A DNA stretch of 64,000 nucleotides from Spirochaetia bacterium (GTDB taxonomy: Bacteria > Spirochaetota > Spirochaetia > SP-2023). Under the pieces are notes generated by a model. The model was not told where the DNA came from. It saw only the letters and a program-made list of their open reading frames with translations, and did no database searches. The stretch lies in NCBI GenBank assembly GCA_965225855.1, contig CBDDCK010000005.1:1664001-1728000 (forward strand), written 5' to 3'. Numbering within the stretch: the stretch's first letter is position 1; each line of letters opens with the position of its first letter. This document shows, one piece after another, positions 1 through 64,000 of this stretch. The translations under genes were made by a program, and so were the position numbers.

Positions 1-1
1 C

Positions 2-394
2 CAGTCGCGTCAATTAGTTTGTAGCAGTACGGATTTCAAGTTATTGCACATACATTTTCGCGAAGCGCGTGGGGTTGATTACACAGCTAAACGCAATTTG
101 CTACACAGTTTACTGACTGCTCGTAATCACATGGCCATTATCACCGTGGCCACTGGCGATAGTTTTGATTTAGTGCCTTATATGATTTTGCCTTTGAGTT
201 TAGATGGCCCAAAAGAAGACCCGCGTCTATTAGCGTTGGATTTGCGGCAAGAATGTTTACAGCAATTTCGTGTCAAAAGTATTACCCGCGTCAATGAAGT
301 TTTTTACAGTTTGATCAATGTTTGTTTGTTGAGCCTCTTATCCAGTGATTATATTGCTACTTTAGAAAATAAATTCAGGAGTTGTCAAGATTAA
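2..394 (+). CDS. Hypothetical protein, 5'-truncated by the window edge
   Basis: Frame is open back to position 2 (QSRQLVCSSTDFKLLH...); no family recognised. Confidence 0.6.
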   Translation, partial: QSRQLVCSSTDFKLLHIHFREARGVDYTAKRNLLHSLLTARNHMAIITVATGDSFDLVPYMILPLSLDGPKEDPRLLALDLRQECLQQFRVKSITRVNEVFYSLINVCLLSLLSSDYIATLENKFRSCQD

Positions 395-414
395 TTTCTT
401 ACTAGAAACGATTT

Positions 415-1812
415 ATGGAACATATTGAAATACATTATTTAAGCTCTATAGAAGTGGAAATTCGTTTTATTGATAGCCTAAATCATGATAGCAATCGCCG
501 TATTTTCTTACTGGGCACGGCCCATGTTTCCGAGCAAAGTGCCCGGCAAACAGAAGAACAGATAGCCAAGTTACAGCCTGATTGCATTTGTATTGAATTG
601 GATAGCCAGCGCTACCAAACATTACAGCAAAAGGAACGCTGGCAAAATTTAAATTTATTTAAAATTTTAAAAGAGGGCAAGGGATTTTTGTTGTTGGTCA
701 ATTTGCTACTGGCTTCATTTCAAAAACGCGTTGGCCGTGATTTAGCGATGAAGCCGGGGCAAGAAATGATTCGGGCTATGGAATTGGCGCATGAAAAACA
801 AATTCATTTGGAATTAGTCGATCGTTCTGTAGAAGTTACATTGAAACGGGCCTGGGCTAAATGTAATTTATGGCAGCGTAGTAAATTACTCAATAGTTTA
901 CTTGCTTCTTTGTTCAGTGAAGAAAAGATTTCTGAAGAATATATTGAAAAACTAAAAGAAGCAGATACGTTAGAGCATCTGATGGAAGAATTTGCGAATT
1001 ATTTGCCTAGTATTAAAACAAGCTTAATTGATGAGCGCGATGTTTTTTTAGCGCGTTCGATAGCTGGTGCCCCTGGCAAAAATATCTTTGCCGTGTTGGG
1101 GGCTGGCCATTTGCGCGGGGTTTGCTTAGTTTTAGAAAAAGTGCTTTCTGAAAATGGCCGGGTTGTTTCAAGCCACCACCGGAGTGAAGAAGATCAACAA
1201 TTGGAAGATAATTCTTTTGTTAATAGGGAAATATCAAGCCCAATAAATGGAGGTATAGATGGGGATATAAATTCAAGCCCAAATAAAAACACAAGTAAAA
1301 ATCTACCAGAATGGCTGAAAAATCCGCAAGTGCCTGTACCACAGAATGAGCAGCTACTGTATATGTCTGGTAAATCATTTTTTGGTAAAATTTTACCGTG
1401 GATCATTCCCATGTTTGCTATCGTAATGATGGCTGCTGGCTTTTTCTTTGCTGATACGCAAAAAGCTTTACAGGGCCTTGGTATTTGGGTTTTATCTCAT
1501 TCAGTTTTAGCTGGCTTTGCCGCTCTTTGTGTTTTAGCTCATCCTATTAGTATTTTAGTTGCTATACTGACTTCGCCATTTACCGCATTAAACCCAACCA
1601 TTTCCGTAGGTTTGGTTACGGCTCTGTGTGAAGTTTTGCTGCGCAAGCCAAGGGTTAAGGATGCCGAAAATTTATTAGAGTTGGGAAAATGGTGGCAGTT
1701 TCGCCAAAATCGTATTTGGCATGCTTTAATTATTTTTATAGTGGTATCATTAGGTGGTGCTATAGCGACGTTTATCGCTTTGCCTTGGCTTAGTGTATTA
1801 TTTTCAGTTTGA
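415..1812 (+). CDS. TraB/PrgY (GumN) family protein with C-terminal membrane helices
   Basis: LLGTAHVS, CIELD..R, PGQEM, ERD, VLGAGHL motifs; hydrophobic C-terminus. Confidence 0.9.
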   Translation: MEHIEIHYLSSIEVEIRFIDSLNHDSNRRIFLLGTAHVSEQSARQTEEQIAKLQPDCICIELDSQRYQTLQQKERWQNLNLFKILKEGKGFLLLVNLLLASFQKRVGRDLAMKPGQEMIRAMELAHEKQIHLELVDRSVEVTLKRAWAKCNLWQRSKLLNSLLASLFSEEKISEEYIEKLKEADTLEHLMEEFANYLPSIKTSLIDERDVFLARSIAGAPGKNIFAVLGAGHLRGVCLVLEKVLSENGRVVSSHHRSEEDQQLEDNSFVNREISSPINGGIDGDINSSPNKNTSKNLPEWLKNPQVPVPQNEQLLYMSGKSFFGKILPWIIPMFAIVMMAAGFFFADTQKALQGLGIWVLSHSVLAGFAALCVLAHPISILVAILTSPFTALNPTISVGLVTALCEVLLRKPRVKDAENLLELGKWWQFRQNRIWHALIIFIVVSLGGAIATFIALPWLSVLFSV

Positions 1813-1861
1813 TTGGTACTTTTTGTTATCCTTTTCTTAAATTAGAAAAGTACCAATCAAA
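1808..1861. terminator. Inverted repeat after the TraB-family gene
   Basis: TTTGATTGGTACTTTT ... AAAAGTACCAATCAAA arms with a long loop. Confidence 0.5.
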
Positions 1862-2075
1862 GAAGGCTGTAATGGATTTTCAAGTCTTTCTTGGGCAATG
1901 AATTATTGCAAGTGTGCAATCCCTGTTAATTTTATGTAGCGTTTTTCAGCTATGTAGTTTAGGCTTCCAAGGTTATAAAATACTTTGTATTTTGTATAGG
2001 GTTCGTACAGAGTTTAGTAATAGTGGCTCTGCCTGCGTTTGAATGGTTGTGGGTAGTGAGGGTTAGCACATCATT

Positions 2076-4757
2076 ATGACAATATTTGATTTGGGCGACT
2101 TAATTACAGTATTGGTATTGTTGTTTCTCGTGTTATACTTTCGGGCTCGCGATAGCAATAATCGTTCTATAGATGAAGTGCGGCGTTTTTTATCTAGTAT
2201 GCGCGGCAGTTTAGAGCATCGTTTTCAAAATATTAAAAATGAATTGGAGGAGCGTTCTGTTGAATTGGAAGCCCAGCGGGATTTGAATATTGAATATATG
2301 CGTAGGGGGGCGCAGAGCTATCAAAATTTTATGCAAAGTGTGGAAGGTTTGGAAGCTACGCAACAACGCTTGGAAACTTTGTTTGATTCTCTTAGGCTTT
2401 ATGAAGAACAAATGGGCCAAATTCAGCAGCAATTTAGTCAAGTAGCTCAGCAAACAGAGCAAGTCCATAAGTTAGATGCCCATTTAAAAGAATATAGGCA
2501 TTGGGCGGGTGAACTGCAAAAACATTTAATGCTCAAATTAGATGAACATCAAAGATTGTTAGAAAATAATCTTGAAAAATATTTAACCGAGCAAAAAGAA
2601 TCTTTTAGCCAAGATTGGGAAAGTTTGAATACGCGACTGCAAGGGTTGGAAGAAGGCACAGCTCAGCAAGCAGATGCATTGCAGCGAGTTGTTCGTGAGA
2701 GGTCAGAGTGGGACAAAGTTGAACGGGCTTTGCAATCCGATGCCGAGCATTTGCGCCAGAAACAACAAGCTTTGCGTGAAAAATTCGATTACGTGTTAGA
2801 GCAAAATAACCAGTTGGAAGCTCGATATGAAAGTAGAAAAAATCAGGTACAAGAATTCCAAGAGCAGTTAAACCAGCTTTATGGGGAAGTGGAACAGGAT
2901 TTAAAAGAGGAGCTGAATCGCCATCGCCAAGAATTGCGGGAGCAGTTGTTGCTTGATATTCAAAATTTGCAGCGTGAACAAAAAGCTTTATTGGGCCACA
3001 AGACCGATGAGCTAATGCGCAAAACGATTGAGCAGGTGCATCGCAACTTGCAGGAGTTTGAACAATGGTGTAGTGCCTATTTTGAAAAATTTGTCAGCAT
3101 TGAGGGTGATATTAAGAAGGATCGCAATGCCTTGCTAGAACAATTTCGCATTGATATGTGGCAAGAAATGGAGACTGCTAAATCCATATATGGCGAGCAA
3201 GCTAACGAATTATTTGGCGATTGGAGTATGCTTTCGGAAAATTATCAGCGTTTGCAGTCGGACTTTGAACAAATTGAAAGCCGCTCTCGTGAGGAATTGG
3301 GCTCCCAATTTGAATTATATGAAAAGAATTTTATCGATGATTTGCGCAAAAAACGGCTTCAGATGACTGAACATTTGCAGCTTTGGGACGATTCAATGAA
3401 AAATCAGCTGGAAGAATTGGCCCGACAAATGGAGAGTAGCCAAGAAGCAAATTGGGATCGCAACCGAGAAATTTGGGATCGCCAAGTAGAAGTTGAGCGT
3501 AGAAATTTGAAAGAACAGCTGCGTATTTCTAAACAACAAATTCAAGGACATGAAATTGAAGTAGAGCGCAATATTCGCCAATTGATGGTCGATTTGAAAT
3601 CCGAGGCGAAAAGCCAGCAGGAAAATATTGTACAACAAAACCGTGAGCGCGATATAGAAATCCGCAAGCGTTTGGAAGAACATGGTAGTAGTTTAGAACA
3701 ATGGTCGCAAAACTTTTTGCAGATGGAAAAAAATATGCAGGAGCGCAGTCGCAAATTGGAAGAGCAATATGAATCCTTGGAAGTTCGCATTGAAAGAGAT
3801 GTTCAGCAAATGGCTAGCAACTTTGAGACTATTGAACAGCAGCAGCAACATATTTTGAGCAATGGTAAATTGATTGAACGTGCAGAACAATTATGGCGTG
3901 AAACGCGTGAACAGATAGCGAGGCTACGTGAACAAAATTCGATTTTGAATACTTATGGGGAACAAAGTCAACATTTAGGGAAAGAATTTGAATACATTAA
4001 GCAATTGGCTCAAGATATTGGCGGCAAGCTGCGGGCTTTGGAGGCCATCGAAGAGCGTGCTGAGACGCTACAACAGAATGTGAAAAATGTAGAACAGACC
4101 ATGGAGCAAAACCGCAGCCAGTGGGAAGCGATGTATGCTCAACACGATCGCATTCAACAAATGGAAGAATATTTACGGCGTATAGAAGAAGTGTATCAAG
4201 ACCGAGGAAAAGAATTTATTGCATTGGAACAGCAGGCACAGAACTTGGAAGCTCACCAAGCTCAAGTATTACAGCATATTAATGGCATAAAAGATATTGA
4301 ATCTCGTATCTCATCGGTGGAGCAGTTGGTTGGCCCGCTGGAAGAAAAAGCAAGTGAGTTGAGCCGTTTACAAGATGTGATTGAGCAAAACTCCGTTTAT
4401 ACAGGGCAAGTTTCCGAGCAAATTTCTGTATTACAACGGCTTGTAGATATAGCGCAGCAGCGTTCTGAAGAGCTAGAGCGTATGCGTTCTTGGTTGGCCA
4501 ATGCAGAAGAAAGGGTTAAAAAGATGAATGAAAATCTTGACATGAATATACACTTAGCAGAGCAAGTTGCTTTACAGCAGGGTAACCAACAAAACTTGAA
4601 TGATTCTGGGGTGGACTTGGCGCGCATTGATGCAGAAACACGAACTATGGTATTTCGACTTTCGGAGAAAGGCTGGGATAATCGGACCATTGCCAAGCAG
4701 CTCAATATTAGTGTTGGTGCTGTTGAATTAATTTTGGAGATGAGTTCAATTATTTAA
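2076..4757 (+). CDS. Membrane-anchored long coiled-coil protein (SpiroCoCo-like)
   Basis: N-terminal TM followed by DSNNRSIDEVRR; E/Q/L heptads; C-terminal HTH-like GWDNRTIAKQLNISVGAVELILE. Confidence 0.8.
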   Translation: MTIFDLGDLITVLVLLFLVLYFRARDSNNRSIDEVRRFLSSMRGSLEHRFQNIKNELEERSVELEAQRDLNIEYMRRGAQSYQNFMQSVEGLEATQQRLETLFDSLRLYEEQMGQIQQQFSQVAQQTEQVHKLDAHLKEYRHWAGELQKHLMLKLDEHQRLLENNLEKYLTEQKESFSQDWESLNTRLQGLEEGTAQQADALQRVVRERSEWDKVERALQSDAEHLRQKQQALREKFDYVLEQNNQLEARYESRKNQVQEFQEQLNQLYGEVEQDLKEELNRHRQELREQLLLDIQNLQREQKALLGHKTDELMRKTIEQVHRNLQEFEQWCSAYFEKFVSIEGDIKKDRNALLEQFRIDMWQEMETAKSIYGEQANELFGDWSMLSENYQRLQSDFEQIESRSREELGSQFELYEKNFIDDLRKKRLQMTEHLQLWDDSMKNQLEELARQMESSQEANWDRNREIWDRQVEVERRNLKEQLRISKQQIQGHEIEVERNIRQLMVDLKSEAKSQQENIVQQNRERDIEIRKRLEEHGSSLEQWSQNFLQMEKNMQERSRKLEEQYESLEVRIERDVQQMASNFETIEQQQQHILSNGKLIERAEQLWRETREQIARLREQNSILNTYGEQSQHLGKEFEYIKQLAQDIGGKLRALEAIEERAETLQQNVKNVEQTMEQNRSQWEAMYAQHDRIQQMEEYLRRIEEVYQDRGKEFIALEQQAQNLEAHQAQVLQHINGIKDIESRISSVEQLVGPLEEKASELSRLQDVIEQNSVYTGQVSEQISVLQRLVDIAQQRSEELERMRSWLANAEERVKKMNENLDMNIHLAEQVALQQGNQQNLNDSGVDLARIDAETRTMVFRLSEKGWDNRTIAKQLNISVGAVELILEMSSII

Positions 4758-4858
4758 CTTTATTAAATATTTTTTGTGGCTTTTAATTTTTTACGTTCAA
4801 AATTTGCTTGGCCAATATGATTGGTTTTTGGATAATGATCGCACTTTAGGAGGATTTT

Positions 4859-5815
4859 GTGAATACCCAATTGCAACGAATGATGGTTGTACTATTTTTA
4901 GTACTGACATTAATAGCGGTAACAGTCTTATTTTGGCTGCCTATCAATAATGATTCCGATCGTATTTTGGTAGCTAGAGAAAATGCATCAAATGGTTTGT
5001 TAAATTTAGGTGCTCAAGAACAGGATACTCAAAATGGCAAAGATTCTTCGATGGATGATATGTTGAGTAGTGAATTTACTGGGCCAAAATCCGAGTCTTT
5101 TGAGACAGGCGATTCTATGAGAATGGAAGACAATGAAAATTCTTTGTATGAGCAAGATTTGATAGCTGATGATGCAGAGCTGCGTCGCGAATATGACCCA
5201 GCTAGCTATCTTGGCAATGGTATGAAAGCAGGGAATATGCAAAATTTAAATATGGACAAAGACGGTAAGAATGGGGCGGTTTCCATGTTACCCGGAGGAA
5301 TGTCTATGAAAGCCATGCCAAAAAAATCCATTACGATGAGTAAGGAAATGATGATGGATAGCGATATCGATGGTTATGCTTACGATGTGATGGGCAACAA
5401 ACGTGCTCATGTTACAGATTACACTGTACGCAAAAATGATTGGTTTGCCAAAATTACCGGTAAACATTGGGAAGACCTATTTATGTGGCCAGACCTTTAC
5501 ACGATGAATATAAATAATTTGAGTAGTAATAATCCTGATTTGATTTTTCCCGATGAAAAAATCAGTGTCTATGAATCATTGACGGCGGATGGTGATTTTT
5601 CAGCAGATGATCGCCGGACTTTGATTAGTGCTTATCTTAAAGTTTATAAGATATATAAGCAGTTGGGAAAAAAGAAAGATCTGGCCGCAGCTCAATTATT
5701 GGCATCGGCTGTGCGCTATGATCAGGGATTTTTAGAAAAGTATTCAGGTATTATCGCATCAAAAGATAAGCGAGAAGCCGAGCGTTTGCTCAAGGAGCAA
5801 AAATTCCTCGATTGA
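4859..5815 (+). CDS. Membrane-anchored LysM-like peptidoglycan-binding protein
   Basis: AGGAGG RBS before GTG; N-terminal TM; YTVRKNDWFAKITGKHW...WPDLY...NPDLIFP. Confidence 0.75.
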   Translation: MNTQLQRMMVVLFLVLTLIAVTVLFWLPINNDSDRILVARENASNGLLNLGAQEQDTQNGKDSSMDDMLSSEFTGPKSESFETGDSMRMEDNENSLYEQDLIADDAELRREYDPASYLGNGMKAGNMQNLNMDKDGKNGAVSMLPGGMSMKAMPKKSITMSKEMMMDSDIDGYAYDVMGNKRAHVTDYTVRKNDWFAKITGKHWEDLFMWPDLYTMNINNLSSNNPDLIFPDEKISVYESLTADGDFSADDRRTLISAYLKVYKIYKQLGKKKDLAAAQLLASAVRYDQGFLEKYSGIIASKDKREAERLLKEQKFLD

Positions 5816-5956
5816 TTTTTTGGCTCTCATTGGCTCTTCGGTTTTTTGAGATGAATGGAATGATTTATAGGAGTGTCTTTACTTTTACGTATTTTCTGTA
5901 GGGAAAATTAGCCTCTGAATTTTTTTCTTTTATAAGTTGTTCAATAGAAATTTATA

Positions 5957-6370
5957 ATGAATAAAAAACGATATACGGGCTCTGAAAAACCTTTACAAGG
6001 CTTGTTACGGGTTTGTCGCAAGACTGAGCAAGAACGAGTTTTTAATCTTGCAGTACGTCAAGTTTTAAATTATATTCCGTCTCAAAAATTGCCAGAGCCG
6101 AATCCTAATCTATTGGGCTCGGAGAAAGTTCTTTTAACTCGGAAAGCCAATGAATTTTTCCGTTTAGGGCAAATCCAAGCTGCAGAAAAAATTTATTTGA
6201 CGGTAGGCTATAGTGCTGGTTTGCATAAATTGGCCGAGCATTATTTGAAGAAAGAAAATTTTATCAAAGCATATTTATTGTTTCAGGCGGCTAATGATTA
6301 TCAAAATGTCGATGCTTTGACAGAGCGTTTTGTTACTGTTGTTCGCAAATGGTTGAAAAATTTGAATTAG
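5957..6370 (+). CDS. Conserved hypothetical helical (TPR-like) protein
   Basis: LTRKANEFF..G...AEKIYLTVGY..GL pattern. Confidence 0.6.
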   Translation: MNKKRYTGSEKPLQGLLRVCRKTEQERVFNLAVRQVLNYIPSQKLPEPNPNLLGSEKVLLTRKANEFFRLGQIQAAEKIYLTVGYSAGLHKLAEHYLKKENFIKAYLLFQAANDYQNVDALTERFVTVVRKWLKNLN

Positions 6371-6429
6371 CAATATTTTGAACGTAGAGTTTTTTGCTTC
6401 ATTAAGTCTTGAAAAATGGGTTTAGTTTA

Positions 6430-7383
6430 ATGGCAAAAGGGAATTGGGATCATGATATTGTTGTTATTGGTGGTGGGGCTGCTGGTCTTACGGCAGCACA
6501 ATATGGCGCACGAGCAAATTTAGATACGTTATTACTGGAACGATATGCTTTTGGTGGGCAAGCTTTAATTATTTCAGAATTGGAAAATTATCCAGGTTTT
6601 CCCGATATAATTACGGGCTTTGAGTTTTCTCAGCGTATGGAACAGCAAGCAAGGAATTTTGGTGCACAGTTACTGGTAGATGAAGTCTTGGGATTACAGC
6701 GTGATGAAAATTTATTTATTGTAAAAATTAGAGAAAAAGAAATTCTTACCCCTGCAGTTATACTGGCTACCGGTGCTATGCATCGGCCTTTGGGTATTCA
6801 AGGTGAAGAACGTTTAGTTGGTCGTGGAGTATCTTACTGTGCTTCTTGCGATGGCCCGTTTTTTAAAAATAAGAAAATTTTAGTCGTTGGTGGTGGCGAT
6901 GCTGCTTGTGATGAGGCCCATTATCTTTCCAATATTAGTGATAAAATCGTATTGATCCATCGCCGCAATCAATTTCGTGCCCAAGATGCTTTGGCTTCTC
7001 GCGTTTGCAATAATCAAAATATTGAGGTTCGGTTATCGCAAGTTGCTTTGGAGATTGTTGGAGAAAACAAAGTAGAAAAAGTCCGCTTTCAAAAAGTTGA
7101 TTCGGGCAACACCTATGAAGAAGATTTTGATGCTGTTTTTGTTTTTGTTGGTTCTATTCCCACTACGGGGCTGGCTTTTGCCGAAATAATAAAAGATGAG
7201 CAAGGTTTTATTCAAGTTGATGAGCATATGGAAACGGCTGTTCCTGGTTTTTTTGCCATTGGAGATGCTCGGCAGACACCATTTCGTCAGCTAGCTGTAG
7301 GGGTAGGCGATGCTGCTTTGGCCGCGCATGCTGCTGCACATAGAGTGGAAGAGTTTTGTTGTCATAAAGCTTTGTTGTCATAA
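6430..7383 (+). CDS. trxB: Thioredoxin-disulfide reductase
   Basis: GGGAAGLTAA, ENYPGF, GVSYCASCDG (CxxC), GGGDAA, HRR. Confidence 0.95.
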   Translation: MAKGNWDHDIVVIGGGAAGLTAAQYGARANLDTLLLERYAFGGQALIISELENYPGFPDIITGFEFSQRMEQQARNFGAQLLVDEVLGLQRDENLFIVKIREKEILTPAVILATGAMHRPLGIQGEERLVGRGVSYCASCDGPFFKNKKILVVGGGDAACDEAHYLSNISDKIVLIHRRNQFRAQDALASRVCNNQNIEVRLSQVALEIVGENKVEKVRFQKVDSGNTYEEDFDAVFVFVGSIPTTGLAFAEIIKDEQGFIQVDEHMETAVPGFFAIGDARQTPFRQLAVGVGDAALAAHAAAHRVEEFCCHKALLS

Positions 7384-7473
7384 ATTAATTTGGAGCTGGA
7401 CAAATGGAAAGGCTTGGGGATTTAATCGCTTAGCCCATTCCATTGTCTACTTTGTCGGAATTAAAGAAATTTA

Positions 7474-8940
7474 CTAATTTGTTTTCCAGTCGTCAATTTG
7501 CTTTTGCAACTCGGCACGAACTTTCTCATAACCCGCATCATCAAGACGTTGTTGCAATTCGGCTAAAAGTTCATCGGTATCACGTAAACCAAAGAGCAAT
7601 TGATCATTATACTCTTTAGTAATATTAGAAATAGCCGCTATTTCTGTGCGAATCGGGCGAATATCTGCGGAAAAGGACGCAATAGTGGGCACCACTGCGG
7701 AAGCTAAGGCGTTGCGCTCTTGTTGCACCAAATCCTCAGGAGAACCCTGTTTCAATGTATTGGCTGGATTGCCCCACAATTTAAATTCCCAAAGATGGCG
7801 GGTGTATTCCGGAGATTCGGCTAGCTTGGCAAAAACTCCGTTTTCATTCCAGCTTTTGCCTTTAACACCCCATTGTATGGTGGCTAGAACATCTTTATTG
7901 GTAAAAATAAATTCCATCATCTTCAGGGTTTTGGTCGTATCTTCACCGTTGGCCATCACACCGTGGTAAAAATCGGGTACTAAAACCTGTGGATAAATAG
8001 ATTGAACGGAATAGAAATTAATTAAACCACCATCGCGCTTATTTGGCAGATATTCATTGTAAGGAATATCTGGTTTGTGTACCTGTGGCATAACCAACCA
8101 ATCTGGATATTCACCACTACCCACGCGGTCAAACCCTTCACTATCAGGAGAGAGAACCCAACCATTCAAGTTCCATTGACGGATTCTTCGGTAGTTTGCG
8201 ACCATATCCGGTAGAGCATACAAATTCTTGACTTGCATATTCGCATCATCGGGTTCGACCACCCAAGGAGAAATTCTATCGGTAAGTATAGGCACATAAT
8301 AAAAGGCCCCTAAAAACCATCTGCCCGGGTCGGTAAACCCAGCATTGCCAGACTTCTCAAGGTATTCTTCTAGTATTGGTTCTAAGGCTTCATAATCGCG
8401 AATATCGGCTACTCTATCGCTAAATCCGTATTTATCGGCCTCTTGCTTGTGCCAACGCAAACCGCTATTAAAGGCATTGAATATCGGCAGAGCACCAATC
8501 TCTCCCGCAACAGTCATTGCTCCCCATTGTTCTGGGGTATATAACCTGTATAAATCTGGTGCCTGCTCCGGCAAAAGCTGCGATATATCGGCAAAAGCTC
8601 CTCGCTGCATAAAGGCCTTATAAGGGATAATATCGGTAAAGGTCATAGCTGCATCTATGCGTTCACCGGCACTAATTAATGTATTCAATTTTGTAGCATA
8701 ATCGCCCCAACCGACTTTATTAAAATTTACCTGCATAGATATATTGTCGGCCGCCATTTTATTAATTTCGGCCTCCCAAGCATCCCAGTCTTTGCCCGGG
8801 TCTCCGGGAATATAGTATTCTATGGTAAACATTTCAGCAGATGTTTCCTCTTTTCCAGAACTTGCCGAACTTGTTTTTTTACCACAAGCAAAAAGCAGTA
8901 CGAAAGCCACAAAAGCTAACGCCAATATTTTTGGTTTCAT
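7474..8940 (-). CDS. Carbohydrate ABC transporter substrate-binding lipoprotein (DUF3502-type C-terminus)
   Basis: Lipobox LFAC; WGDY..K; C-terminal AGYEKVRAELQKQIDDW. Confidence 0.85.
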   Translation of the reverse strand: MKPKILALAFVAFVLLFACGKKTSSASSGKEETSAEMFTIEYYIPGDPGKDWDAWEAEINKMAADNISMQVNFNKVGWGDYATKLNTLISAGERIDAAMTFTDIIPYKAFMQRGAFADISQLLPEQAPDLYRLYTPEQWGAMTVAGEIGALPIFNAFNSGLRWHKQEADKYGFSDRVADIRDYEALEPILEEYLEKSGNAGFTDPGRWFLGAFYYVPILTDRISPWVVEPDDANMQVKNLYALPDMVANYRRIRQWNLNGWVLSPDSEGFDRVGSGEYPDWLVMPQVHKPDIPYNEYLPNKRDGGLINFYSVQSIYPQVLVPDFYHGVMANGEDTTKTLKMMEFIFTNKDVLATIQWGVKGKSWNENGVFAKLAESPEYTRHLWEFKLWGNPANTLKQGSPEDLVQQERNALASAVVPTIASFSADIRPIRTEIAAISNITKEYNDQLLFGLRDTDELLAELQQRLDDAGYEKVRAELQKQIDDWKTN

Positions 8941-8990
8941 TTATGAAAACCTCCTATTATTTATTATTATGGGCATGAGCCCTTAAATAT

Positions 8991-9890
8991 TTAAGATTTT
9001 ACGGCCCCAACAGTGAGACCAGAAATAAAATATTTCTGAAAAAACGGATAAGCTATCAATATTGGCGTAGTTGCAATAACATTCAGGGCCAGCTGCATCG
9101 TAATACTTGGCGGACTCTGGTGTACCGTACTACTCACAACGCCGGCATTTTGAGTAAGGTAGAGAATCGCACTGGTGATTCTCTGTAATAAAGCCTGAAT
9201 CGGCAGTAATTTAAGGTCTTCTATATATAACATGGCATTAAACCAATCATTCCAATAAGCCAGCATATTAAAAAAGGCAATTGTAGCAATCCCAGCTTTG
9301 GATAGTGGTGCAACAATTTGAAACAAAATGGTGTAATGGTTGGCACCATCCATTTGTGCCGACTCTATTAGGGAAGAATGAACACTCATTTTTATAAAGG
9401 TGCGAAGTACAATAATATTAAATGGATTTACCAGCAGAGGCAGAATTAAAGCCCATAAAGAATTTCTCAAACCATATACTTGCACCATGAGAATATAAGA
9501 AGGCACTAAGCCAACATTAAACAGCATTGTAAAAAAGATAATAAAGGTAATGCTATTTCGCCAGGCAAAGTCTGCATTAGAAAGTGCGTAGGCACATAGA
9601 AGAGCAAGCAGCACGGAAATAACGGAACCAACTAAGGTAATCGTTATGGTTACTCCGTAAGAATAAATGATTTGCAGGCCGGCTAAATCAAAAAGATACT
9701 CATACGCCCGAAGACTCCAAATATCGGGAAACAAACGATAGCCATTCTGGAGCAAACTTGCTTCATCGGTAAAAGAGCCTATAAAGGTTAACGCTACAGG
9801 ATAAACTGTTATAAAAGCCAACAGACCAACAACGATAACTAGAATTAAATGGTGGAATGGATGAATATCCTGATTTAGAGAATGCCGCAT
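8991..9890 (-). CDS. Carbohydrate ABC transporter permease
   Basis: EAA loop ESAQMDGA; YWNDWF; YPFFQKYF..G...GAVK. Confidence 0.9.
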   Translation of the reverse strand: MRHSLNQDIHPFHHLILVIVVGLLAFITVYPVALTFIGSFTDEASLLQNGYRLFPDIWSLRAYEYLFDLAGLQIIYSYGVTITITLVGSVISVLLALLCAYALSNADFAWRNSITFIIFFTMLFNVGLVPSYILMVQVYGLRNSLWALILPLLVNPFNIIVLRTFIKMSVHSSLIESAQMDGANHYTILFQIVAPLSKAGIATIAFFNMLAYWNDWFNAMLYIEDLKLLPIQALLQRITSAILYLTQNAGVVSSTVHQSPPSITMQLALNVIATTPILIAYPFFQKYFISGLTVGAVKS

Positions 9891-9927
9891 ATAAAACTCG
9901 CTTAAATCTTGCTATATACTTAATGGC

Positions 9928-10893
9928 TTAAAATAAAGCCGATTCGGGATTGATTTTCCGTACCCAGAGATTGGTTAGATAGACCAACACTAAACCAACT
10001 AAAGATTGATACAAGCCCGCTGCAGTTGCCATACCAATATCATTTAGCTTGACAAGGGCCCGGAAAACATAAGTATCAATAACGGTTGTTACCGGGAATA
10101 ATATACCTCGGTCTCCGGGGAGAATATAGAACAAACCAAAGTCCGCAAAGAAAATACGCCCTACTGCCAAAATAGTCAAAATAGTCATAATCGGTACTAA
10201 AGAAGGAATAGTTAAATAAATGATTTGGCGGAACTTACCAGCCCCGTCTATGCGGGCAGATTCATACATGCTAACATCTATTCCCGACAGCGCAGCCAAA
10301 TAAATAACCGAACCAAAACCCACTGTCTTCCAGAAATTAACCGTGATCAAAATGTAGGGCCATTTATTAGCTTCATTAAACCAAGCAATAGGTTCACCCC
10401 CCCAACGCACTAAAAACTGGTTGATTAAGCCATTATCGGTGGAAAGGAAGGCGAACGCAAAAAAGCTAACCGTTATCCACGAGAGAAAGTTGGGCATAAT
10501 CAGGATAGTTTGCGATGTTTTAGAAAACAGCCTGAAGCGGATCTCATGGATAATAATAGCCAAAGTAACACATAACACCAAACCGACAAAGATAAATACA
10601 AAGTTGTATGCCAGTGTATTACGCGTCATAACCCAGGCATCTCTGGTATGAAACAAAAACTTAAAATTCTCCAGCCCCACCCATTCACTATTCTGCAGGG
10701 CATAGAGGAAACCTTTTCTGCTGGAGCGGAAGTCTTGAAAGGCCATTAGCAGGCCGCCCATTGGCAAATAACGGAACAGCAGTAACCACAGCAAGGTAGG
10801 GGCACACATACTCAACAAAACCCAATTTTCTTTTTTCTTTAGGGAGGCAAAGCGTTTAGTACCCTTCTTGCCGATTGGTCTTGACAAATCCAT
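9928..10893 (-). CDS. Carbohydrate ABC transporter permease (LplB-like)
   Basis: WVGLENF, YLAALSGID..MYESARIDGA, VIDTYVFR. Confidence 0.9.
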   Translation of the reverse strand: MDLSRPIGKKGTKRFASLKKKENWVLLSMCAPTLLWLLLFRYLPMGGLLMAFQDFRSSRKGFLYALQNSEWVGLENFKFLFHTRDAWVMTRNTLAYNFVFIFVGLVLCVTLAIIIHEIRFRLFSKTSQTILIMPNFLSWITVSFFAFAFLSTDNGLINQFLVRWGGEPIAWFNEANKWPYILITVNFWKTVGFGSVIYLAALSGIDVSMYESARIDGAGKFRQIIYLTIPSLVPIMTILTILAVGRIFFADFGLFYILPGDRGILFPVTTVIDTYVFRALVKLNDIGMATAAGLYQSLVGLVLVYLTNLWVRKINPESALF

Positions 10894-10906
10894 CTACTTC
10901 TTCCGT

Positions 10907-12025
10907 TTACGTTATTTCATCTACATTTACTAAGCGTCCCCGTTCGCTATGAGAAACAAAACAAGCATCGAGCACCCGTTGAATTTTAGCCCCGCGTGCA
11001 AAGTCCGGTTGCTGCGTATCACCTGTCTGGATACTCTGGACAAAACGCTCATAATTATCGGGCGTAGCTGGGCAGTGCACCGTATACCAATGTCCCCGGT
11101 CTTTATTTTCTTCATCGCAAAGCTGTAGTATACGCGGGCTTTTATCAAGGTTGATTTTGATACCACCCTTAGTGCCATGAATGGCCAAGTACAAAGAGTT
11201 CAGACGCCCAGTCCCCCACCTAGTGGTATGAATGCTTGCTAAAGCTCCATTTTCCAGTCGTGCGCTAACCAGTGCAGAGTCGTTGGCATCTAAAGTATAC
11301 TCCCCTTGCTGCTTGCCCTTGATATTCTCAAATGTTTGCAGCATGCACTGAACGGTTGCAATATCCCCCGCCTGCTGACTTACCGGGAAACTGGCAAAGT
11401 CCAAAATGTGTACGCCAATATCCCCCAGAGCACCTTTACTGCCATGTGCGGAAGAAAGACGCCACAACCAGGTAGGGTCGTCGCGCCATTCACGGCAACT
11501 AAGAAAACTTTGTAAATAGCGCGCTTCCATATGGACAACCTCGCCAATCTCGCCACTAGCCACAATTTGCTGGGCCTGCTGTAGAGCCGGCGCCACCCGA
11601 TAACTGAAGTTGACCATATTGCGCAGACCGCTAGCTTGAGCCGCCGCAACCATACGCTGGGCCTCGCCATAGTTCACAGCCAGAGGCTTCTCACATAAAA
11701 CATGCTTGCCTTTTTCTAAGGCGGCAATACTAATCGAAGCGTGAAAAGGGTCGGGCACAATAACGCTAACGGCATCAATATCGGGGTCATCAATCAATTG
11801 CTCTGCATCGGAATACCTTTTGGCAATGCCAAATCTATTGGCAAAGTCGGTCAATACCTCTGGGCGCAAATCACAAACGGCCTCAACCGAACAACCCGAA
11901 TCGGCTTGCGCCGTTGTGCCGTTGTGGCCTATTCTCTGGTAGGCCTCTACATGGGATGGCCCCATGAAGCCCGTACCAATAAGCCCTAAACGAAGGCGAG
12001 GCATAGTTTCTATTGAATTATCCAT
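10907..12025 (-). CDS. Gfo/Idh/MocA family oxidoreductase
   Basis: GLIGTGFMG; HVLCEKP; GALGDIGVHILD. Confidence 0.92.
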   Translation of the reverse strand: MDNSIETMPRLRLGLIGTGFMGPSHVEAYQRIGHNGTTAQADSGCSVEAVCDLRPEVLTDFANRFGIAKRYSDAEQLIDDPDIDAVSVIVPDPFHASISIAALEKGKHVLCEKPLAVNYGEAQRMVAAAQASGLRNMVNFSYRVAPALQQAQQIVASGEIGEVVHMEARYLQSFLSCREWRDDPTWLWRLSSAHGSKGALGDIGVHILDFASFPVSQQAGDIATVQCMLQTFENIKGKQQGEYTLDANDSALVSARLENGALASIHTTRWGTGRLNSLYLAIHGTKGGIKINLDKSPRILQLCDEENKDRGHWYTVHCPATPDNYERFVQSIQTGDTQQPDFARGAKIQRVLDACFVSHSERGRLVNVDEIT

Positions 12026-12600
12026 GTGCTGTATTATATCAAGAGATCATATTTTAACAATTTAGCAACAGTATTTTTATGTAAAAAAGGTTATCGTTGT
12101 TCCACGGCTGCTAGCTGGTATAGTGCTAATTTTTGGCATCGGTTTGCTTTGCTGCTTGAAGGTTAAAGGCTAGGCTATCCATAGCGTTGCGTAGGTTGGT
12201 GGTGGCTTGCTGCAAAAATTTCTGCTATAAGCACTGCCAACCTCACTATTTATAAGCACTGTTGAATTTGCTGGTGCTTGTTTTGTTGTTGCTTGTCCAT
12301 TTGGGCCTACTATTTTATAGCCATTATCGTAGGGCAATTCTACTGTAAGTTTAATTGCTGATTATATGGTTTACAATCTGTTTAGGCTGTACTGCGCTCA
12401 TAACCACTTAGCCGTCTAAAGCCTGTAATTCGGCTTTCAAACTTTTTGTTCTTTTTAGCTTGGTTGTTTCAGCCTTTGGCTATATTGGCTTCCCGTATTT
12501 ACCAAGGCTATAATTGGCCTATTGCAGCCTTGATAAAAAACTTACCAAGGCTGCAATTGGCCAATGCAAGCGTTGCAACAACCAAACCTTACTTAAATAA

Positions 12601-15336
12601 TTAAAAAACTTGAATACTAGTGGTTAGGTCTTCTGCGCTACCAGGTACAAATTCTGCTGCTGCTTCAAAGTTATATGCACCATTATTATCACTTTTACCA
12701 GCCTTAACCAGTATCTTCTCGACTTCCGCTTTTACACTACCGCTTAAAGTAATCCTTAAGAATGTTGCATCTGCTTTAGAACCTGTGGCTTTGTCTGCAC
12801 CTACAGTTGAGTGCTGTGGTAATTGGTATCTCTTCTTACCATCACCGGATACAAGTGTCAATTTGCTAAAGTCCCAGTCTGCAACTGCTGTCGGTAACCT
12901 GTTACCAATAATCTCTAACCGGCCTCTATAAGCTATATATAATACTCTGTCGATCTGGCTTGTGTAGCCACTAACGGTAATCGGGTTGCTTGTGTCTCCA
13001 GCGCTACCAGGTACAAATTCTGCTGCTGCTTCCAGGTTGTATGCACCATTATCATCACGAACACCATCGTTAACCAGTATCTTCTCGGCTTCCGCTTTTA
13101 TACTACCGCTTAAAGTAATATATAAGTAGATTGCACTTACATTAGAACCTGTGGCTGTGTTTTCACCTGCAGTTGCGTGCCGGGGTAATGTGTATCTCTT
13201 ACGACCATCACCGGATACAAGCGTCAATTTCCTAAAGTCCCATCCTGCAACTGTTTTCGGTAAATTCTTACCCTGAATCACTAACTGGCCTGTATTAGCA
13301 TCGTAGGTTGCATTGATGATGCTGGCTGTATACCCGCTAACGGTAATAGGATTGGTTGTGTCTTCTGCGCTACCACCTGCAAATCCTGCTGCTGCTTCCA
13401 GGTTGTATTTACCATTAGCATCACTATCACCATCGTTAACGAATATCTTATCGGCTTCCACTTTTGCACTACCTCTTAACTCAATAGATAATTTTATTGC
13501 ACTTACATTAAAACCTGTGGCTGCGTTTACACCTCCTGAGTGCTTGGGTAATTGGTATCTCTTACTACCATCACCGGATACAAGCCTCAATTTCCTAAAG
13601 TCCCAGCGATGCACTGTTGACGGTAAATTGACACCTGTAATCACTAACACGCCTGTAACACCACTGTAGGTTGCACGGGTAATTGCGGGTGCGGGGTTTC
13701 CACTAACGGCCAAGGCTTTGGCTGTATCTAAACCCACCCAACTACCAGTGCCAACGCTAAGCAACCCATCTTTTCTACCATTGGTATTCATACCGTCCTT
13801 GCCATTCAGAATAGCTTTATCGGTATCGGTAAGGTAAAGCCAAAGCGCTGTGCCATCTCTTTTCATGCGGTACTTACCTTTTGCAAGACTGCGACTATCT
13901 GCCCCAGTGGCTGTGGTATCTGCAGTATAGGAACTTAAGGCTAGGTCATATACCGTGATGGTTTGGATTTGGGCTTGGGTCGCAGTTGTAGGACTTAAGT
14001 TAGAACCTTGTACGGTTAACAGCGCCGTGCCAACATTGTAGCTTGCACGGGTAATTGCGGGGTTTCCACTAACGGTTAAGGCTTTGGCTGTATCTAAACC
14101 CGCCCAAGCACCAGTGCCAACGCTAAGCTTACCCTTTTTTAGACCATCGTTAGCCATACCGGGCTTGCCATTCAGAGTAGCTTTATGTCGATCGGTAAGG
14201 TAAAGCCAAAGCGCTGTGCCATCGTTTTTCATGCGGTACTTACCTTTTGCCAGACCGCGACTATCTGGCCCAGTGGCTGTGCCATCTGCAATATAGGAAC
14301 TTAAGATTAGGTCATATACTTTGATGGTTTGGATTTGCGCTTGTTGCGCACTAGCTAAGTGAGTACCTTGTACAGTTAACAGCGCCGTGCCAACATGGTA
14401 GCTTGCACCGGTAATTGCGGGGTTTCCACTAACGGTTAAGGCTTTGGCTGTATCTAAACCCGCCCAACTACCAGTGCCAACGCTAAGCAACCCTTTTTTT
14501 AGACCATCGTTAGCCATACCGGGCTTGGCCTGAAGAGTAGCTTTATGTCGATCGGTAAGTTTCAGCCAAAGCGCTGTGCCATCGCTTTTCATACGGTACT
14601 TACCTTTTGCAAGACCACGACTATCTGGCCCAGTGGCTGTGCCATCTGCAATATAGGAACTTAAGACTAGGTCATATACTTTGATGGTTTGGATTTGTGC
14701 TTGGGTCGCACTAGCTAAGTCAGTACCTTGCAAGGTTAACAGCGCCGTGCCAACATGGTAGCTTGCACGGGTAATTGCAGCTTGTTCGACTTGTTTGGCT
14801 TGTTCAGCTTGTTCGTCTTGTTCGACTTTAGCTTGCTTAGGCGACTGCTTACCGGGTACATTCCTAACGGTTAAGTCTTTGGCTGTATCTAAACCCGCCC
14901 AACTACCAGAGCTAACGCTAAGCAAGCCTTTTTTTAGACCATTGCTACCCACCTTGCCATTCAGAGTAGCTTTATCGGCATCGGTAAGTCTAAGCCAAAG
15001 CGCTGTGCCATCGCTTTTCATACGGTACTTACCTTGTTCAAGACCGTTACTATTTACCCCAGTGGGTTTGGCATCTGCAGTATAGGCACTGAAGGCTACA
15101 CCATTTGTTCGGCTTCCTACCCTGATAGTTTGGATTTGCGCTTGTTTCACACTGGTAGGACTTAAGTCAGTACCTTGTACGGTTAACAGAGCCTTGCCAA
15201 CATCGTAGATGGCGTTATTGATAGTCGGCCCAGACGGCCCAGAAGATGGTGCATCGTCATCGGGTGGGGCGCAGGCCAAGGCTATAAAGGCCAGTAGCAA
15301 TGCTAATGGCAATAAAAATAGTTTGTGCTTATACAT
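12601..15336 (-). CDS. Modular repeat surface lipoprotein, paralog 1 (4 A + 3 B modules)
   Basis: GGAGG RBS then ATG at 15336; lipobox IALAC; ~120-aa repeats; strong similarity to three other copies in the window. Confidence 0.85.
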   Translation of the reverse strand: MYKHKLFLLPLALLLAFIALACAPPDDDAPSSGPSGPTINNAIYDVGKALLTVQGTDLSPTSVKQAQIQTIRVGSRTNGVAFSAYTADAKPTGVNSNGLEQGKYRMKSDGTALWLRLTDADKATLNGKVGSNGLKKGLLSVSSGSWAGLDTAKDLTVRNVPGKQSPKQAKVEQDEQAEQAKQVEQAAITRASYHVGTALLTLQGTDLASATQAQIQTIKVYDLVLSSYIADGTATGPDSRGLAKGKYRMKSDGTALWLKLTDRHKATLQAKPGMANDGLKKGLLSVGTGSWAGLDTAKALTVSGNPAITGASYHVGTALLTVQGTHLASAQQAQIQTIKVYDLILSSYIADGTATGPDSRGLAKGKYRMKNDGTALWLYLTDRHKATLNGKPGMANDGLKKGKLSVGTGAWAGLDTAKALTVSGNPAITRASYNVGTALLTVQGSNLSPTTATQAQIQTITVYDLALSSYTADTTATGADSRSLAKGKYRMKRDGTALWLYLTDTDKAILNGKDGMNTNGRKDGLLSVGTGSWVGLDTAKALAVSGNPAPAITRATYSGVTGVLVITGVNLPSTVHRWDFRKLRLVSGDGSKRYQLPKHSGGVNAATGFNVSAIKLSIELRGSAKVEADKIFVNDGDSDANGKYNLEAAAGFAGGSAEDTTNPITVSGYTASIINATYDANTGQLVIQGKNLPKTVAGWDFRKLTLVSGDGRKRYTLPRHATAGENTATGSNVSAIYLYITLSGSIKAEAEKILVNDGVRDDNGAYNLEAAAEFVPGSAGDTSNPITVSGYTSQIDRVLYIAYRGRLEIIGNRLPTAVADWDFSKLTLVSGDGKKRYQLPQHSTVGADKATGSKADATFLRITLSGSVKAEVEKILVKAGKSDNNGAYNFEAAAEFVPGSAEDLTTSIQVF

Positions 15337-15480
15337 AAGCAATACCTCCAACAATGGATAAAGATTAGCCAACCCATACGGGCTAGTCTGTAAATCCCTA
15401 TTTTGCTAGGGGGGGTGTTGCGTCAAGGCCTATATAAGGCTTTTTGTAAGTTTTTTTGTGTTTTTTATGTTTGGGCACTT
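15337..15480 (-). promoter_or_regulatory. Conserved lipoprotein leader (copy 1)
   Basis: TTGACG, C7 tract, two hairpins and GGAGG; near-identical to the leaders of the other paralogs. Confidence 0.6.
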
Positions 15481-15481
15481 T

Positions 15482-15626
15482 CAATCTACCTAAGGAACTT
15501 CAATTTATCTTTCACAATATTGCAGCGGGTGAATATAGCGTTATCTTAAAGACATATTACTCTGGAAGCATCAAATCTACCAAAGAAAAGCAAGCCTTAC
15601 TTTCACTACAATTTAGCGTAACGTAA
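15482..15626 (+). pseudogene. 3' fragment of the DUF4469-type gene
   Basis: Reverse-complement match to about 28894-29037 (NLPKELQFIF...QFSVT*). Confidence 0.85.
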
Positions 15627-15650
15627 TAGGCTATAAAGCTATATTATATC

Positions 15651-15683
15651 AAGCCAGCTTTATCTATATGGCTGGCTTTTTTT
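15651..15683 (+). terminator. Rho-independent terminator
   Basis: AAGCCAGC-N12-GCTGGCTT followed by a T run. Confidence 0.75.
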
Positions 15684-15697
15684 ATGGTTGTTAGTGC

Positions 15698-15920
15698 CTT
15701 GCTATAATATAACTTTCCGCATTCGATCAATCTATTGATCGGCCTTGCTATAATACAGCTTTCCGCACTCGATCAAGGTCTTGATCCAACTTGCTATAAT
15801 ATAACTTTCCGCATTGGATCAAGGTCTTGATCCAACTTGCTATAATATAACTTTCCGCATTGGATCAAGGCCTTGATCCAACTTGCTATAATATAACTTT
15901 CCCAATTCGATCAAGGCTTT
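15698..15920 (+). repeat. 46-bp tandem array, about 5 units
   Basis: Units start at 15698, 15744, 15790, 15836, 15882; consensus CTTGCTATAATATAACTTTCCGCATTGGATCAAGGTCTTGATCCAA. Confidence 0.95.
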
Positions 15921-16039
15921 GCTCTATTGCGCTTGTTTGTAATTGCATGCCTTTCGGCAAGTTATTTTTAACAAAACCTAAAGCGTATATTGTTTGAGCG
16001 CAATATCCCCTCTGTATTTGTGGTAGCACTGTCTCAAAT

Positions 16040-16945
16040 CTAAAGCAAATTGTCCAAATCTTGCTGTATTTGTTGGGCTTGTGCTTTTGGGGCACTGGCT
16101 TTTGGGGCACTGGCTTTTGGCGTTAGTGGTAAGGGCACAATGCAGTTAGAAGGGCACTTTTTGATGATCTCGGCTAAGGCGGCTGCATCTGGTGGACTAG
16201 CTTGTTGCTTGAGTTTTTGGTAGTCCACACTAGCTAGATTATGCTTGACTTTAAACTGCAGCTTAGGATACCTTTGTTCGCAAATCCGGCAGCCAATACA
16301 GCCTACTTTACAGTTGCTGCGGGTTACCTTACCGTGGTCTAGCGCATTGCAAATAACCGTATACTCGGCCTCTTTAGGTATCATCTGGATTACATTGGTC
16401 GGGCAAACCGGTATACACTTGCGACAACCAATGCACAAATCCCGCTCCACCACGGCCAATGAATCTTTGCTAATGGTAATGGCATCGGTAGGGCATTGCT
16501 TAATACAAGAACCTAAACCGATACAACCATACTCACAGCTTTTGCTGCCCTTAAACAGCATGGCAGCGGCTTGGCAATCCTCCAATCCATGATAGATAAA
16601 ATCGTGCTTGGCATAGTCTGGGCTTCCTTGGCATTTGACAAAAGCCACTTCAGCTGGCACCTCACCGGCTGTCTGCCCCAATATCTGGCCCAACGCCATA
16701 GCGGTAGAATTGCCCCCCGGCGGGCACAAGGTCAGGTCGCAAGTTTGGCCTTTATTCAAAGCTACGGCATAGCCCTCACAGCCGGCATAGCCACAAGCTC
16801 CGCAGTTTATTCCGGGCATAGCATCTAGTAATGCTTGCTCTTGCTCATCTTTGGCTACATGTAGTTTGCGTGCACTGTAGGCCAGCAGTAGGCCCACAGC
16901 AACAGCCAAAACAGTTGCCAACAATAAAGCAGTCAGTAATAGCAT
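16040..16945 (-). CDS. rnfB: Rnf electron transport complex subunit B
   Basis: PGINCGACGYAGC, CPPGG and several ferredoxin CxxCxxC motifs. Confidence 0.93.
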   Translation of the reverse strand: MLLLTALLLATVLAVAVGLLLAYSARKLHVAKDEQEQALLDAMPGINCGACGYAGCEGYAVALNKGQTCDLTLCPPGGNSTAMALGQILGQTAGEVPAEVAFVKCQGSPDYAKHDFIYHGLEDCQAAAMLFKGSKSCEYGCIGLGSCIKQCPTDAITISKDSLAVVERDLCIGCRKCIPVCPTNVIQMIPKEAEYTVICNALDHGKVTRSNCKVGCIGCRICEQRYPKLQFKVKHNLASVDYQKLKQQASPPDAAALAEIIKKCPSNCIVPLPLTPKASAPKASAPKAQAQQIQQDLDNLL

Positions 16946-16993
16946 AAAAGTAACAAGGCGTTGAAGGTCTGTTGAAGGTCTAAGTCCAAACCG

Positions 16994-18613
16994 TTAGTTT
17001 GTCTGCGTATCTTGGTGCGTATCTTCGAGCAATGGCCTTAGGGTCTCTAGCGCATTGCGTTCAATAGCCAAGCCTTGCATAAAACGCTCAAAATACTGAC
17101 TAAAACCTAGTATGTCCGTTTCATCAGGTGCAATAGCTGCGTCTGTGAGATGGACAAAGAAACGATTTAGGTATTCTTGTAGCCCGATTGGCTTGCTGTG
17201 ATTGAGGCCTTGCTGTTTGATATAATCTGTGTAAGCAGCTAGCAATGCAATACCCCATGCCCCCCCTTCTCCTGCGCTTTGCAATACCGTTACGGGGATA
17301 TTGGTGGCAGCAGCCATAAGCTTTTGGCCTACGTGCGCGCTCTTAAAAAAACCGCCATGGCCTCGCAACTCTTCTATTTGTACGCCCTCTTCGCAGCGCA
17401 AAATATCTAAGCCCACCCGCAAGGCACAGAGCGAACTATAGAGCTGACTGCGCATGAAATTAGCCAAGTTTAGGAGGCTATCGGGTTCTCGGATAAACAG
17501 GGGCAGGCCTTCTAGCAACTCCACTAAGTCTTCGCCGGCAACATAGCCATAGTGCAGTAGACCCCCACAATCTGTTTGGCCTTCTAGTGCAATGCTATAG
17601 AGTTTGTCAAACGCTTCATTCATATCCAGCTTAGCCCCTAGCAATTGAGCTGCTTGGGCAAACAAGCCAATCCAAGCATCTATATCGCTACAGCCATTGT
17701 TGCAATGGACCATAGCTACTAGGCTGCCATCGGGTGTAGTAACTAGGTCAATCTCGCGGTGCATTTGGGATAAAGGTTTCTCCAGTACCAACATAGCAAA
17801 TACCGATGTGCCCATAGAGACATTGCCACTACGTGGTGCCACCGCATTGGTTGCCACCATACCTGTACCCGCATCACCTTCTGGTGGGCAGCAAGTTAGG
17901 CCGATTTCTAAATCCCCTTCTGGGTCCAGCAAGATAGCACCGTCCACATTAAGAGAGCCTGCTTGTTGCCCTGCACTCAATATTTTAGGTAGTAGCTCTT
18001 GCAGTTTCCATGGCTGGGTATGCAGTCTATCGAATTGGTTTAGCATCTGCTCGTCCCAATATTTGGTTGCCAAATCAATGGGGAACATACCTGAAGCATC
18101 ACCAATCCCTAGCAGTTTTTCGCCAGTTAGCAGCCAATGTACATAGCCCGAAAGCGTGGTAATATAAGCGAGCTGGCTTATATGGGGTTCATTGTCCAAA
18201 ATGGCTTGGTACAAATGGGCTATGCTCCAGCGTTGTGGGATATTATAGCCAAACAAGCCACTAAGCTTTTGGGAAGCTGCACTGGTTGTGGTGTTGCGCC
18301 AAGTGCGAAACTCGGCTAATTGGTGGCCTTGGCTATCAAAGGCTAGATAGCCATGCATCATCGCACTGATACCAATGGCCTTTACGCCTTTAAGTTTGTG
18401 TTTATACCGTTGCTCTACGTTGCTTTTGAGCTGGGCATAGGCGGCTTGTAGGCCACTATGGACTTGCTCCAAAGAGTAGCTCCAATGTCCATTTATTAGG
18501 CTGTTTTCCCAGCCATAGTTGCCTGAAGCGAGTATCTGGCCTTGTGAGTCAATCAATATTGCTTTAATGCGTGTTGAGCCAAGCTCAATGCCAAGGTAAC
18601 AATCTTTATTCAT
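16994..18613 (-). CDS. FGGY-family pentulose kinase (ribulokinase/xylulokinase-like)
   Basis: GIELGSTRIKA, SAMMHGY, PEGDAGTGMVATN, GHGGFF, GEGGAWG. Confidence 0.9.
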   Translation of the reverse strand: MNKDCYLGIELGSTRIKAILIDSQGQILASGNYGWENSLINGHWSYSLEQVHSGLQAAYAQLKSNVEQRYKHKLKGVKAIGISAMMHGYLAFDSQGHQLAEFRTWRNTTTSAASQKLSGLFGYNIPQRWSIAHLYQAILDNEPHISQLAYITTLSGYVHWLLTGEKLLGIGDASGMFPIDLATKYWDEQMLNQFDRLHTQPWKLQELLPKILSAGQQAGSLNVDGAILLDPEGDLEIGLTCCPPEGDAGTGMVATNAVAPRSGNVSMGTSVFAMLVLEKPLSQMHREIDLVTTPDGSLVAMVHCNNGCSDIDAWIGLFAQAAQLLGAKLDMNEAFDKLYSIALEGQTDCGGLLHYGYVAGEDLVELLEGLPLFIREPDSLLNLANFMRSQLYSSLCALRVGLDILRCEEGVQIEELRGHGGFFKSAHVGQKLMAAATNIPVTVLQSAGEGGAWGIALLAAYTDYIKQQGLNHSKPIGLQEYLNRFFVHLTDAAIAPDETDILGFSQYFERFMQGLAIERNALETLRPLLEDTHQDTQTN

Positions 18614-18752
18614 AAACAAACCTTTTTATTGTTGTTCTATTAGAGACACAATCGGCATTTTATAATTGAATCTTTGCATAAAATATAAGTTCGCAACGGT
18701 AGTCTATGCCTAAGAAGCCTAAGAAATGCCTAAGGGGCTGCTTAGGGAAAAC

Positions 18753-19352
18753 TTAGCTCCGCAGGCCCAAGTTATGGAGCATACTCACATCAAAGATATA
18801 AAAGCCTAAGGCCATTATGCCTGCAGAAATAAAGGCAATGGGTGCCCCTTGCAAAAAACGGGGGACTCGTTCTAGTTGTAGGCGTTGGCGAATACTGGCC
18901 ATCAACACCAAGACTAGGGTAAAGCCGATACCTGCGGAGAACCCGGCTAAAGTGCTTTCTATTACGCTGTATTGGTTGTGCTCAATGTTCCATAAAGCTA
19001 TGCCCAGTACGGCACAATTGCTGGTAATGAGTGGAAGATAGATGCCCAACACTTGGTACAAGCTAGGGCTCAACTTGTGTATTAGCATTTCCACAAACTG
19101 GACTACAGAAGCAATGATAAAGATAAAGATTAGTAGCTTGAGAAACTCCAAACCCAAGGGGACTAAAGCAAAATAATAGAGCGAAGCACTAAGAAAGCCT
19201 GCTAAGCTTAGCACAAAGATTACGGCAGCCCCCATACCCAGTGCGGCACCTAGACCTTTAGAAACACCAAAGAATGGACACAAGCCCCAAAAACGTGTCA
19301 AGACGACATTAGAGATAAAGATATTCGCCAGTACAATCCCAAGATTATCCAT
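18753..19352 (-). CDS. rnfA: Rnf electron transport complex subunit A
   Basis: GLCPFFGVS; LGIYLPLITSNCAVLG. Confidence 0.93.
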   Translation of the reverse strand: MDNLGIVLANIFISNVVLTRFWGLCPFFGVSKGLGAALGMGAAVIFVLSLAGFLSASLYYFALVPLGLEFLKLLIFIFIIASVVQFVEMLIHKLSPSLYQVLGIYLPLITSNCAVLGIALWNIEHNQYSVIESTLAGFSAGIGFTLVLVLMASIRQRLQLERVPRFLQGAPIAFISAGIMALGFYIFDVSMLHNLGLRS

Positions 19353-19355
19353 TAT

Positions 19356-20063
19356 TTATCTTTTAATTAAATGTAGTTCAAAGCAGGTTCGGCCTTCGCT
19401 GTGGGCCTTTGATTCAAATTCACTTTGCGGCCGCCAACTTTGGGGTACAGAATAGCCATCATCAATATTTGCGCAATCCCAAAGAGCTGTTTGTCGTGTG
19501 ATGATTTGGCGCACCGCTTGAGCATAATCCTGCCAGTCTGTAACAAAATATAAATAACCACCTAGTTTTAAGCTCTGATGGAACAGTAACAGATTTTGCG
19601 CATTGATAATGCGGCGTTTCTGATGGCTTCTTTTTGGCCAAGGGTCGGGGAAGAATATATGCAGGCCGTCCAGATAGGAGCAAGGCAGCATATTTTCCAA
19701 TACTTCCAGAGCATCATGTTCTATGATGTGCAAATTATTGAGTGCGTGCTCTTCTGCTTTTTGCAGCAAAGCAGCCACACCGCTACGGTAAACTTCTATC
19801 CCTAGATACAGAGCTGAAGGGTTTTTTTGCACAATTTGCCAAGTAGAGGAACCTGTACCAAAACCAATTTCACAGATAAACTTTTCTTTTCCTTGGAGCA
19901 GAGGTTGCCAATATGCTGCTGCATCCATATTTTTCGTTTCTGCAAAATTTTGGTAGTGTAAGCAGTATTGGGCGGCTAGCCTTTGGTAGCAATCTTTCTG
20001 GGCGCTAGTGGGTTTCCTTGAACGGATTACAAAGCTGCGGATACTCTTTTGTGAATAGGGCAT
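19356..20063 (-). CDS. trmB: tRNA (guanine-N7)-methyltransferase
   Basis: EIGFGTG; FFPDPWPK..H.KRR; TDWQDYA. Confidence 0.95.
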   Translation of the reverse strand: MPYSQKSIRSFVIRSRKPTSAQKDCYQRLAAQYCLHYQNFAETKNMDAAAYWQPLLQGKEKFICEIGFGTGSSTWQIVQKNPSALYLGIEVYRSGVAALLQKAEEHALNNLHIIEHDALEVLENMLPCSYLDGLHIFFPDPWPKRSHQKRRIINAQNLLLFHQSLKLGGYLYFVTDWQDYAQAVRQIITRQTALWDCANIDDGYSVPQSWRPQSEFESKAHSEGRTCFELHLIKR

Positions 20064-20075
20064 ACTGGAATTTTC

Positions 20076-21563
20076 CTAAATTTTGATTCTACCATATGTA
20101 TCAAAATGAAACTTATTAGAATAGTAGCTATTGCACAGTTGGCATTGAGGAATGGTATTTTCTAGGTCTAATTTCTCGTTAGGGTTCATATGCCCTTGTT
20201 GCAAAATCACTGTAGTATCGGGGAAGTATCTATGGGGCTTGCCTTCTTCACAACCACATGTTGCACATTTCATACCATATATAATTTTCAAATCATGAAA
20301 GGATTTTGCGCTAAGCCTCCCTGCTATTTTTAACGCACTGTGCAAAAATGTAGGTTTGGGGCTTTCCATTGAAAACAAGAGATGATACCCAGAAGGAACT
20401 TTGACACCCAATGTTGGAACGGTATCATTTCTATTGAGCACATAAAATCCATCAGAAGATAAATGCCGTACTTGCTGATCTTTCCCCGCTGCACTGTTTT
20501 TAGATGATACAAAAGAAGATATGGTGTCCTTATGAACAAATTTCCGTATATGATTTCTTAGAAAGACCAACCAAAGAAATTTTGTCGTGTTTTCCTTAGG
20601 TAGAGCGATATTATATTGTGCCAAATAAGTTTCATGCTCTATTTTTAAAGTTTGTACTAATTCTAAGTATTGCCCATCAGTAATTACAAAATCATTTTTT
20701 CCGACATATTCTATCTCATTCATATTCTTTAAGCGTTGTTTGGCAATTTCAACATACTCTTTATTTTTTTCTATTCCTATACCGTTTCTGTTTGTTTGTA
20801 GGCATGAAATAATTGTAGTGCCACTTCCTAAAAATGGGTCTAGTACGGTTTGCTCTGGTTTAGAAAATATTTCTATCAATTTAGAGCATAGCTCAATAGG
20901 CTTTACGGTCAGATGACCGTTGTATTTTTCTTTTTCTGGTTTTTCAAAAGTGAATACGGTTGTCGGTTTTTTACCCCATTTATCCAATTCAACCAGACCT
21001 GTTTGATAACTAAGCCAATTATCTAAAAACGTCCCATCTTTTGGTTTTTGAGCCACGATAATACTTTCAAATTCTGGTTTTAGCTGCGGGGTTTTTCTAT
21101 TCTCTAAACTATCTAACATCTGGTTTTTTATATCATCGCTTACGTTCATTCTGTCAATAAAATGGTTAAGCCGAAACGCTTTGCACTGAGATTTTTTAGT
21201 AAATCTCCATACGTATTGGTCTCTTATTTCAAAACCCGATTGTTCTATCGCAATCGCCATTCTATGGTAAAGCCTCGGTTGACTAAACGATAAGAAAAAA
21301 GCCCCCGGTTTCAACACTCTAAAAATTTCTGCAGCAACCAAGCTGTAAAACTCTTGGAGCTTAATCCCTTGGGCAGGGTCAAACTTCATTCCAACAGGTA
21401 GGCTTTTTATGGTTTTTCCTTTGGATTTTTGTTCTTCAATATGCTCTTTATTCCAACCACTATCCAATTTATCCAAAAAATACGGAGGGTCGGTTAAAAC
21501 TAAATGTACAGAAGCGGGCTCTATTGTCTGCATAAGTTGTATACAATCACCTTCTAATATCAT
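20076..21563 (-). CDS. N4/N6 DNA methyltransferase fused in frame to an HNH-type endonuclease domain
   Basis: TDPPY precedes LDPFLGSGTT (beta-class order); C-terminal CATCG...GHMNP...QCQLCN. Confidence 0.8.
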   Translation of the reverse strand: MILEGDCIQLMQTIEPASVHLVLTDPPYFLDKLDSGWNKEHIEEQKSKGKTIKSLPVGMKFDPAQGIKLQEFYSLVAAEIFRVLKPGAFFLSFSQPRLYHRMAIAIEQSGFEIRDQYVWRFTKKSQCKAFRLNHFIDRMNVSDDIKNQMLDSLENRKTPQLKPEFESIIVAQKPKDGTFLDNWLSYQTGLVELDKWGKKPTTVFTFEKPEKEKYNGHLTVKPIELCSKLIEIFSKPEQTVLDPFLGSGTTIISCLQTNRNGIGIEKNKEYVEIAKQRLKNMNEIEYVGKNDFVITDGQYLELVQTLKIEHETYLAQYNIALPKENTTKFLWLVFLRNHIRKFVHKDTISSFVSSKNSAAGKDQQVRHLSSDGFYVLNRNDTVPTLGVKVPSGYHLLFSMESPKPTFLHSALKIAGRLSAKSFHDLKIIYGMKCATCGCEEGKPHRYFPDTTVILQQGHMNPNEKLDLENTIPQCQLCNSYYSNKFHFDTYGRIKI

Positions 21564-21577
21564 ATTAGCGCCTATTT

Positions 21578-22540
21578 TTATTGAATTGCTAATTGCCTCA
21601 ATATATGGGAGAAACTTTCTTGATTTAATGGTATTTGAAAGTGGAAGCTCGTTTTGCTACTTTCCATTTGGATATTGGGCAATTGATTGCGGATAAATTC
21701 TTGTTTAGAACGTTGGAGTAGGCTGGGTAAAAACAGGCGGAAACCAAATTCAAGGCCTTTGCTCAACAACAGCGAACCAGTCATCAATTCTATATGGAAA
21801 ACATAATTTTTCTCTTCCACTATTTCAACCCAGGCCATTAGCTCGTGAACTGGAATACTTTGGCTAATTTTTGCAAATGATTTGAGGGCAAATGAACCGC
21901 TGTCTCGAGCATTGGAAAATGCTTTTTGTAGCCAAGGGTTGACAATTAAGCGGGCAATTTGTGGGCTGTAAATAACCAAAGGATGTTTGGTTTGCAGCTC
22001 TAAAAAACGCTGGGGTGGCTGGTTGCGTTTTATATTTTTTCGCAACGATTGAGTAAATTTTTGCTGTTCTAAAACTTGCTCTTCTGCGGATAACCCTTGA
22101 CTCAAATAGAGGAGATTGGGCTGGGGCATTTGTAGGGCTTGGTAGCTATCGCTGCGCAAGTAAACATCAGGCAATCGGGGTATTGTCTGCCAATCTGCTT
22201 GTTTATCTAGCTGTCGATTTAAAATTTGGTTATCTAGTTCTAGTTGGTTGATGGCGTAAATTTGGCCTCGTGGCCCAATCGCTATTTGGCTACGCTGCAA
22301 CCGCCTTTTCATAAAATTTTCTAGTTGCTTATTTTTTAGTAATTGGGCTTGTACTTCAAGGTAGAGCGAATTCCGTTGTTTTGGTTGATGAATCGACTGG
22401 ATGCTGAAATATAATAGTTGTTCTTTGGGCAATAAGCCGCTATAATCGGCAATTTTGTTAAAGCTCAATTGTTGGCAGGATAACAGTAAAAAGAACCAGG
22501 CGATAACAATAGAGAAGGGTTTTATTTTTTGTAATAGCAT
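21578..22540 (-). CDS. Hypothetical lipoprotein
   Basis: Lipobox LLSC after a hydrophobic stretch. Confidence 0.7.
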   Translation of the reverse strand: MLLQKIKPFSIVIAWFFLLLSCQQLSFNKIADYSGLLPKEQLLYFSIQSIHQPKQRNSLYLEVQAQLLKNKQLENFMKRRLQRSQIAIGPRGQIYAINQLELDNQILNRQLDKQADWQTIPRLPDVYLRSDSYQALQMPQPNLLYLSQGLSAEEQVLEQQKFTQSLRKNIKRNQPPQRFLELQTKHPLVIYSPQIARLIVNPWLQKAFSNARDSGSFALKSFAKISQSIPVHELMAWVEIVEEKNYVFHIELMTGSLLLSKGLEFGFRLFLPSLLQRSKQEFIRNQLPNIQMESSKTSFHFQIPLNQESFSHILRQLAIQ

Positions 22541-22576
22541 TTTTATTCCTTTTATTGCGTTTTTAGAAATCCTTAT

Positions 22577-23083
22577 CTAACGGAACAAATTAGGACTGAG
22601 ACGGCTATCCAGCCCAAAAAGCAAAGGATTGTAGTTTAAGTAATAAGAAGCAAAAATACTGTTTTGGAAAATTGCTTTTGAGTTGGGTAGGTTTCGATTT
22701 TCCAACACCCATAAAATTACTGAACAAAGTAAAAAGCCTTCTAATAGCCCCATAACGAAAGACAGTAGGCCAGCCACTTCCTTCCCAGAATTATTGGGAA
22801 TAAAGAGACTCAATATCGTTGCTTCTAATATGGCAAAAACTAGCAGAACGCCAAGAAACAATGCACTAAAACCTGCCAAATTAATCCACGGCGGGCTGCC
22901 CAATAAACTCACCAGTTTGTCGCTTACAATTTTGTAATATAAAGAGGCTGTTAGATAGGAGGCACTGATACCTAAAAAAGAAAAAAGCGCTTTGATAGCA
23001 CCTTTATAAACACTGCGGAAACCAAAAAATACAGTAACAATAACTAACAGTAAATCTAGTATTGAAATGGAAAAATTATCCAC
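22577..23083 (-). CDS. cvpA: CvpA family membrane protein
   Basis: LDLLLVIV...RSVYKG.IK pattern; four TM segments. Confidence 0.75.
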   Translation of the reverse strand: MDNFSISILDLLLVIVTVFFGFRSVYKGAIKALFSFLGISASYLTASLYYKIVSDKLVSLLGSPPWINLAGFSALFLGVLLVFAILEATILSLFIPNNSGKEVAGLLSFVMGLLEGFLLCSVILWVLENRNLPNSKAIFQNSIFASYYLNYNPLLFGLDSRLSPNLFR

Positions 23084-23120
23084 GGGTACACAACCCCTCT
23101 ATACGTGTTTTCATATTTGA

Positions 23121-24422
23121 TCAATTTGGTTGCATTTGTTGCCAAATTTTTTGGGCAATATACAAAGCCGCATCGGGAATATCACCCTGATTACAGGGCA
23201 GTTTATCTTGAAGAATTAACAGGATTTGCTCAAGTAATTTTTGGCTATTTCCGCCCTTTGCTTCAGTTTGGCCAATAAAGCAGTGGGCCCAACCTTGCTG
23301 GGCAAAAAGTTGGGCATTGCGCAGCTGGTCGCCACGGCTACCGCTTTGTAAAGGCATCAGTATGGCTTGATTGCCACTGGCCAAAATTTCCCAAAGAGAA
23401 CCAGCACCTGCGCGGGAGAGCACGAACCCTTTGCTCTGGCGGCACAGCTGGTAAATCGCTCCTAAACCTTCTGATATAAATGGTAGGACGTGGTAATTTT
23501 CTAATGCTCGACTCTCATCGACAAAATTTCTTTTTAGCTCGGGATAGTCTTGTTGGCCACACTGGTGCAGAATGTAAAATTGCGTTAAAACATTTTTCTC
23601 TAGCCAATTTTGCACATAGCCATTCAATTCGCTAGCTCCCTGACTGCCACCGATTACAAGAAGTAAAGGCTTGCGCAGTTGCCCTGAACTATTGAACCAT
23701 TGTACGGGTATGAGATAGCTGGCCAATTGTTTTAAATCGAGTAGCCCGTTTGGGCTTTGCCCTGGCTCTGCTTGTTTTGATTGGGTGGAGGAAGATGCGT
23801 AAGTATAGGGGAAAAATTCTGCGCGCACTGGATTGCCGCTTATCTCTAATTTATTTTGATATTTATTTTGATAATATTTTCGGCTCTGTTTATAAGGCAG
23901 AAATAAAGTCTGGATCAATGGCAAAGCCAATCGTGTGGCCAACCCCGGGTCAAGGTCAGACTCATGGGAAAAAATGCTAATCCCCAAAATTTTGGCTGCC
24001 ACAATCCCGGGGACAGTTACAAAGCCCCCTTTGGAAAATAATAGTATGGGACGTTTGTGGCGCAAAATGCGGTAACTTTGCCAAATTCCCAAAGCTGTGC
24101 GGAACAAGTCTCCAAAGTTTTGCCAAGAAAAATATCTACGCAGCTTGCCACACGAAATTCCACAATATTGCCATTGTAAACTAGATTGGCGTAATTGGCT
24201 TGAATGTTGGGCCAAAATGTCTTTTTCAATGCCGTTTTTACTGCCGAGCCAAAGAATTTCTAATGTGGCATCAGGCTGTTTGCAAGCCATAAGTTGTTGC
24301 AGGCGTTCTAGTACAGCTAGAGCCGGGTACACATGGCCCCCAGTACCCCCGCCACTGAATGCTATACGGTAGTGGCGGGGCTTTTCATTTTTTGGGGGAA
24401 GGGTTATTTTATTTTGCAACAT
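23121..24422 (-). CDS. murG: UDP-GlcNAc:lipid I N-acetylglucosaminyltransferase
   Basis: GGGTGGHVYP, GKLRRY, KGGFV, GNPVR, GGSQGA, SRAGA, DQ..NA. Confidence 0.95.
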   Translation of the reverse strand: MLQNKITLPPKNEKPRHYRIAFSGGGTGGHVYPALAVLERLQQLMACKQPDATLEILWLGSKNGIEKDILAQHSSQLRQSSLQWQYCGISCGKLRRYFSWQNFGDLFRTALGIWQSYRILRHKRPILLFSKGGFVTVPGIVAAKILGISIFSHESDLDPGLATRLALPLIQTLFLPYKQSRKYYQNKYQNKLEISGNPVRAEFFPYTYASSSTQSKQAEPGQSPNGLLDLKQLASYLIPVQWFNSSGQLRKPLLLVIGGSQGASELNGYVQNWLEKNVLTQFYILHQCGQQDYPELKRNFVDESRALENYHVLPFISEGLGAIYQLCRQSKGFVLSRAGAGSLWEILASGNQAILMPLQSGSRGDQLRNAQLFAQQGWAHCFIGQTEAKGGNSQKLLEQILLILQDKLPCNQGDIPDAALYIAQKIWQQMQPN

Positions 24423-24472
24423 AGGTCTACTAAAAATTTAAGGAATTGAAAATTAGGCGAATTAAACAGAAA

Positions 24473-27364
24473 CTAATGCAATGCCCCCCAAGATTCTGTG
24501 CTCCATTCACCGTTGACTTTTAGGGGGACTTCTAAGCTATAAGCATTTTCCATTACGTCTAGTACCAATGTCTGCAGCCTGTCTTTTTCTTCTAGGGGCA
24601 CTTCAAAAATTAATTCATCATGTACTTGTAGCAATAATTGGCTTTGCCAGCCTAGCAGTTCTTTGTCCAGCATAATCATGGCTTGTTTTACAATATCGGC
24701 GGCACTGCCCTGTATTAGAGTATTGACGGCCATACGCTCACCGTGGTTGCGTTCGTTTTTGTTGTTGCTGCGTAATTGCCGGATTTTGCGCCGCCGGCCA
24801 GCTAAGGTTTGAACAAAGCCTTGCTCCATAGCTTTTTCCACAGTTTGGGCTATAAAGCTTTTGACCCCGGAAAATTCACGAAAATAGGCTTCGATAAAAT
24901 TTTGGGCATCATAGCGAGTTAGGCCCAAATCTTGCGATAGGCGAAAAGCAGACATGCCGTAGATTACGCCAAAATTGATACTTTTGGCTATGCGGCGTTG
25001 TTCGGAGGTAACTTTTTCTGGCGGCAGATTGAATAACTGGCTAGCTGTTTGTTGGTGAATATCGCGGGTGGAATGGAATGCATGGCACAAACCAAGGTCG
25101 GTCGAAAAGTGAGCTAGAACGACTAATTCGATTTGCGAATAATCGGCAGAGAAAAAGCCCCAGCCGGGTTGGGGTTGGAAGGCACTGCGGATACGGCGGC
25201 CTTCGGTATCTTTGATGGGAATATTTTGCAAGTTTGGGTCTTTACAAGAAAGCCTGCCCGTCTCCGTACCAATCAGCGAAAAATGGGTGTGGATGCGTTG
25301 GGTTTGTGGCAGAATCATATCGGGTAGGGATTTTACATACGTTGAGTGCAATTTATGCAATCGGCGATATTCTAATAGCGAGGCGATTACGGGGTGGAAA
25401 TGCAGCAGTTTTTCCAAAATGGAGTTATCCGTTGAATAACCGGTTTTGGTCTTTTTCCCCGCAGGTAATTTGAGTTTATCAAATAAAATGGTGGCTAGTT
25501 GTTGAGGCGAGTTTAGGTTGAAATTTTCTGTTGTGAGAGTGTATACTTTATTTTCCAAACGCTTTAATTCGTCTTTTAATTCTGTAGCATAATCTTCTAG
25601 TTTGCTGCGTTTGCAGCCAATGCCTCGCAGTTCCATTTCAGCTAAGATGTGCACTAGCGGCATTTCTAATTGGAAAAATAGGGTTTCTAAGCCTTGTTGG
25701 TTTAGCATGGGGGCAAAGGCTTCATACAACTGCCAAGTAATATCTGCATCTTGGGCTGCATATTGGACGGCTTGCTCTAGCACTACATCGGCAAAAGTTT
25801 TTTGTTCTTGGCCTTTTTTGGCTTTTGGCACTAATTCTTGAAAATGGATGGGCTTTATATTTAAATAGCGCAATGCCAAAGTGTCCATGCTAACTGGGTG
25901 CAAACTATCCAGCAGCCAAGCGGCAATCATGGTGTCAAAATAAATATTAGGGATTTTAAGCCCCCACTGGGCAAGCACTTTATAGTCAAATTTAAAATTC
26001 TGGCCAACAATTCGGACGTCTGGCCCTAAATATTTGGCTAGGGTTTGGCGTACTATCTCACTGCTGAGTAAAGGAAAATTTCCGGGTTGGTTCGCTTTGA
26101 TGGGAATATAACAGGCATGATTTTTACTGGTTGCCAGAGATATGCCCACTAGGGCATCACTTAGTTCGTTTAAGCCTTCGGTTTCAGTATCCATAGCAAC
26201 GATTTTTTGCTTAGCAATTTGCTTGCACCATTGGTTTAATTGTTCTTCGCTGCAAATGCATTGGTAATTTTGTAGCACTGCTTTGGGTGTTTGCTCCGAG
26301 CGGGGGCTTGAACTATGATTTTTATTCTCTGGTTCTAATTTTGCCTTTAGCATTGGCGGGGTCAATGCCCATCTTTGGCGGGATAAAAGATCGTTGCCAT
26401 AATTTGCTTGGTTTGCTATTTTTTGATTTTCTGCTTTATTTTCTGTACTACCGCCAAATTCTTTAGAAAGTTTGTCTAAACCCAGATGGGCAAGGAAGTT
26501 TGCAAATTCTACATTGCTTTGGCTGTAAGCACTAACAGGTATTTCAAATTGTTGCCACAATTGCGGCCAATTTGGCCACGAGACTTGCAGTAATTCTGGC
26601 ACCTGCTCAGCTAGGCCAACTAATTCATAACTCAAAAAGGCGTTGTCTTTGGACTCTACCAGTTTTTTACGCAAACTTTCGGGTTTGATCGATTCAATAT
26701 GCTCATAAATATTTTGGAGGTTTTGGTAGTCTGTTAGCAGCTTGGCGGCGCCCTTTGGACCAATGCCTTTGACCCCGGCTACATTATCCGAGCTATCGCC
26801 AACTAAGGCCAAGTAGTCGCGGATTTGCTGGGGCTGCACCTGCCATTTTTCTACGACATAGTCTTTTTTATGTATTGCAATTTGGCCTTTATTTAGTTCG
26901 AGAATATGCACATGCTCGTCAACTAATTGATATAAATCTTTATCTCTGGTAACGATATAGCAATTTTTGCCTTCCGAGCTAGCGCGTTTTGCCAATGTTG
27001 CAATTAAATCATCGGCTTCATAGCCAGAGCTTTTATAAGTGGGAAGACCCCATTTTTCTAGCAATTCATCTAGGTAAGCAAGCTGTGCAATTAAATCTTC
27101 GGGAGCTTGGTCGCGGTTGGCTTTATATTCTGGATAAATTTGGTGGCGGAAAGTTGGGCCAGGGCTATCGAGAATCATGGCCATATGGGGAGCTTGGTTT
27201 TGTTGTTGGGCATGGCGCAATATTTGTTGTACTTGTTTTATAAAACCAAGCAAGGCCGAGACATTTTCACCACGCATATTGGTTAGTGGGCTGCGAATCA
27301 TTGCATAGTAGTTTTTAAAAATAATAGCAAAACTATCTATTAAGTATAGGGGAGCTTGGCCCAT
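24473..27364 (-). CDS. polA: DNA polymerase I
   Basis: 5'-exo YKANR/EADD; 3'-exo DTET; ADYSQIEL, AKSINFGVIYG, LQVHDEL. Confidence 0.97.
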   Translation of the reverse strand: MGQAPLYLIDSFAIIFKNYYAMIRSPLTNMRGENVSALLGFIKQVQQILRHAQQQNQAPHMAMILDSPGPTFRHQIYPEYKANRDQAPEDLIAQLAYLDELLEKWGLPTYKSSGYEADDLIATLAKRASSEGKNCYIVTRDKDLYQLVDEHVHILELNKGQIAIHKKDYVVEKWQVQPQQIRDYLALVGDSSDNVAGVKGIGPKGAAKLLTDYQNLQNIYEHIESIKPESLRKKLVESKDNAFLSYELVGLAEQVPELLQVSWPNWPQLWQQFEIPVSAYSQSNVEFANFLAHLGLDKLSKEFGGSTENKAENQKIANQANYGNDLLSRQRWALTPPMLKAKLEPENKNHSSSPRSEQTPKAVLQNYQCICSEEQLNQWCKQIAKQKIVAMDTETEGLNELSDALVGISLATSKNHACYIPIKANQPGNFPLLSSEIVRQTLAKYLGPDVRIVGQNFKFDYKVLAQWGLKIPNIYFDTMIAAWLLDSLHPVSMDTLALRYLNIKPIHFQELVPKAKKGQEQKTFADVVLEQAVQYAAQDADITWQLYEAFAPMLNQQGLETLFFQLEMPLVHILAEMELRGIGCKRSKLEDYATELKDELKRLENKVYTLTTENFNLNSPQQLATILFDKLKLPAGKKTKTGYSTDNSILEKLLHFHPVIASLLEYRRLHKLHSTYVKSLPDMILPQTQRIHTHFSLIGTETGRLSCKDPNLQNIPIKDTEGRRIRSAFQPQPGWGFFSADYSQIELVVLAHFSTDLGLCHAFHSTRDIHQQTASQLFNLPPEKVTSEQRRIAKSINFGVIYGMSAFRLSQDLGLTRYDAQNFIEAYFREFSGVKSFIAQTVEKAMEQGFVQTLAGRRRKIRQLRSNNKNERNHGERMAVNTLIQGSAADIVKQAMIMLDKELLGWQSQLLLQVHDELIFEVPLEEKDRLQTLVLDVMENAYSLEVPLKVNGEWSTESWGALH

Positions 27365-27368
27365 AATT

Positions 27369-27824
27369 CTAGCCTTTCAGGTCAAACATCTGGCCGATAT
27401 TGTGGGCTGTGCTGTAACCTAGAGTTTTTTGGGGTAGGTCTATATTTTGAATTTTTTGGTAGAGTAATTCACATTGTTGTTGCAAGAGTTTACGCAAATA
27501 TTGGTGTGAAACAATAACTTGCTCAAGAAGTTCCTGGGTTCGTTGTTTGCTGCTTTGGGGCCAGTATTGGGCAATTTTTTGGTAGAGTAATACGGTATCT
27601 ACTTGCTCTTCCAAAATTTGACTGTAATGTTCAAATTGATTGTACTCTAATTCGTTAATGTTGTGGAGGAATTGGATATATTGGGCTAAATACTGTGAGA
27701 TTGCCTTGAGCTTTCCTATATGCTGTTCCATTTGCGCTAGTTCTTGTTGCTGCGCAATTTCTCTCATCATATTTTTAACTTTGGGGGTGCTACTTGTGTT
27801 GGAAAATGTTTCATCAATTTGCAA
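27369..27824 (-). CDS. Hypothetical helical protein, possibly FlgN-like
   Basis: Coiled-coil character with a C-terminal FDLKG; family call is weak. Confidence 0.5.
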   Translation of the reverse strand: MQIDETFSNTSSTPKVKNMMREIAQQQELAQMEQHIGKLKAISQYLAQYIQFLHNINELEYNQFEHYSQILEEQVDTVLLYQKIAQYWPQSSKQRTQELLEQVIVSHQYLRKLLQQQCELLYQKIQNIDLPQKTLGYSTAHNIGQMFDLKG

Positions 27825-27920
27825 ACAAGCATTGTAATTGTTATTGGATAAAAATTGAATAGTCCTATATGATTTTTATATTTTTGTGGTTGATTTTGGG
27901 TGAAACTACCTGAAATTAGG

Positions 27921-27940
27921 TTAAGCATTATAATGCTTAA
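27921..27940. promoter_or_regulatory. Perfect 20-bp palindrome, candidate operator
   Basis: TTAAGCATTATAATGCTTAA, upstream of the run of minus-strand genes that includes polA. Confidence 0.45.
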
Positions 27941-28047
27941 AGTTTTCGCTTAAAGTTTTCTGCCTGTTTAAAATATCTGTGGATACTTGTTTACCGATCG
28001 GTGGGTGTCGGGCCTTTACCATTATGGCCTGACACTACCAAACCATT

Positions 28048-28487
28048 CTAAATCACTTTGCTGGACTTGGCTTTGATGCTTTGAGATATTGTGGTTATCT
28101 CCCGGATAATCAAATATTCTACGGCAACCCCGGCTTGTTTTAATTGGGGAAGCAGAGCCTTAGTCCAGGCGATATGCACCGACTTATCGCTGTTTGGGTG
28201 GTGAATACGTAGAGGCACGTCCAGCCAACCAAGCTGGGCTGCCTGATTATAGCTGGGAGCAGTACTAAAACCAAGATAACCGATGCCATCGCGCAATTGG
28301 GAAACAACCGTCTCCTTACTATTTGCGGCGATAGCGGGTGCCATAAAATATAGCGTGTTCTGTTGTTGTAGCTGACATAGGCTGCCCAGAGCGAAGCCTC
28401 ACGAAACTGTTGAGGTGCAATTTGTAACATGCGTAAAGCTAATTCCCCACCCATACCCATGGAGTCCCATAATAAAAATACAATCAA
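28048..28487 (-). pseudogene. Alpha/beta hydrolase (peptidase S9-like) fragment, frameshifted
   Basis: WDSMGMGG (nucleophile-elbow-like) in one frame and IHHPNSDKSV in the next; no intact 5' end. Confidence 0.6.
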
Positions 28488-28592
28488 AGCGATAGGTTTG
28501 ATTATTTATAGAAGGAGATACCCCAAATTTTTTTAAAGAAGCCAGTAAACTCATCGTATCTTCCAGATATTGAATCTGTTGGAATGGACTAG

Positions 28593-28822
28593 GCCGATCA
28601 ATAGATTGATCGAATGCGGAAAGTTATATTATAGCAAGTTGGATCAAGACCTTGATCGAGTGCGGAAAGTTATATTATAGCAAGTGGGATCAAAGCCTTG
28701 ATCCAAGGCGGAAAGTTATATTATAGCAAGTGGGATCAAAGCCTTGATCCAAGGCGGAAAGTTATATTATAGCAAGTGGGATCAAGACCTTGATCCAAGG
28801 CGGAAAGCTATATTATAGCAAG
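28593..28822 (-). repeat. 46-bp tandem array, 5 units (inverted relative to 15698-15920)
   Basis: Units end at 28638, 28684, 28730, 28776, 28822. Confidence 0.95.
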
Positions 28823-28836
28823 GCACTAACAACCAT

Positions 28837-28868
28837 AAAAAAGCCAGCCATATAGATAAAGCTGGCTT
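28837..28868 (-). terminator. Rho-independent terminator of the DUF4469-type gene
   Basis: Same hairpin as 15651-15683, on the minus strand. Confidence 0.75.
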
Positions 28869-28892
28869 GATATAATATAGCTTTATAGCCTA

Positions 28893-29660
28893 TTACGTTA
28901 CGTTAAATTGTAGTGAAAGTAAGGCTTGCTTTTCTTTGGTAGATTGGATGCTTCCAGAGTAATAGGTCTTTAAGATAACGCTATATTCGCCCGCTGCAAT
29001 ATCGGGAAAGATAAATTGAAGTTCCTTAGGTAGATTGGTAGAAAAGCTGTTTATTAAGACTGTATTGCCAGTAGTTACGTGGCTTAGCTCCAGCCCTGCG
29101 TTGGTGCCGGCTACTTTTAGATTTTCTCCATTTAATATAATCAGTTGGTTTTGTTGTACCGCTAGCTTTTTGTTATCATTCCAGTTGGTATTGGTGCTAA
29201 AGTTCTTGGCATTGGTAAGGCTGGCATTAAACTTAGGCTTAGGTTCAGCGTTGACCTTAACGGCTTGTGCATAGTCTTGCCAATCGCGTTCTAATCGGGC
29301 ATGAATATTTACTTCGTTGCGTCCTTTTTTAAAGGTATCATTCAAGCTATCAAAACTGCCGGTAATAGAAAAATAGGTTTCAAAAAAGCCGTTGCTATGG
29401 GCTTGGCCTTTGGCGGTAAGTTCCTTGCCAACCTTTTTTATGCGGCTACTTAAAGCAATAAAGCTGGCTTTTTCTTCCTCGCTAAAATTGGCTTGCTCCA
29501 TAATGTCTTCTAAACTTTGGTATACCACCTCGCCGGGGCGCGCATAAAAGCTATCACGCCCTCCTATTTTGCTTGGGGCGATATAAACATTCAAAATATC
29601 ATCGCTAATTTTGGGCATTGGCTGGCTCCTATACCATAAAGTTGTAGATGTTGCTGCCAT
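28893..29660 (-). CDS. HU-like/DUF4469-type putative DNA-binding protein
   Basis: HU-like N-terminus (GFFETYFSITGSF); C-terminal G.NLKV.G...NLPKELQFIFP...GEYSVILKTYY. Confidence 0.7.
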   Translation of the reverse strand: MAATSTTLWYRSQPMPKISDDILNVYIAPSKIGGRDSFYARPGEVVYQSLEDIMEQANFSEEEKASFIALSSRIKKVGKELTAKGQAHSNGFFETYFSITGSFDSLNDTFKKGRNEVNIHARLERDWQDYAQAVKVNAEPKPKFNASLTNAKNFSTNTNWNDNKKLAVQQNQLIILNGENLKVAGTNAGLELSHVTTGNTVLINSFSTNLPKELQFIFPDIAAGEYSVILKTYYSGSIQSTKEKQALLSLQFNVT

Positions 29661-29840
29661 ATTATGGCTAGCTATATTATGGCTATTGGGGCAGCGAATG
29701 GCAACCGTTTATCGCTTAAAACCGAATATAATGCAAGTTTCTATTATTTGTAATTGGTACATCAAGCCAATATAGCCAAAGCTATTGATCATTGCATGGA
29801 AACAACCAAAGGCTGAAACAGCCAAAGGCCCAAATACAAA

Positions 29841-30072
29841 CAAAGGCCAACACCCTCAAGCCTTTTGATTGGCATGGATTTTGAACCACCTTACAACACA
29901 AAACAACACTAACACACAAAAAAAGTGCCAACACTAAACAACACTAAACATAAAAAAACTTGTAAAAAAGCTTATATGGGCCTTGACGCAACACCCCCCC
30001 TAGCAAAATGGGGATTTACAGACTAGCCCGTATGGGTTAGCCAATCTTTATCCCTTGTTGGAGGTATTGCTT
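29841..30072 (+). promoter_or_regulatory. Conserved lipoprotein leader (copy 2)
   Basis: TTGACG at 29983, C7 at 29994-30000, hairpins, GGAGG. Confidence 0.6.
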
Positions 30073-31980
30073 ATGTATAAGCTCAAACTATTTTTATGGC
30101 CTGTAGCACTGCTACTGGCCTTTATGGCCTTGGCCTGCGCCCCACCCGATGACGATGATGGGCCATCTTCTGGGCCGACTATCAATAACGCCATCTACGA
30201 CTTTGCTACGGCACTGTTAACCGTACAAGGCACTAACTTAAGTCCTACAGAAGCGCAAATCCAAACCATCGTGGTAGATGGCCTAGCCTTCAGTTCCTAT
30301 TCTGCAGATGCTAAACCCACTGGGCCAGATAGTAGCGGTCTTGCAGAAGGTAAGTACCGCCTGAAAACCGATGGCACAGAGCTTTGGCTTAGACTTACCG
30401 ATGACGATAAAACTACTCTTGAGTCCAAGGTGGGTAGCAATGGTCTAAAAAAAGGGTTGCTTACTAGCACTGGTAGTTGGGCGGGTTTAGATACAGCCAA
30501 AGACTTAACCTATATACCCGATAAGCCATCTAAGCAAGCCGAACAAACCGAACAAGCTGAAGAAGAGTCGCCTAAGCAACCTAAAGACGAACAAGCCGAA
30601 CAAACCGAACAAGCTGAACAAGCCGAACAAGCCGAACAGCAGTCGCCTAAGCAAGCTGAACAAGCCGAACAGCAGTCGCCTAAGCAAGCTGAACAAGCCG
30701 AACAGCAGTCGCCTAAGCAAGCTGAACAAGCCGAACAGCAGTCGCCTAAGCAAGCTGAACAAGCCGAACAGCAGTCGCCTAAGCAAGCTGAACAAGCCGA
30801 ACAAGAGTCGCCTAAGCAAGCCGAACAAGCTGAACAAGCCGAACAAGCTGAACAAGCTGAACAAGCCGCAATTACCGGTGCAAGCTACCATGTTGGCACG
30901 GCGCTGTTAACTTTACAAGGTTCTAACTTAAGTCCTACAACTGCGACCCAAGCCCAAATCCAAACTATCAGGGTAGCTGGCTTAGCCTTCAGTGCCTATA
31001 ATGCAGATGGCACAGCCACTGGGCCAGATAGTCGTGGTCTTGCAAAAGGTAAGTACCGTATGAAAAGCGATGGCACAGCGCTTTGGCTTTACCTTACCGA
31101 TGACGATAAAGATGCTCTGAATGGCAAGACAGGTATGGATAGCAATGGTCTAAAAGATGGGTTGCTTACTAGCACTGGTGCTTGGGCGGGTTTAGATACA
31201 GCCAAAGCCTTGGCCGTTAGTGGAAACCCCGCACCCACAATTACCAGTGCAACCTACAATGTTGCTACAGGCGTGTTAGTGATTACAGGTGTCAATTTAC
31301 CGTCAACAGTGAATCGCTGGGACTTCAGCAAATTGAGGTTTGTTGCAGGTAATGGTGAGAAGAGTCAACCATTAACACGGCACAGCCCAAAAAGAACTGA
31401 CCACTTCGCCAAAGGTTCTAATGCAAGTGCAACAAGCTTAACGATTACTTTAAATGGTAGTCAAAAAGCCAAAGCCGATAAGATATTGGTTAAGAATGGT
31501 CTTCGTGATGATAATGGTGGATACAACCTGGAAGCAGCAGCAGGATTTGCAGGTGGTAACGCTGAAGACACAAGCAATAACCCTATTACCGTTAGTGGGT
31601 ATGTAGTCACAATCAATGATGCATTCTACTCTGCTAATAAAGGCCGGTTAATTATTTCTGGTACTAATTTACCGACAACAGTTGCAGACTGGGACTTTAG
31701 CAAATTGACGCTTGTATCCGGTGATGGTAGTAATAGCTACACATTACCACGGCACGCAACTGCAGGTGCAAACACAGCCACAGGTTCTAGTGCAAATAAA
31801 ATCAGCTTAATTATTTTTTTAAGCGGTACTGTAAAAGCCAAAGCCGATGCTATACTGGTTAAGAATGGTAAAAGTGATAATGCTGGTGCATACAACCTTA
31901 AAGCAGCAGCAGGATTTGCAACGGGTAGCGAAGCAGACCCAACCAATCCTATTGAAGTTGCAGGAGTTGGTAGTAAGTAG
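30073..31980 (+). CDS. Modular repeat surface lipoprotein, paralog 2 (2 A + 2 B)
   Basis: RBS and ATG at 30073; lipobox MALAC; long QAEQ linker. Confidence 0.85.
   Translation: MYKLKLFLWPVALLLAFMALACAPPDDDDGPSSGPTINNAIYDFATALLTVQGTNLSPTEAQIQTIVVDGLAFSSYSADAKPTGPDSSGLAEGKYRLKTDGTELWLRLTDDDKTTLESKVGSNGLKKGLLTSTGSWAGLDTAKDLTYIPDKPSKQAEQTEQAEEESPKQPKDEQAEQTEQAEQAEQAEQQSPKQAEQAEQQSPKQAEQAEQQSPKQAEQAEQQSPKQAEQAEQQSPKQAEQAEQESPKQAEQAEQAEQAEQAEQAAITGASYHVGTALLTLQGSNLSPTTATQAQIQTIRVAGLAFSAYNADGTATGPDSRGLAKGKYRMKSDGTALWLYLTDDDKDALNGKTGMDSNGLKDGLLTSTGAWAGLDTAKALAVSGNPAPTITSATYNVATGVLVITGVNLPSTVNRWDFSKLRFVAGNGEKSQPLTRHSPKRTDHFAKGSNASATSLTITLNGSQKAKADKILVKNGLRDDNGGYNLEAAAGFAGGNAEDTSNNPITVSGYVVTINDAFYSANKGRLIISGTNLPTTVADWDFSKLTLVSGDGSNSYTLPRHATAGANTATGSSANKISLIIFLSGTVKAKADAILVKNGKSDNAGAYNLKAAAGFATGSEADPTNPIEVAGVGSK
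30619..30816 (+). repeat. Coding 33-bp tandem repeat x6 (QAEQAEQQSPK)
   Basis: Units end at 30651, 30684, 30717, 30750, 30783, 30816. Confidence 0.95.
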
Positions 31981-32231
31981 GGTTTTGTTTAACTGCGCTT
32001 GCATTTGCATTTGAAAATTGCAACCTTGGTAAGTTTTTTAGCAAGGTTGCTTTTGCCTATTATAGAGACTGCCTGCTCATGTTACATCTTATACTGCTTG
32101 TATTGGTTGTTGTCTAATTACAATAGAGTGTTTGGCAACAAGGTAAAGAGAACTTCACTAATGGCATCACAACCTGAATGCAAACCATGAAAATCCATAA
32201 TCTTTGTCCAACCCCAATTTATATATTCCAG

Positions 32232-32606
32232 TTATATATTCCAGCTTTTACCCACAACCATAGCTTGTTGTAATACTAATTCAATCGCTTCTTTTTGCTC
32301 GTCGGGTGGGTATTTGTATTTTTTAAGTAGTCGTTTAATTTTGAGCCTCACTTTAGCCAGTACATTTTCTCGCTTTGTCCAATCTACGGTAACCAATTTG
32401 GCAAGATCAGAACGAATCATACGGGCTAACTCAATCAAGACAGGCTCCTGCATATTTTCTACTGCGGATTTGTTTTCGCAAATGGCATTATAAAAAGCCA
32501 TCTCTTCGGGTGATAACCCTAAGGTCTGACCCTCTTTTTGTTTTTGGTTTAATTCTTCGGCAATTTTGATAATTTCTTGTATCGCTTGTGCTGTTGTTAA
32601 GGAATC
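32232..32606 (-). pseudogene. hsdR: Type I R-M HsdR C-terminal fragment (DUF3387-like)
   Basis: LGLSPEEMAFY, TVDWTKRENV.AK.R..IKRLL.KYKYPPD. Confidence 0.85.
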
Positions 32607-32668
32607 GATCCCCATGTCAAGCATGAACATGACGAGTTTCCGTCATTGTCGTACTTGATACGACAATC
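32607..32668. repeat. Pair of inverted REP/RPE-like short palindromic units
   Basis: GTCATTGTCGTACTTGATACGACAATC plus a degenerate inverted GTCAT..CTTGA..GATC unit. Confidence 0.55.
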
Positions 32669-32744
32669 TATATTTTTAATTAAATTTGATAAATATGTTA
32701 TTTTACAACCCTCCATAAACGAATAAAGATATATATAATATAGG

Positions 32745-33722
32745 TTAATTCTCTTGAATATCATAACCTAGCTTTTTTGCATATTTTACAAATTTGTCTA
32801 TCCATTCTTTATTCCATTGATTAGAAATGACATAAGTTTTATTACCTATTTTTAGCAATTCACCTTCTTCAATAAAATATCTTGTCTTATCTTTGACTTG
32901 TTCAAGCTCAACAAATAATTTTGAACCCTTAATATCATTTGGAAAATCTTTTATTAATTTTTCATAAGATATCTCTTGGGTGTCTTTTATATATCTTAAC
33001 CATACATTACGAACCAGCCCCCTTTTACCAAGGTTAGTTTCTCCATTAAAATTATACCTAGTCTTATCTCTTGTCCCTTTTAATGTTTGTCTTTTTTCTT
33101 CTTTTTGTTCTCTAACCTGCACTTGATAGCTTTCAATATCAGGTAATGGTATGATTTGTCGAACATCAACCAATATCTCATCATTTAATTTATATGGAAC
33201 AAGCTTATGACATTGAATATCTAAATTTCTTTCATTAAGCCACATCACAGAAGTTGTAAGTTCTTTTGAAAAATCACTTGCTACTAATATGATTCTTACA
33301 TTAGAAGCAAAATTTCCAATATCATCATCAATAAAACTTGATAATTCATCTTTAGCATTTAATTCATTTTCAATAGATGATAAATATTCAGAATATATAT
33401 CAACAGCCTTGCTAAATGTTAATGTAGAAATCATTGAAGCGTATCTAATAGCTTGTAAATCCATATGTTCACCTGTTTCAGTTCGTTTAAGTTCTATCAC
33501 AACAATATTTCCAGACTTATCAACACCAAGTAAATCTATTCGTTTTTTACTATCATTCCATTGACAAACTTCTTCAGCAATAATTAATATATCAGATGTG
33601 ATGACACCTATTTGCTTTTTCAAAGCATTTTGAATATGTTGTCTTTCCAAAATGTTTTCCTTTTCAAAACTTGTTTTTTCTATTTCTTCAAAATTATCAT
33701 TATTAAATTTGAAAATTGCCAT
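32745..33722 (-). CDS. NucS-like (PD-(D/E)xK) endonuclease domain protein
   Basis: GGGAG RBS before MAIFKF; RIDLLGVD..GNIVVIELKR; QAIRYA; C-terminal SNQW. Confidence 0.8.
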   Translation of the reverse strand: MAIFKFNNDNFEEIEKTSFEKENILERQHIQNALKKQIGVITSDILIIAEEVCQWNDSKKRIDLLGVDKSGNIVVIELKRTETGEHMDLQAIRYASMISTLTFSKAVDIYSEYLSSIENELNAKDELSSFIDDDIGNFASNVRIILVASDFSKELTTSVMWLNERNLDIQCHKLVPYKLNDEILVDVRQIIPLPDIESYQVQVREQKEEKRQTLKGTRDKTRYNFNGETNLGKRGLVRNVWLRYIKDTQEISYEKLIKDFPNDIKGSKLFVELEQVKDKTRYFIEEGELLKIGNKTYVISNQWNKEWIDKFVKYAKKLGYDIQEN

Positions 33723-33747
33723 TAGATTACTCCCTTTAAAACTTTTT

Positions 33748-34180
33748 AAAACTTTTTGTAGCATTGTATCAACTTTTTTTGAGAAATTAGTTTGTAATTT
33801 ACCCAATTTACCCTTTGGGTAGCAATTTGGGTAGCAATATACCACACTAAAACGACCATTCTATGGCACAAGAGCCGCAAGGTAAAGACCAAAGGGCTTC
33901 AGATAAAAAAAGCCAAAAACATAGCCAAACGATTATTAATGATCGGCTGGTAAAACAAATTTTAGCTAAGGCTAAGGTTAAATTTGAGAACAATACCGAT
34001 AAATAAATACCCCAGCCCCCTCTATCCATAGAATAACCTCGCACCTATTGATAGAATCGACCTAAACCTATTGATAGGATAGCTCCCAACTATATAATAG
34101 AATCGACTCAAATCTATTAATAGGATAGCCTCCCACTTATTAATACCCTAGTCTTTAATGAAATTTTCTACATCGGCAAT
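33748..34180. repeat. 433-bp direct repeat, copy A
   Basis: Near-identical to 36631-37063 at a constant offset of 2883. Confidence 0.95.
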
Positions 34181-35100
34181 GACAACAATATTATCGCGTT
34201 GATTTAATGTAGGGAATTTATCTTCGTTATCTTGCAAGGCAAATTTTTGAATGGTTGTTAATAATATACCGCCCGATATGCGGGAATTCAAAAATTCACG
34301 CAAGCCATTTCGGCTGTCGGCTTGTTGAGTATGACCTACTAATTTAATGGCGTTTGCAAAAGTTTGATAGAGTTGGCGATCTAAATATTGACGGTCGGTT
34401 ACAATAATAAATGTGGGATTATTCATTTTGGGTTGTTGGCGCAATTTAGCGACATAAAACACCATAGATATGGATTTGCCCAATCCTTGCGTGTGCCAAA
34501 ATACGCCAGACCTTAGTTATTGAGCCTACACCCGTATATGCACCATCGGATAACACATTGACTAGGTTAAAAGTAAATAAATCATCGATTTGGGATTGGT
34601 AGGTTTGTATTTGATTATAGGCATTTTCCAGCGTGGCGTGTTCATCGGCAGGATTTTTTAGCTCGATGACGACCAAAGGTAAGCCGTTAAGATAGACAAC
34701 CAAATCGGGACGGCGTTTTTCGTATGCCCCTTGTATCGATAGCTGGGCAATCACTTCAAAATCATTATTTGTTGGCTGGTTAAAATCAATCAATTTAATG
34801 ATTGCTGTTTGCTCTTCATTATTGGTAACACGGGTTATTTTTACACTGCCCAAAAGCATTTCGTGCGCGCTGCGGTTACGGGAAAATAAATTGGGATTAT
34901 CGGATAAATCTTGTATCTTTTGGATTACTTCGTCTACTTCAGATGGGCTTGTATTTAGGTTTAAGTCTTGAATTTTTTTGTCTAAGGGTTTCTGTATCAA
35001 TGGCCTTATTGACAACCAAATGATTTGCAGCGGTGATTTTATAATCCAAATTAGCAAACCATTTTTTACATTCCTGTTCTATGGTGTTTTCGTTAATCAT
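34148..35100 (-). pseudogene. hsdR: Type I R-M HsdR N-terminal and helicase fragments (frameshifted, deleted, truncated)
   Basis: MINENTIEQ start; RRPDLVVYLNGLPLVVIELKN; WHTQGLGKS; VTDR..LD.QL; TTIQKF; ends at IAD. Confidence 0.9.
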
Positions 35101-35381
35101 TTTTTAATCTTTTTCTTTAAGTTATCATAAAAATTTTGATGTGAGCCAAGGTATAAAAGCGTTAATATGATTTGTGATTCATTAAATTGATAAGCCAATA
35201 AAGTCCATTGATTTTGCATGTTAAATTTATACACTTGTATATCTGCAAGGTCGCCTGTTTTTAATTTGCCAATATTTGGATTTTCCATAATAGCTCTAAT
35301 GGCAATATACAAATCATCTTTTTGATTTTTATGTAGTTTTTTCACAGCTTTTTTAAATGAAGGTAATTCTTTAATTTGCAT
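35097..35381 (-). CDS. RelE/ParE family toxin
   Basis: F.KAVKKL...NPNIG.LKTGDL...VYKF...GSHQNFY. Confidence 0.85.
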   Translation of the reverse strand: MQIKELPSFKKAVKKLHKNQKDDLYIAIRAIMENPNIGKLKTGDLADIQVYKFNMQNQWTLLAYQFNESQIILTLLYLGSHQNFYDNLKKKIKK

Positions 35382-35599
35382 TATTCAAATTCAAAAGGAG
35401 TTGTTTTTCCTTCTTTTTGTTCTTCTAAAGCCTTTAAAGTACCAATGATAAATTGCACGGGTAAATCGGGATTTTCAAGAGCGACTTTGCCAATTTCTGC
35501 CCAATACTCAATCTGTTTTGCCGTAGTGCGTTGCTCTACTTTAGCGTGAATTTTGGCATCGTTGATAATGCTATCGCTTAATCTAATGGTTTTTGTCAT
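35381..35599 (-). CDS. ParD-like antitoxin
   Basis: IRLSD...AK......R...KQIEYWA.IGK...ENPDLP; TAATG coupling to the toxin gene. Confidence 0.85.
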   Translation of the reverse strand: MTKTIRLSDSIINDAKIHAKVEQRTTAKQIEYWAEIGKVALENPDLPVQFIIGTLKALEEQKEGKTTPFEFE

Positions 35600-35656
35600 T
35601 GGGTTTCTCCTTTGTTTATATTATTCAGATTATGAATATTTATCACTATCATTGAA

Positions 35657-36544
35657 TCAATCAAAATTAAATTCTTGTTGTCTATCATCAATTTTCTTTT
35701 TTTGACCTTTTTTTGTAATAATAGGTTTCGATGTTTTATCTTCTTTAAATTCAAAAACCTCTTTCACTGAATAACTTTTGCTCACTTCATTTTCAAAGTC
35801 ATCATAAGTAGTTGTGATTTGTAGCTTAGCCTCCATTTTACTTTCACTAGAAAATGTATATTTGCCTTGTATAACATTTTCTTTAAAGTTGTTATCACCC
35901 ATACTAAAATCAATTTTTTCATTTTGATAAATGCCTCTCCATTTATAATTACCCCCTTTTAATACAGGTGAAATAATCTCAATAGACGCATTGTCATCTA
36001 TTTTAATATACTTATTGTCAGTAACTATAAAGTTATCAAAATCCTTTCGTTCTACAATTGTTTCATTTTTATCTTCGGAACCTTGGAAGCCCACTTGGGT
36101 TACTTTTTGGTAACTTTTAAGTTTTTTATAAAATTTTGAAGTTTCCCGCTCTATTTTTTCATCTTGTAGCTTTGCTAAAGTTTCTTGTTTAATTTGAATA
36201 TCTAATTGTTTAATCTCTTCATCTAAGACAAGGTTTTTCAATTTCTGTTTGTCTATATCCCATTTTTCAGTCGTATAATAAAATAATAAATCATTAAGTG
36301 AAGGAGCAAATACCACAAGTGCTGTATAAAATATGACCTCTTTTAAGCCGCCCTCTTGATATGCTTCAGTTTCCAAGATAAGTTCAATATCTAAACTTTT
36401 ACTAACTTTATTAATAATGCTTAATATATTACTTTCAGCTTGATTTCTTACAAAAGCATCCATACTGTGTGAATCATCATTAAAATAATAATGAATTGTA
36501 AATTCTTGTCTTATAAACTGATTTTTATCTGATTTTTCACTCAT
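35657..36544 (-). CDS. Hypothetical protein within the R-M island
   Basis: Intact 295-aa low-GC ORF overlapping the stop of an hsdS remnant. Confidence 0.7.
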   Translation of the reverse strand: MSEKSDKNQFIRQEFTIHYYFNDDSHSMDAFVRNQAESNILSIINKVSKSLDIELILETEAYQEGGLKEVIFYTALVVFAPSLNDLLFYYTTEKWDIDKQKLKNLVLDEEIKQLDIQIKQETLAKLQDEKIERETSKFYKKLKSYQKVTQVGFQGSEDKNETIVERKDFDNFIVTDNKYIKIDDNASIEIISPVLKGGNYKWRGIYQNEKIDFSMGDNNFKENVIQGKYTFSSESKMEAKLQITTTYDDFENEVSKSYSVKEVFEFKEDKTSKPIITKKGQKKKIDDRQQEFNFD

Positions 36545-36725
36545 TGCTTACCCTCACCTTCCCACTAATCAACTTCGGCAAAAGCGTATCCCTAATTTTA
36601 GTTAAAGTTTGGTTTTCTTGTTGATTATTCAAAACTTTTTGTAGCATTGTATCAACTTTTTTTGAGAAATTAGTTTGTAATTTACCCAATTTACCCTTTG
36701 GGTAGCAATTTGGGTAGCAATATAC
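36537..36725 (-). pseudogene. hsdS: hsdS 3' remnant
   Basis: ENQTLTKIRDTLLPKLISGKVRV, nearly the same as the C-terminus of the hsdS at 37031. Confidence 0.85.
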
Positions 36726-37063
36726 CACACTAAAACGAGCATTCTATGGCACAAGAGCCGCAAGGTAAAGGCGAAAGGGCTTCAGATAAAAAAAGCCAAA
36801 AACATAGCCAAACGATTATTAATGATCGGCTGGTAAAACAAATTTTAGCTAAGGCTAAGGTTAAATTTGAGAACAATACCGATAAATAAATACCCCAGCC
36901 CCCTCTATCCATAGAATAACCTCGCACCTATTGATAGAATCGACCTAAATCTATTGATAGGATAGCTCCCAACTATATAATAGAATCGACTCAAATCTAT
37001 TGATAGGATAGCCTCCCACTTATTAATACCCTAGTCTTTAATGAAATTTTCTACATCGGCAAT
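36631..37063. repeat. 433-bp direct repeat, copy B
   Basis: Matches 33748-34180. Confidence 0.95.
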
Positions 37064-38259
37064 ACGCAGTTTGCCCGATAGTAGTTGTGGCAATAGCGTA
37101 TCCCGTATTTTAGTTAAAGTTTGGTTTTCTAATTTATTTTTCCATATTTGGTGTAATAATCTGAATACATATTTTTCAAATACTTCTGTTAAATTATTAT
37201 TTGGAACTATTGTTGTTTTGCTCATAAATTCGGGCATATGACCTTTATATTCTGTGAATTGAATTGCATCAAGTGATGAATAATGTAGCCAAGTTGTTGC
37301 AACCCCTTTTCCATAATATACAAAAATATTTTGTATCGTAGAAAATGGATAGTATATTAGTCGTCTATAACAGGTATGATTTGCAAATGTAGCAACTGGT
37401 TTATCAAATGAGGCTTCTACTCCTGCCTCATCATTATGATAACCGATTATTCCACTTTTTCCTTGATCTAATACTGGTATATTCCCTTTTTCATTAGATG
37501 TTTTGTTATCATATCTTTTACCTGTTTTTATCTTTTTAATTAAATTTTCAAATTTCTTCACCTCCCAGCCCAAAGGTAAGCCATCATCACCAAAGGTGCT
37601 GGGGAATAGCTCAAGGGTGGCTTCGTCCATATACAAGGCTTTGGCGATTTGGGCTTTGCTGGAATATTCGCCTTTGTTAAATTTGATGAGGCATGTACGG
37701 GGTCGAAATCCACAAACCACGATTGAAATATTGCCTGTGCCATTTGTTCTAAAGTGGCGTTCATTTGGCGGTTGTTTTCGATTTTATCATCAAGTGAAGA
37801 TAAAACTTGATTTAATCTTATTCTCTCTTCTCTATTAGGTATGATAATATTTATCTTTTCAAGATTACCTTTGCTTAGTTTGGGTTGTACAGCACCTGTA
37901 ATATAAGGTGATATATCTAAATTCTTAAAAAAGTATTGCAAATATGTTAAAGCCCCCTCATCTTTTTCACTTAAAATGTGAGCATGATTATTAACCCAAA
38001 ATTTTCCTTTTGCTTTGAAGCATATGGGGGTATTGCGAGTTTTTAGATTTTCACCATCTTCTGATATTAGTAAAAATTCACCATCAAAAATGTATTGATT
38101 TATATAATCAACAATCCCTGAAGCTCCATAATATGGATATTTCCCTTGCATAGTAGAACGCTCAATAGCACTTAATGGAATACGTTTGTGGTTTTCAAAA
38201 ACACAAACCTCCCCCAACCGAACCGTTTGCCAACCTGTGGGCAAAAAATCATTACACAT
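37031..38259 (-). pseudogene. hsdS: Type I R-M specificity subunit with a frameshift near 37690
   Basis: LPTGWQ..YPYYGASG..WVNNHAH..LDDKIENN..WFVDFDPV, then a frame change to LP.GWE..IRDTLLPQLLSG. Confidence 0.9.
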
Positions 38260-38584
38260 CGTTATCCCCTGTTTTGGTATAAAAAACCACATATCGCTTT
38301 TGGATTTCCTGCTTAAAGCTTTGGGGTATATGCTCCCACGCCACAAGGTCGATAAGGTGCGGCACATTGCATTCGGCGAATAACTGCTTGAGTTGGTATA
38401 TAGGGGCATTTTCACCCAGTATGACGAGGTCTAAATCTGTACCCGCATAAATATCATTGTTGTTGTCCCCGACACGGCTACCATAAGCCCAGACGCTATG
38501 CTGTGGGCAAGTGGATTTGATGATGTCTAAGATAATGACTTTATGCCTATGGGCTAAGTGTAATTTAAGATTGTTCGATAGCAC
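38252..38584 (-). CDS. Minimal nucleotidyltransferase (MNT) antitoxin
   Basis: VWAYGSRV...TDLDLVI...IDLV. Confidence 0.85.
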   Translation of the reverse strand: MLSNNLKLHLAHRHKVIILDIIKSTCPQHSVWAYGSRVGDNNNDIYAGTDLDLVILGENAPIYQLKQLFAECNVPHLIDLVAWEHIPQSFKQEIQKRYVVFYTKTGDNDV

Positions 38585-38990
38585 GGGCGAGTACCTTAGC
38601 GTCTTTGATAAATTGCTCCATAAAATGTAGCGTCTCATTGGCAAAATATTCGCCATAATTGTGGGCTGTATCGTTGCGATTATCTCTGTATATAAACCAG
38701 CGTTGTACAAGGTCTTGCTCTAATAAGCCGTGTTGCAAAGCATACTTAAATAGCTCTTTATAAGTGAGTTTATAAACCGCTTGGCTACTGGCGAAATAAG
38801 GCTTTAGCACTTTTCTTAGTAATTTGGCTGATTGCTCTATGGTCATCTCAAAGGCTTTGACGACGGAATTGCGGTAAATATCGTAGGCATTTTCATCAAT
38901 CGATTCGTCTTGTTCTAAAAGCCCATTATAAGATTTTTCTAATGTTGCAATGCAACGGTTTAAAAATACGGTGTTAATGTGATTTGCCAT
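38565..38990 (-). CDS. HEPN (HI0074-like) toxin / nucleotidyltransferase substrate-binding protein
   Basis: VKAFEMTIE...RNDTAHNY (Rx4H motif). Confidence 0.85.
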   Translation of the reverse strand: MANHINTVFLNRCIATLEKSYNGLLEQDESIDENAYDIYRNSVVKAFEMTIEQSAKLLRKVLKPYFASSQAVYKLTYKELFKYALQHGLLEQDLVQRWFIYRDNRNDTAHNYGEYFANETLHFMEQFIKDAKVLARAIEQS

Positions 38991-39275
38991 ATTTTCTCAT
39001 TTTTGTAACTTATTTTTTACACTTTGTCTGTTGGATTATGCTTTCTATGGTTTGTATATCCTCCATATCGGATTTTAAGGCATCTTGTTTTTTTCGCTTT
39101 GCGATTTTGGTAGCACTGTATTTCGTTATGGCTTATTAATTCTTTACTCATCAAAACTTACTCCCACTTTGGCTATTAATTTTTATAAACGATAATATTT
39201 TTTGACAAATCAATCAAAATATTGTAAAATCCCCATCGTATTAAGACGAAAAGGGGTTCGAAAAGTGCAAGTGCT

Positions 39276-39794
39276 TTAGCCACCCTTTTCTTTATTTATG
39301 TTTGTTTTTGCATCACTTAGAAAAGCCCGAAATTGGTTGCCTAATTTTTTGTACAAAGAGGAAGCAAAGTTTTTATTGGGGAATAAAATTTTCTCAAATC
39401 TATTTTTACTTACCAAATAATCTACAACTTTTTTATAATCACCATCACCAGATACCAAAACTATTTTATTAAAGTCTTTTTCGATCAAACTTTTCATCAT
39501 TTCAAAGACCATATCCGTATCTACATTGCCTTTTTTAGGACTATTTGAAATTTTATGGTGTTCTTTAAATAGGATTACAAAACCTGACTCTTGTAATTTA
39601 CTGTATAAATTTTGTTGTTCTTCATCTAAATAGCCTAAAAAATAGTAGGCTATTTTGACCTTGTATTTTTCCTTGAGATAAACTCTAAATTTCGCGTAGT
39701 CTATACGCCAATCTTCCATTTGTGTGCCACGATGTAAGTTTTGCCCATCAACAAACGCTATATTTTCAATGGGTTGTTTTTGCTTACCTGTCAA
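39276..39794 (-). CDS. NYN (LabA/DUF88) domain nuclease
   Basis: FVDGQNL; KGNVDTD; LVSGDGDY. Confidence 0.9.
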   Translation of the reverse strand: MTGKQKQPIENIAFVDGQNLHRGTQMEDWRIDYAKFRVYLKEKYKVKIAYYFLGYLDEEQQNLYSKLQESGFVILFKEHHKISNSPKKGNVDTDMVFEMMKSLIEKDFNKIVLVSGDGDYKKVVDYLVSKNRFEKILFPNKNFASSLYKKLGNQFRAFLSDAKTNINKEKGG

Positions 39795-41305
39795 AATTGA
39801 CTCCTACTTTGGCTAATTGGTTTTTTATTTCTGTTTGTAAGCGATTGCTTTCATTAAATTGTTGCGCCAAGTTCTGGCTCAGGGTTGTCATTTTCTTCTC
39901 AAAAGGTATGCCATCGTCTTCGGTTGCTTTGACCCCAACATAGCGACCGGGGGTTAAAATATAATCTTTTGCTTTGACTTCGTCTAAGGTAGCGGATTTG
40001 CAAAATCCTGCGGTGTCTTGGTAGTCGTCTAAACCATTTACCCAGTTTTGATAGGTTTTGCCCAAATGTTTAATTTCTGTATCAGTGAAATTTTTCATCA
40101 CGCGGGTTTGCATAAAGCCCATTTCTCTGGCATCTAAGAATAAAATTTCACCTTGGCGTTGTTTATTTTTGGCTAAAAACCAAATGCACACCGGGATTTG
40201 CGTATTGGTAAAAAGTTGTCCGGGTAAGGAGAGCATACACTCTACCAGATCATTTTCAATCATACTTTTACGAATGGCATCTTCGCCCCCTGCCGTGGTA
40301 GACATAGAGCCATTCGCCAGCACAATACCCGCACGACCACTTGCGGAAAGATGGTATAGAATATGTTGCAACCAGGCATAGTTGGCGTTGCCCACAGGCG
40401 GGGTGCCGTGCCTCCAGCGGGAATCATTGGGCAGTTTATCACCGCCCCAATCGGAAATATTAAATGGTGGATTGGCCATAATGTAATCGGCGCGTAAATC
40501 GGGGTGGCAGTCGTTGTGAAAGGTATCGCCTGCCATATTGCCCAAACGATAATCTAGCCCACGAATGGCTAAATTCATATTGGCCAATTTCCAAGTGGTA
40601 GGGTTGGATTCCTGACCATAAATAGAAATATTGCTATGGTCGTTATCGTGATCAGCATCTACAAATTTCATCGTTTGCACAAACATACCGCCCGAACCAC
40701 AGCAAGGGTCATAAATCTTGCCTTTTTGGGGTGCTAGAATTTCTACCAAAATTTTAACTACCGATTGGGCGGTATAATACTGCCCGCCACGTTTACCTTC
40801 ATTTAAAGCAAATTGTCCCAAAAAATATTCATAAATTTCACCTAATAAATCTTTTTTGTCGTTTGCATCGTTACTATGGGTTTCAATTTCGCCCAGCTTA
40901 TTAAACAGCTCGGCCAGGTTTTCATTGGATAAAGGAACATGGGCATAATTTTTATTCAAGATACCCTTTAGTTTTTTATTATCATTTTCAATCGCATGCA
41001 AAGCATCGTCAATGCATTTGCCAACGGGCATTTTGAGGCACCCAGTATACGTTGTCTTTGGCGTAATAATCGCGGTCTTCCAGCTCTTCGATAATTTCAT
41101 CTTCATCAGACGAGTCCAAATAATATTCATGGTTTGGGTCGGTAAATTGTTTTTGTAATTTGGCCCTTTGATGTTCAAAAGCGTCAGATAGGTATTTTAG
41201 GAATAACAAACCTAAAACCACATGTTTATATTCGGCCGCATCCATGGCGTTACGCAATTTGTCCGCCGTTTGCCATAATATTGATTGAAAATCTTTATCA
41301 GCCAT
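39784..41305 (-). pseudogene. hsdM: Type I R-M methyltransferase, frameshifted near 41020
   Basis: [22 protein letters not shown] in one frame; GQYYT, YDPCCGSGGM, ANPPF in another. Confidence 0.92.
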
Positions 41306-41429
41306 TTAAATGAACCTTTTGCTTTTAATTGTCTTTTTTCTAATGATAAAATGCTTTGATTTTTTGACAAACTGTATCAATTTCAGAATTTATCAATTGA
41401 CTAGATGACGGCAACTATAATCCATTTTT

Positions 41430-41535
41430 TGAAAGAGGACATGATAACTGAACGGGATAAGACGCGATAACTCGGGATTTTTTGGAACAAATGGGAAGGT
41501 AAAAATTGGCTTACTTTCCAAAATAAAAAGGTAAA
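41430..41535 (+). mobile_element. Solo transposon-like end (same type as 61500-61605)
   Basis: TGAAAGAGGACATGATAACTGAACGGGATAAGACGCGATAACTCGGG...; about 105 bp of reverse-complement match to 61500-61605. Confidence 0.85.
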
Positions 41536-41593
41536 AGAAATTTTAGCTAAGGCTAAAGCAGAACAATACCGATAAATAAATACCCCAGCCCCC

Positions 41594-41812
41594 TCTATCA
41601 ATAGAATTACCTCCCACCTATTTAATAGAATTGACCTAAATCTATCAATAGATTTACCTCGCACCTATTTAATAGAATCGACCCAAATCTATCAATAGAA
41701 TTACCTCCCACCTATTTAATAGAATCGACCTAAATCTATCAATAGAATTACCTCCCACCTATTGATAGAATTGACCCAAATCTATCAATAGATTTACCTC
41801 CCACCTATTAAT
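41594..41812. repeat. 47-bp tandem array of paired palindromic boxes, about 4.7 units
   Basis: Units at 41594, 41641, 41688, 41735, 41781; TCTATCAATAGAATTACCTCCCACCTATTTAATAGAATCGACCTAAA; shorter versions at 34021-34145 and 36904-37028. Confidence 0.93.
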
Positions 41813-41815
41813 ACC

Positions 41816-42035
41816 CTAGTCTTTAATGAAATTTTCTACATCGGCACATAATCCAGGACCTATACAACAATCATCGGCAATCGTTGGCCAAATTCTGAAC
41901 GCCCCTGAAAGAATAATATCCCGTTTTCATTTTCATTAAATGTTTCACCTTTTGGAGATTGCCCCATAGTGTAATCAAGGTGTAATCAAGTATTTTATTC
42001 AATTCTACACTTTCCCACCCCCAAAGGCCAAACAA
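41816..42035 (-). pseudogene. hsdS: Degenerate alternative hsdS half (not in the ORF track)
   Basis: Manual translation: GWESVELNKILDYT/MGQSPKGETFNENENGILFFQGRSEFGQRLP ... ADVENFIKD*; 11-bp duplication and internal deletion. Confidence 0.8.
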
Positions 42036-42266
42036 AGGCCCAACCAACACTCTTAAGCCTTTTGATTGGCATGGATTTTTAACTACCTTACAACACTAAT
42101 GACCTAACAAAAACACAAAAAAAGTACCCAAACATAAAAAAAGCACAAAAAAACTTACAAAAAGCTTATATAGGCCTTGACGCAACACCCCCCCTAGCAA
42201 AATGGGGATTTACAGACTAGCCCGTATGGGTTGGTCAATCTTTATCCCTTGTTGGAGGTATTGCTT
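42034..42266 (+). promoter_or_regulatory. Conserved lipoprotein leader (copy 3)
   Basis: Same layout as copy 2; C7 at 42188-42194. Confidence 0.6.
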
Positions 42267-44138
42267 ATGTATAAGCTCAAACTATTTTTATTGCCATTAG
42301 CCTGGCTACTGGTCTTTATGGCCTTGGCCTGCGCCCCACCCGATGACGATGATCGATCTTCTGTGCCATCTAAGCCGTCTAGGCCGACTATCAATAACGC
42401 CATCTACGATGTTGGCAAGGCTCTGTTAACCGTACAAGGTACTGACTTAAGTCCTACAGAAGCCCAAATCCAAACTATCACGGTAGCTGGTGTAGCCTTC
42501 AGTTCCTATACTGCAGATGACCCAGCCACTGGGCCAGATAGTAATGGTCTTGCAGAAGGTAAGTACCGTATTGCAAACGATGGCACAGCGCTTTGGCTGA
42601 AACTTACCGATGACGATAAAGCTACTCTGAATGGCAAGGTGGGTAGCAATGGTCTAAAAAAAGGCTTGCTTACTAGCTCTGGTGCTTGGGCAGGTTTAAA
42701 TACACCTAAAGACTTGGACGTTAGTAATGTACCCGAAAATAAGCAGTCTAAAGTATCCGATGAGAATCAGCCATCTAAGCAAACTGAACAAGCTGAACAA
42801 GTCAAACAAGCTGAAGAGGAGTCGCGTAAACTACCCGAAGCCGAACAAACCGAAGAGGAGTCGCCTAAGCAACCTGAAGAAGCTGAAGAAGACGAACAAG
42901 TCGAACAAGCTGAAGAGGAGTCGCGTAAACTACCCGAAGCCGAACAAACCGAAGAGGAGTCGCCTAAGCAACCTGAAGAAGCTGAAGAAGACGAACAAGT
43001 CGAACAAGCTGAAGATCAGTCGCCTGAAGCCACAATTACCCGTGCAACCTACCATGTTGGTACGGCGCTGTTAACCTTGCAAGGTACTCACTTAAGTGCT
43101 ACAACTGCGACCCAAGCGCAAATCCAAACCATCGTGGTAGATGGCGTAGCCTTAAATTCTTATACTGCAGATGGCACAGCCACTGGGCCAGATAGTCGCA
43201 GTCTTGCAAAAGGTAAGTACCGTATGAAAAGAGATGGCACAGCGCTTTGGCTTTACCTTACCGATCAACATAAAGCTACTCTGAATGGCAAGACAGGTAT
43301 GGATAGCAATGGTCTAAAAGATGGGTTGCTTACTAGCACTGGTGCTTGGGCGGGTTTAAATACAGCCAAAGACTTAACCGTTAGTGGAAACCCACCCGCA
43401 ATTACCCGTGCAACCTACAATGTTGCTACAGGCGTGTTAGTGATTACAGGTACTAATTTACCAGCAGCAGTTGCAGGCTGGGACTTTAGCAAATTGAGGT
43501 TTAGAATAAGTAATAGTTTACGCAGCTACACATTACCCCGGCACTCAACTTTAGGTGCAAACAGAGCCACAGGTTCTGCAGCAAGTGCAACAAGCTTAAC
43601 GATTACTTTAAGCGGTAGAGTAAAAGCGCAAGCGGAAGCCGAGAATATATTGTCTAAGAATGGTCTTACAGGACGTACTGGTGGTGTATACAACCTGGAA
43701 GCAGCAGCAGGATTTGCAGGTGGTAGGGCAGCAGACACAAGCAATAACCCGATTACCGTTAGTGGCTACGCAATCCAGATCGACAGAGTAGAATACTATG
43801 CTGATAAAGGCGAGTTATGGCTTTATGGTACTAATTTACCGACAACAGTTGCAGACTGGGACTTTAGCAAATTGGCGCTTGTATCCGGTGATGGTAGTAA
43901 GGAATACCCATTACCTAAGGACACAACTGCAGGTACTGGGGTATTTGTTGAACTATTTGAATACGTCTTAATTATTACTTTAAGCGGTAGTGTAAAAGCG
44001 GAAGCCAATAAGATACTGGTTAAGAATGGTTATAGTGATGCTAATGGTGCATACAACCTGGAAGCAGCAGCAGGATTTATAATGGGTAATCCAGAAGACC
44101 CAACCACTAGTATTTTGGTTAGTGGGGTTGGTAAGTAG
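42267..44138 (+). CDS. Modular repeat surface lipoprotein, paralog 3 (2 A + 2 B)
   Basis: RBS and ATG at 42267; lipobox MALAC; acidic linker. Confidence 0.85.
   Translation: MYKLKLFLLPLAWLLVFMALACAPPDDDDRSSVPSKPSRPTINNAIYDVGKALLTVQGTDLSPTEAQIQTITVAGVAFSSYTADDPATGPDSNGLAEGKYRIANDGTALWLKLTDDDKATLNGKVGSNGLKKGLLTSSGAWAGLNTPKDLDVSNVPENKQSKVSDENQPSKQTEQAEQVKQAEEESRKLPEAEQTEEESPKQPEEAEEDEQVEQAEEESRKLPEAEQTEEESPKQPEEAEEDEQVEQAEDQSPEATITRATYHVGTALLTLQGTHLSATTATQAQIQTIVVDGVALNSYTADGTATGPDSRSLAKGKYRMKRDGTALWLYLTDQHKATLNGKTGMDSNGLKDGLLTSTGAWAGLNTAKDLTVSGNPPAITRATYNVATGVLVITGTNLPAAVAGWDFSKLRFRISNSLRSYTLPRHSTLGANRATGSAASATSLTITLSGRVKAQAEAENILSKNGLTGRTGGVYNLEAAAGFAGGRAADTSNNPITVSGYAIQIDRVEYYADKGELWLYGTNLPTTVADWDFSKLALVSGDGSKEYPLPKDTTAGTGVFVELFEYVLIITLSGSVKAEANKILVKNGYSDANGAYNLEAAAGFIMGNPEDPTTSILVSGVGK
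42807..43015 (+). repeat. Coding 99-bp tandem duplication in the linker
   Basis: Units start at 42807 and 42906. Confidence 0.9.
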
Positions 44139-44207
44139 GGTTTGGTTTCAGCCTTGGTAAGTTTTTTATCAAGTCTGGAACAACCAAGCTAAAAGGTAAG
44201 TAAATTT

Positions 44208-44234
44208 GCACGCAAGTCGTTTTATTTTGCGTGC
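44208..44234. terminator. Hairpin between convergent paralog 3 and trpF
   Basis: GCACGCAA...TTGCGTGC. Confidence 0.5.
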
Positions 44235-44368
44235 GCCGTTACATCAATTATGGAACCCTTTCTTCAAGTCCCATCTAAAGAAATTTGCAAAAACAAAGAT
44301 GCGATGTGAGCGAGCATAACTAAATAACTAAGCAAATTAAGTCAAGTGAGTTTTATTGCCTAGCTTAT

Positions 44369-45025
44369 TTATTTGAATTGTAAATCGGTTAAAATTTTGC
44401 TAGGGCAAAATTGGTTGCGGATTATCTTCAGGCATTGTTGCATCTTTTGGTAATCTTTTCGGCTGCGCCCGCTTGCATCATCGCTTCCCTCCAAGCCAGA
44501 AGATAAATCAAAGCCAAAGTAATGTTTACCTCGCTCCCTAGCGGCTAGCTGTTGCAGACTTTTGGAGTTTAAGCCACCGGCAATGAATAATTGTTGCTTA
44601 TTTTGGCACCAACTCGGCAAGCCATGCCATTCGCCAGAACCAAAACTTACATCGTAGAGGTAGTAGGCTGCACTTTGGCGGGCACGGTGCAGTAGCCATT
44701 GTTCCTCGCCAAAGAGAGGCATAAAGCGGCGTTCTTGAGGGACAAAATTGGGGTAGCTATCATAACATTGCAGCAATGCCTGCGGATATAGCCGAGCGTA
44801 AGCAGCCAGATGCTGCCACTTGTGTGCTACCAATACGCAGTTTCCAACTTTATTTTGGCCTTTGTTTTCGTGATGTGGCAATGTTTGCCATAGGATTTCC
44901 AGCTCTTGGGCGCAAACATAACGCTTGGATTTTGGCTCTACCACAATGCCCAAGAAATCATAGCCCAGGTTGTGGGCCCAAGAAAGCTCTTCGGCAGTGC
45001 GCAAACCACAGGCTTTTACCAGCAT
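44369..45025 (-). CDS. trpF: Phosphoribosylanthranilate isomerase
   Basis: VKACGL..D.LG......SKRYV; D...GSG; IAGGLN; DLSSGLE; KD..K. Confidence 0.85.
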   Translation of the reverse strand: MLVKACGLRTAEELSWAHNLGYDFLGIVVEPKSKRYVCAQELEILWQTLPHHENKGQNKVGNCVLVAHKWQHLAAYARLYPQALLQCYDSYPNFVPQERRFMPLFGEEQWLLHRARQSAAYYLYDVSFGSGEWHGLPSWCQNKQQLFIAGGLNSKSLQQLAARERGKHYFGFDLSSGLEGSDDASGRSRKDYQKMQQCLKIIRNQFCPSKILTDLQFK

Positions 45026-45251
45026 AGTCTTACTCCTTCAGATTTTTCCCAAGTTGTTGAGAGTTGGAAGTATTTGTCTGTAGAATCATAGGTAATGATT
45101 TGGGCCTTTCTGCAGAAGAAATGTCTAGGTTATCTGAAGGATATTCCGCACAACTTCGGGGCTATCAATAGAGCCAGTGGTTATACCTCGTAGTCTATTG
45201 TATCTTGTTTTGGCACTAAAACTAAATGTTTTTTTATGATATTTTTATAGA

Positions 45252-45578
45252 TTGGATTATTTAATTTTTATTTCAGTTTTTTTATTTACAATTGAGGCCG
45301 CATTTGTGGAGGTCTATAATTTGAAAGGTATTTATGAACTCATTCCTGTGTGGAATTTAATTGGTTTAAATGATGATGGTGTGGACAAATCTCCATACCA
45401 TCGTTTAGAAGGTAACTTACTAGAATTGAAGCCATTTCAGATTGATTTAAACCAAATGTCACAGCTTGATCGTACTAACTTATCCAAAGTTTTGACAAAA
45501 ATAATGGTGAAATTATTTTTATTAGATGAATATTCATTTGAAATAGACTCTGAGATAGATAATACAATTGAGAATTGA
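45252..45578 (+). CDS. Hypothetical protein
   Basis: 108-aa ORF with a hydrophobic N-terminus; start uncertain. Confidence 0.4.
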   Translation: MDYLIFISVFLFTIEAAFVEVYNLKGIYELIPVWNLIGLNDDGVDKSPYHRLEGNLLELKPFQIDLNQMSQLDRTNLSKVLTKIMVKLFLLDEYSFEIDSEIDNTIEN

Positions 45579-45830
45579 TTATAATTCTGCCAGATACTTT
45601 GGCTTGATCTATATATCTGTTTTTTATTAAAAAATCTGATATTCATACTAAATTTATACTTTGTTTTTTTATATAGAATCTTTTATTGTTGTTTTTAGGA
45701 AAATCCCTAGAATATGGGAAAATTACTTTTGTGCTGTTTGGGAGGGAAAGCCAAAATGCCAGAGATTTCTATTATAAAATCATTTATACGAAAAAAACCC
45801 ATTTTCATTTTGTCTGCATTGTCTAAAAAA

Positions 45831-47708
45831 ATGTTCCTAATTTATTTGTTGTTACAGCTATTTTTTATAAGTTGTACTTCTTTGAAATATGTTACTGGTG
45901 TTTATGGACAGAGCGAAAAAGAGCAAATTGATTTTGTTGTTAAAGTTCAAAATAAGAATGGGATAGCTCTTACAGACCTTACGTTAAATGATTTCTATGT
46001 AAAGCATAACAACCAACGACTGGAGCGTAAAAATCAATTACGTTTAAATGAAACGCTGTCTATAGTGAAGTTGTACATGGTTGTGTTAATTGATTTGCGA
46101 AAAAATCCAGAACAGGAAAATAATTTTGAGCGAAATCGTAAAGCTTTTAAAGCTTATTTAACTTTACAACCTCAAAATATCTATATTAAATTGATCAGTT
46201 ATGATACTGAAGCTAGAGTACTCAATGATGAGTTTAGTAATGACAAGATTATGCTGCAAAAATTATTACAAGATTTAGAGATGGTGCAAACTAGCACAAG
46301 CTCTGGTCTACAGCAAGCTTTAGATTTCGCTCAGAGTAATATTGATAATTTACCCAATGGCGCCTATGCTCTAAAGGCAGAAGTATTTGACACAGAAACA
46401 GTACGCAATGCAACAGAGCCTTTGTTATATAATTCTGCGGTATTATTATTGAATCACAATTCCATTGATATGGAAACACTGCAACCTTATTACGAGTTTT
46501 ATAACTTTGTTGTACTAGATACTACAGATAGTCTGGGACAACCAAAAAAGAAAAATTCTTTGGCCCCGATGCACAACAGTAATGGCGATGGAGTTGAAAC
46601 TATTTTAGGTATTTACAAATTACCTTCTGAACCCTCTGAATATTTGAATAAAGATATTAGTCAAAGTAGGGCTGTCAAGTTGGTAAATCAAGCTTGGGAT
46701 TCATTGAATAACATAGTCAATGGTTATTATTGGTTGACCTATCATAAATACACAGATATGAACAAGCTCGAACCCAATTCTATTTCCGTTTCTTTAACGC
46801 AGTATGGTCGTTCCACTGATGTAGGGTGGTTATTAGCTTATGAAAAAGCTAGTTTGGAGCAAAGTATATCTTTGAAAAATGAAGAATCTATTTTAGAAGG
46901 AGCAGATGCTTTGGTTCCAGAACAAAATGAAAATGTTGATTCTGCTATAGATGAAAAAGAAGAAATTGCCATAGAGTCGAGTTATGCCCTCGATTCAAAT
47001 ATCAATCAAAACGAAGGTATAGCTCGAGAAGAACAGGGCTATATGCTTGGAATGGAGAAAGTGGATTCAGAAAATAATATTTCTTTGGAAAATTTAGAAG
47101 ATGTAGCAACAATTGACCATTCATTGGATTTAGCCCCTCCTGCAATAGCAGAACCAGAGATAGATACACTGGCTTTGCTGCCTAGTGAACGCATACAAGA
47201 AGAAAAAATTGCAGCCACTCCTAGTTATCCTGAAGATGTTCGAATTGTTGTTGAATCTCCAATTGTCGATGATTTCGTTATATTGAGTAATTTGGGCAAA
47301 GAATCCTCTGGAACTGATAATGAATTAATCAATCAAAATGATAATGTGCAACAATATACGGCAGAACCAATTCAACTTGTCAGCACTGCTTCGTCTCATG
47401 AAATGGTAGAACCCACTATTGAACTGATTAAAGCTTTGCCAGAAGATATTACCAATGGCCGCTATATACAGGTTGGTGCCTTTACTAAGTTAGAAAATCT
47501 CTACAATGTTATAGAACGGCTCAGTGAAGATTATAGCGTTCAAGCTGTAACCAGTATGGTGAACGGCAAAGAATACAATCGTTGTATTGTTGGTCCATTG
47601 GATAGTAAAATAAAAGCTCGTAAGGTTTTACAGAAATTGAAAGCACGAAGCGGGCTTTATGATGCTTTTATTATCAGAAAGCCAATAGCAGAATGGATTG
47701 GTGAATAA
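45831..47708 (+). CDS. Lipoprotein with a vWA-like N-terminal region, acidic linker and C-terminal SPOR domain
   Basis: Lipobox FISC; YIQVGAFTKLEN...VGP...DAFII. Confidence 0.75.
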   Translation: MFLIYLLLQLFFISCTSLKYVTGVYGQSEKEQIDFVVKVQNKNGIALTDLTLNDFYVKHNNQRLERKNQLRLNETLSIVKLYMVVLIDLRKNPEQENNFERNRKAFKAYLTLQPQNIYIKLISYDTEARVLNDEFSNDKIMLQKLLQDLEMVQTSTSSGLQQALDFAQSNIDNLPNGAYALKAEVFDTETVRNATEPLLYNSAVLLLNHNSIDMETLQPYYEFYNFVVLDTTDSLGQPKKKNSLAPMHNSNGDGVETILGIYKLPSEPSEYLNKDISQSRAVKLVNQAWDSLNNIVNGYYWLTYHKYTDMNKLEPNSISVSLTQYGRSTDVGWLLAYEKASLEQSISLKNEESILEGADALVPEQNENVDSAIDEKEEIAIESSYALDSNINQNEGIAREEQGYMLGMEKVDSENNISLENLEDVATIDHSLDLAPPAIAEPEIDTLALLPSERIQEEKIAATPSYPEDVRIVVESPIVDDFVILSNLGKESSGTDNELINQNDNVQQYTAEPIQLVSTASSHEMVEPTIELIKALPEDITNGRYIQVGAFTKLENLYNVIERLSEDYSVQAVTSMVNGKEYNRCIVGPLDSKIKARKVLQKLKARSGLYDAFIIRKPIAEWIGE

Positions 47709-48224
47709 ACACCAAATTTACATTCCAATTACTGGTATTTTGGTCGAAAGATTATGCATAGGCAAAGGCTCCAGTCATTTTCGTTATTTGGCTGGTATTC
47801 CAACTACTTTACAGATAATCATTTTTAGTTTAAATTTGGTCAATATGTTTTTGTTTAGATTTTCTAATAAAACATATTGTAATTGATTTACTTTCTAGTC
47901 ATTTTATTTATGGTCACTCCAGTTTATTGAGTTATATGGTATGGGTACTAATCATTCTAAGTAGAGCAATATCGATGGTAATTACAGCAAGCCGTTTCAT
48001 TAAGTTGTTTCTAAAATAGATAAATTATTTATAAAATTTAGTTTAATTTTTTATGGTTTCTGGCATAATATTGAGGTTTCTAAATATAAAATTAAATAGG
48101 TAGTCTTTTTGTTGTAGCGTTATTAAATAGGGAATATGGAACGTCTTGATAATGGATTGAGAATTTCAAAGGGCAATTTGGCTATTACTTCTATTTATGG
48201 AACTCAAAGTAATGGTTTGCTGGT

Positions 48225-48584
48225 TTGCTGTATCATATGAAGAATTGCTCACATCCAAAGGGGTATGTCCGAGCCTATTCTGTAGGCCGAGATTTATTGT
48301 TTAGCGATAGCGTTGATAAATCTTATATTTTGAAATTTTCTGTTGTTCAGTGCACACTTTGTTTTAAAGTTTTTTGGGCAGGGTATTTGCGCAATGATGA
48401 TGTTATGGAATTCGAGTCCCCTCTGAAATCGAATCTACAGAAAGAAAAGCAAAAGCAGATTGTTTCAGAGCTACCTAATGAGACGAAAGCTTCGAAACGG
48501 GAGAAAGAATTGAAAGCTCCTGTGAAAAATCAAGAGAAAATTGAATCGATTAATATTGGTGGACGTAGGTGGGATAGTTTGTAA
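48225..48584 (+). CDS. Hypothetical protein, possible Cys/His metal site
   Basis: CSH ... CTLC; start uncertain. Confidence 0.45.
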   Translation: MLYHMKNCSHPKGYVRAYSVGRDLLFSDSVDKSYILKFSVVQCTLCFKVFWAGYLRNDDVMEFESPLKSNLQKEKQKQIVSELPNETKASKREKELKAPVKNQEKIESINIGGRRWDSL

Positions 48585-48585
48585 C

Positions 48586-49182
48586 TTACAGATTGAGGAA
48601 CAAATCTCCTTGGCGTAGTATTTTAGGCGATTGATAGCGGGCATCAACAATTGTCGATGCTTTGGTTGTTGGGCTTGCTTGTTCCGAAGTAAAATAGGGG
48701 ATAATTAGTCCAGCAGATATTTCTGTAGCAAATTCTTGTAACAATGCTTTCTGTGTCTTTGGTACGGCTTGGCCACTGCGGTTCGCACTGCTAGAGTACA
48801 AAGGGCTGCGAGTTACTCGGCATAATGTTTGTAATAATTGGTGCTGTGGAATGCGCACTGCTTGTGAGCCATCGACTAAATTATTATGGTTAGTTTTTGT
48901 TTTAACAGATAAAACGCAGGTTAATGGACCTGGCCAAAACTTTTGTAATTTAATAGAAGGTAGTTCTAGAGGGCTTTCTTTAAGCTGTTTTATATCCGCA
49001 AATAATTGTAAAAATGGTTTATTTTCTGGTCGTCCCTTTATTACTTCCAATGTTTTATAAGTATCGGGTGCCTTAGATACTAAACCGTAGATAGTATCGC
49101 ATAGCATTAATAGTACTTTACCCATTTCTAATGCTTGGGATAGATACTCTATTAAATCGTTGTCTTTGTTGCAGGTGTTCAT
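48586..49182 (-). CDS. tsaC: L-threonylcarbamoyladenylate synthase (Sua5/TsaC)
   Basis: DTIYGL, KGRP..KP, WPGPLT, SSSANRSG, STIVD. Confidence 0.9.
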   Translation of the reverse strand: MNTCNKDNDLIEYLSQALEMGKVLLMLCDTIYGLVSKAPDTYKTLEVIKGRPENKPFLQLFADIKQLKESPLELPSIKLQKFWPGPLTCVLSVKTKTNHNNLVDGSQAVRIPQHQLLQTLCRVTRSPLYSSSANRSGQAVPKTQKALLQEFATEISAGLIIPYFTSEQASPTTKASTIVDARYQSPKILRQGDLFLNL

Positions 49183-49199
49183 TCGATATGTATTAGCAA

Positions 49200-49240
49200 A
49201 GTCGATAACTATGGATTAGGTCGGTCCATAGTTATCGACT
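49200..49240. promoter_or_regulatory. Perfect 16-bp inverted repeat just upstream of tsaC
   Basis: AGTCGATAACTATGGA-N9-TCCATAGTTATCGACT. Confidence 0.6.
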
Positions 49241-49530
49241 AGGTTGTTTCTCAATATTGGATGCAGGGCAACCCAGTATTCAATATGCCCCTACCTGGTC
49301 ATTGACTAGCTGAATATGGTTGCCATCTTGGGTTAGTAGAAATATTCCATTAGTTGATTTTTAACTGGGTCAATATAAAGTAAATTAGAGTTTAAGCCAA
49401 GTGCTTACCCTAAATTTATAATACAAAAAGGCAAAGCAAAGATTTTTAACAGTTTGCGACTAAAGCTAGTCATAGGTTGTGAATAGCGCTGTGATAAATT
49501 ATAAGTATTGTAAGTAGTAATAGTAAAAAC

Positions 49531-49930
49531 TTAGCGTATTTTTGTATATGATACAGCCAAAAGGACTGTAGCTAGAGTAGTCAGACATGGGCCTTTGAGT
49601 ACAAAATTATTAGATGTAAATACAAATTGGCTTGCGTCTGAAGAGTGGCTCCATCTGCCATGTATCCAGCTTGGTGGATTGATTCTAAAATTGTTTATGA
49701 CAGTGTTTTGTTTCACCCCTTGATCTGGGGCAAAGAAAAAGAGCAGTGTAAAGCTCAATAGTAACGCTACAGGGAATAAAAATAGTTTATGCTTACTGAT
49801 AAGCAATACCTCCAAAAAGAGATTAAAGTTAGCAAACCCATACGGGCTACGTTATAGCGCCCTATTGTGCAAGGGGGAAGTGAATCAAGAGGCTGGCAAG
49901 TTTTTTTGGCATTTTTTTGTGTTTTTGGTA
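49531..49930 (-). pseudogene. Fifth leader and signal-peptide copy joined to an unrelated fragment; start codon lost
   Basis: GGAGGTATTGCTT-ATC in place of ATG; KHKLFLFPVALLL; no lipobox Cys; continues as INPPSWIHGRW. Confidence 0.7.
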
Positions 49931-50156
49931 GGCCTTTGCTTAAAGTGTTGTTTGGTAGCTATATAAAAATAGATTACTTGTAAATTTTTTGCTATTTATA
50001 AATGAACTCTTTTTCTTAAAATAACCTATAGATAGTAATAAAAAATTACTAATTTAAGTTTGGGAGGACTTCACAGCTCGGAACTTACTCGTTAAACTGG
50101 AAAACAATATTTTGCTACGATACCTGCTTATATTTATTTTATAGGAGTCTCAATCT

Positions 50157-52505
50157 ATGCGGACCACGGAATACCTCGATTTTGACTGGTACTACTGCTC
50201 AAAATTTCAGGATGCTTTTATTTTTGATTCTTCAAAGAGCTTAAAAGAACCAGAAAAAAGCGATAAAAGTGATAATTGGCAACGAGTTCAATTACCACAC
50301 ACAAATATAAAATTATCCAATTCATATTTTGACGACCGTGCTTTTACGTTTGTTTCAGCCTATCGGCGGGTGTTACACCTGCCAGAATGCAAAAATAAGC
50401 TACAATTTGTGCTTCTCCGTTTTGAAGGGGTCATGAACTACGCCGAGATCTATCTCAATGGGAAATTAATAACCAGCCATAAAGGTGGTTATACACCGTT
50501 TGAAGTCCTTCTACCAGAAAATCAGATGCATTCGGATAGTGAAAATGAACTATTTGTAAAGGTAGATTCTACTGAACGCAACGATACGCCGCCTTTTGGA
50601 AATTTAATTGATTACCTCACTTATGGGGGCATTTACCGTGAAGTTTCCTTGCATATTTGTGATGCCCTGCGATTTACTCATGTAAAACTAACCCCTGTAA
50701 TTCAAGATCCAGAATTCATCCAAAACAGGGATTCTTTGATAAGTGGGCACATAAACCTAGAAGTCGAAATCGCCAATCCACTTGGGCTACAAGGGGCTCA
50801 ACAGTTACAACTTGATTGCTGCAATAAAAATCAGAATTATACATTAGAGCTTACCGGTGCTACGACTCAAAGCTTCATAATAGAAAGTTCCCAGTTTGAT
50901 AATCTAAAATTATGGGATATCAACCAAGGCAACCTGTATGAAGTCCAGCTCCAATTGAACGATATGGATTATTACCATGACCGGATAGGTTGGCGCAACT
51001 GTCGTTTTACCCCTGAAGGCTTTTGGATTAATGGCCGTTATGAAAAACTCATCGGCCTGAACCGCCATCAAAGCTATCCTTATGCAGGTTACGCAATGCC
51101 AGCTAATGCCCAAGAAAAAGATGCAGATTTATTTTTAGAGTATGGCTGTAATATCCTGCGGACTTCCCATTACGTGCAACATCGAGAATTCATTAAACAT
51201 TGCGATGAAATTGGCCTGCTCGTATTCACTGAAATTCCAGGCTGGGGGTATATTGGGGATTCTACAGAATGGCAGGAACAAGTATTAGCCGATGTGCGCG
51301 ATATGATTCTACGTGACTATAACAGCCCCTCTATTGTTTTATGGGGCGTGCGGATCAATGAAAGTTTGGATCATCACGAGCTATACTCTAAGACAAATGC
51401 TCTGGCTCATCAGCTAGACCCGACCCGTCAAACCGGAGGGGTTCGCTGCCACCCAAATAGCGAACTGCTGGAAGATGTTTATACCATGAACAATTTTGTC
51501 TTAGGCGGTAGCTTGAATAAATGCCCCGTGGCTTTAAACGGTCAACACGAGATTACTGGATTGGAACAAGCCGTTCCTTATTTAACCACTGAATCCAATG
51601 GCCATATGTTTCCAACTAAAGCTTGGGACCCAGAAGAACGGCGTATAGAACACGCTATACGCCATCTACGTGTTATAGAAGCAGCGTATATTACCCAGCT
51701 ACATAGCGGTAGTATCAGTTGGTGCGCATTTGACTACAACACTCACCACGAATTTGGGGCTGGAGATAAAATTTGCCATCACGGAGTATTCGACATGTAC
51801 CGTCAGCCCAAGTTTGCCGCCTGGGCCTATCGCAGTCAAAAAGACCCCAAACAAGAAATTATACTCGAACCTTTAACCTGCTGGGCACTTGGGGAACGTG
51901 ATAAAGGTCAACTAGGACCACTTTGGATTCTGCATAATTGTGATTATATTTCCTTGTATATCAATAAGAAAGAACGCCCGGTAAATGGTTCTGCAAAAAT
52001 ATTTCCGGCAAGGGGTATATTTAAAGGTTTACCACATCCTCCCAGTGTTATTTGGGAGGTTGCCAATGTTTGGGGGAACTCTTTTGAAGACGCAGAATTT
52101 AAAGGCTTTATTGATGGGAAAGAAGTCCTTTCAAAAGAATTTTCTGCGAATCCAGTGGCTAGTAATTTACAATGGACGGTCGATCAAAAACAACTTAGTA
52201 TGCAACGTCCAGAATCAACCAGATTGTCAATACAAGTGGTCGATCAACTTGAAAATTCTCTGCCATTTATTTTTGGCATGCTTTGTCTCCACATTAAAGG
52301 CCCACAAGTCCAGATTTATGCAGATGAAGTCCAAACTACTATGGAATCAGAAGATACGGAAGTACAGAAAGTATTTGCTACCATTCGAGGCGGTTCTACG
52401 GCAATATGGCTAATCAGTTGTGGCGAACAAGGACGAGTGGAAATAAATGCTCAGATGCTTGGTTATCCACAACTTCAAGCAAATATCGAATTATATATCG
52501 ATTAA
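50157..52505 (+). CDS. GH2 beta-galactosidase
   Basis: GGIYREV, GLNRHQ.YP, RTSHY, WGVRINES; AGGAG RBS. Confidence 0.93.
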   Translation: MRTTEYLDFDWYYCSKFQDAFIFDSSKSLKEPEKSDKSDNWQRVQLPHTNIKLSNSYFDDRAFTFVSAYRRVLHLPECKNKLQFVLLRFEGVMNYAEIYLNGKLITSHKGGYTPFEVLLPENQMHSDSENELFVKVDSTERNDTPPFGNLIDYLTYGGIYREVSLHICDALRFTHVKLTPVIQDPEFIQNRDSLISGHINLEVEIANPLGLQGAQQLQLDCCNKNQNYTLELTGATTQSFIIESSQFDNLKLWDINQGNLYEVQLQLNDMDYYHDRIGWRNCRFTPEGFWINGRYEKLIGLNRHQSYPYAGYAMPANAQEKDADLFLEYGCNILRTSHYVQHREFIKHCDEIGLLVFTEIPGWGYIGDSTEWQEQVLADVRDMILRDYNSPSIVLWGVRINESLDHHELYSKTNALAHQLDPTRQTGGVRCHPNSELLEDVYTMNNFVLGGSLNKCPVALNGQHEITGLEQAVPYLTTESNGHMFPTKAWDPEERRIEHAIRHLRVIEAAYITQLHSGSISWCAFDYNTHHEFGAGDKICHHGVFDMYRQPKFAAWAYRSQKDPKQEIILEPLTCWALGERDKGQLGPLWILHNCDYISLYINKKERPVNGSAKIFPARGIFKGLPHPPSVIWEVANVWGNSFEDAEFKGFIDGKEVLSKEFSANPVASNLQWTVDQKQLSMQRPESTRLSIQVVDQLENSLPFIFGMLCLHIKGPQVQIYADEVQTTMESEDTEVQKVFATIRGGSTAIWLISCGEQGRVEINAQMLGYPQLQANIELYID

Positions 52506-52512
52506 TAAACAG

Positions 52513-52550
52513 CATGCCCCATCTAAGCCTGTGGCCTTAGATGGGGCATG
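52513..52550. terminator. Strong hairpin after the GH2 gene
   Basis: CATGCCCCATCTAAG-N8-CTTAGATGGGGCATG. Confidence 0.8.
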
Positions 52551-52852
52551 AAAAGAAATTTTCAAAGAAAATCTCATATTATTTATTGTCGTAAGCAGCT
52601 CCAAAAGACTTTATCTCAACAAGTTGATTTGTTGCAAAAATTAACTTCTCTACCTTAAACAATAAAGAATACTTTTTATAGATTGGCCCAGAGATAGTAG
52701 AACGTTCCAAATTCGTAACATATGCCAACAAAAAGCGAACATAACTGTAACCGAGCCCGGAAAATGAAACACCCTCTTTTTCCAGCAACAACACAGGCAA
52801 ATATCCCAAACAAACACACTCTACAAATTAGCCTTGGTACGAGAGTAGTTAC

Positions 52853-53335
52853 CTATAAACTCATCGGATAGTTTGTCGTTAATACCTCCACTTTGGTTTT
52901 ACCTTTAGATTTGGCCTTAGGCATCGGCACTTCAATACTATACCAATCATTTTCTGCAACCGAATTGCGCAATGGTTCGGAGCGATAACTTGAAAGTAAG
53001 AACTTACCCTTAACTTGTGCCAGCTCGCTTAAAAGCGATTCATAATGACTTTTACCGTAACCATCATAATGTCCTTGATCACTATCAATATCAGGCGGGG
53101 CACAATAAAATAAGGTTTTTTCGGTATCCCAGCTGCGGATTATACGCAACACATCAGACGCTTCCATTTGCACATTCTGCAAACAAATCGTCAGTCCTTC
53201 AGTGAAACTCTTGCGCTTATTAGTAAGGCATTTACTGTTTTTGCCATCGCAGTCATAACCAAATGAGCCATTCAGCATAACGCTAAAACCAGTATTGGCT
53301 AGAATCCATCCTCTTTTTCTAGCGAAAGGTATCAC
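52853..53335 (-). pseudogene. D12-class (Dam-like) DNA adenine methyltransferase, C-terminal fragment
   Basis: TLFYCAPPD (degenerate DPPY), KGKFLLSSY, EVLTTNY; N-terminal SAM-binding motif missing. Confidence 0.75.
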
Positions 53336-53538
53336 GAAGCACGCAAAGAATGCAGGGCTTTGGTCTGCATATTTGGCTTACCTAATATTAACAAAAAATG
53401 TAAAAAATCATTTGCTTCATAAGGTCTTAACAAAAATTAGTTCAGCCTCCAAGCTTATGTTTCATATTTTCAGACAGATCATTGTAAGCCATTGTATGCA
53501 AACCAGCATCGGTAGTAGAGACCGCTTTTGTTAAAGCA

Positions 53539-53800
53539 TCATCGGGCAGTTAAATCAGTATGAACATTTTTATTATGATTTAACGTCCACATTGTTCCCG
53601 TAGCGGGATCAATGATTAAATAACCAAGCAACCCACCAAAAAATAAATTTCCAACAATATACCAGCCATCGACTCTACTTTCAATAGATACAACTTGTTT
53701 TACATAACCTTCTTTTTTCACAAGTAATAGTATATTTTGCCCTCCTTAAATAATTATCCCCCGCTGGCAAAGTTACCTGTGCAGGAGTAGAACTTTCAAA
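53539..53800 (-). pseudogene. Fragment of a PEGA-like membrane or lipoprotein gene
   Basis: KKEGY...WYIVGNLFFGGLLGYLIIDPATG.MWTL; no intact 5' end. Confidence 0.5.
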
Positions 53801-53944
53801 AATAAGTATACCATTGCTTATTTATAAATGTTGGTGGGTACTTGGGTTTGGTGTTTCCAGCTATTGGTTAGGGTGAGACTCTTTACTTTGGCTTTACTTC
53901 GCAGGACAGAACTTCAAACAAAATTTGCTATAGTTAAAAAAAGC

Positions 53945-53973
53945 TTGACCCAGCTGTTTTGTTTATCTAATTT
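53945..53973 (+). promoter_or_regulatory. Sigma70-type promoter candidate for grpE-dnaK
   Basis: TTGACC-N17-TAATTT; AAGGAG RBS downstream. Confidence 0.5.
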
Positions 53974-54019
53974 TGCCTGTGAAAATACTCTGTAATGAAA
54001 ATAGAGAAAGGAGTCGGAT

Positions 54020-54700
54020 TTGAGCAACAAAAAAGCAGAAAAAGCGGAGCAACAAGCGAATAAAGTGGATACTTCACAAGCCAGCACTAAGCCGAGTGCC
54101 CAAGAACATGCTCAAGAATTGCAAGATATAAATCTTCAACAAGAGGGCAATTTAAAATCAAAAAAAGAGACGGAACCACTTGATGAAGGTCATGAAATTT
54201 ATGAATCTGAAAAAATCAAACAAATGCAGGAAAACATAATTGAGCTGGAAGCGACAAAAAAAGATTTAAATGAGGCTTTGCTGCGCAAGCAAGCTGATTT
54301 TGAAAATTATCGCCGCCGAATGCAAAAAGAAAAGCAAGATGCTATCCAATTTTCCAACCGGAATTTAATTAGCGGGCTTTTAGAAGTTCTGGACAGTTTT
54401 GAACGAGCTTTAGCCTCCCATCAAAATGAAAAAGATTCTAGTCCTGCAATGAAAGACCTGTTTGAAGGTTTGGAATTATTAGAAAAACAGCTAGTGGACA
54501 TGCTTTGCACTGGCTGGGGCTTAAAAATGATAGATAGTGTTGGCCAAGAATTTGACCCCAATTTTCATGAAGCTTTAACAATGGAGGAAAATCCAGACTA
54601 TAAAGTACCAACCGTTGTCAAAAATTTCCAAACAGGATATACCCTGCACGGACGAATATTACGCCCAGCTAGGGTAAAGGTGGCCAAACCTTCTGAATAG
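54020..54700 (+). CDS. grpE: Nucleotide exchange factor GrpE
   Basis: ADFENYRRR; FDPNFHEAL; GY.LHGRILRPARVKV. Confidence 0.96.
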   Translation: MSNKKAEKAEQQANKVDTSQASTKPSAQEHAQELQDINLQQEGNLKSKKETEPLDEGHEIYESEKIKQMQENIIELEATKKDLNEALLRKQADFENYRRRMQKEKQDAIQFSNRNLISGLLEVLDSFERALASHQNEKDSSPAMKDLFEGLELLEKQLVDMLCTGWGLKMIDSVGQEFDPNFHEALTMEENPDYKVPTVVKNFQTGYTLHGRILRPARVKVAKPSE

Positions 54701-54823
54701 TAACGATAGATAAAGCTTGCCTTTGTTGCTGCGCTTTATCTATTTTGGAACTGAAACTAAATAATATTTAACAATATCCAGCTGTCATCAAATAACAGAA
54801 GGATTTTTTATAGAGGAAAATTT

Positions 54824-56749
54824 ATGGGAAAAATTATCGGTATCGACTTAGGTACAACGAACTCCTGTGTGTCCGTTATGGACGGTGGTAAATCCGAAGT
54901 AATCACGAATGAGGAAGGACAGCGCACCACGCCTTCTATGGTTGGCTATACGGATAAAGACGAACGGCTGGTCGGGCAGGCTGCCAAAAACCAAATGGTC
55001 ACCAACCCAAAAAATACGGTTTTTTCAATTAAACGCTTTATGGGTCGTAGATATAATGAAGTTTCTGAAGAACTAAAGCACTGCCCATACGAAGTTATTA
55101 AAGGCCCAAACGATGACCCCAGAGTCAAAATTCGAGATAAACAATTCTCACCACCAGAAATTTCTGCTGCGATTTTGCAAAAAATGAAAAAAACGGCAGA
55201 AGATTATTTGGGCGAAGAAGTAAAAGAAGCAGTGATTACTGTACCTGCATATTTTAATGATGCTCAACGCCAAGCCACTAAAGATGCTGGCCGAATTGCT
55301 GGCTTAGACGTAAAGCGAATTGTCAACGAACCAACCGCTGCAGCTTTAGCCTATGGTTTAGACAAAGTAAAAAAAGATGAAAAAATTGCGGTTTACGATC
55401 TAGGCGGTGGAACTTTTGATATCTCCATTCTCGATTTGGGAGAAGGGGTTTTTGAAGTGCGTTCAACCAATGGTGATACCCATTTAGGCGGAGATAATTT
55501 TGATGAAGTCGTTATTGACTGGATTATTAGTGAATTTAAAAGCCAAAGTGGTATAGACCTTTCTAAAGATAGTATGGCTTTGCAACGTTTAAAAGAGGCT
55601 GCAGAAAAAACCAAAAAAGAACTATCTTCGGCACAAAGCAGTAGCATCAATCTGCCCTATATTACCGCAGATGCCAATGGCCCAAAACATTTACAACTAG
55701 AATTGAGCCGTGCTAAGTTTGAATCCATGGTGGCCCACTTGGTAGAACGCACCAAAGAACCATGTCTTAAAGCGCTCAAAGATGCAGGTTATTCTCCTTC
55801 GGCTATTGACGAAGTGATTCTAGTGGGAGGTTCTACGCGTATTCCCGCCATTCAAAAAATTGTGAAAGACATTTTTGCTAAAGATCCCAACCGCAGTGTC
55901 AATCCTGATGAAGTGGTGGCAATGGGTGCCGCTATTCAAGGTGGGGTACTTGGTGGTGATGTCAATGATGTTCTACTGCTGGACGTAACGCCTTTGTCTT
56001 TGGGAATCGAAACCGAAGGCAGTGTGTTTACCAAATTAATTGAACGCAACACAACAATCCCCACACGCAAAAGTCAAATATTTTCGACAGCAGCCAACAA
56101 CCAAACAGCAGTAACCATTCACGTTTTGCAAGGTGAAAGGCCCATGGCAGCGCAAAACCGCAGCTTAGGTAATTTCAATTTGGAAGGTATACCCTCTGCA
56201 CCACGCGGTGTACCGCAAATCGAAGTTTCATTTGAAATCGACTCCAACGGTATTGTCCACGTTTCGGCCAAAGATATGGGCACCGGTAAGGAACAGAAAA
56301 TTCGCATTGAATCGTCTTCTGGTTTGTCGGATAGTGAAATTGAGAAAATGGTCAAAGAAGCTGAATTAAATGCGGGTGAAGATGAGAAAATCCGCAAGAA
56401 AATCGAGGCGAAAAATCAGGCAGACAGTTTGATTTATTCGGTTGATCAAACCTTGGAATCTGCGGCGGATAAGCTTTCGGAGCAAGAAAAAGGCGAGATT
56501 GAAAATGCCAAAAAAGAGCTGCAAGATGCCATTGCTTCTGGTAGTTTGGAAGACATTGAAGCGAAGATGAAAAACTTGCAAGATGTGGTGAGTAAATTTG
56601 CCGAAAAACTTTATGCTCAAAGTGGAAATTCTTCTGGTGGGGCCGGATCTGCTGGTTCGCAAGGGGGTAATCAAGCGAATGCAGATACTTCAAATTCCCA
56701 AAAGACTCAAGATGCTCAAGATGCTGATTTTGAGGTAGTGGATAAATAG
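54824..56749 (+). CDS. dnaK: Chaperone DnaK
   Basis: [25 protein letters not shown]. Confidence 0.99.
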
Positions 56750-56786
56750 AAGCGGACAATTACAATCTGCAATTGCAAGATGATAG

Positions 56787-56826
56787 GTAAAATGATATAT
56801 GGAAAATTTTTCTATATATCATTTAC
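56787..56826. terminator. AT-rich inverted repeat after dnaK
   Basis: AAATGATATATGGAAAA-T-TTTTCTATATATCATTT. Confidence 0.5.
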
Positions 56827-56847
56827 TATTTGCCTCTAAAGGGAAAT

Positions 56848-57160
56848 ATGATTTCTGAAATTGTAATATTAAATATAAAGCCGGGTCAGTCTACTCAATT
56901 TGAGCAGACTTTTGCACAAGCGCAAAAAATTATCGCTGCTGTGCCAGGTTATCAATCGCATCAGCTGCAGCGTTGTATAGAGACTTCAAATCGTTATATT
57001 TTAATGGATTCAATGGCAAACTTTAGAAGCCCATATTCAAGGGTTCCGAAGTTCTGCGGAGTGCGAAAATTGGAAGACTTTGCTATACTATTTTTATGTT
57101 CCTCTTCCCGTTGTCGAACATTATCAATTTATTGATGGCTTACATGGGCAAAAATTTTGA
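56848..57160 (+). pseudogene. Antibiotic-biosynthesis monooxygenase (ABM) family gene with a +1 frameshift near 57007
   Basis: E...L.IKPGQ...FE...PGY.SHQL.RCIE, then in the next frame IQWQTLEAHIQGFRSS...W..LL..FY.P.P.VEHY. Confidence 0.8.
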
Positions 57161-57192
57161 TTGTCATCATGGAAAAATAAGGAAAGCAAACC

Positions 57193-58317
57193 GTGTCGAA
57201 ACGAGATTATTATGAAGTTCTGGGTGTGGGCAAAAGTGCCAGCACCGATGAAATAAAAAAGGCCTATCGAAAGTTAGCGGTCAAATACCACCCAGACCGA
57301 AACCCCAATAATGCCACAGCAGAAGAAAAATTTAAAGAAGCCACCGAAGCTTATGAAGTTTTAGCTGATACCAAAAAACGCCAGACTTATGACCAATTTG
57401 GCCATGCTGGTTTGGGCAATATGGGAGGAGGAGGTTTTGATTCTTCTGTTTTCTCTGGTTTTGAAGATTTATTTGGTGGAGATTTGGGTAGTATTTTTGG
57501 TAGTTTTTTTGGCGGCAGTGGCAGCGGGCGTTCCACGGGGCGTAATGCTCGCGGCAATGATTTGCGCTATACCATGGATTTGACCCTTTTTGAAGCCGTT
57601 TACGGTTGTAAGAAAGAAATTAGTTTCCGCCGTATAAGCTCCTGTAATACTTGTAAAGGTACGGGTAGCAAGGACGGCAAAGAGCAGTCTTGTGGCCAGT
57701 GCAACGGCATGGGCCAAGTGCGCCGTTCCCAAGGTTTGTTTTCGGTAGCGACAACTTGCCCAGCTTGCCAAGGTTCTGGCCAAGCAATTAGCAATCCATG
57801 TGGTTCTTGTAGAGGGAGCGGCCAACAACAGACTGAGCAACGGGTTAGTGTTACCGTCCCAGCGGGAGTCGATAACGATAGCCGTATTCGGCTGGAAAGT
57901 CAGGGTGATTATGGTCGAGGAAATCGTGCTTCTGCAGGCGATTTATATATTGTCTTTGGAGTCAAGGCTCACTCGTATTTTGAGCGCCACGATCACGACT
58001 TATATTGCGCCATGCATCTCAGTATTACCCAAGCAACCTTGGGTACCACTTTATATTTGGAAACTTTGGATAATAAGCAAATCAAGCTCAAAGTTCCCTC
58101 GGGTTGGCAGTCGGGCAAGAAAATGCGTATCAAAGGTGAGGGAGTGCCATTCTTAGGAAATAGCAGTCGTAGAGGTGATTTGTATGTTCAGTTGATTTTG
58201 CAAACGCCTCAAAAACTTTCTTCCAAAGCCAAGAAGTTATTAGAAGATTTGGCGAAAATTCAAGGAGACAGCGATGACCCTGGCCTACTTTCTCTGCGCG
58301 ATCTTGGACGAGATTAA
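57193..58317 (+). CDS. dnaJ: Chaperone DnaJ
   Basis: HPD J-domain, G/F region, four CxxCxGxG repeats. Confidence 0.98.
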
Positions 58318-58496
58318 TTGTTGCCTTCATAATATTAGGACTGGCTCTTTCGCGAATTTTTGAAGAGGGCGGCTATATGATGCAGGACGTGATAACTTTG
58401 TGCCATCGGACGTGATAACTCGATTTTTTCTACTTACCAAGGCTATAATTGGCAAAAGCAGCCTTAATAAATTTTTCTAGCCTTGCTATGATATAG

Positions 58497-58536
58497 CTTT
58501 CCGCCTTGGATCAAGGCCTTGATCCAAGGCGGAAAG
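58497..58536. repeat. Perfect 40-bp palindrome related to the 46-bp array unit
   Basis: CTTTCCGCCTTGGATCAAGG|CCTTGATCCAAGGCGGAAAG. Confidence 0.9.
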
Positions 58537-58655
58537 ATGTATTGCACCAATGCGGAACAATACTTTATACCAAGGCTATAATTGGCAAAAGCAGCCTTGA
58601 TAAAAAATTTACCAAGGCTGCAATTGGCCAATGCAAGCGTTGCAACAACCAAACC

Positions 58656-60833
58656 CTACTTTATAACTTGAATACTAGTGGTTAGGTCTTCTGGACTACC
58701 AGGTACAAATCCTGCTGCTGCTTCAAGGTTATATGCACCAGTATTATCACTATCACCCTCCTTAACCAGTATCTTCTCGACTTCCGCTTTTACACTACCG
58801 CTTAAAGTAATTATTAATCTTGTTGCACTTGCACGAGAACCTGTGGCTTTGTTTACACCTACAGTTGAGTGCCGTGGTAATGTGAATCTCTTACTACCAT
58901 CACCGGATACAAGCGTCAATTTGCTAAAGTCCCACTCTTCAACTGCTGTCGGTAACCTGATACCTCTAATATATAACTTGCCTTCATCAGCATCGTAGGT
59001 TGCTCTGGTGATGCTGGCTACATAACCACTAACGGTAATAGGGTTGCTTGTGTCTTCTGCGCTACCACCTGCAAAGCCTGCTGCTGCTTCCAGGTTGTAT
59101 GCACCATTAGCATCACGAACACCTTCCTTAACCAGTATCTTCTCGGCTTCCGCTTTTACACTACCGCTTAAAGTAATACTTAAGTAGGTTGTACCTGCAC
59201 GAGAACCTGTGGCTGTGTTTTCACCTGCAGTTGCGTGCCGGGGTAATGTGTAGCTCTTACTACCATCACCGGATACAAGCCTCAATTTGCTAAAGTCCCA
59301 GTCTGCAACTGCTCTCGGTAACTTGATACCTGTAATATATAACTCGCCTGTATTAGCATTGTAGGTTGCTTTGTCGATGCTGGCTACATACCCAATAACG
59401 GTAATAGGGTTGATTGTGTCTTCTGCGCTACCACCTGCAAAGCCTGCTGCTGCTTCCAGGTTGTATGCACCATTAGCATCACGAACACCTTCCTTAACCA
59501 GTATAGCATTGGCTTTGGCTTTTACACTACCGACTAAAGTAATCTTTAAGAATGTTGCACTTGCTTCAGAACCTACGGCTCTGTTTCTATTTTCAGCAAT
59601 ACCTAGGTTTATGTTGTCTTTCCGGGGTAATGTGAATCTCTTAATACCATCACCGGATACAAGCGTCAATTTGGTGAAGTCCCAGCCATACACTGTTGAC
59701 GGTAAATTAGTACCTGTAATCTCTAACAAGCCTAAAGTAACATTATAGGTTACACGGGTAATTGCGGGTGGTGGGTTTCCACTAACGGCCAAGGCTTTGG
59801 CTGTATCTAAACCCGCCCAAGCACCAGTGCCAACGCTAAGCTTACCCTTTTTTAGACCATTGCTATCCATACCTGTCTTGCCATTCAGAGTAGTTTTATC
59901 GGTATCGGTAAGGTAAAGCCAAAGCGCTGTGCCATCGCTTTTCATACGGTACTTACCTTTTGCAAGACTGCGACTATCTGGCCCAGTGGCTGTGGCATCT
60001 GCAGTATAGGAATTTAAGGCTAAGCCATCTACCACGATGGTTTGGATTTGGGCTTGGGTCGCACTACCTAAGTGAGTACCTTGTAAAGTTAACAGCGCCG
60101 TGCCAACATTGTAACTTGCACGGGTAATTGCAGCTTTAGGCGACTCCTCTTCGACTTGTTCGTCTTTAGGTTGCTTAGGCAACTGATCTTCGGCTTCGGG
60201 TAGCTTAAGCGACTGATCTTCAGTTTCGGTCTTAGACTGCTTATCTTCGACTTCTTCGGTTTGTTCAGCTTGTTTGGCTTGTTCAGCTTGTTCGGCTTGC
60301 TTAGGCGACTGCTTATCTTCAGTTTGCTTAGGCGACTGCTTATCGGGTATATTCCTAACGGTTAAGTCTTTGGCTGTATCTAAACCCGCCCAAGCACCAG
60401 AGCTAGTAAGCAACCCTTTTTTTAGACCATCGCTACCCACCTTGGCCTCAAGAACAGCTTTATGTTGCTCGGTAAGTCTAAGCCAAAGCGCTGTGCCATC
60501 GTTTGCAATACGGTACTTACCTTCTGCAAGACCGTTACTATCTGGCCCAGTGGCTGGGTCATCTGCAGTATAGGAATCTAAGGCTACACCATTTGTTCGG
60601 CTTCCTACCCTGATAGTTTGGATTTGCGCTTGGGTCGCAGTTGTAGGACTTAAGTGAGTACCTTGTACGGTTAACAGCGCCGTGCCAACATCGTAGATAG
60701 CGTTATTGATAGTCGGCCCAGAAGGCCCAGAAGGCCCAGAAGATGGTGCATCGTCATCGGGTGGGGCGCAGGCCAAGGCCATAAAGGCCAGTAGCCAGGC
60801 TACTGGCAATAAAAATAGTTTGAGCTTATACAT
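58656..60833 (-). CDS. Modular repeat surface lipoprotein, paralog 4 (2 A + 3 B)
   Basis: RBS and ATG at 60833; lipobox MALAC. Confidence 0.85.
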   Translation of the reverse strand: MYKLKLFLLPVAWLLAFMALACAPPDDDAPSSGPSGPSGPTINNAIYDVGTALLTVQGTHLSPTTATQAQIQTIRVGSRTNGVALDSYTADDPATGPDSNGLAEGKYRIANDGTALWLRLTEQHKAVLEAKVGSDGLKKGLLTSSGAWAGLDTAKDLTVRNIPDKQSPKQTEDKQSPKQAEQAEQAKQAEQTEEVEDKQSKTETEDQSLKLPEAEDQLPKQPKDEQVEEESPKAAITRASYNVGTALLTLQGTHLGSATQAQIQTIVVDGLALNSYTADATATGPDSRSLAKGKYRMKSDGTALWLYLTDTDKTTLNGKTGMDSNGLKKGKLSVGTGAWAGLDTAKALAVSGNPPPAITRVTYNVTLGLLEITGTNLPSTVYGWDFTKLTLVSGDGIKRFTLPRKDNINLGIAENRNRAVGSEASATFLKITLVGSVKAKANAILVKEGVRDANGAYNLEAAAGFAGGSAEDTINPITVIGYVASIDKATYNANTGELYITGIKLPRAVADWDFSKLRLVSGDGSKSYTLPRHATAGENTATGSRAGTTYLSITLSGSVKAEAEKILVKEGVRDANGAYNLEAAAGFAGGSAEDTSNPITVSGYVASITRATYDADEGKLYIRGIRLPTAVEEWDFSKLTLVSGDGSKRFTLPRHSTVGVNKATGSRASATRLIITLSGSVKAEVEKILVKEGDSDNTGAYNLEAAAGFVPGSPEDLTTSIQVIK

Positions 60834-60980
60834 AAGCAATACCTCCAAGAATGGATAAAGATTAGCCAACCCATACGGGCTAGTGCATAGAGCCCTATTG
60901 TGTTAGGGGGGGAATTGAGTCAAGGCCCATATAAGCTTTTTGTAAGTTTTTTACAAGTTTTTTTGTTTTTTAGTGTTTTG
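60834..60980 (-). promoter_or_regulatory. Conserved lipoprotein leader (copy 4)
   Basis: TTGACT, C7 (G7 at 60906-60912 on the + strand), hairpins, GGAGG. Confidence 0.6.
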
Positions 60981-61193
60981 CTTAATAGTGATGGTTTAAA
61001 GTATAGAAGAGCTGTTGCGTTGCGTATGATCGTAGTAAACATCATGGCACAAAGTATAAGAATTTGGTATAAGAATTTGAGTTTTTTGTATCGCAGTACA
61101 GCCCAGTTTTTAGCAAAATAATACAATACAATTTTTTGCGATTTTTTTAGAGACTGCCACAGTCTCATTGGAAAATCCCTAGGTTGCCAATCA

Positions 61194-61236
61194 AAAAAGC
61201 TAGTAAGGTTTTCAGTCAAAACCTTACTAGCTTTTT
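61194..61236. terminator. Perfect 19-bp hairpin, bidirectional-terminator-like
   Basis: AAAAAGCTAGTAAGGTTTT-CAGTC-AAAACCTTACTAGCTTTTT. Confidence 0.75.
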
Positions 61237-61619
61237 GAGACCGTGGCCCGTTACCATGATATTTTGAAAGCATATTGTTGCCCAATTACTGCCGACAACC
61301 CATATGCCGAAAAACAAAAATTTTTTACTTGTTCCATTTGTGGATTCAGCCGAAAGGCATAAAAAAAGCGGTGCATGGTTTGGTTATCCTAGCACCGCTT
61401 TGGCTTTTTGAAGTTTTGAGCGTTTTGCTCTGGTTTGGTGTTAAAAATGGATTCTGGCTTTTTCTCGTGCAATGAAAATTTTTTACTTTTTTATTTTGGT
61501 TTTACTTTTTTATTTTGGAAAGTAAGCCAATTTTACCTTCCCATTTGTTCCAAAAAATCCCGAGTTATCACGTCTTATCCCGTTCAGTTATCATGTCCTC
61601 TTTCAGCTATAACATTCAA

Positions 61620-62222
61620 TTATAAGCTTAAACCACACCATAATTGCCAGCCAGTATAAAACAACAAAAATAATAGAATGGCTAATCCTGCTCCCTTTTC
61701 CAGTGCTATATTGTAGGCACCATGCCATAGTAGGGCTATCACAAAAAATAATCGGCTTTTGCGCTGGAATATTTTTAAAGCAATTAGCGAGCTTAAACAC
61801 GAATGTACTAAACTGCTAGGCAGCCGCCAGTAAATGCTATTTAAATTATAGCTAAGGGCATACCATAAATTTTCAGCGGAGGCAAAACCCAAGCCTAAAG
61901 CAATTCCTATTAGGATAAATAAATACGCTGATCTATTTGATGTAATTTTGTGGCACGAAATATGTAGCAAAATAAATTTAATGGTCTCCTCCAAAAAGGA
62001 AGCAACAAGAGGTTGTACTAAAAAAGTGATAGGGGGTTGAAGGGGCTGAATCCAACTGACTAAAAGGCCGACAAGATAGCGTTCTGGGAAAACAGAAGCA
62101 AAAGCAGCAAGGGCTCCTAACAAAAAAGCTGTCGTCAATAAAGCTTGGGAATGGGGGAGCACAAACCAGTTAAATAATAGCAATACAAGAATTAGTCCTC
62201 CCCCTAAAAATAAGCCAAGCAT
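61620..62222 (-). CDS. PrsW family intramembrane metalloprotease
   Basis: EETIK; GLGFASAEN..Y; H; WHGAYN. Confidence 0.85.
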   Translation of the reverse strand: MLGLFLGGGLILVLLLFNWFVLPHSQALLTTAFLLGALAAFASVFPERYLVGLLVSWIQPLQPPITFLVQPLVASFLEETIKFILLHISCHKITSNRSAYLFILIGIALGLGFASAENLWYALSYNLNSIYWRLPSSLVHSCLSSLIALKIFQRKSRLFFVIALLWHGAYNIALEKGAGLAILLFLLFYTGWQLWCGLSL

Positions 62223-62228
62223 TTTTGC

Positions 62229-62945
62229 TTATGGCAAATTACTCTGATAAATAATGCGCACTTGTTTGTATGTTCCTTTGCCCTCACTAACGGTAAAAAT
62301 ATTGGGCCAATTGTTTAAGGTTTTGTGAATAATCCGCCTCTCGGAAGGATTCATAATTTCTAACAGATGGGAATTTCGGTGGTTTTCTACTTGAGCAGCG
62401 GTTGCCTTAGCAAGCTTTACCAGCTTTACCTCACGGCGTTTGCGATAACTACCTACGTCCAAATCCACGTCCAAATCTGCAGGAACATCATTTTCTTCAT
62501 CATGCAATCTGCCTAGATAGGCATTTAAAATAATTTGCAGAGCATCTAAACTTTTGCCATGTTTCCCAATTAATTGGGAAGGGTCGCTGGAATCTTGTAT
62601 ATTAAACAGCAGCCGATTATCTTTACGAGAGCACAATACCACATCACCATCTTGGCCCATACGGTGCAATAATTCTTGCATAAAATCGCGAATATTTGCT
62701 TCCCAAACAGTTATTTCGGTAAGCTCTGGTTCCAGTAATTCGTTTGACTCTCCTGTACTTTCACTGCTTTCTTCTAACAAAATTTCTTCACTGTGGGGGT
62801 ATACCCGAATGCGAACGTTGTTTTTTCGGAATAAACTATTGTCATTTTCCAAAATCTCTATATCAAATTGAGCGCTATTTAACCCTAATGCTTTACTTGC
62901 TTGTTGAATAGCTTCTTGTTCGGTTTTCCCAGTAAATTCATTCAT
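62229..62945 (-). CDS. jag: Jag/EloR (KhpB) RNA-binding protein
   Basis: GKTEQEAI; LIGKHGKSLDALQ (KH); MNPSERRIIH (R3H). Confidence 0.93.
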   Translation of the reverse strand: MNEFTGKTEQEAIQQASKALGLNSAQFDIEILENDNSLFRKNNVRIRVYPHSEEILLEESSESTGESNELLEPELTEITVWEANIRDFMQELLHRMGQDGDVVLCSRKDNRLLFNIQDSSDPSQLIGKHGKSLDALQIILNAYLGRLHDEENDVPADLDVDLDVGSYRKRREVKLVKLAKATAAQVENHRNSHLLEIMNPSERRIIHKTLNNWPNIFTVSEGKGTYKQVRIIYQSNLP

Positions 62946-63099
62946 TTGGCAAACTCCTTTCCAGCCTGTTATAAAATAAAGGCTAGCTTGCTTAATAATT
63001 GTTATTTTTTGTATTCATTTTTTCTTCACTGCTTCTTCTGCTTAATTGGCTTGTTTGGCTAGAATCTTTTGAATCTAAATTGGCTACTAGCTGAATCTG

Positions 63100-64000
63100 C
63101 TAGTCTTTCTGGAAGCGATTTCGTTTGCTTTTATGGCGTGTATAATTACGATTATTTTGAGCCACAATGGCATCTGCTTCATGCTTGATACTCGCTTCAT
63201 CATCACTACAAAATTTAACCATGAATAATTGCTGAATCATCATCAGAACATTGGAAATTGTCCAGTATAAAATTAGGCCTGAAGGCATGTTATAAAGAAC
63301 AATCGAAAATATAATGGGCATATATAGGGTAAACATTCGCTGTTGCATTTTATTTTGCATAGGCGGCTGGCTAGCTTGCATCAACTTGCTGGAAAGCAAT
63401 TGCGAGCCTAGATAGATAATCGGCAGCAAGCGCAGGGGCATATTCCAACCGAGCAAATAAAAACTATAAACTAAGTCAGGAGCCGAAAGGTCTCCAATCC
63501 AGCCGGGGATAAAACTGGCTCCGCGCAATTCAAAATAACGATAAAACAAGTTAGCAATAGCAATTAAAATCGGCATTTGTATTAGTAGCGGTAAGCAACC
63601 GCCCATTGGATTTACTTTTTCCTTGCGATACAAAGTGGCCATTTCCAGTTGTAGGCGTTTGGGGTCGCCTTTGTATTTTTCTTGAATCTCTTTCATTTGC
63701 GGTTGCAATAAGCGCATGCGACTAGTTGATTTATAGGCTTTTAAGGTCAGGGGAAACAGTAAAATCCGCACGATAAGAGCAAACAAAATAATGGCCAAAC
63801 CGTAATTATAAATAAACCTGTAGAGCCAATTTAATGCCCATTTTACAGGTTCTTCAATAAAGCCCAAACTAAATTTAACCATTGAGTTCAGGCCTACATC
63901 GGAAAGGCCAAATGCATTTTCGCTGGACTCATTAAAAATATTTAACTCGCTGGCTAATAATGGGCCTATATAATAATAGAAAGTATCGTCCACTAAATCA
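63100..64000 (-). CDS. yidC: Membrane protein insertase YidC, 5' part outside the window
   Basis: NYGLAII; NPMGGCLPLLIQMP; WIGDLSAPD; PSGLILYW; adjacent to jag. Confidence 0.96.
   Translation of the reverse strand, partial: DLVDDTFYYYIGPLLASELNIFNESSENAFGLSDVGLNSMVKFSLGFIEEPVKWALNWLYRFIYNYGLAIILFALIVRILLFPLTLKAYKSTSRMRLLQPQMKEIQEKYKGDPKRLQLEMATLYRKEKVNPMGGCLPLLIQMPILIAIANLFYRYFELRGASFIPGWIGDLSAPDLVYSFYLLGWNMPLRLLPIIYLGSQLLSSKLMQASQPPMQNKMQQRMFTLYMPIIFSIVLYNMPSGLILYWTISNVLMMIQQLFMVKFCSDDEASIKHEADAIVAQNNRNYTRHKSKRNRFQKD

Follow-up and report, generated by a model that had tools for sequence, protein, structure and literature searches.

A probable natural mini-Mu carrying a lipoprotein gene between transposable-prophage ends in a Spirochaetia bacterium

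Variable surface lipoproteins with promoter homopolymer switches and gene conversion are known from the Mycoplasma Vlp, Neisseria PorA promoter and Borrelia Vls/Vmp systems. Mini-Mu elements have been described as laboratory tools, and the natural cargo cassettes known as mobile insertion cassettes (MICs) as having IS or Tn3 ends; searches of an open-access library gave no account of mini-Mu elements that carry cargo in nature. The transposable phage B3 generates 6-bp duplications, and the Tn552 and B3 transposases are described as one family (PMC8705779). The element described here is very probably a natural mini-Mu, in which the ends of a B3/BcepMu-type prophage surround a lipoprotein gene and its promoter and which was likely inserted in trans by the DDE transposase of that prophage.

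The element lies within the window, the whole 64,000-nt stretch of DNA that was analyzed. Read directly from the sequence, it is a 3,228-bp insert with inverted ends and GCTATA on both outer sides. The left end reads TGATGCAG-GACGTGATAACT-N11-GACGTGATAACT-CG from 58378, and the right end, as the reverse complement from 61605, reads TGAAAGAG-GACATGATAACT-N11-GACGTGATAACT-CG. In both, the boxes recur with a 23-bp period and the first box begins 8 bp in from the TGA terminus. The ends are named L and R by their position in the window, and the features of the locus are as follows.

57193..58317, plus strand: dnaJ, left flank, intact, convergent with the PrsW-family gene
58372..58377, plus strand: left target duplication GCTATA, present once in the X4 empty allele
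58378..58440, plus strand: left end L with TGA terminus; boxes at 58386-58397 and 58409-58420; terminal 63 bp of the prophage tail-gene end, C5:1293766
58435..58646, unstranded: short dispersed repeats and hairpins 3' of the lipoprotein gene, common to most paralogues
58656..60833, minus strand: cargo gene for a predicted lipoprotein of 725 aa, one of at least 109 paralogues
60897..60923, minus strand: predicted promoter (TTGACT, 15-nt spacer, CACAAT)
60970..61336, unstranded: non-phage spacer, found almost exclusively beside end-bearing paralogues
61337..61605, minus strand: right end R with TGA terminus at 61605; boxes at 61597-61586 and 61574-61563; the other prophage end, C5:1257688 onward
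61606..61611, plus strand: right target duplication GCTATA
61620..62222, minus strand: PrsW-family gene, right flank, intact (Pfam PF13367, E 4e-10)

The stop codon of the PrsW-family gene is 8 bp from the target duplication, and the non-phage spacer contains a perfect 19-bp inverted repeat (61194-61236). The only long ORF within the element encodes the 725-aa minus-strand lipoprotein; the remaining ORFs are short (at most 125 aa) and are alternative-frame or intergenic. Pfam identified no transposase domain in the 725-aa protein, and the single rve match of the genome falls outside the window. A passenger gene between inverted ends without an internal transposase is the arrangement of a non-autonomous DDE cargo element. 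An earlier note on this DNA had described the ends, their box spacing, the length, the GCTATA duplication and the location between convergent dnaJ and prsW, all of which the sequence confirms exactly; its statements that the lipoprotein is the sole cargo and that no transposase is encoded are borne out by the ORF list and the Pfam search.

The empty site with a single GCTATA, which the earlier note had proposed as a check, was found in run X4 from another study. One contig there runs from the dnaJ side straight into the prsW side through one GCTATA, spanning 58338-58377 and continuing with 30 letters that match window positions 61612-61641 at 29/30. Its depth of 7.6 is like that of single-copy DNA in this run, and at the GCTATA junction no X4 record runs into the element. 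The evidence for the empty allele is one contig of a single run, with 40 letters covering the left flank; X5 and X6 yielded no record there. The site is filled in run X2, which comes from the sample whose contigs agree with the window. Among the eight single-copy pieces listed, X4 and the window differ at 22 of about 3,150 letters. The element is therefore an insertion that is polymorphic between strains about 0.7% apart. A second unfilled site, a paralogous one, carries one GTTAGG and corresponds to C5:1449578-1452721. The same check in sister species was uninformative, as prsW in G001 and G002 has other neighbors and dnaJ lies elsewhere.

These results bear on the idea that the boxes are transcription-factor operators regulating the lipoprotein genes. 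Nearly all boxes do lie near such genes, and Mu-type repressors can bind end-like sites. However, the boxes keep a fixed distance of 8 bp from the TGA terminus at either end. They are missing from 69 members of the family, coincide exactly with the edges of an insertion polymorphism and delimit prophages in two genomes. An operator function is exceedingly improbable, and as the primary role of the boxes it is refuted by the empty allele.

The same chromosome carries a Mu-like prophage (C5:1257677-1293766) bounded by element-type ends. The L end of the element is identical to the prophage end at 60 of 63 aligned bases, and the R end is 95.0% identical to the prophage over 261 bp, far past the boxes. 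Both phage ends are thus retained in the correct orientation (63 bp and 260 bp) while the phage body is absent. The prophage is 36.1 kb long, within the 36-39 kb expected, and has the expected head and tail genes. It holds the only rve (PF00665) match in the genome, a transposase with an open frame whose D, D and E residues align with those of B3 and whose nearest phage relatives include the transposases of Bise, Ps59, BcepMu and B3 (28-38%). The partner AAA ATPase also has an open frame. Further matches include DUF3102, DUF3164, GemA and Mor as well as the virion proteins terminase, portal, protease, major head, sheath, tape measure and baseplate. We conclude that the helper is a B3/BcepMu-type transposable prophage.

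Several prophage genes are broken: the tape-measure frame is split, the baseplate J gene is disrupted and the portal frame is short. The R end lacks its outer 11 bp, and no 6-bp duplication surrounds the prophage, whose flanks do not match. Because of the clipped R terminus and unmatched flanks, we consider it a defective copy. Partial copies occur at C3:1-774, C4:334779-343005 and C5:2030137-2030826. Since the ends of the element match a prophage on the same chromosome with both a DDE transposase and an ATPase, the element is best read as a natural mini-Mu, and the prophage transposase likely mobilized it in trans. The DDE transposase ORF that the earlier note had suggested looking for between the same ends is therefore the one in this prophage.

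The attribution of the ends to a Tn552, IS481 or IS1202 type was not upheld, the ends being those of a B3/BcepMu-type prophage. A mobilizer of one of these types could still have been lost, or be missing from an assembly that is 94% complete in five contigs and breaks at repeats, with the prophage merely having the same ends; the shared family of the B3 and Tn552 transposases (PMC8705779) would suit such an origin. We regard this as very unlikely. The identity with the prophage, 95% over 260 bp, reaches beyond the boxes. PF13683 has no match in the genome but matches in 8/14 controls. In addition, G002, from the same genus, encodes a related prophage with a 55% identical transposase, and the ends of that prophage follow the same TGA-N5-box-N11-box plan as those of the element. 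A stand-alone IS481, IS1202 or Tn552 derivative was rejected given the lack of PF13683 and the location of the sole PF00665 match in the prophage. PF09299 and PF02914 matched nowhere and are uninformative because the controls were also without a match. IS605 OrfB was not found in the genome and was matched in 8/14 controls.

Wider searches returned little. The strict end pattern had no match in five genomes; a relaxed two-box pattern gave only the two prophage ends in G002 and a single orphan end in G001, and nothing in G003. The end pattern was absent from viral contigs and from metagenome contigs, and none of nine candidate transposases in viral contigs was confirmed. A whole-protein query against 40 relatives did not recover the lipoprotein, and a query with its repeat region found nothing in G001-G003.

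Across the genome we identified 48 two-box ends, allowing at most two mismatches per box, and 62 termini (32 L and 30 R). They form 16 facing pairs of 2.4-3.7 kb and leave 30 ends unpaired; five of the pairs have an exact 6-bp duplication (P about 3e-11, with one duplication expected per 700 pairs from the base frequencies of the flanks themselves). The genome search for paired ends proposed in the earlier note thus gave a positive result. Together with the empty site and the cognate DDE transposase between the same ends, the other duplicated pairs agree with its reading of a non-autonomous DDE cargo element. Unpaired ends had three exact flank matches against 1.35 expected (P 0.15); being no better than chance, these matches were dropped as independent evidence. 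Outer junctions fall inside ORFs of at least 150 aa at only 2/62 termini, although such ORFs make up 81% of the genome.

The junctions between phage and non-phage DNA recur at many loci, at 63 or 73 bp for L and at about 106, 212 or 271 bp for R. They speak to the possibility that the element is a single full-phage insertion that was gutted in place, with the lipoprotein gene entering later. The partial prophage copies on C3, C4 and C5 fit such decay, as do three L ends that keep longer phage DNA of about 280-350 bp. Against it, the same junctions and the same non-phage spacer are found at many loci, from which it follows that the gutted form spread as a unit. A history confined to this one site is highly improbable.

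The lipoprotein family comprises at least 109 paralogues and occupies 213 kb of the 2.71 Mb genome (about 8%). A phage-type end adjoins 40 of the 109, the element and 39 further copies, and 69 are without a terminus. Among these 69 end-less genes there is no match to the last 73 bp of the phage L end, and only one has phage R-side DNA beside it; a phage-derived L-side motif accompanies 17/27 genes with an L terminus versus 0/82 without. A search for a terminal repeat common to the 69 genes gave none; the flanks that they share end raggedly. No paralogue is a whole donor copy of the cargo, the best being 75% identical and end-less. The lipoprotein genes are recombination mosaics: trees from their N- and C-terminal parts have no split in common among 38 and 35 supported splits.

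It is quite possible that the phage ends are mostly passengers, with a few mini-elements having moved, the family already being large and most end-bearing copies having arisen as homologous recombination or gene conversion copied an end and its flank. The 69 genes without ends and the mosaic trees favor this, as does the scatter of end-bearing genes on the gene trees (33 changes versus 31.7 shuffled, and 31 versus 31.6). Four R ends have one common outer flank, two L ends have 52 bp of outer flank in common and 11 of the 16 facing pairs are without a duplication. The idea fails, however, at the dnaJ-prsW locus with its precise ends, duplication and empty allele, and for the four other duplications; most termini, moreover, have unique outer flanks. 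It is compatible with a natural mini-Mu and differs only in the share of the spread that is due to transposition. Because 69/109 genes are end-less, most pairs have no duplication and the genes are mosaic, transposition accounts for part of the family's spread, not all. The earlier claim that the element disperses the gene family is accordingly upheld only in part, with 40 of the 109 paralogues adjoining an end and 69 having no terminus.

The 725-aa protein has a predicted signal peptide with a lipobox-like Cys22 after MALA. It also has two N-terminal repeats, a linker rich in Q, E and K, and three repeats of about 122 aa. These repeats are 32-33% identical to the tandem repeats of DUF4347/SWM_repeat proteins of 2,434 and 2,668 aa (E 2e-21 and 1e-37). 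The cargo had no sequence match in the PDB, and its Atlas matches with a family (SWM_repeat, Big_5) scored under 0.9. A CrtC Pfam match below the cut-off was ignored. The protein is likely a surface protein, and the roughly 30% identity to repeats of giant secreted proteins suggests that it may be an adhesin.

The promoter spacer contains a C7 run (G7 at 60906-60912 on the plus strand). At 15-nt spacing the promoter is predicted to be weak or off, and a consensus promoter scan did not pick it up. Across the family, the homopolymer between -35 and -10 ranges from 5 to 9 in length, and 17-nt spacing occurs in one of the 109 paralogues. A C9 run is present in the copy at C5:803129.

We propose that the body of a prophage copy was exchanged for a lipoprotein cassette, probably through recombination between short repeats present both in the prophage and beside lipoprotein genes; the prophage does contain repeats related to those at 58435..58646, at about 0.9-1.1 kb from its end. 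The transposase would bind both 12-bp boxes of each end, cut at the TG...CA termini and join these to the target with a 6-bp stagger. Insertions would survive mainly between genes. Further recombination, both among the copies and with end-less paralogues, may then yield mosaic cargo and swapped flanks, and most pairs could have lost their duplication because of such swaps. Swapped flanks are compatible with replicative transposition or with recombination between copies. Individual copies would be turned on by slippage in the C run of their promoters, and the surface repertoire would vary as a result. More speculatively, and in our view improbably, the host may have domesticated a transposable phage as a diversification engine, its transposase and ATPase intact and its virion genes decaying, with mini-Mu ends still seeding and rearranging over 100 mosaic surface lipoproteins of which the promoter C run switches on one or few.

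Engineered mini-Mu and mini-D3112 (PMC3145075, PMC8705779) likewise have two phage ends in cis that enclose non-phage DNA. They too contain no phage genes, depend on a transposase and ATPase encoded elsewhere and occur in multiple chromosomal copies. Unlike engineered mini-Mu, the element is natural and its cargo comes from a host gene family. It is also of B3 type (an rve transposase, a 6-bp duplication and, at each end, two boxes with a 23-bp period), whereas the Mu type has 5-bp duplications and three sites per end. MICs, especially the TALE MICs with TnXax1 ends of Xanthomonas, resemble it in a passenger gene between transposon ends without a transposase, duplications in some copies, solo ends and a repeat-protein family that is partly associated with ends (45% of TALE genes versus 40/109, 37%, here). 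By definition, MICs have ends related to an IS or Tn3-family element, while the element described here has transposable-phage ends, a 6-bp duplication and a predicted surface-lipoprotein cargo; it works like a MIC yet is outside the MIC families described there (PMC4337579).

The helper shares with B3/BcepMu-type phages, including Leptospira transposable prophages, the TG...CA end type, 6-bp duplications by its ends, a length of 36 kb, the rve transposase, AAA ATPase, DUF3102, DUF3164, GemA, Mor and Mu-like head and tail genes. It differs in its broken virion genes and clipped R terminus, and the element in having no phage genes; the passages on the Leptospira prophages describe no cargo-bearing mini derivatives. 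Here a probable natural transposable-phage derivative carries a host gene, is strain-polymorphic and has ends that lie beside more than a third of a gene family, which connects transposable phages with the expansion of host gene families, with surface variation and with chromosome rearrangement. The small two-box end and its cognate transposase are now defined and may serve as a genetic tool for these bacteria. With its many paralogues, its mosaic genes and a homopolymer between -35 and -10, the family recalls Mycoplasma Vlp, Neisseria PorA and Borrelia Vls/Vmp, but here the copies are dispersed singly and over a third adjoin transposable-phage ends.

The element is real, and its ends, their boxes and the GCTATA on both sides are as described in the earlier note. 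It spans 58378-61605 of the window (3,228 bp, TGA to TCA), and the GCTATA on its two flanks is a 6-bp duplication. Its neighbours are convergent dnaJ and PrsW-family genes. Each end carries two 12-bp boxes with a 23-bp period, the first box 8 bp inside the terminus; the ends are named L and R by their position in the window, not by Mu convention. The product of the single long ORF, hereafter the cargo, has 725 aa, starts with a lipobox-like signal peptide (Cys22) and contains internal repeats.

Public sequencing runs from two studies contain this DNA and were compared at the left junction. X2, which comes from a sample with contigs matching the window and so may be the source of the assembly, has the filled site. 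X4, from another study, has the empty site with one GCTATA that the earlier note predicted for relatives: its contig spans 58338-58377, ends in GCTATA and continues for 166 further letters, and 29 of the 30 displayed letters are those of window 61612-61641. The depth of this junction contig (7.6) is similar to that of the adjoining single-copy contig (9.7), and no X4 record entering the element was found at the left junction. Across the 8 single-copy pieces listed, X4 and the window disagree at 22 of ~3,150 letters (0.7%); X4 also contains the lipoprotein family, at high depth. Members of the species therefore differ in whether they have the insertion, whose limits are exactly TGA...TCA and which is flanked by a 6-bp duplication; the empty allele is seen in one contig of one run, and runs X5 and X6 have no record at this junction.

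The genome to which the window belongs (G000; 2.71 Mb, contigs C1-C5, 94% complete) encodes a DDE transposase between the same ends, which the earlier note had proposed to look for. It is the only rve-type transposase found there and lies inside a 36.1-kb prophage (C5:1257677-1293766) bordered by one R end and one L end. The prophage encodes terminase, portal, head protease, major head, sheath, tape-measure and baseplate proteins (PHROGs), and its early genes (DUF3102, DUF3164, GemA, Mor, repressor and AAA ATPase; Pfam) are the set annotated in phage B3. Among the phage transposases closest to it are those of Komp_PAO1_1, Bise, Ps59, BcepMu and B3 (28-38% identity), and its D, D and E line up with those of B3. 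Phages of the B3 type duplicate 6 bp on insertion and have, for the most part, TG-CA ends (PMC8705779). The element shares 260 bp at 95% identity with the prophage R end and 63 bp (60/63 identical) with its L end. The earlier note likened the ends to those of IS481/IS1202-type elements, but the element is not an IS481/IS1202 derivative: a PF13683 search gave no hit in G000 and hits in 8 of 14 controls, and the ends match the prophage.

The prophage is defective: its R end lacks the outer 11 bp, there is no match between its flanks, the tape-measure gene is split between two frames, and the gene for baseplate J is broken, whereas a partial prophage copy on C4 encodes a 344-aa J. The transposase and ATPase frames are open. 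At C3:774-928, a prophage L end directly adjoins DNA 95% identical to the repressor region of the same prophage, one copy having inserted into, or been rearranged with, another. A tmRNA gene (C5:1293979-1294336; 8980-9337 of record L004), detected with Rfam and missed by ARAGORN, starts ~210 bp outside the prophage L end.

A sister-species genome of the same genus, G002, contains a related 27.8-kb prophage whose transposase is 55% identical. Its ends read TGA-N5-box-N11-box with near-identical boxes, so the boxes belong to the transposase lineage and not to the lipoprotein genes. This prophage gave no head/terminase match and has no duplication at its ends, and a search of G002 for mini-elements found none. 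Among 185,579 species genomes the end pattern had one match, in a record (L042) of Ca. Haliotispira, which we take to be a spirochaete genus. In a second sister-species genome, G001, a solitary two-box end that has a TGA terminus (C4:637034, record L039) lies directly behind a putative host infA gene. Further transposable-prophage regions are:

G002 C1:229792-257556, tail and transposition genes, no head/terminase matches
G002 C1:2088921-2110491, tail and transposition genes, no head/terminase matches
G001 C4:710-28480, transposable-prophage region
G001 C4:854161-894265, transposable-prophage region

The two G002 regions may be tailocin-like remnants.

G000 holds 32 L and 30 R termini and, by signal-peptide scan, at least 109 cargo paralogues (213 kb together), a lower bound because a sister subfamily with a different signal peptide exists (C5:353763). 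Phage ends adjoin 40 paralogues (16 with R and L, one with L on each side, 13 with R only, 10 with L only); the other 69 have none. The genome-wide search suggested in the earlier note showed that the ends do pair. Five of the 16 facing R-L pairs (2.4-3.7 kb) have exact 6-bp duplications (CTTTAA, GTTATG, GTTAGG, TATAAT and the GCTATA of the window element) and 11 have none; with a chance of 1 in 700 per pair, P is about 3e-11. Exact flank matches between unpaired ends (3 vs 1.35 expected) are within chance. Only 2 of the 62 termini have their outer junction inside an ORF of at least 150 aa, and such ORFs make up 81% of the genome. Two elements have an unfilled counterpart at a paralogous site: C5:1449578-1452721, where the site is clean with one GTTAGG, and C1:5963-8996. 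Another unfilled paralogous site joins the flanks of R 1592757 and L 1623409, ends of different, oppositely oriented elements; together with an ATTAGG match between L 1590138 and R 1616622, it would fit two nested inversions between copies. Cumulative GC skew of C5 changes direction several times at ~1.05-1.6 Mb, a region of many clustered ends, a pattern that fits repeated inversions.

Other paralogues in the window are:

12601-15336, minus strand, 911-aa paralogue without phage ends
30073-31980, plus strand, 635-aa paralogue without phage ends
41430-44138, 623-aa paralogue with an R end 837 bp upstream (C5:1705430) and no L end

Several loci depart from the simple pattern. GCTTAAT precedes three R ends (C1:5963, C5:1592757, C5:1620029); at two of them, comparison with an unfilled paralogous site shows that the R-side target copy breaks off after GCTT and that AAT comes next, which looks as though the end and three old flank bases had been copied in from one donor. 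The element at C5:402242-405702 has a 232-bp inverted duplication (99% identical) on its flanks in place of a direct 6-bp one. At C5:1594979-1598895, two L ends that face inward enclose a 953-aa paralogue; one of these ends retains more phage DNA, and there is no duplication. At C5:2013500, a one-box L end faces, by ORF reading, a putative iron-siderophore-type ABC transporter operon, not a family lipoprotein. A palindromic repeat (core CCCCGACTA-AA-TAGT) precedes many lipoprotein genes (at least 23 loci in G000), and four R ends as well as one L end sit at its centre; a search for IS605 OrfB gave no hit in G000 and hits in 8 of 14 controls.

Searches against Pfam and PDB sequences gave the cargo no name. 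Scoring 8,000 candidates yielded 89 near-length homologues of residues 355-725, 84 on contigs equal in length to those of G000 and five on other ENA contigs. Among the longer homologues are proteins of 2,434 and 2,668 aa that carry DUF4347 and SWM_repeat domains, one of them also RTX repeats; their tandem repeats are ~30% identical to those of the cargo. Atlas feature matches that carry a family point to SWM_repeat and Ig-like domains (scores <0.9). A lipid-anchored, adhesin-like stalk is a reasonable lead for the cargo, short of a result. In 108 of the 109 genes, the upstream DNA has TTGACN, then a spacer with a C run and then a CAAAAT-like hexamer.

Spacer lengths in the predicted promoters of the lipoprotein family
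13 nt, 1 gene
14 nt, 20 genes
15 nt, 85 genes, window cargo included
16 nt, 1 gene
17 nt, 1 gene

If the hexamer is the -10 element, one copy would be optimally spaced and the others are predicted to be weak; a consensus promoter scan did not list the predicted promoter of the window cargo.

The proposal that the element disperses this family holds in part. Identical phage/non-phage junctions and one non-phage spacer recur at many loci, so a gutted form spread as a unit; the 69 end-less paralogues stand against dispersal of the whole family. Not one of the 69 has a match to the last 73 bp of the phage L end, and one (C3:48054) carries internal DNA of the phage R side. The flanks that they share have ragged limits and lack a common terminal repeat. 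An L-side motif derived from the phage adjoins 17/27 genes with an L terminus and 0/82 without. The end-less genes may be older, or their ends too eroded to recognise. Trees were built from 102 full-length proteins, leaving out 7 short ones; genes with and without ends are randomly mixed on them, with 33 changes on the N-terminal tree (shuffled mean 31.7) and 31 on the C-terminal tree (31.6). The two trees have no split in common among 38 and 35 well-supported ones. No donor was found for the window cargo; its closest paralogue is 75% identical, and it has exact tracts of up to 303 bp in common with many different paralogues, including end-less ones. We therefore infer that recombination among copies is frequent relative to point mutation, which would wipe out the record of how the family spread.

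Direct observations cover the limits of the element, its duplication, the empty allele, the identity of the ends and the helper genes, and with them a mini-Mu (phage ends without the phage body) carrying a lipoprotein gene, likely moved in trans by the prophage transposase, is very probable. A lipoprotein cassette would have been captured by recombination at short repeats, which occur beside lipoprotein genes and 0.9-1.1 kb inside the prophage L end. The transposase would then bind the boxes and join the ends with a 6-bp stagger. Cargo conversion and flank swapping, by recombination or replicative transposition, and promoter switching may have followed. That a domesticated phage transposase drives a switchable surface repertoire seems unlikely.

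By term search, the main text of a review of prokaryotic MITEs contains no word beginning with "phage" (PMC10969869), and we found no description of a natural cargo-bearing mini-Mu in the open-access literature. The window element works like a mobile insertion cassette (MIC), the setting of 45% of TALE genes in one study (PMC4337579), but does not qualify as a MIC by the origin of its ends, which come from a transposable prophage. It also works like an engineered mini-Mu (PMC3145075).
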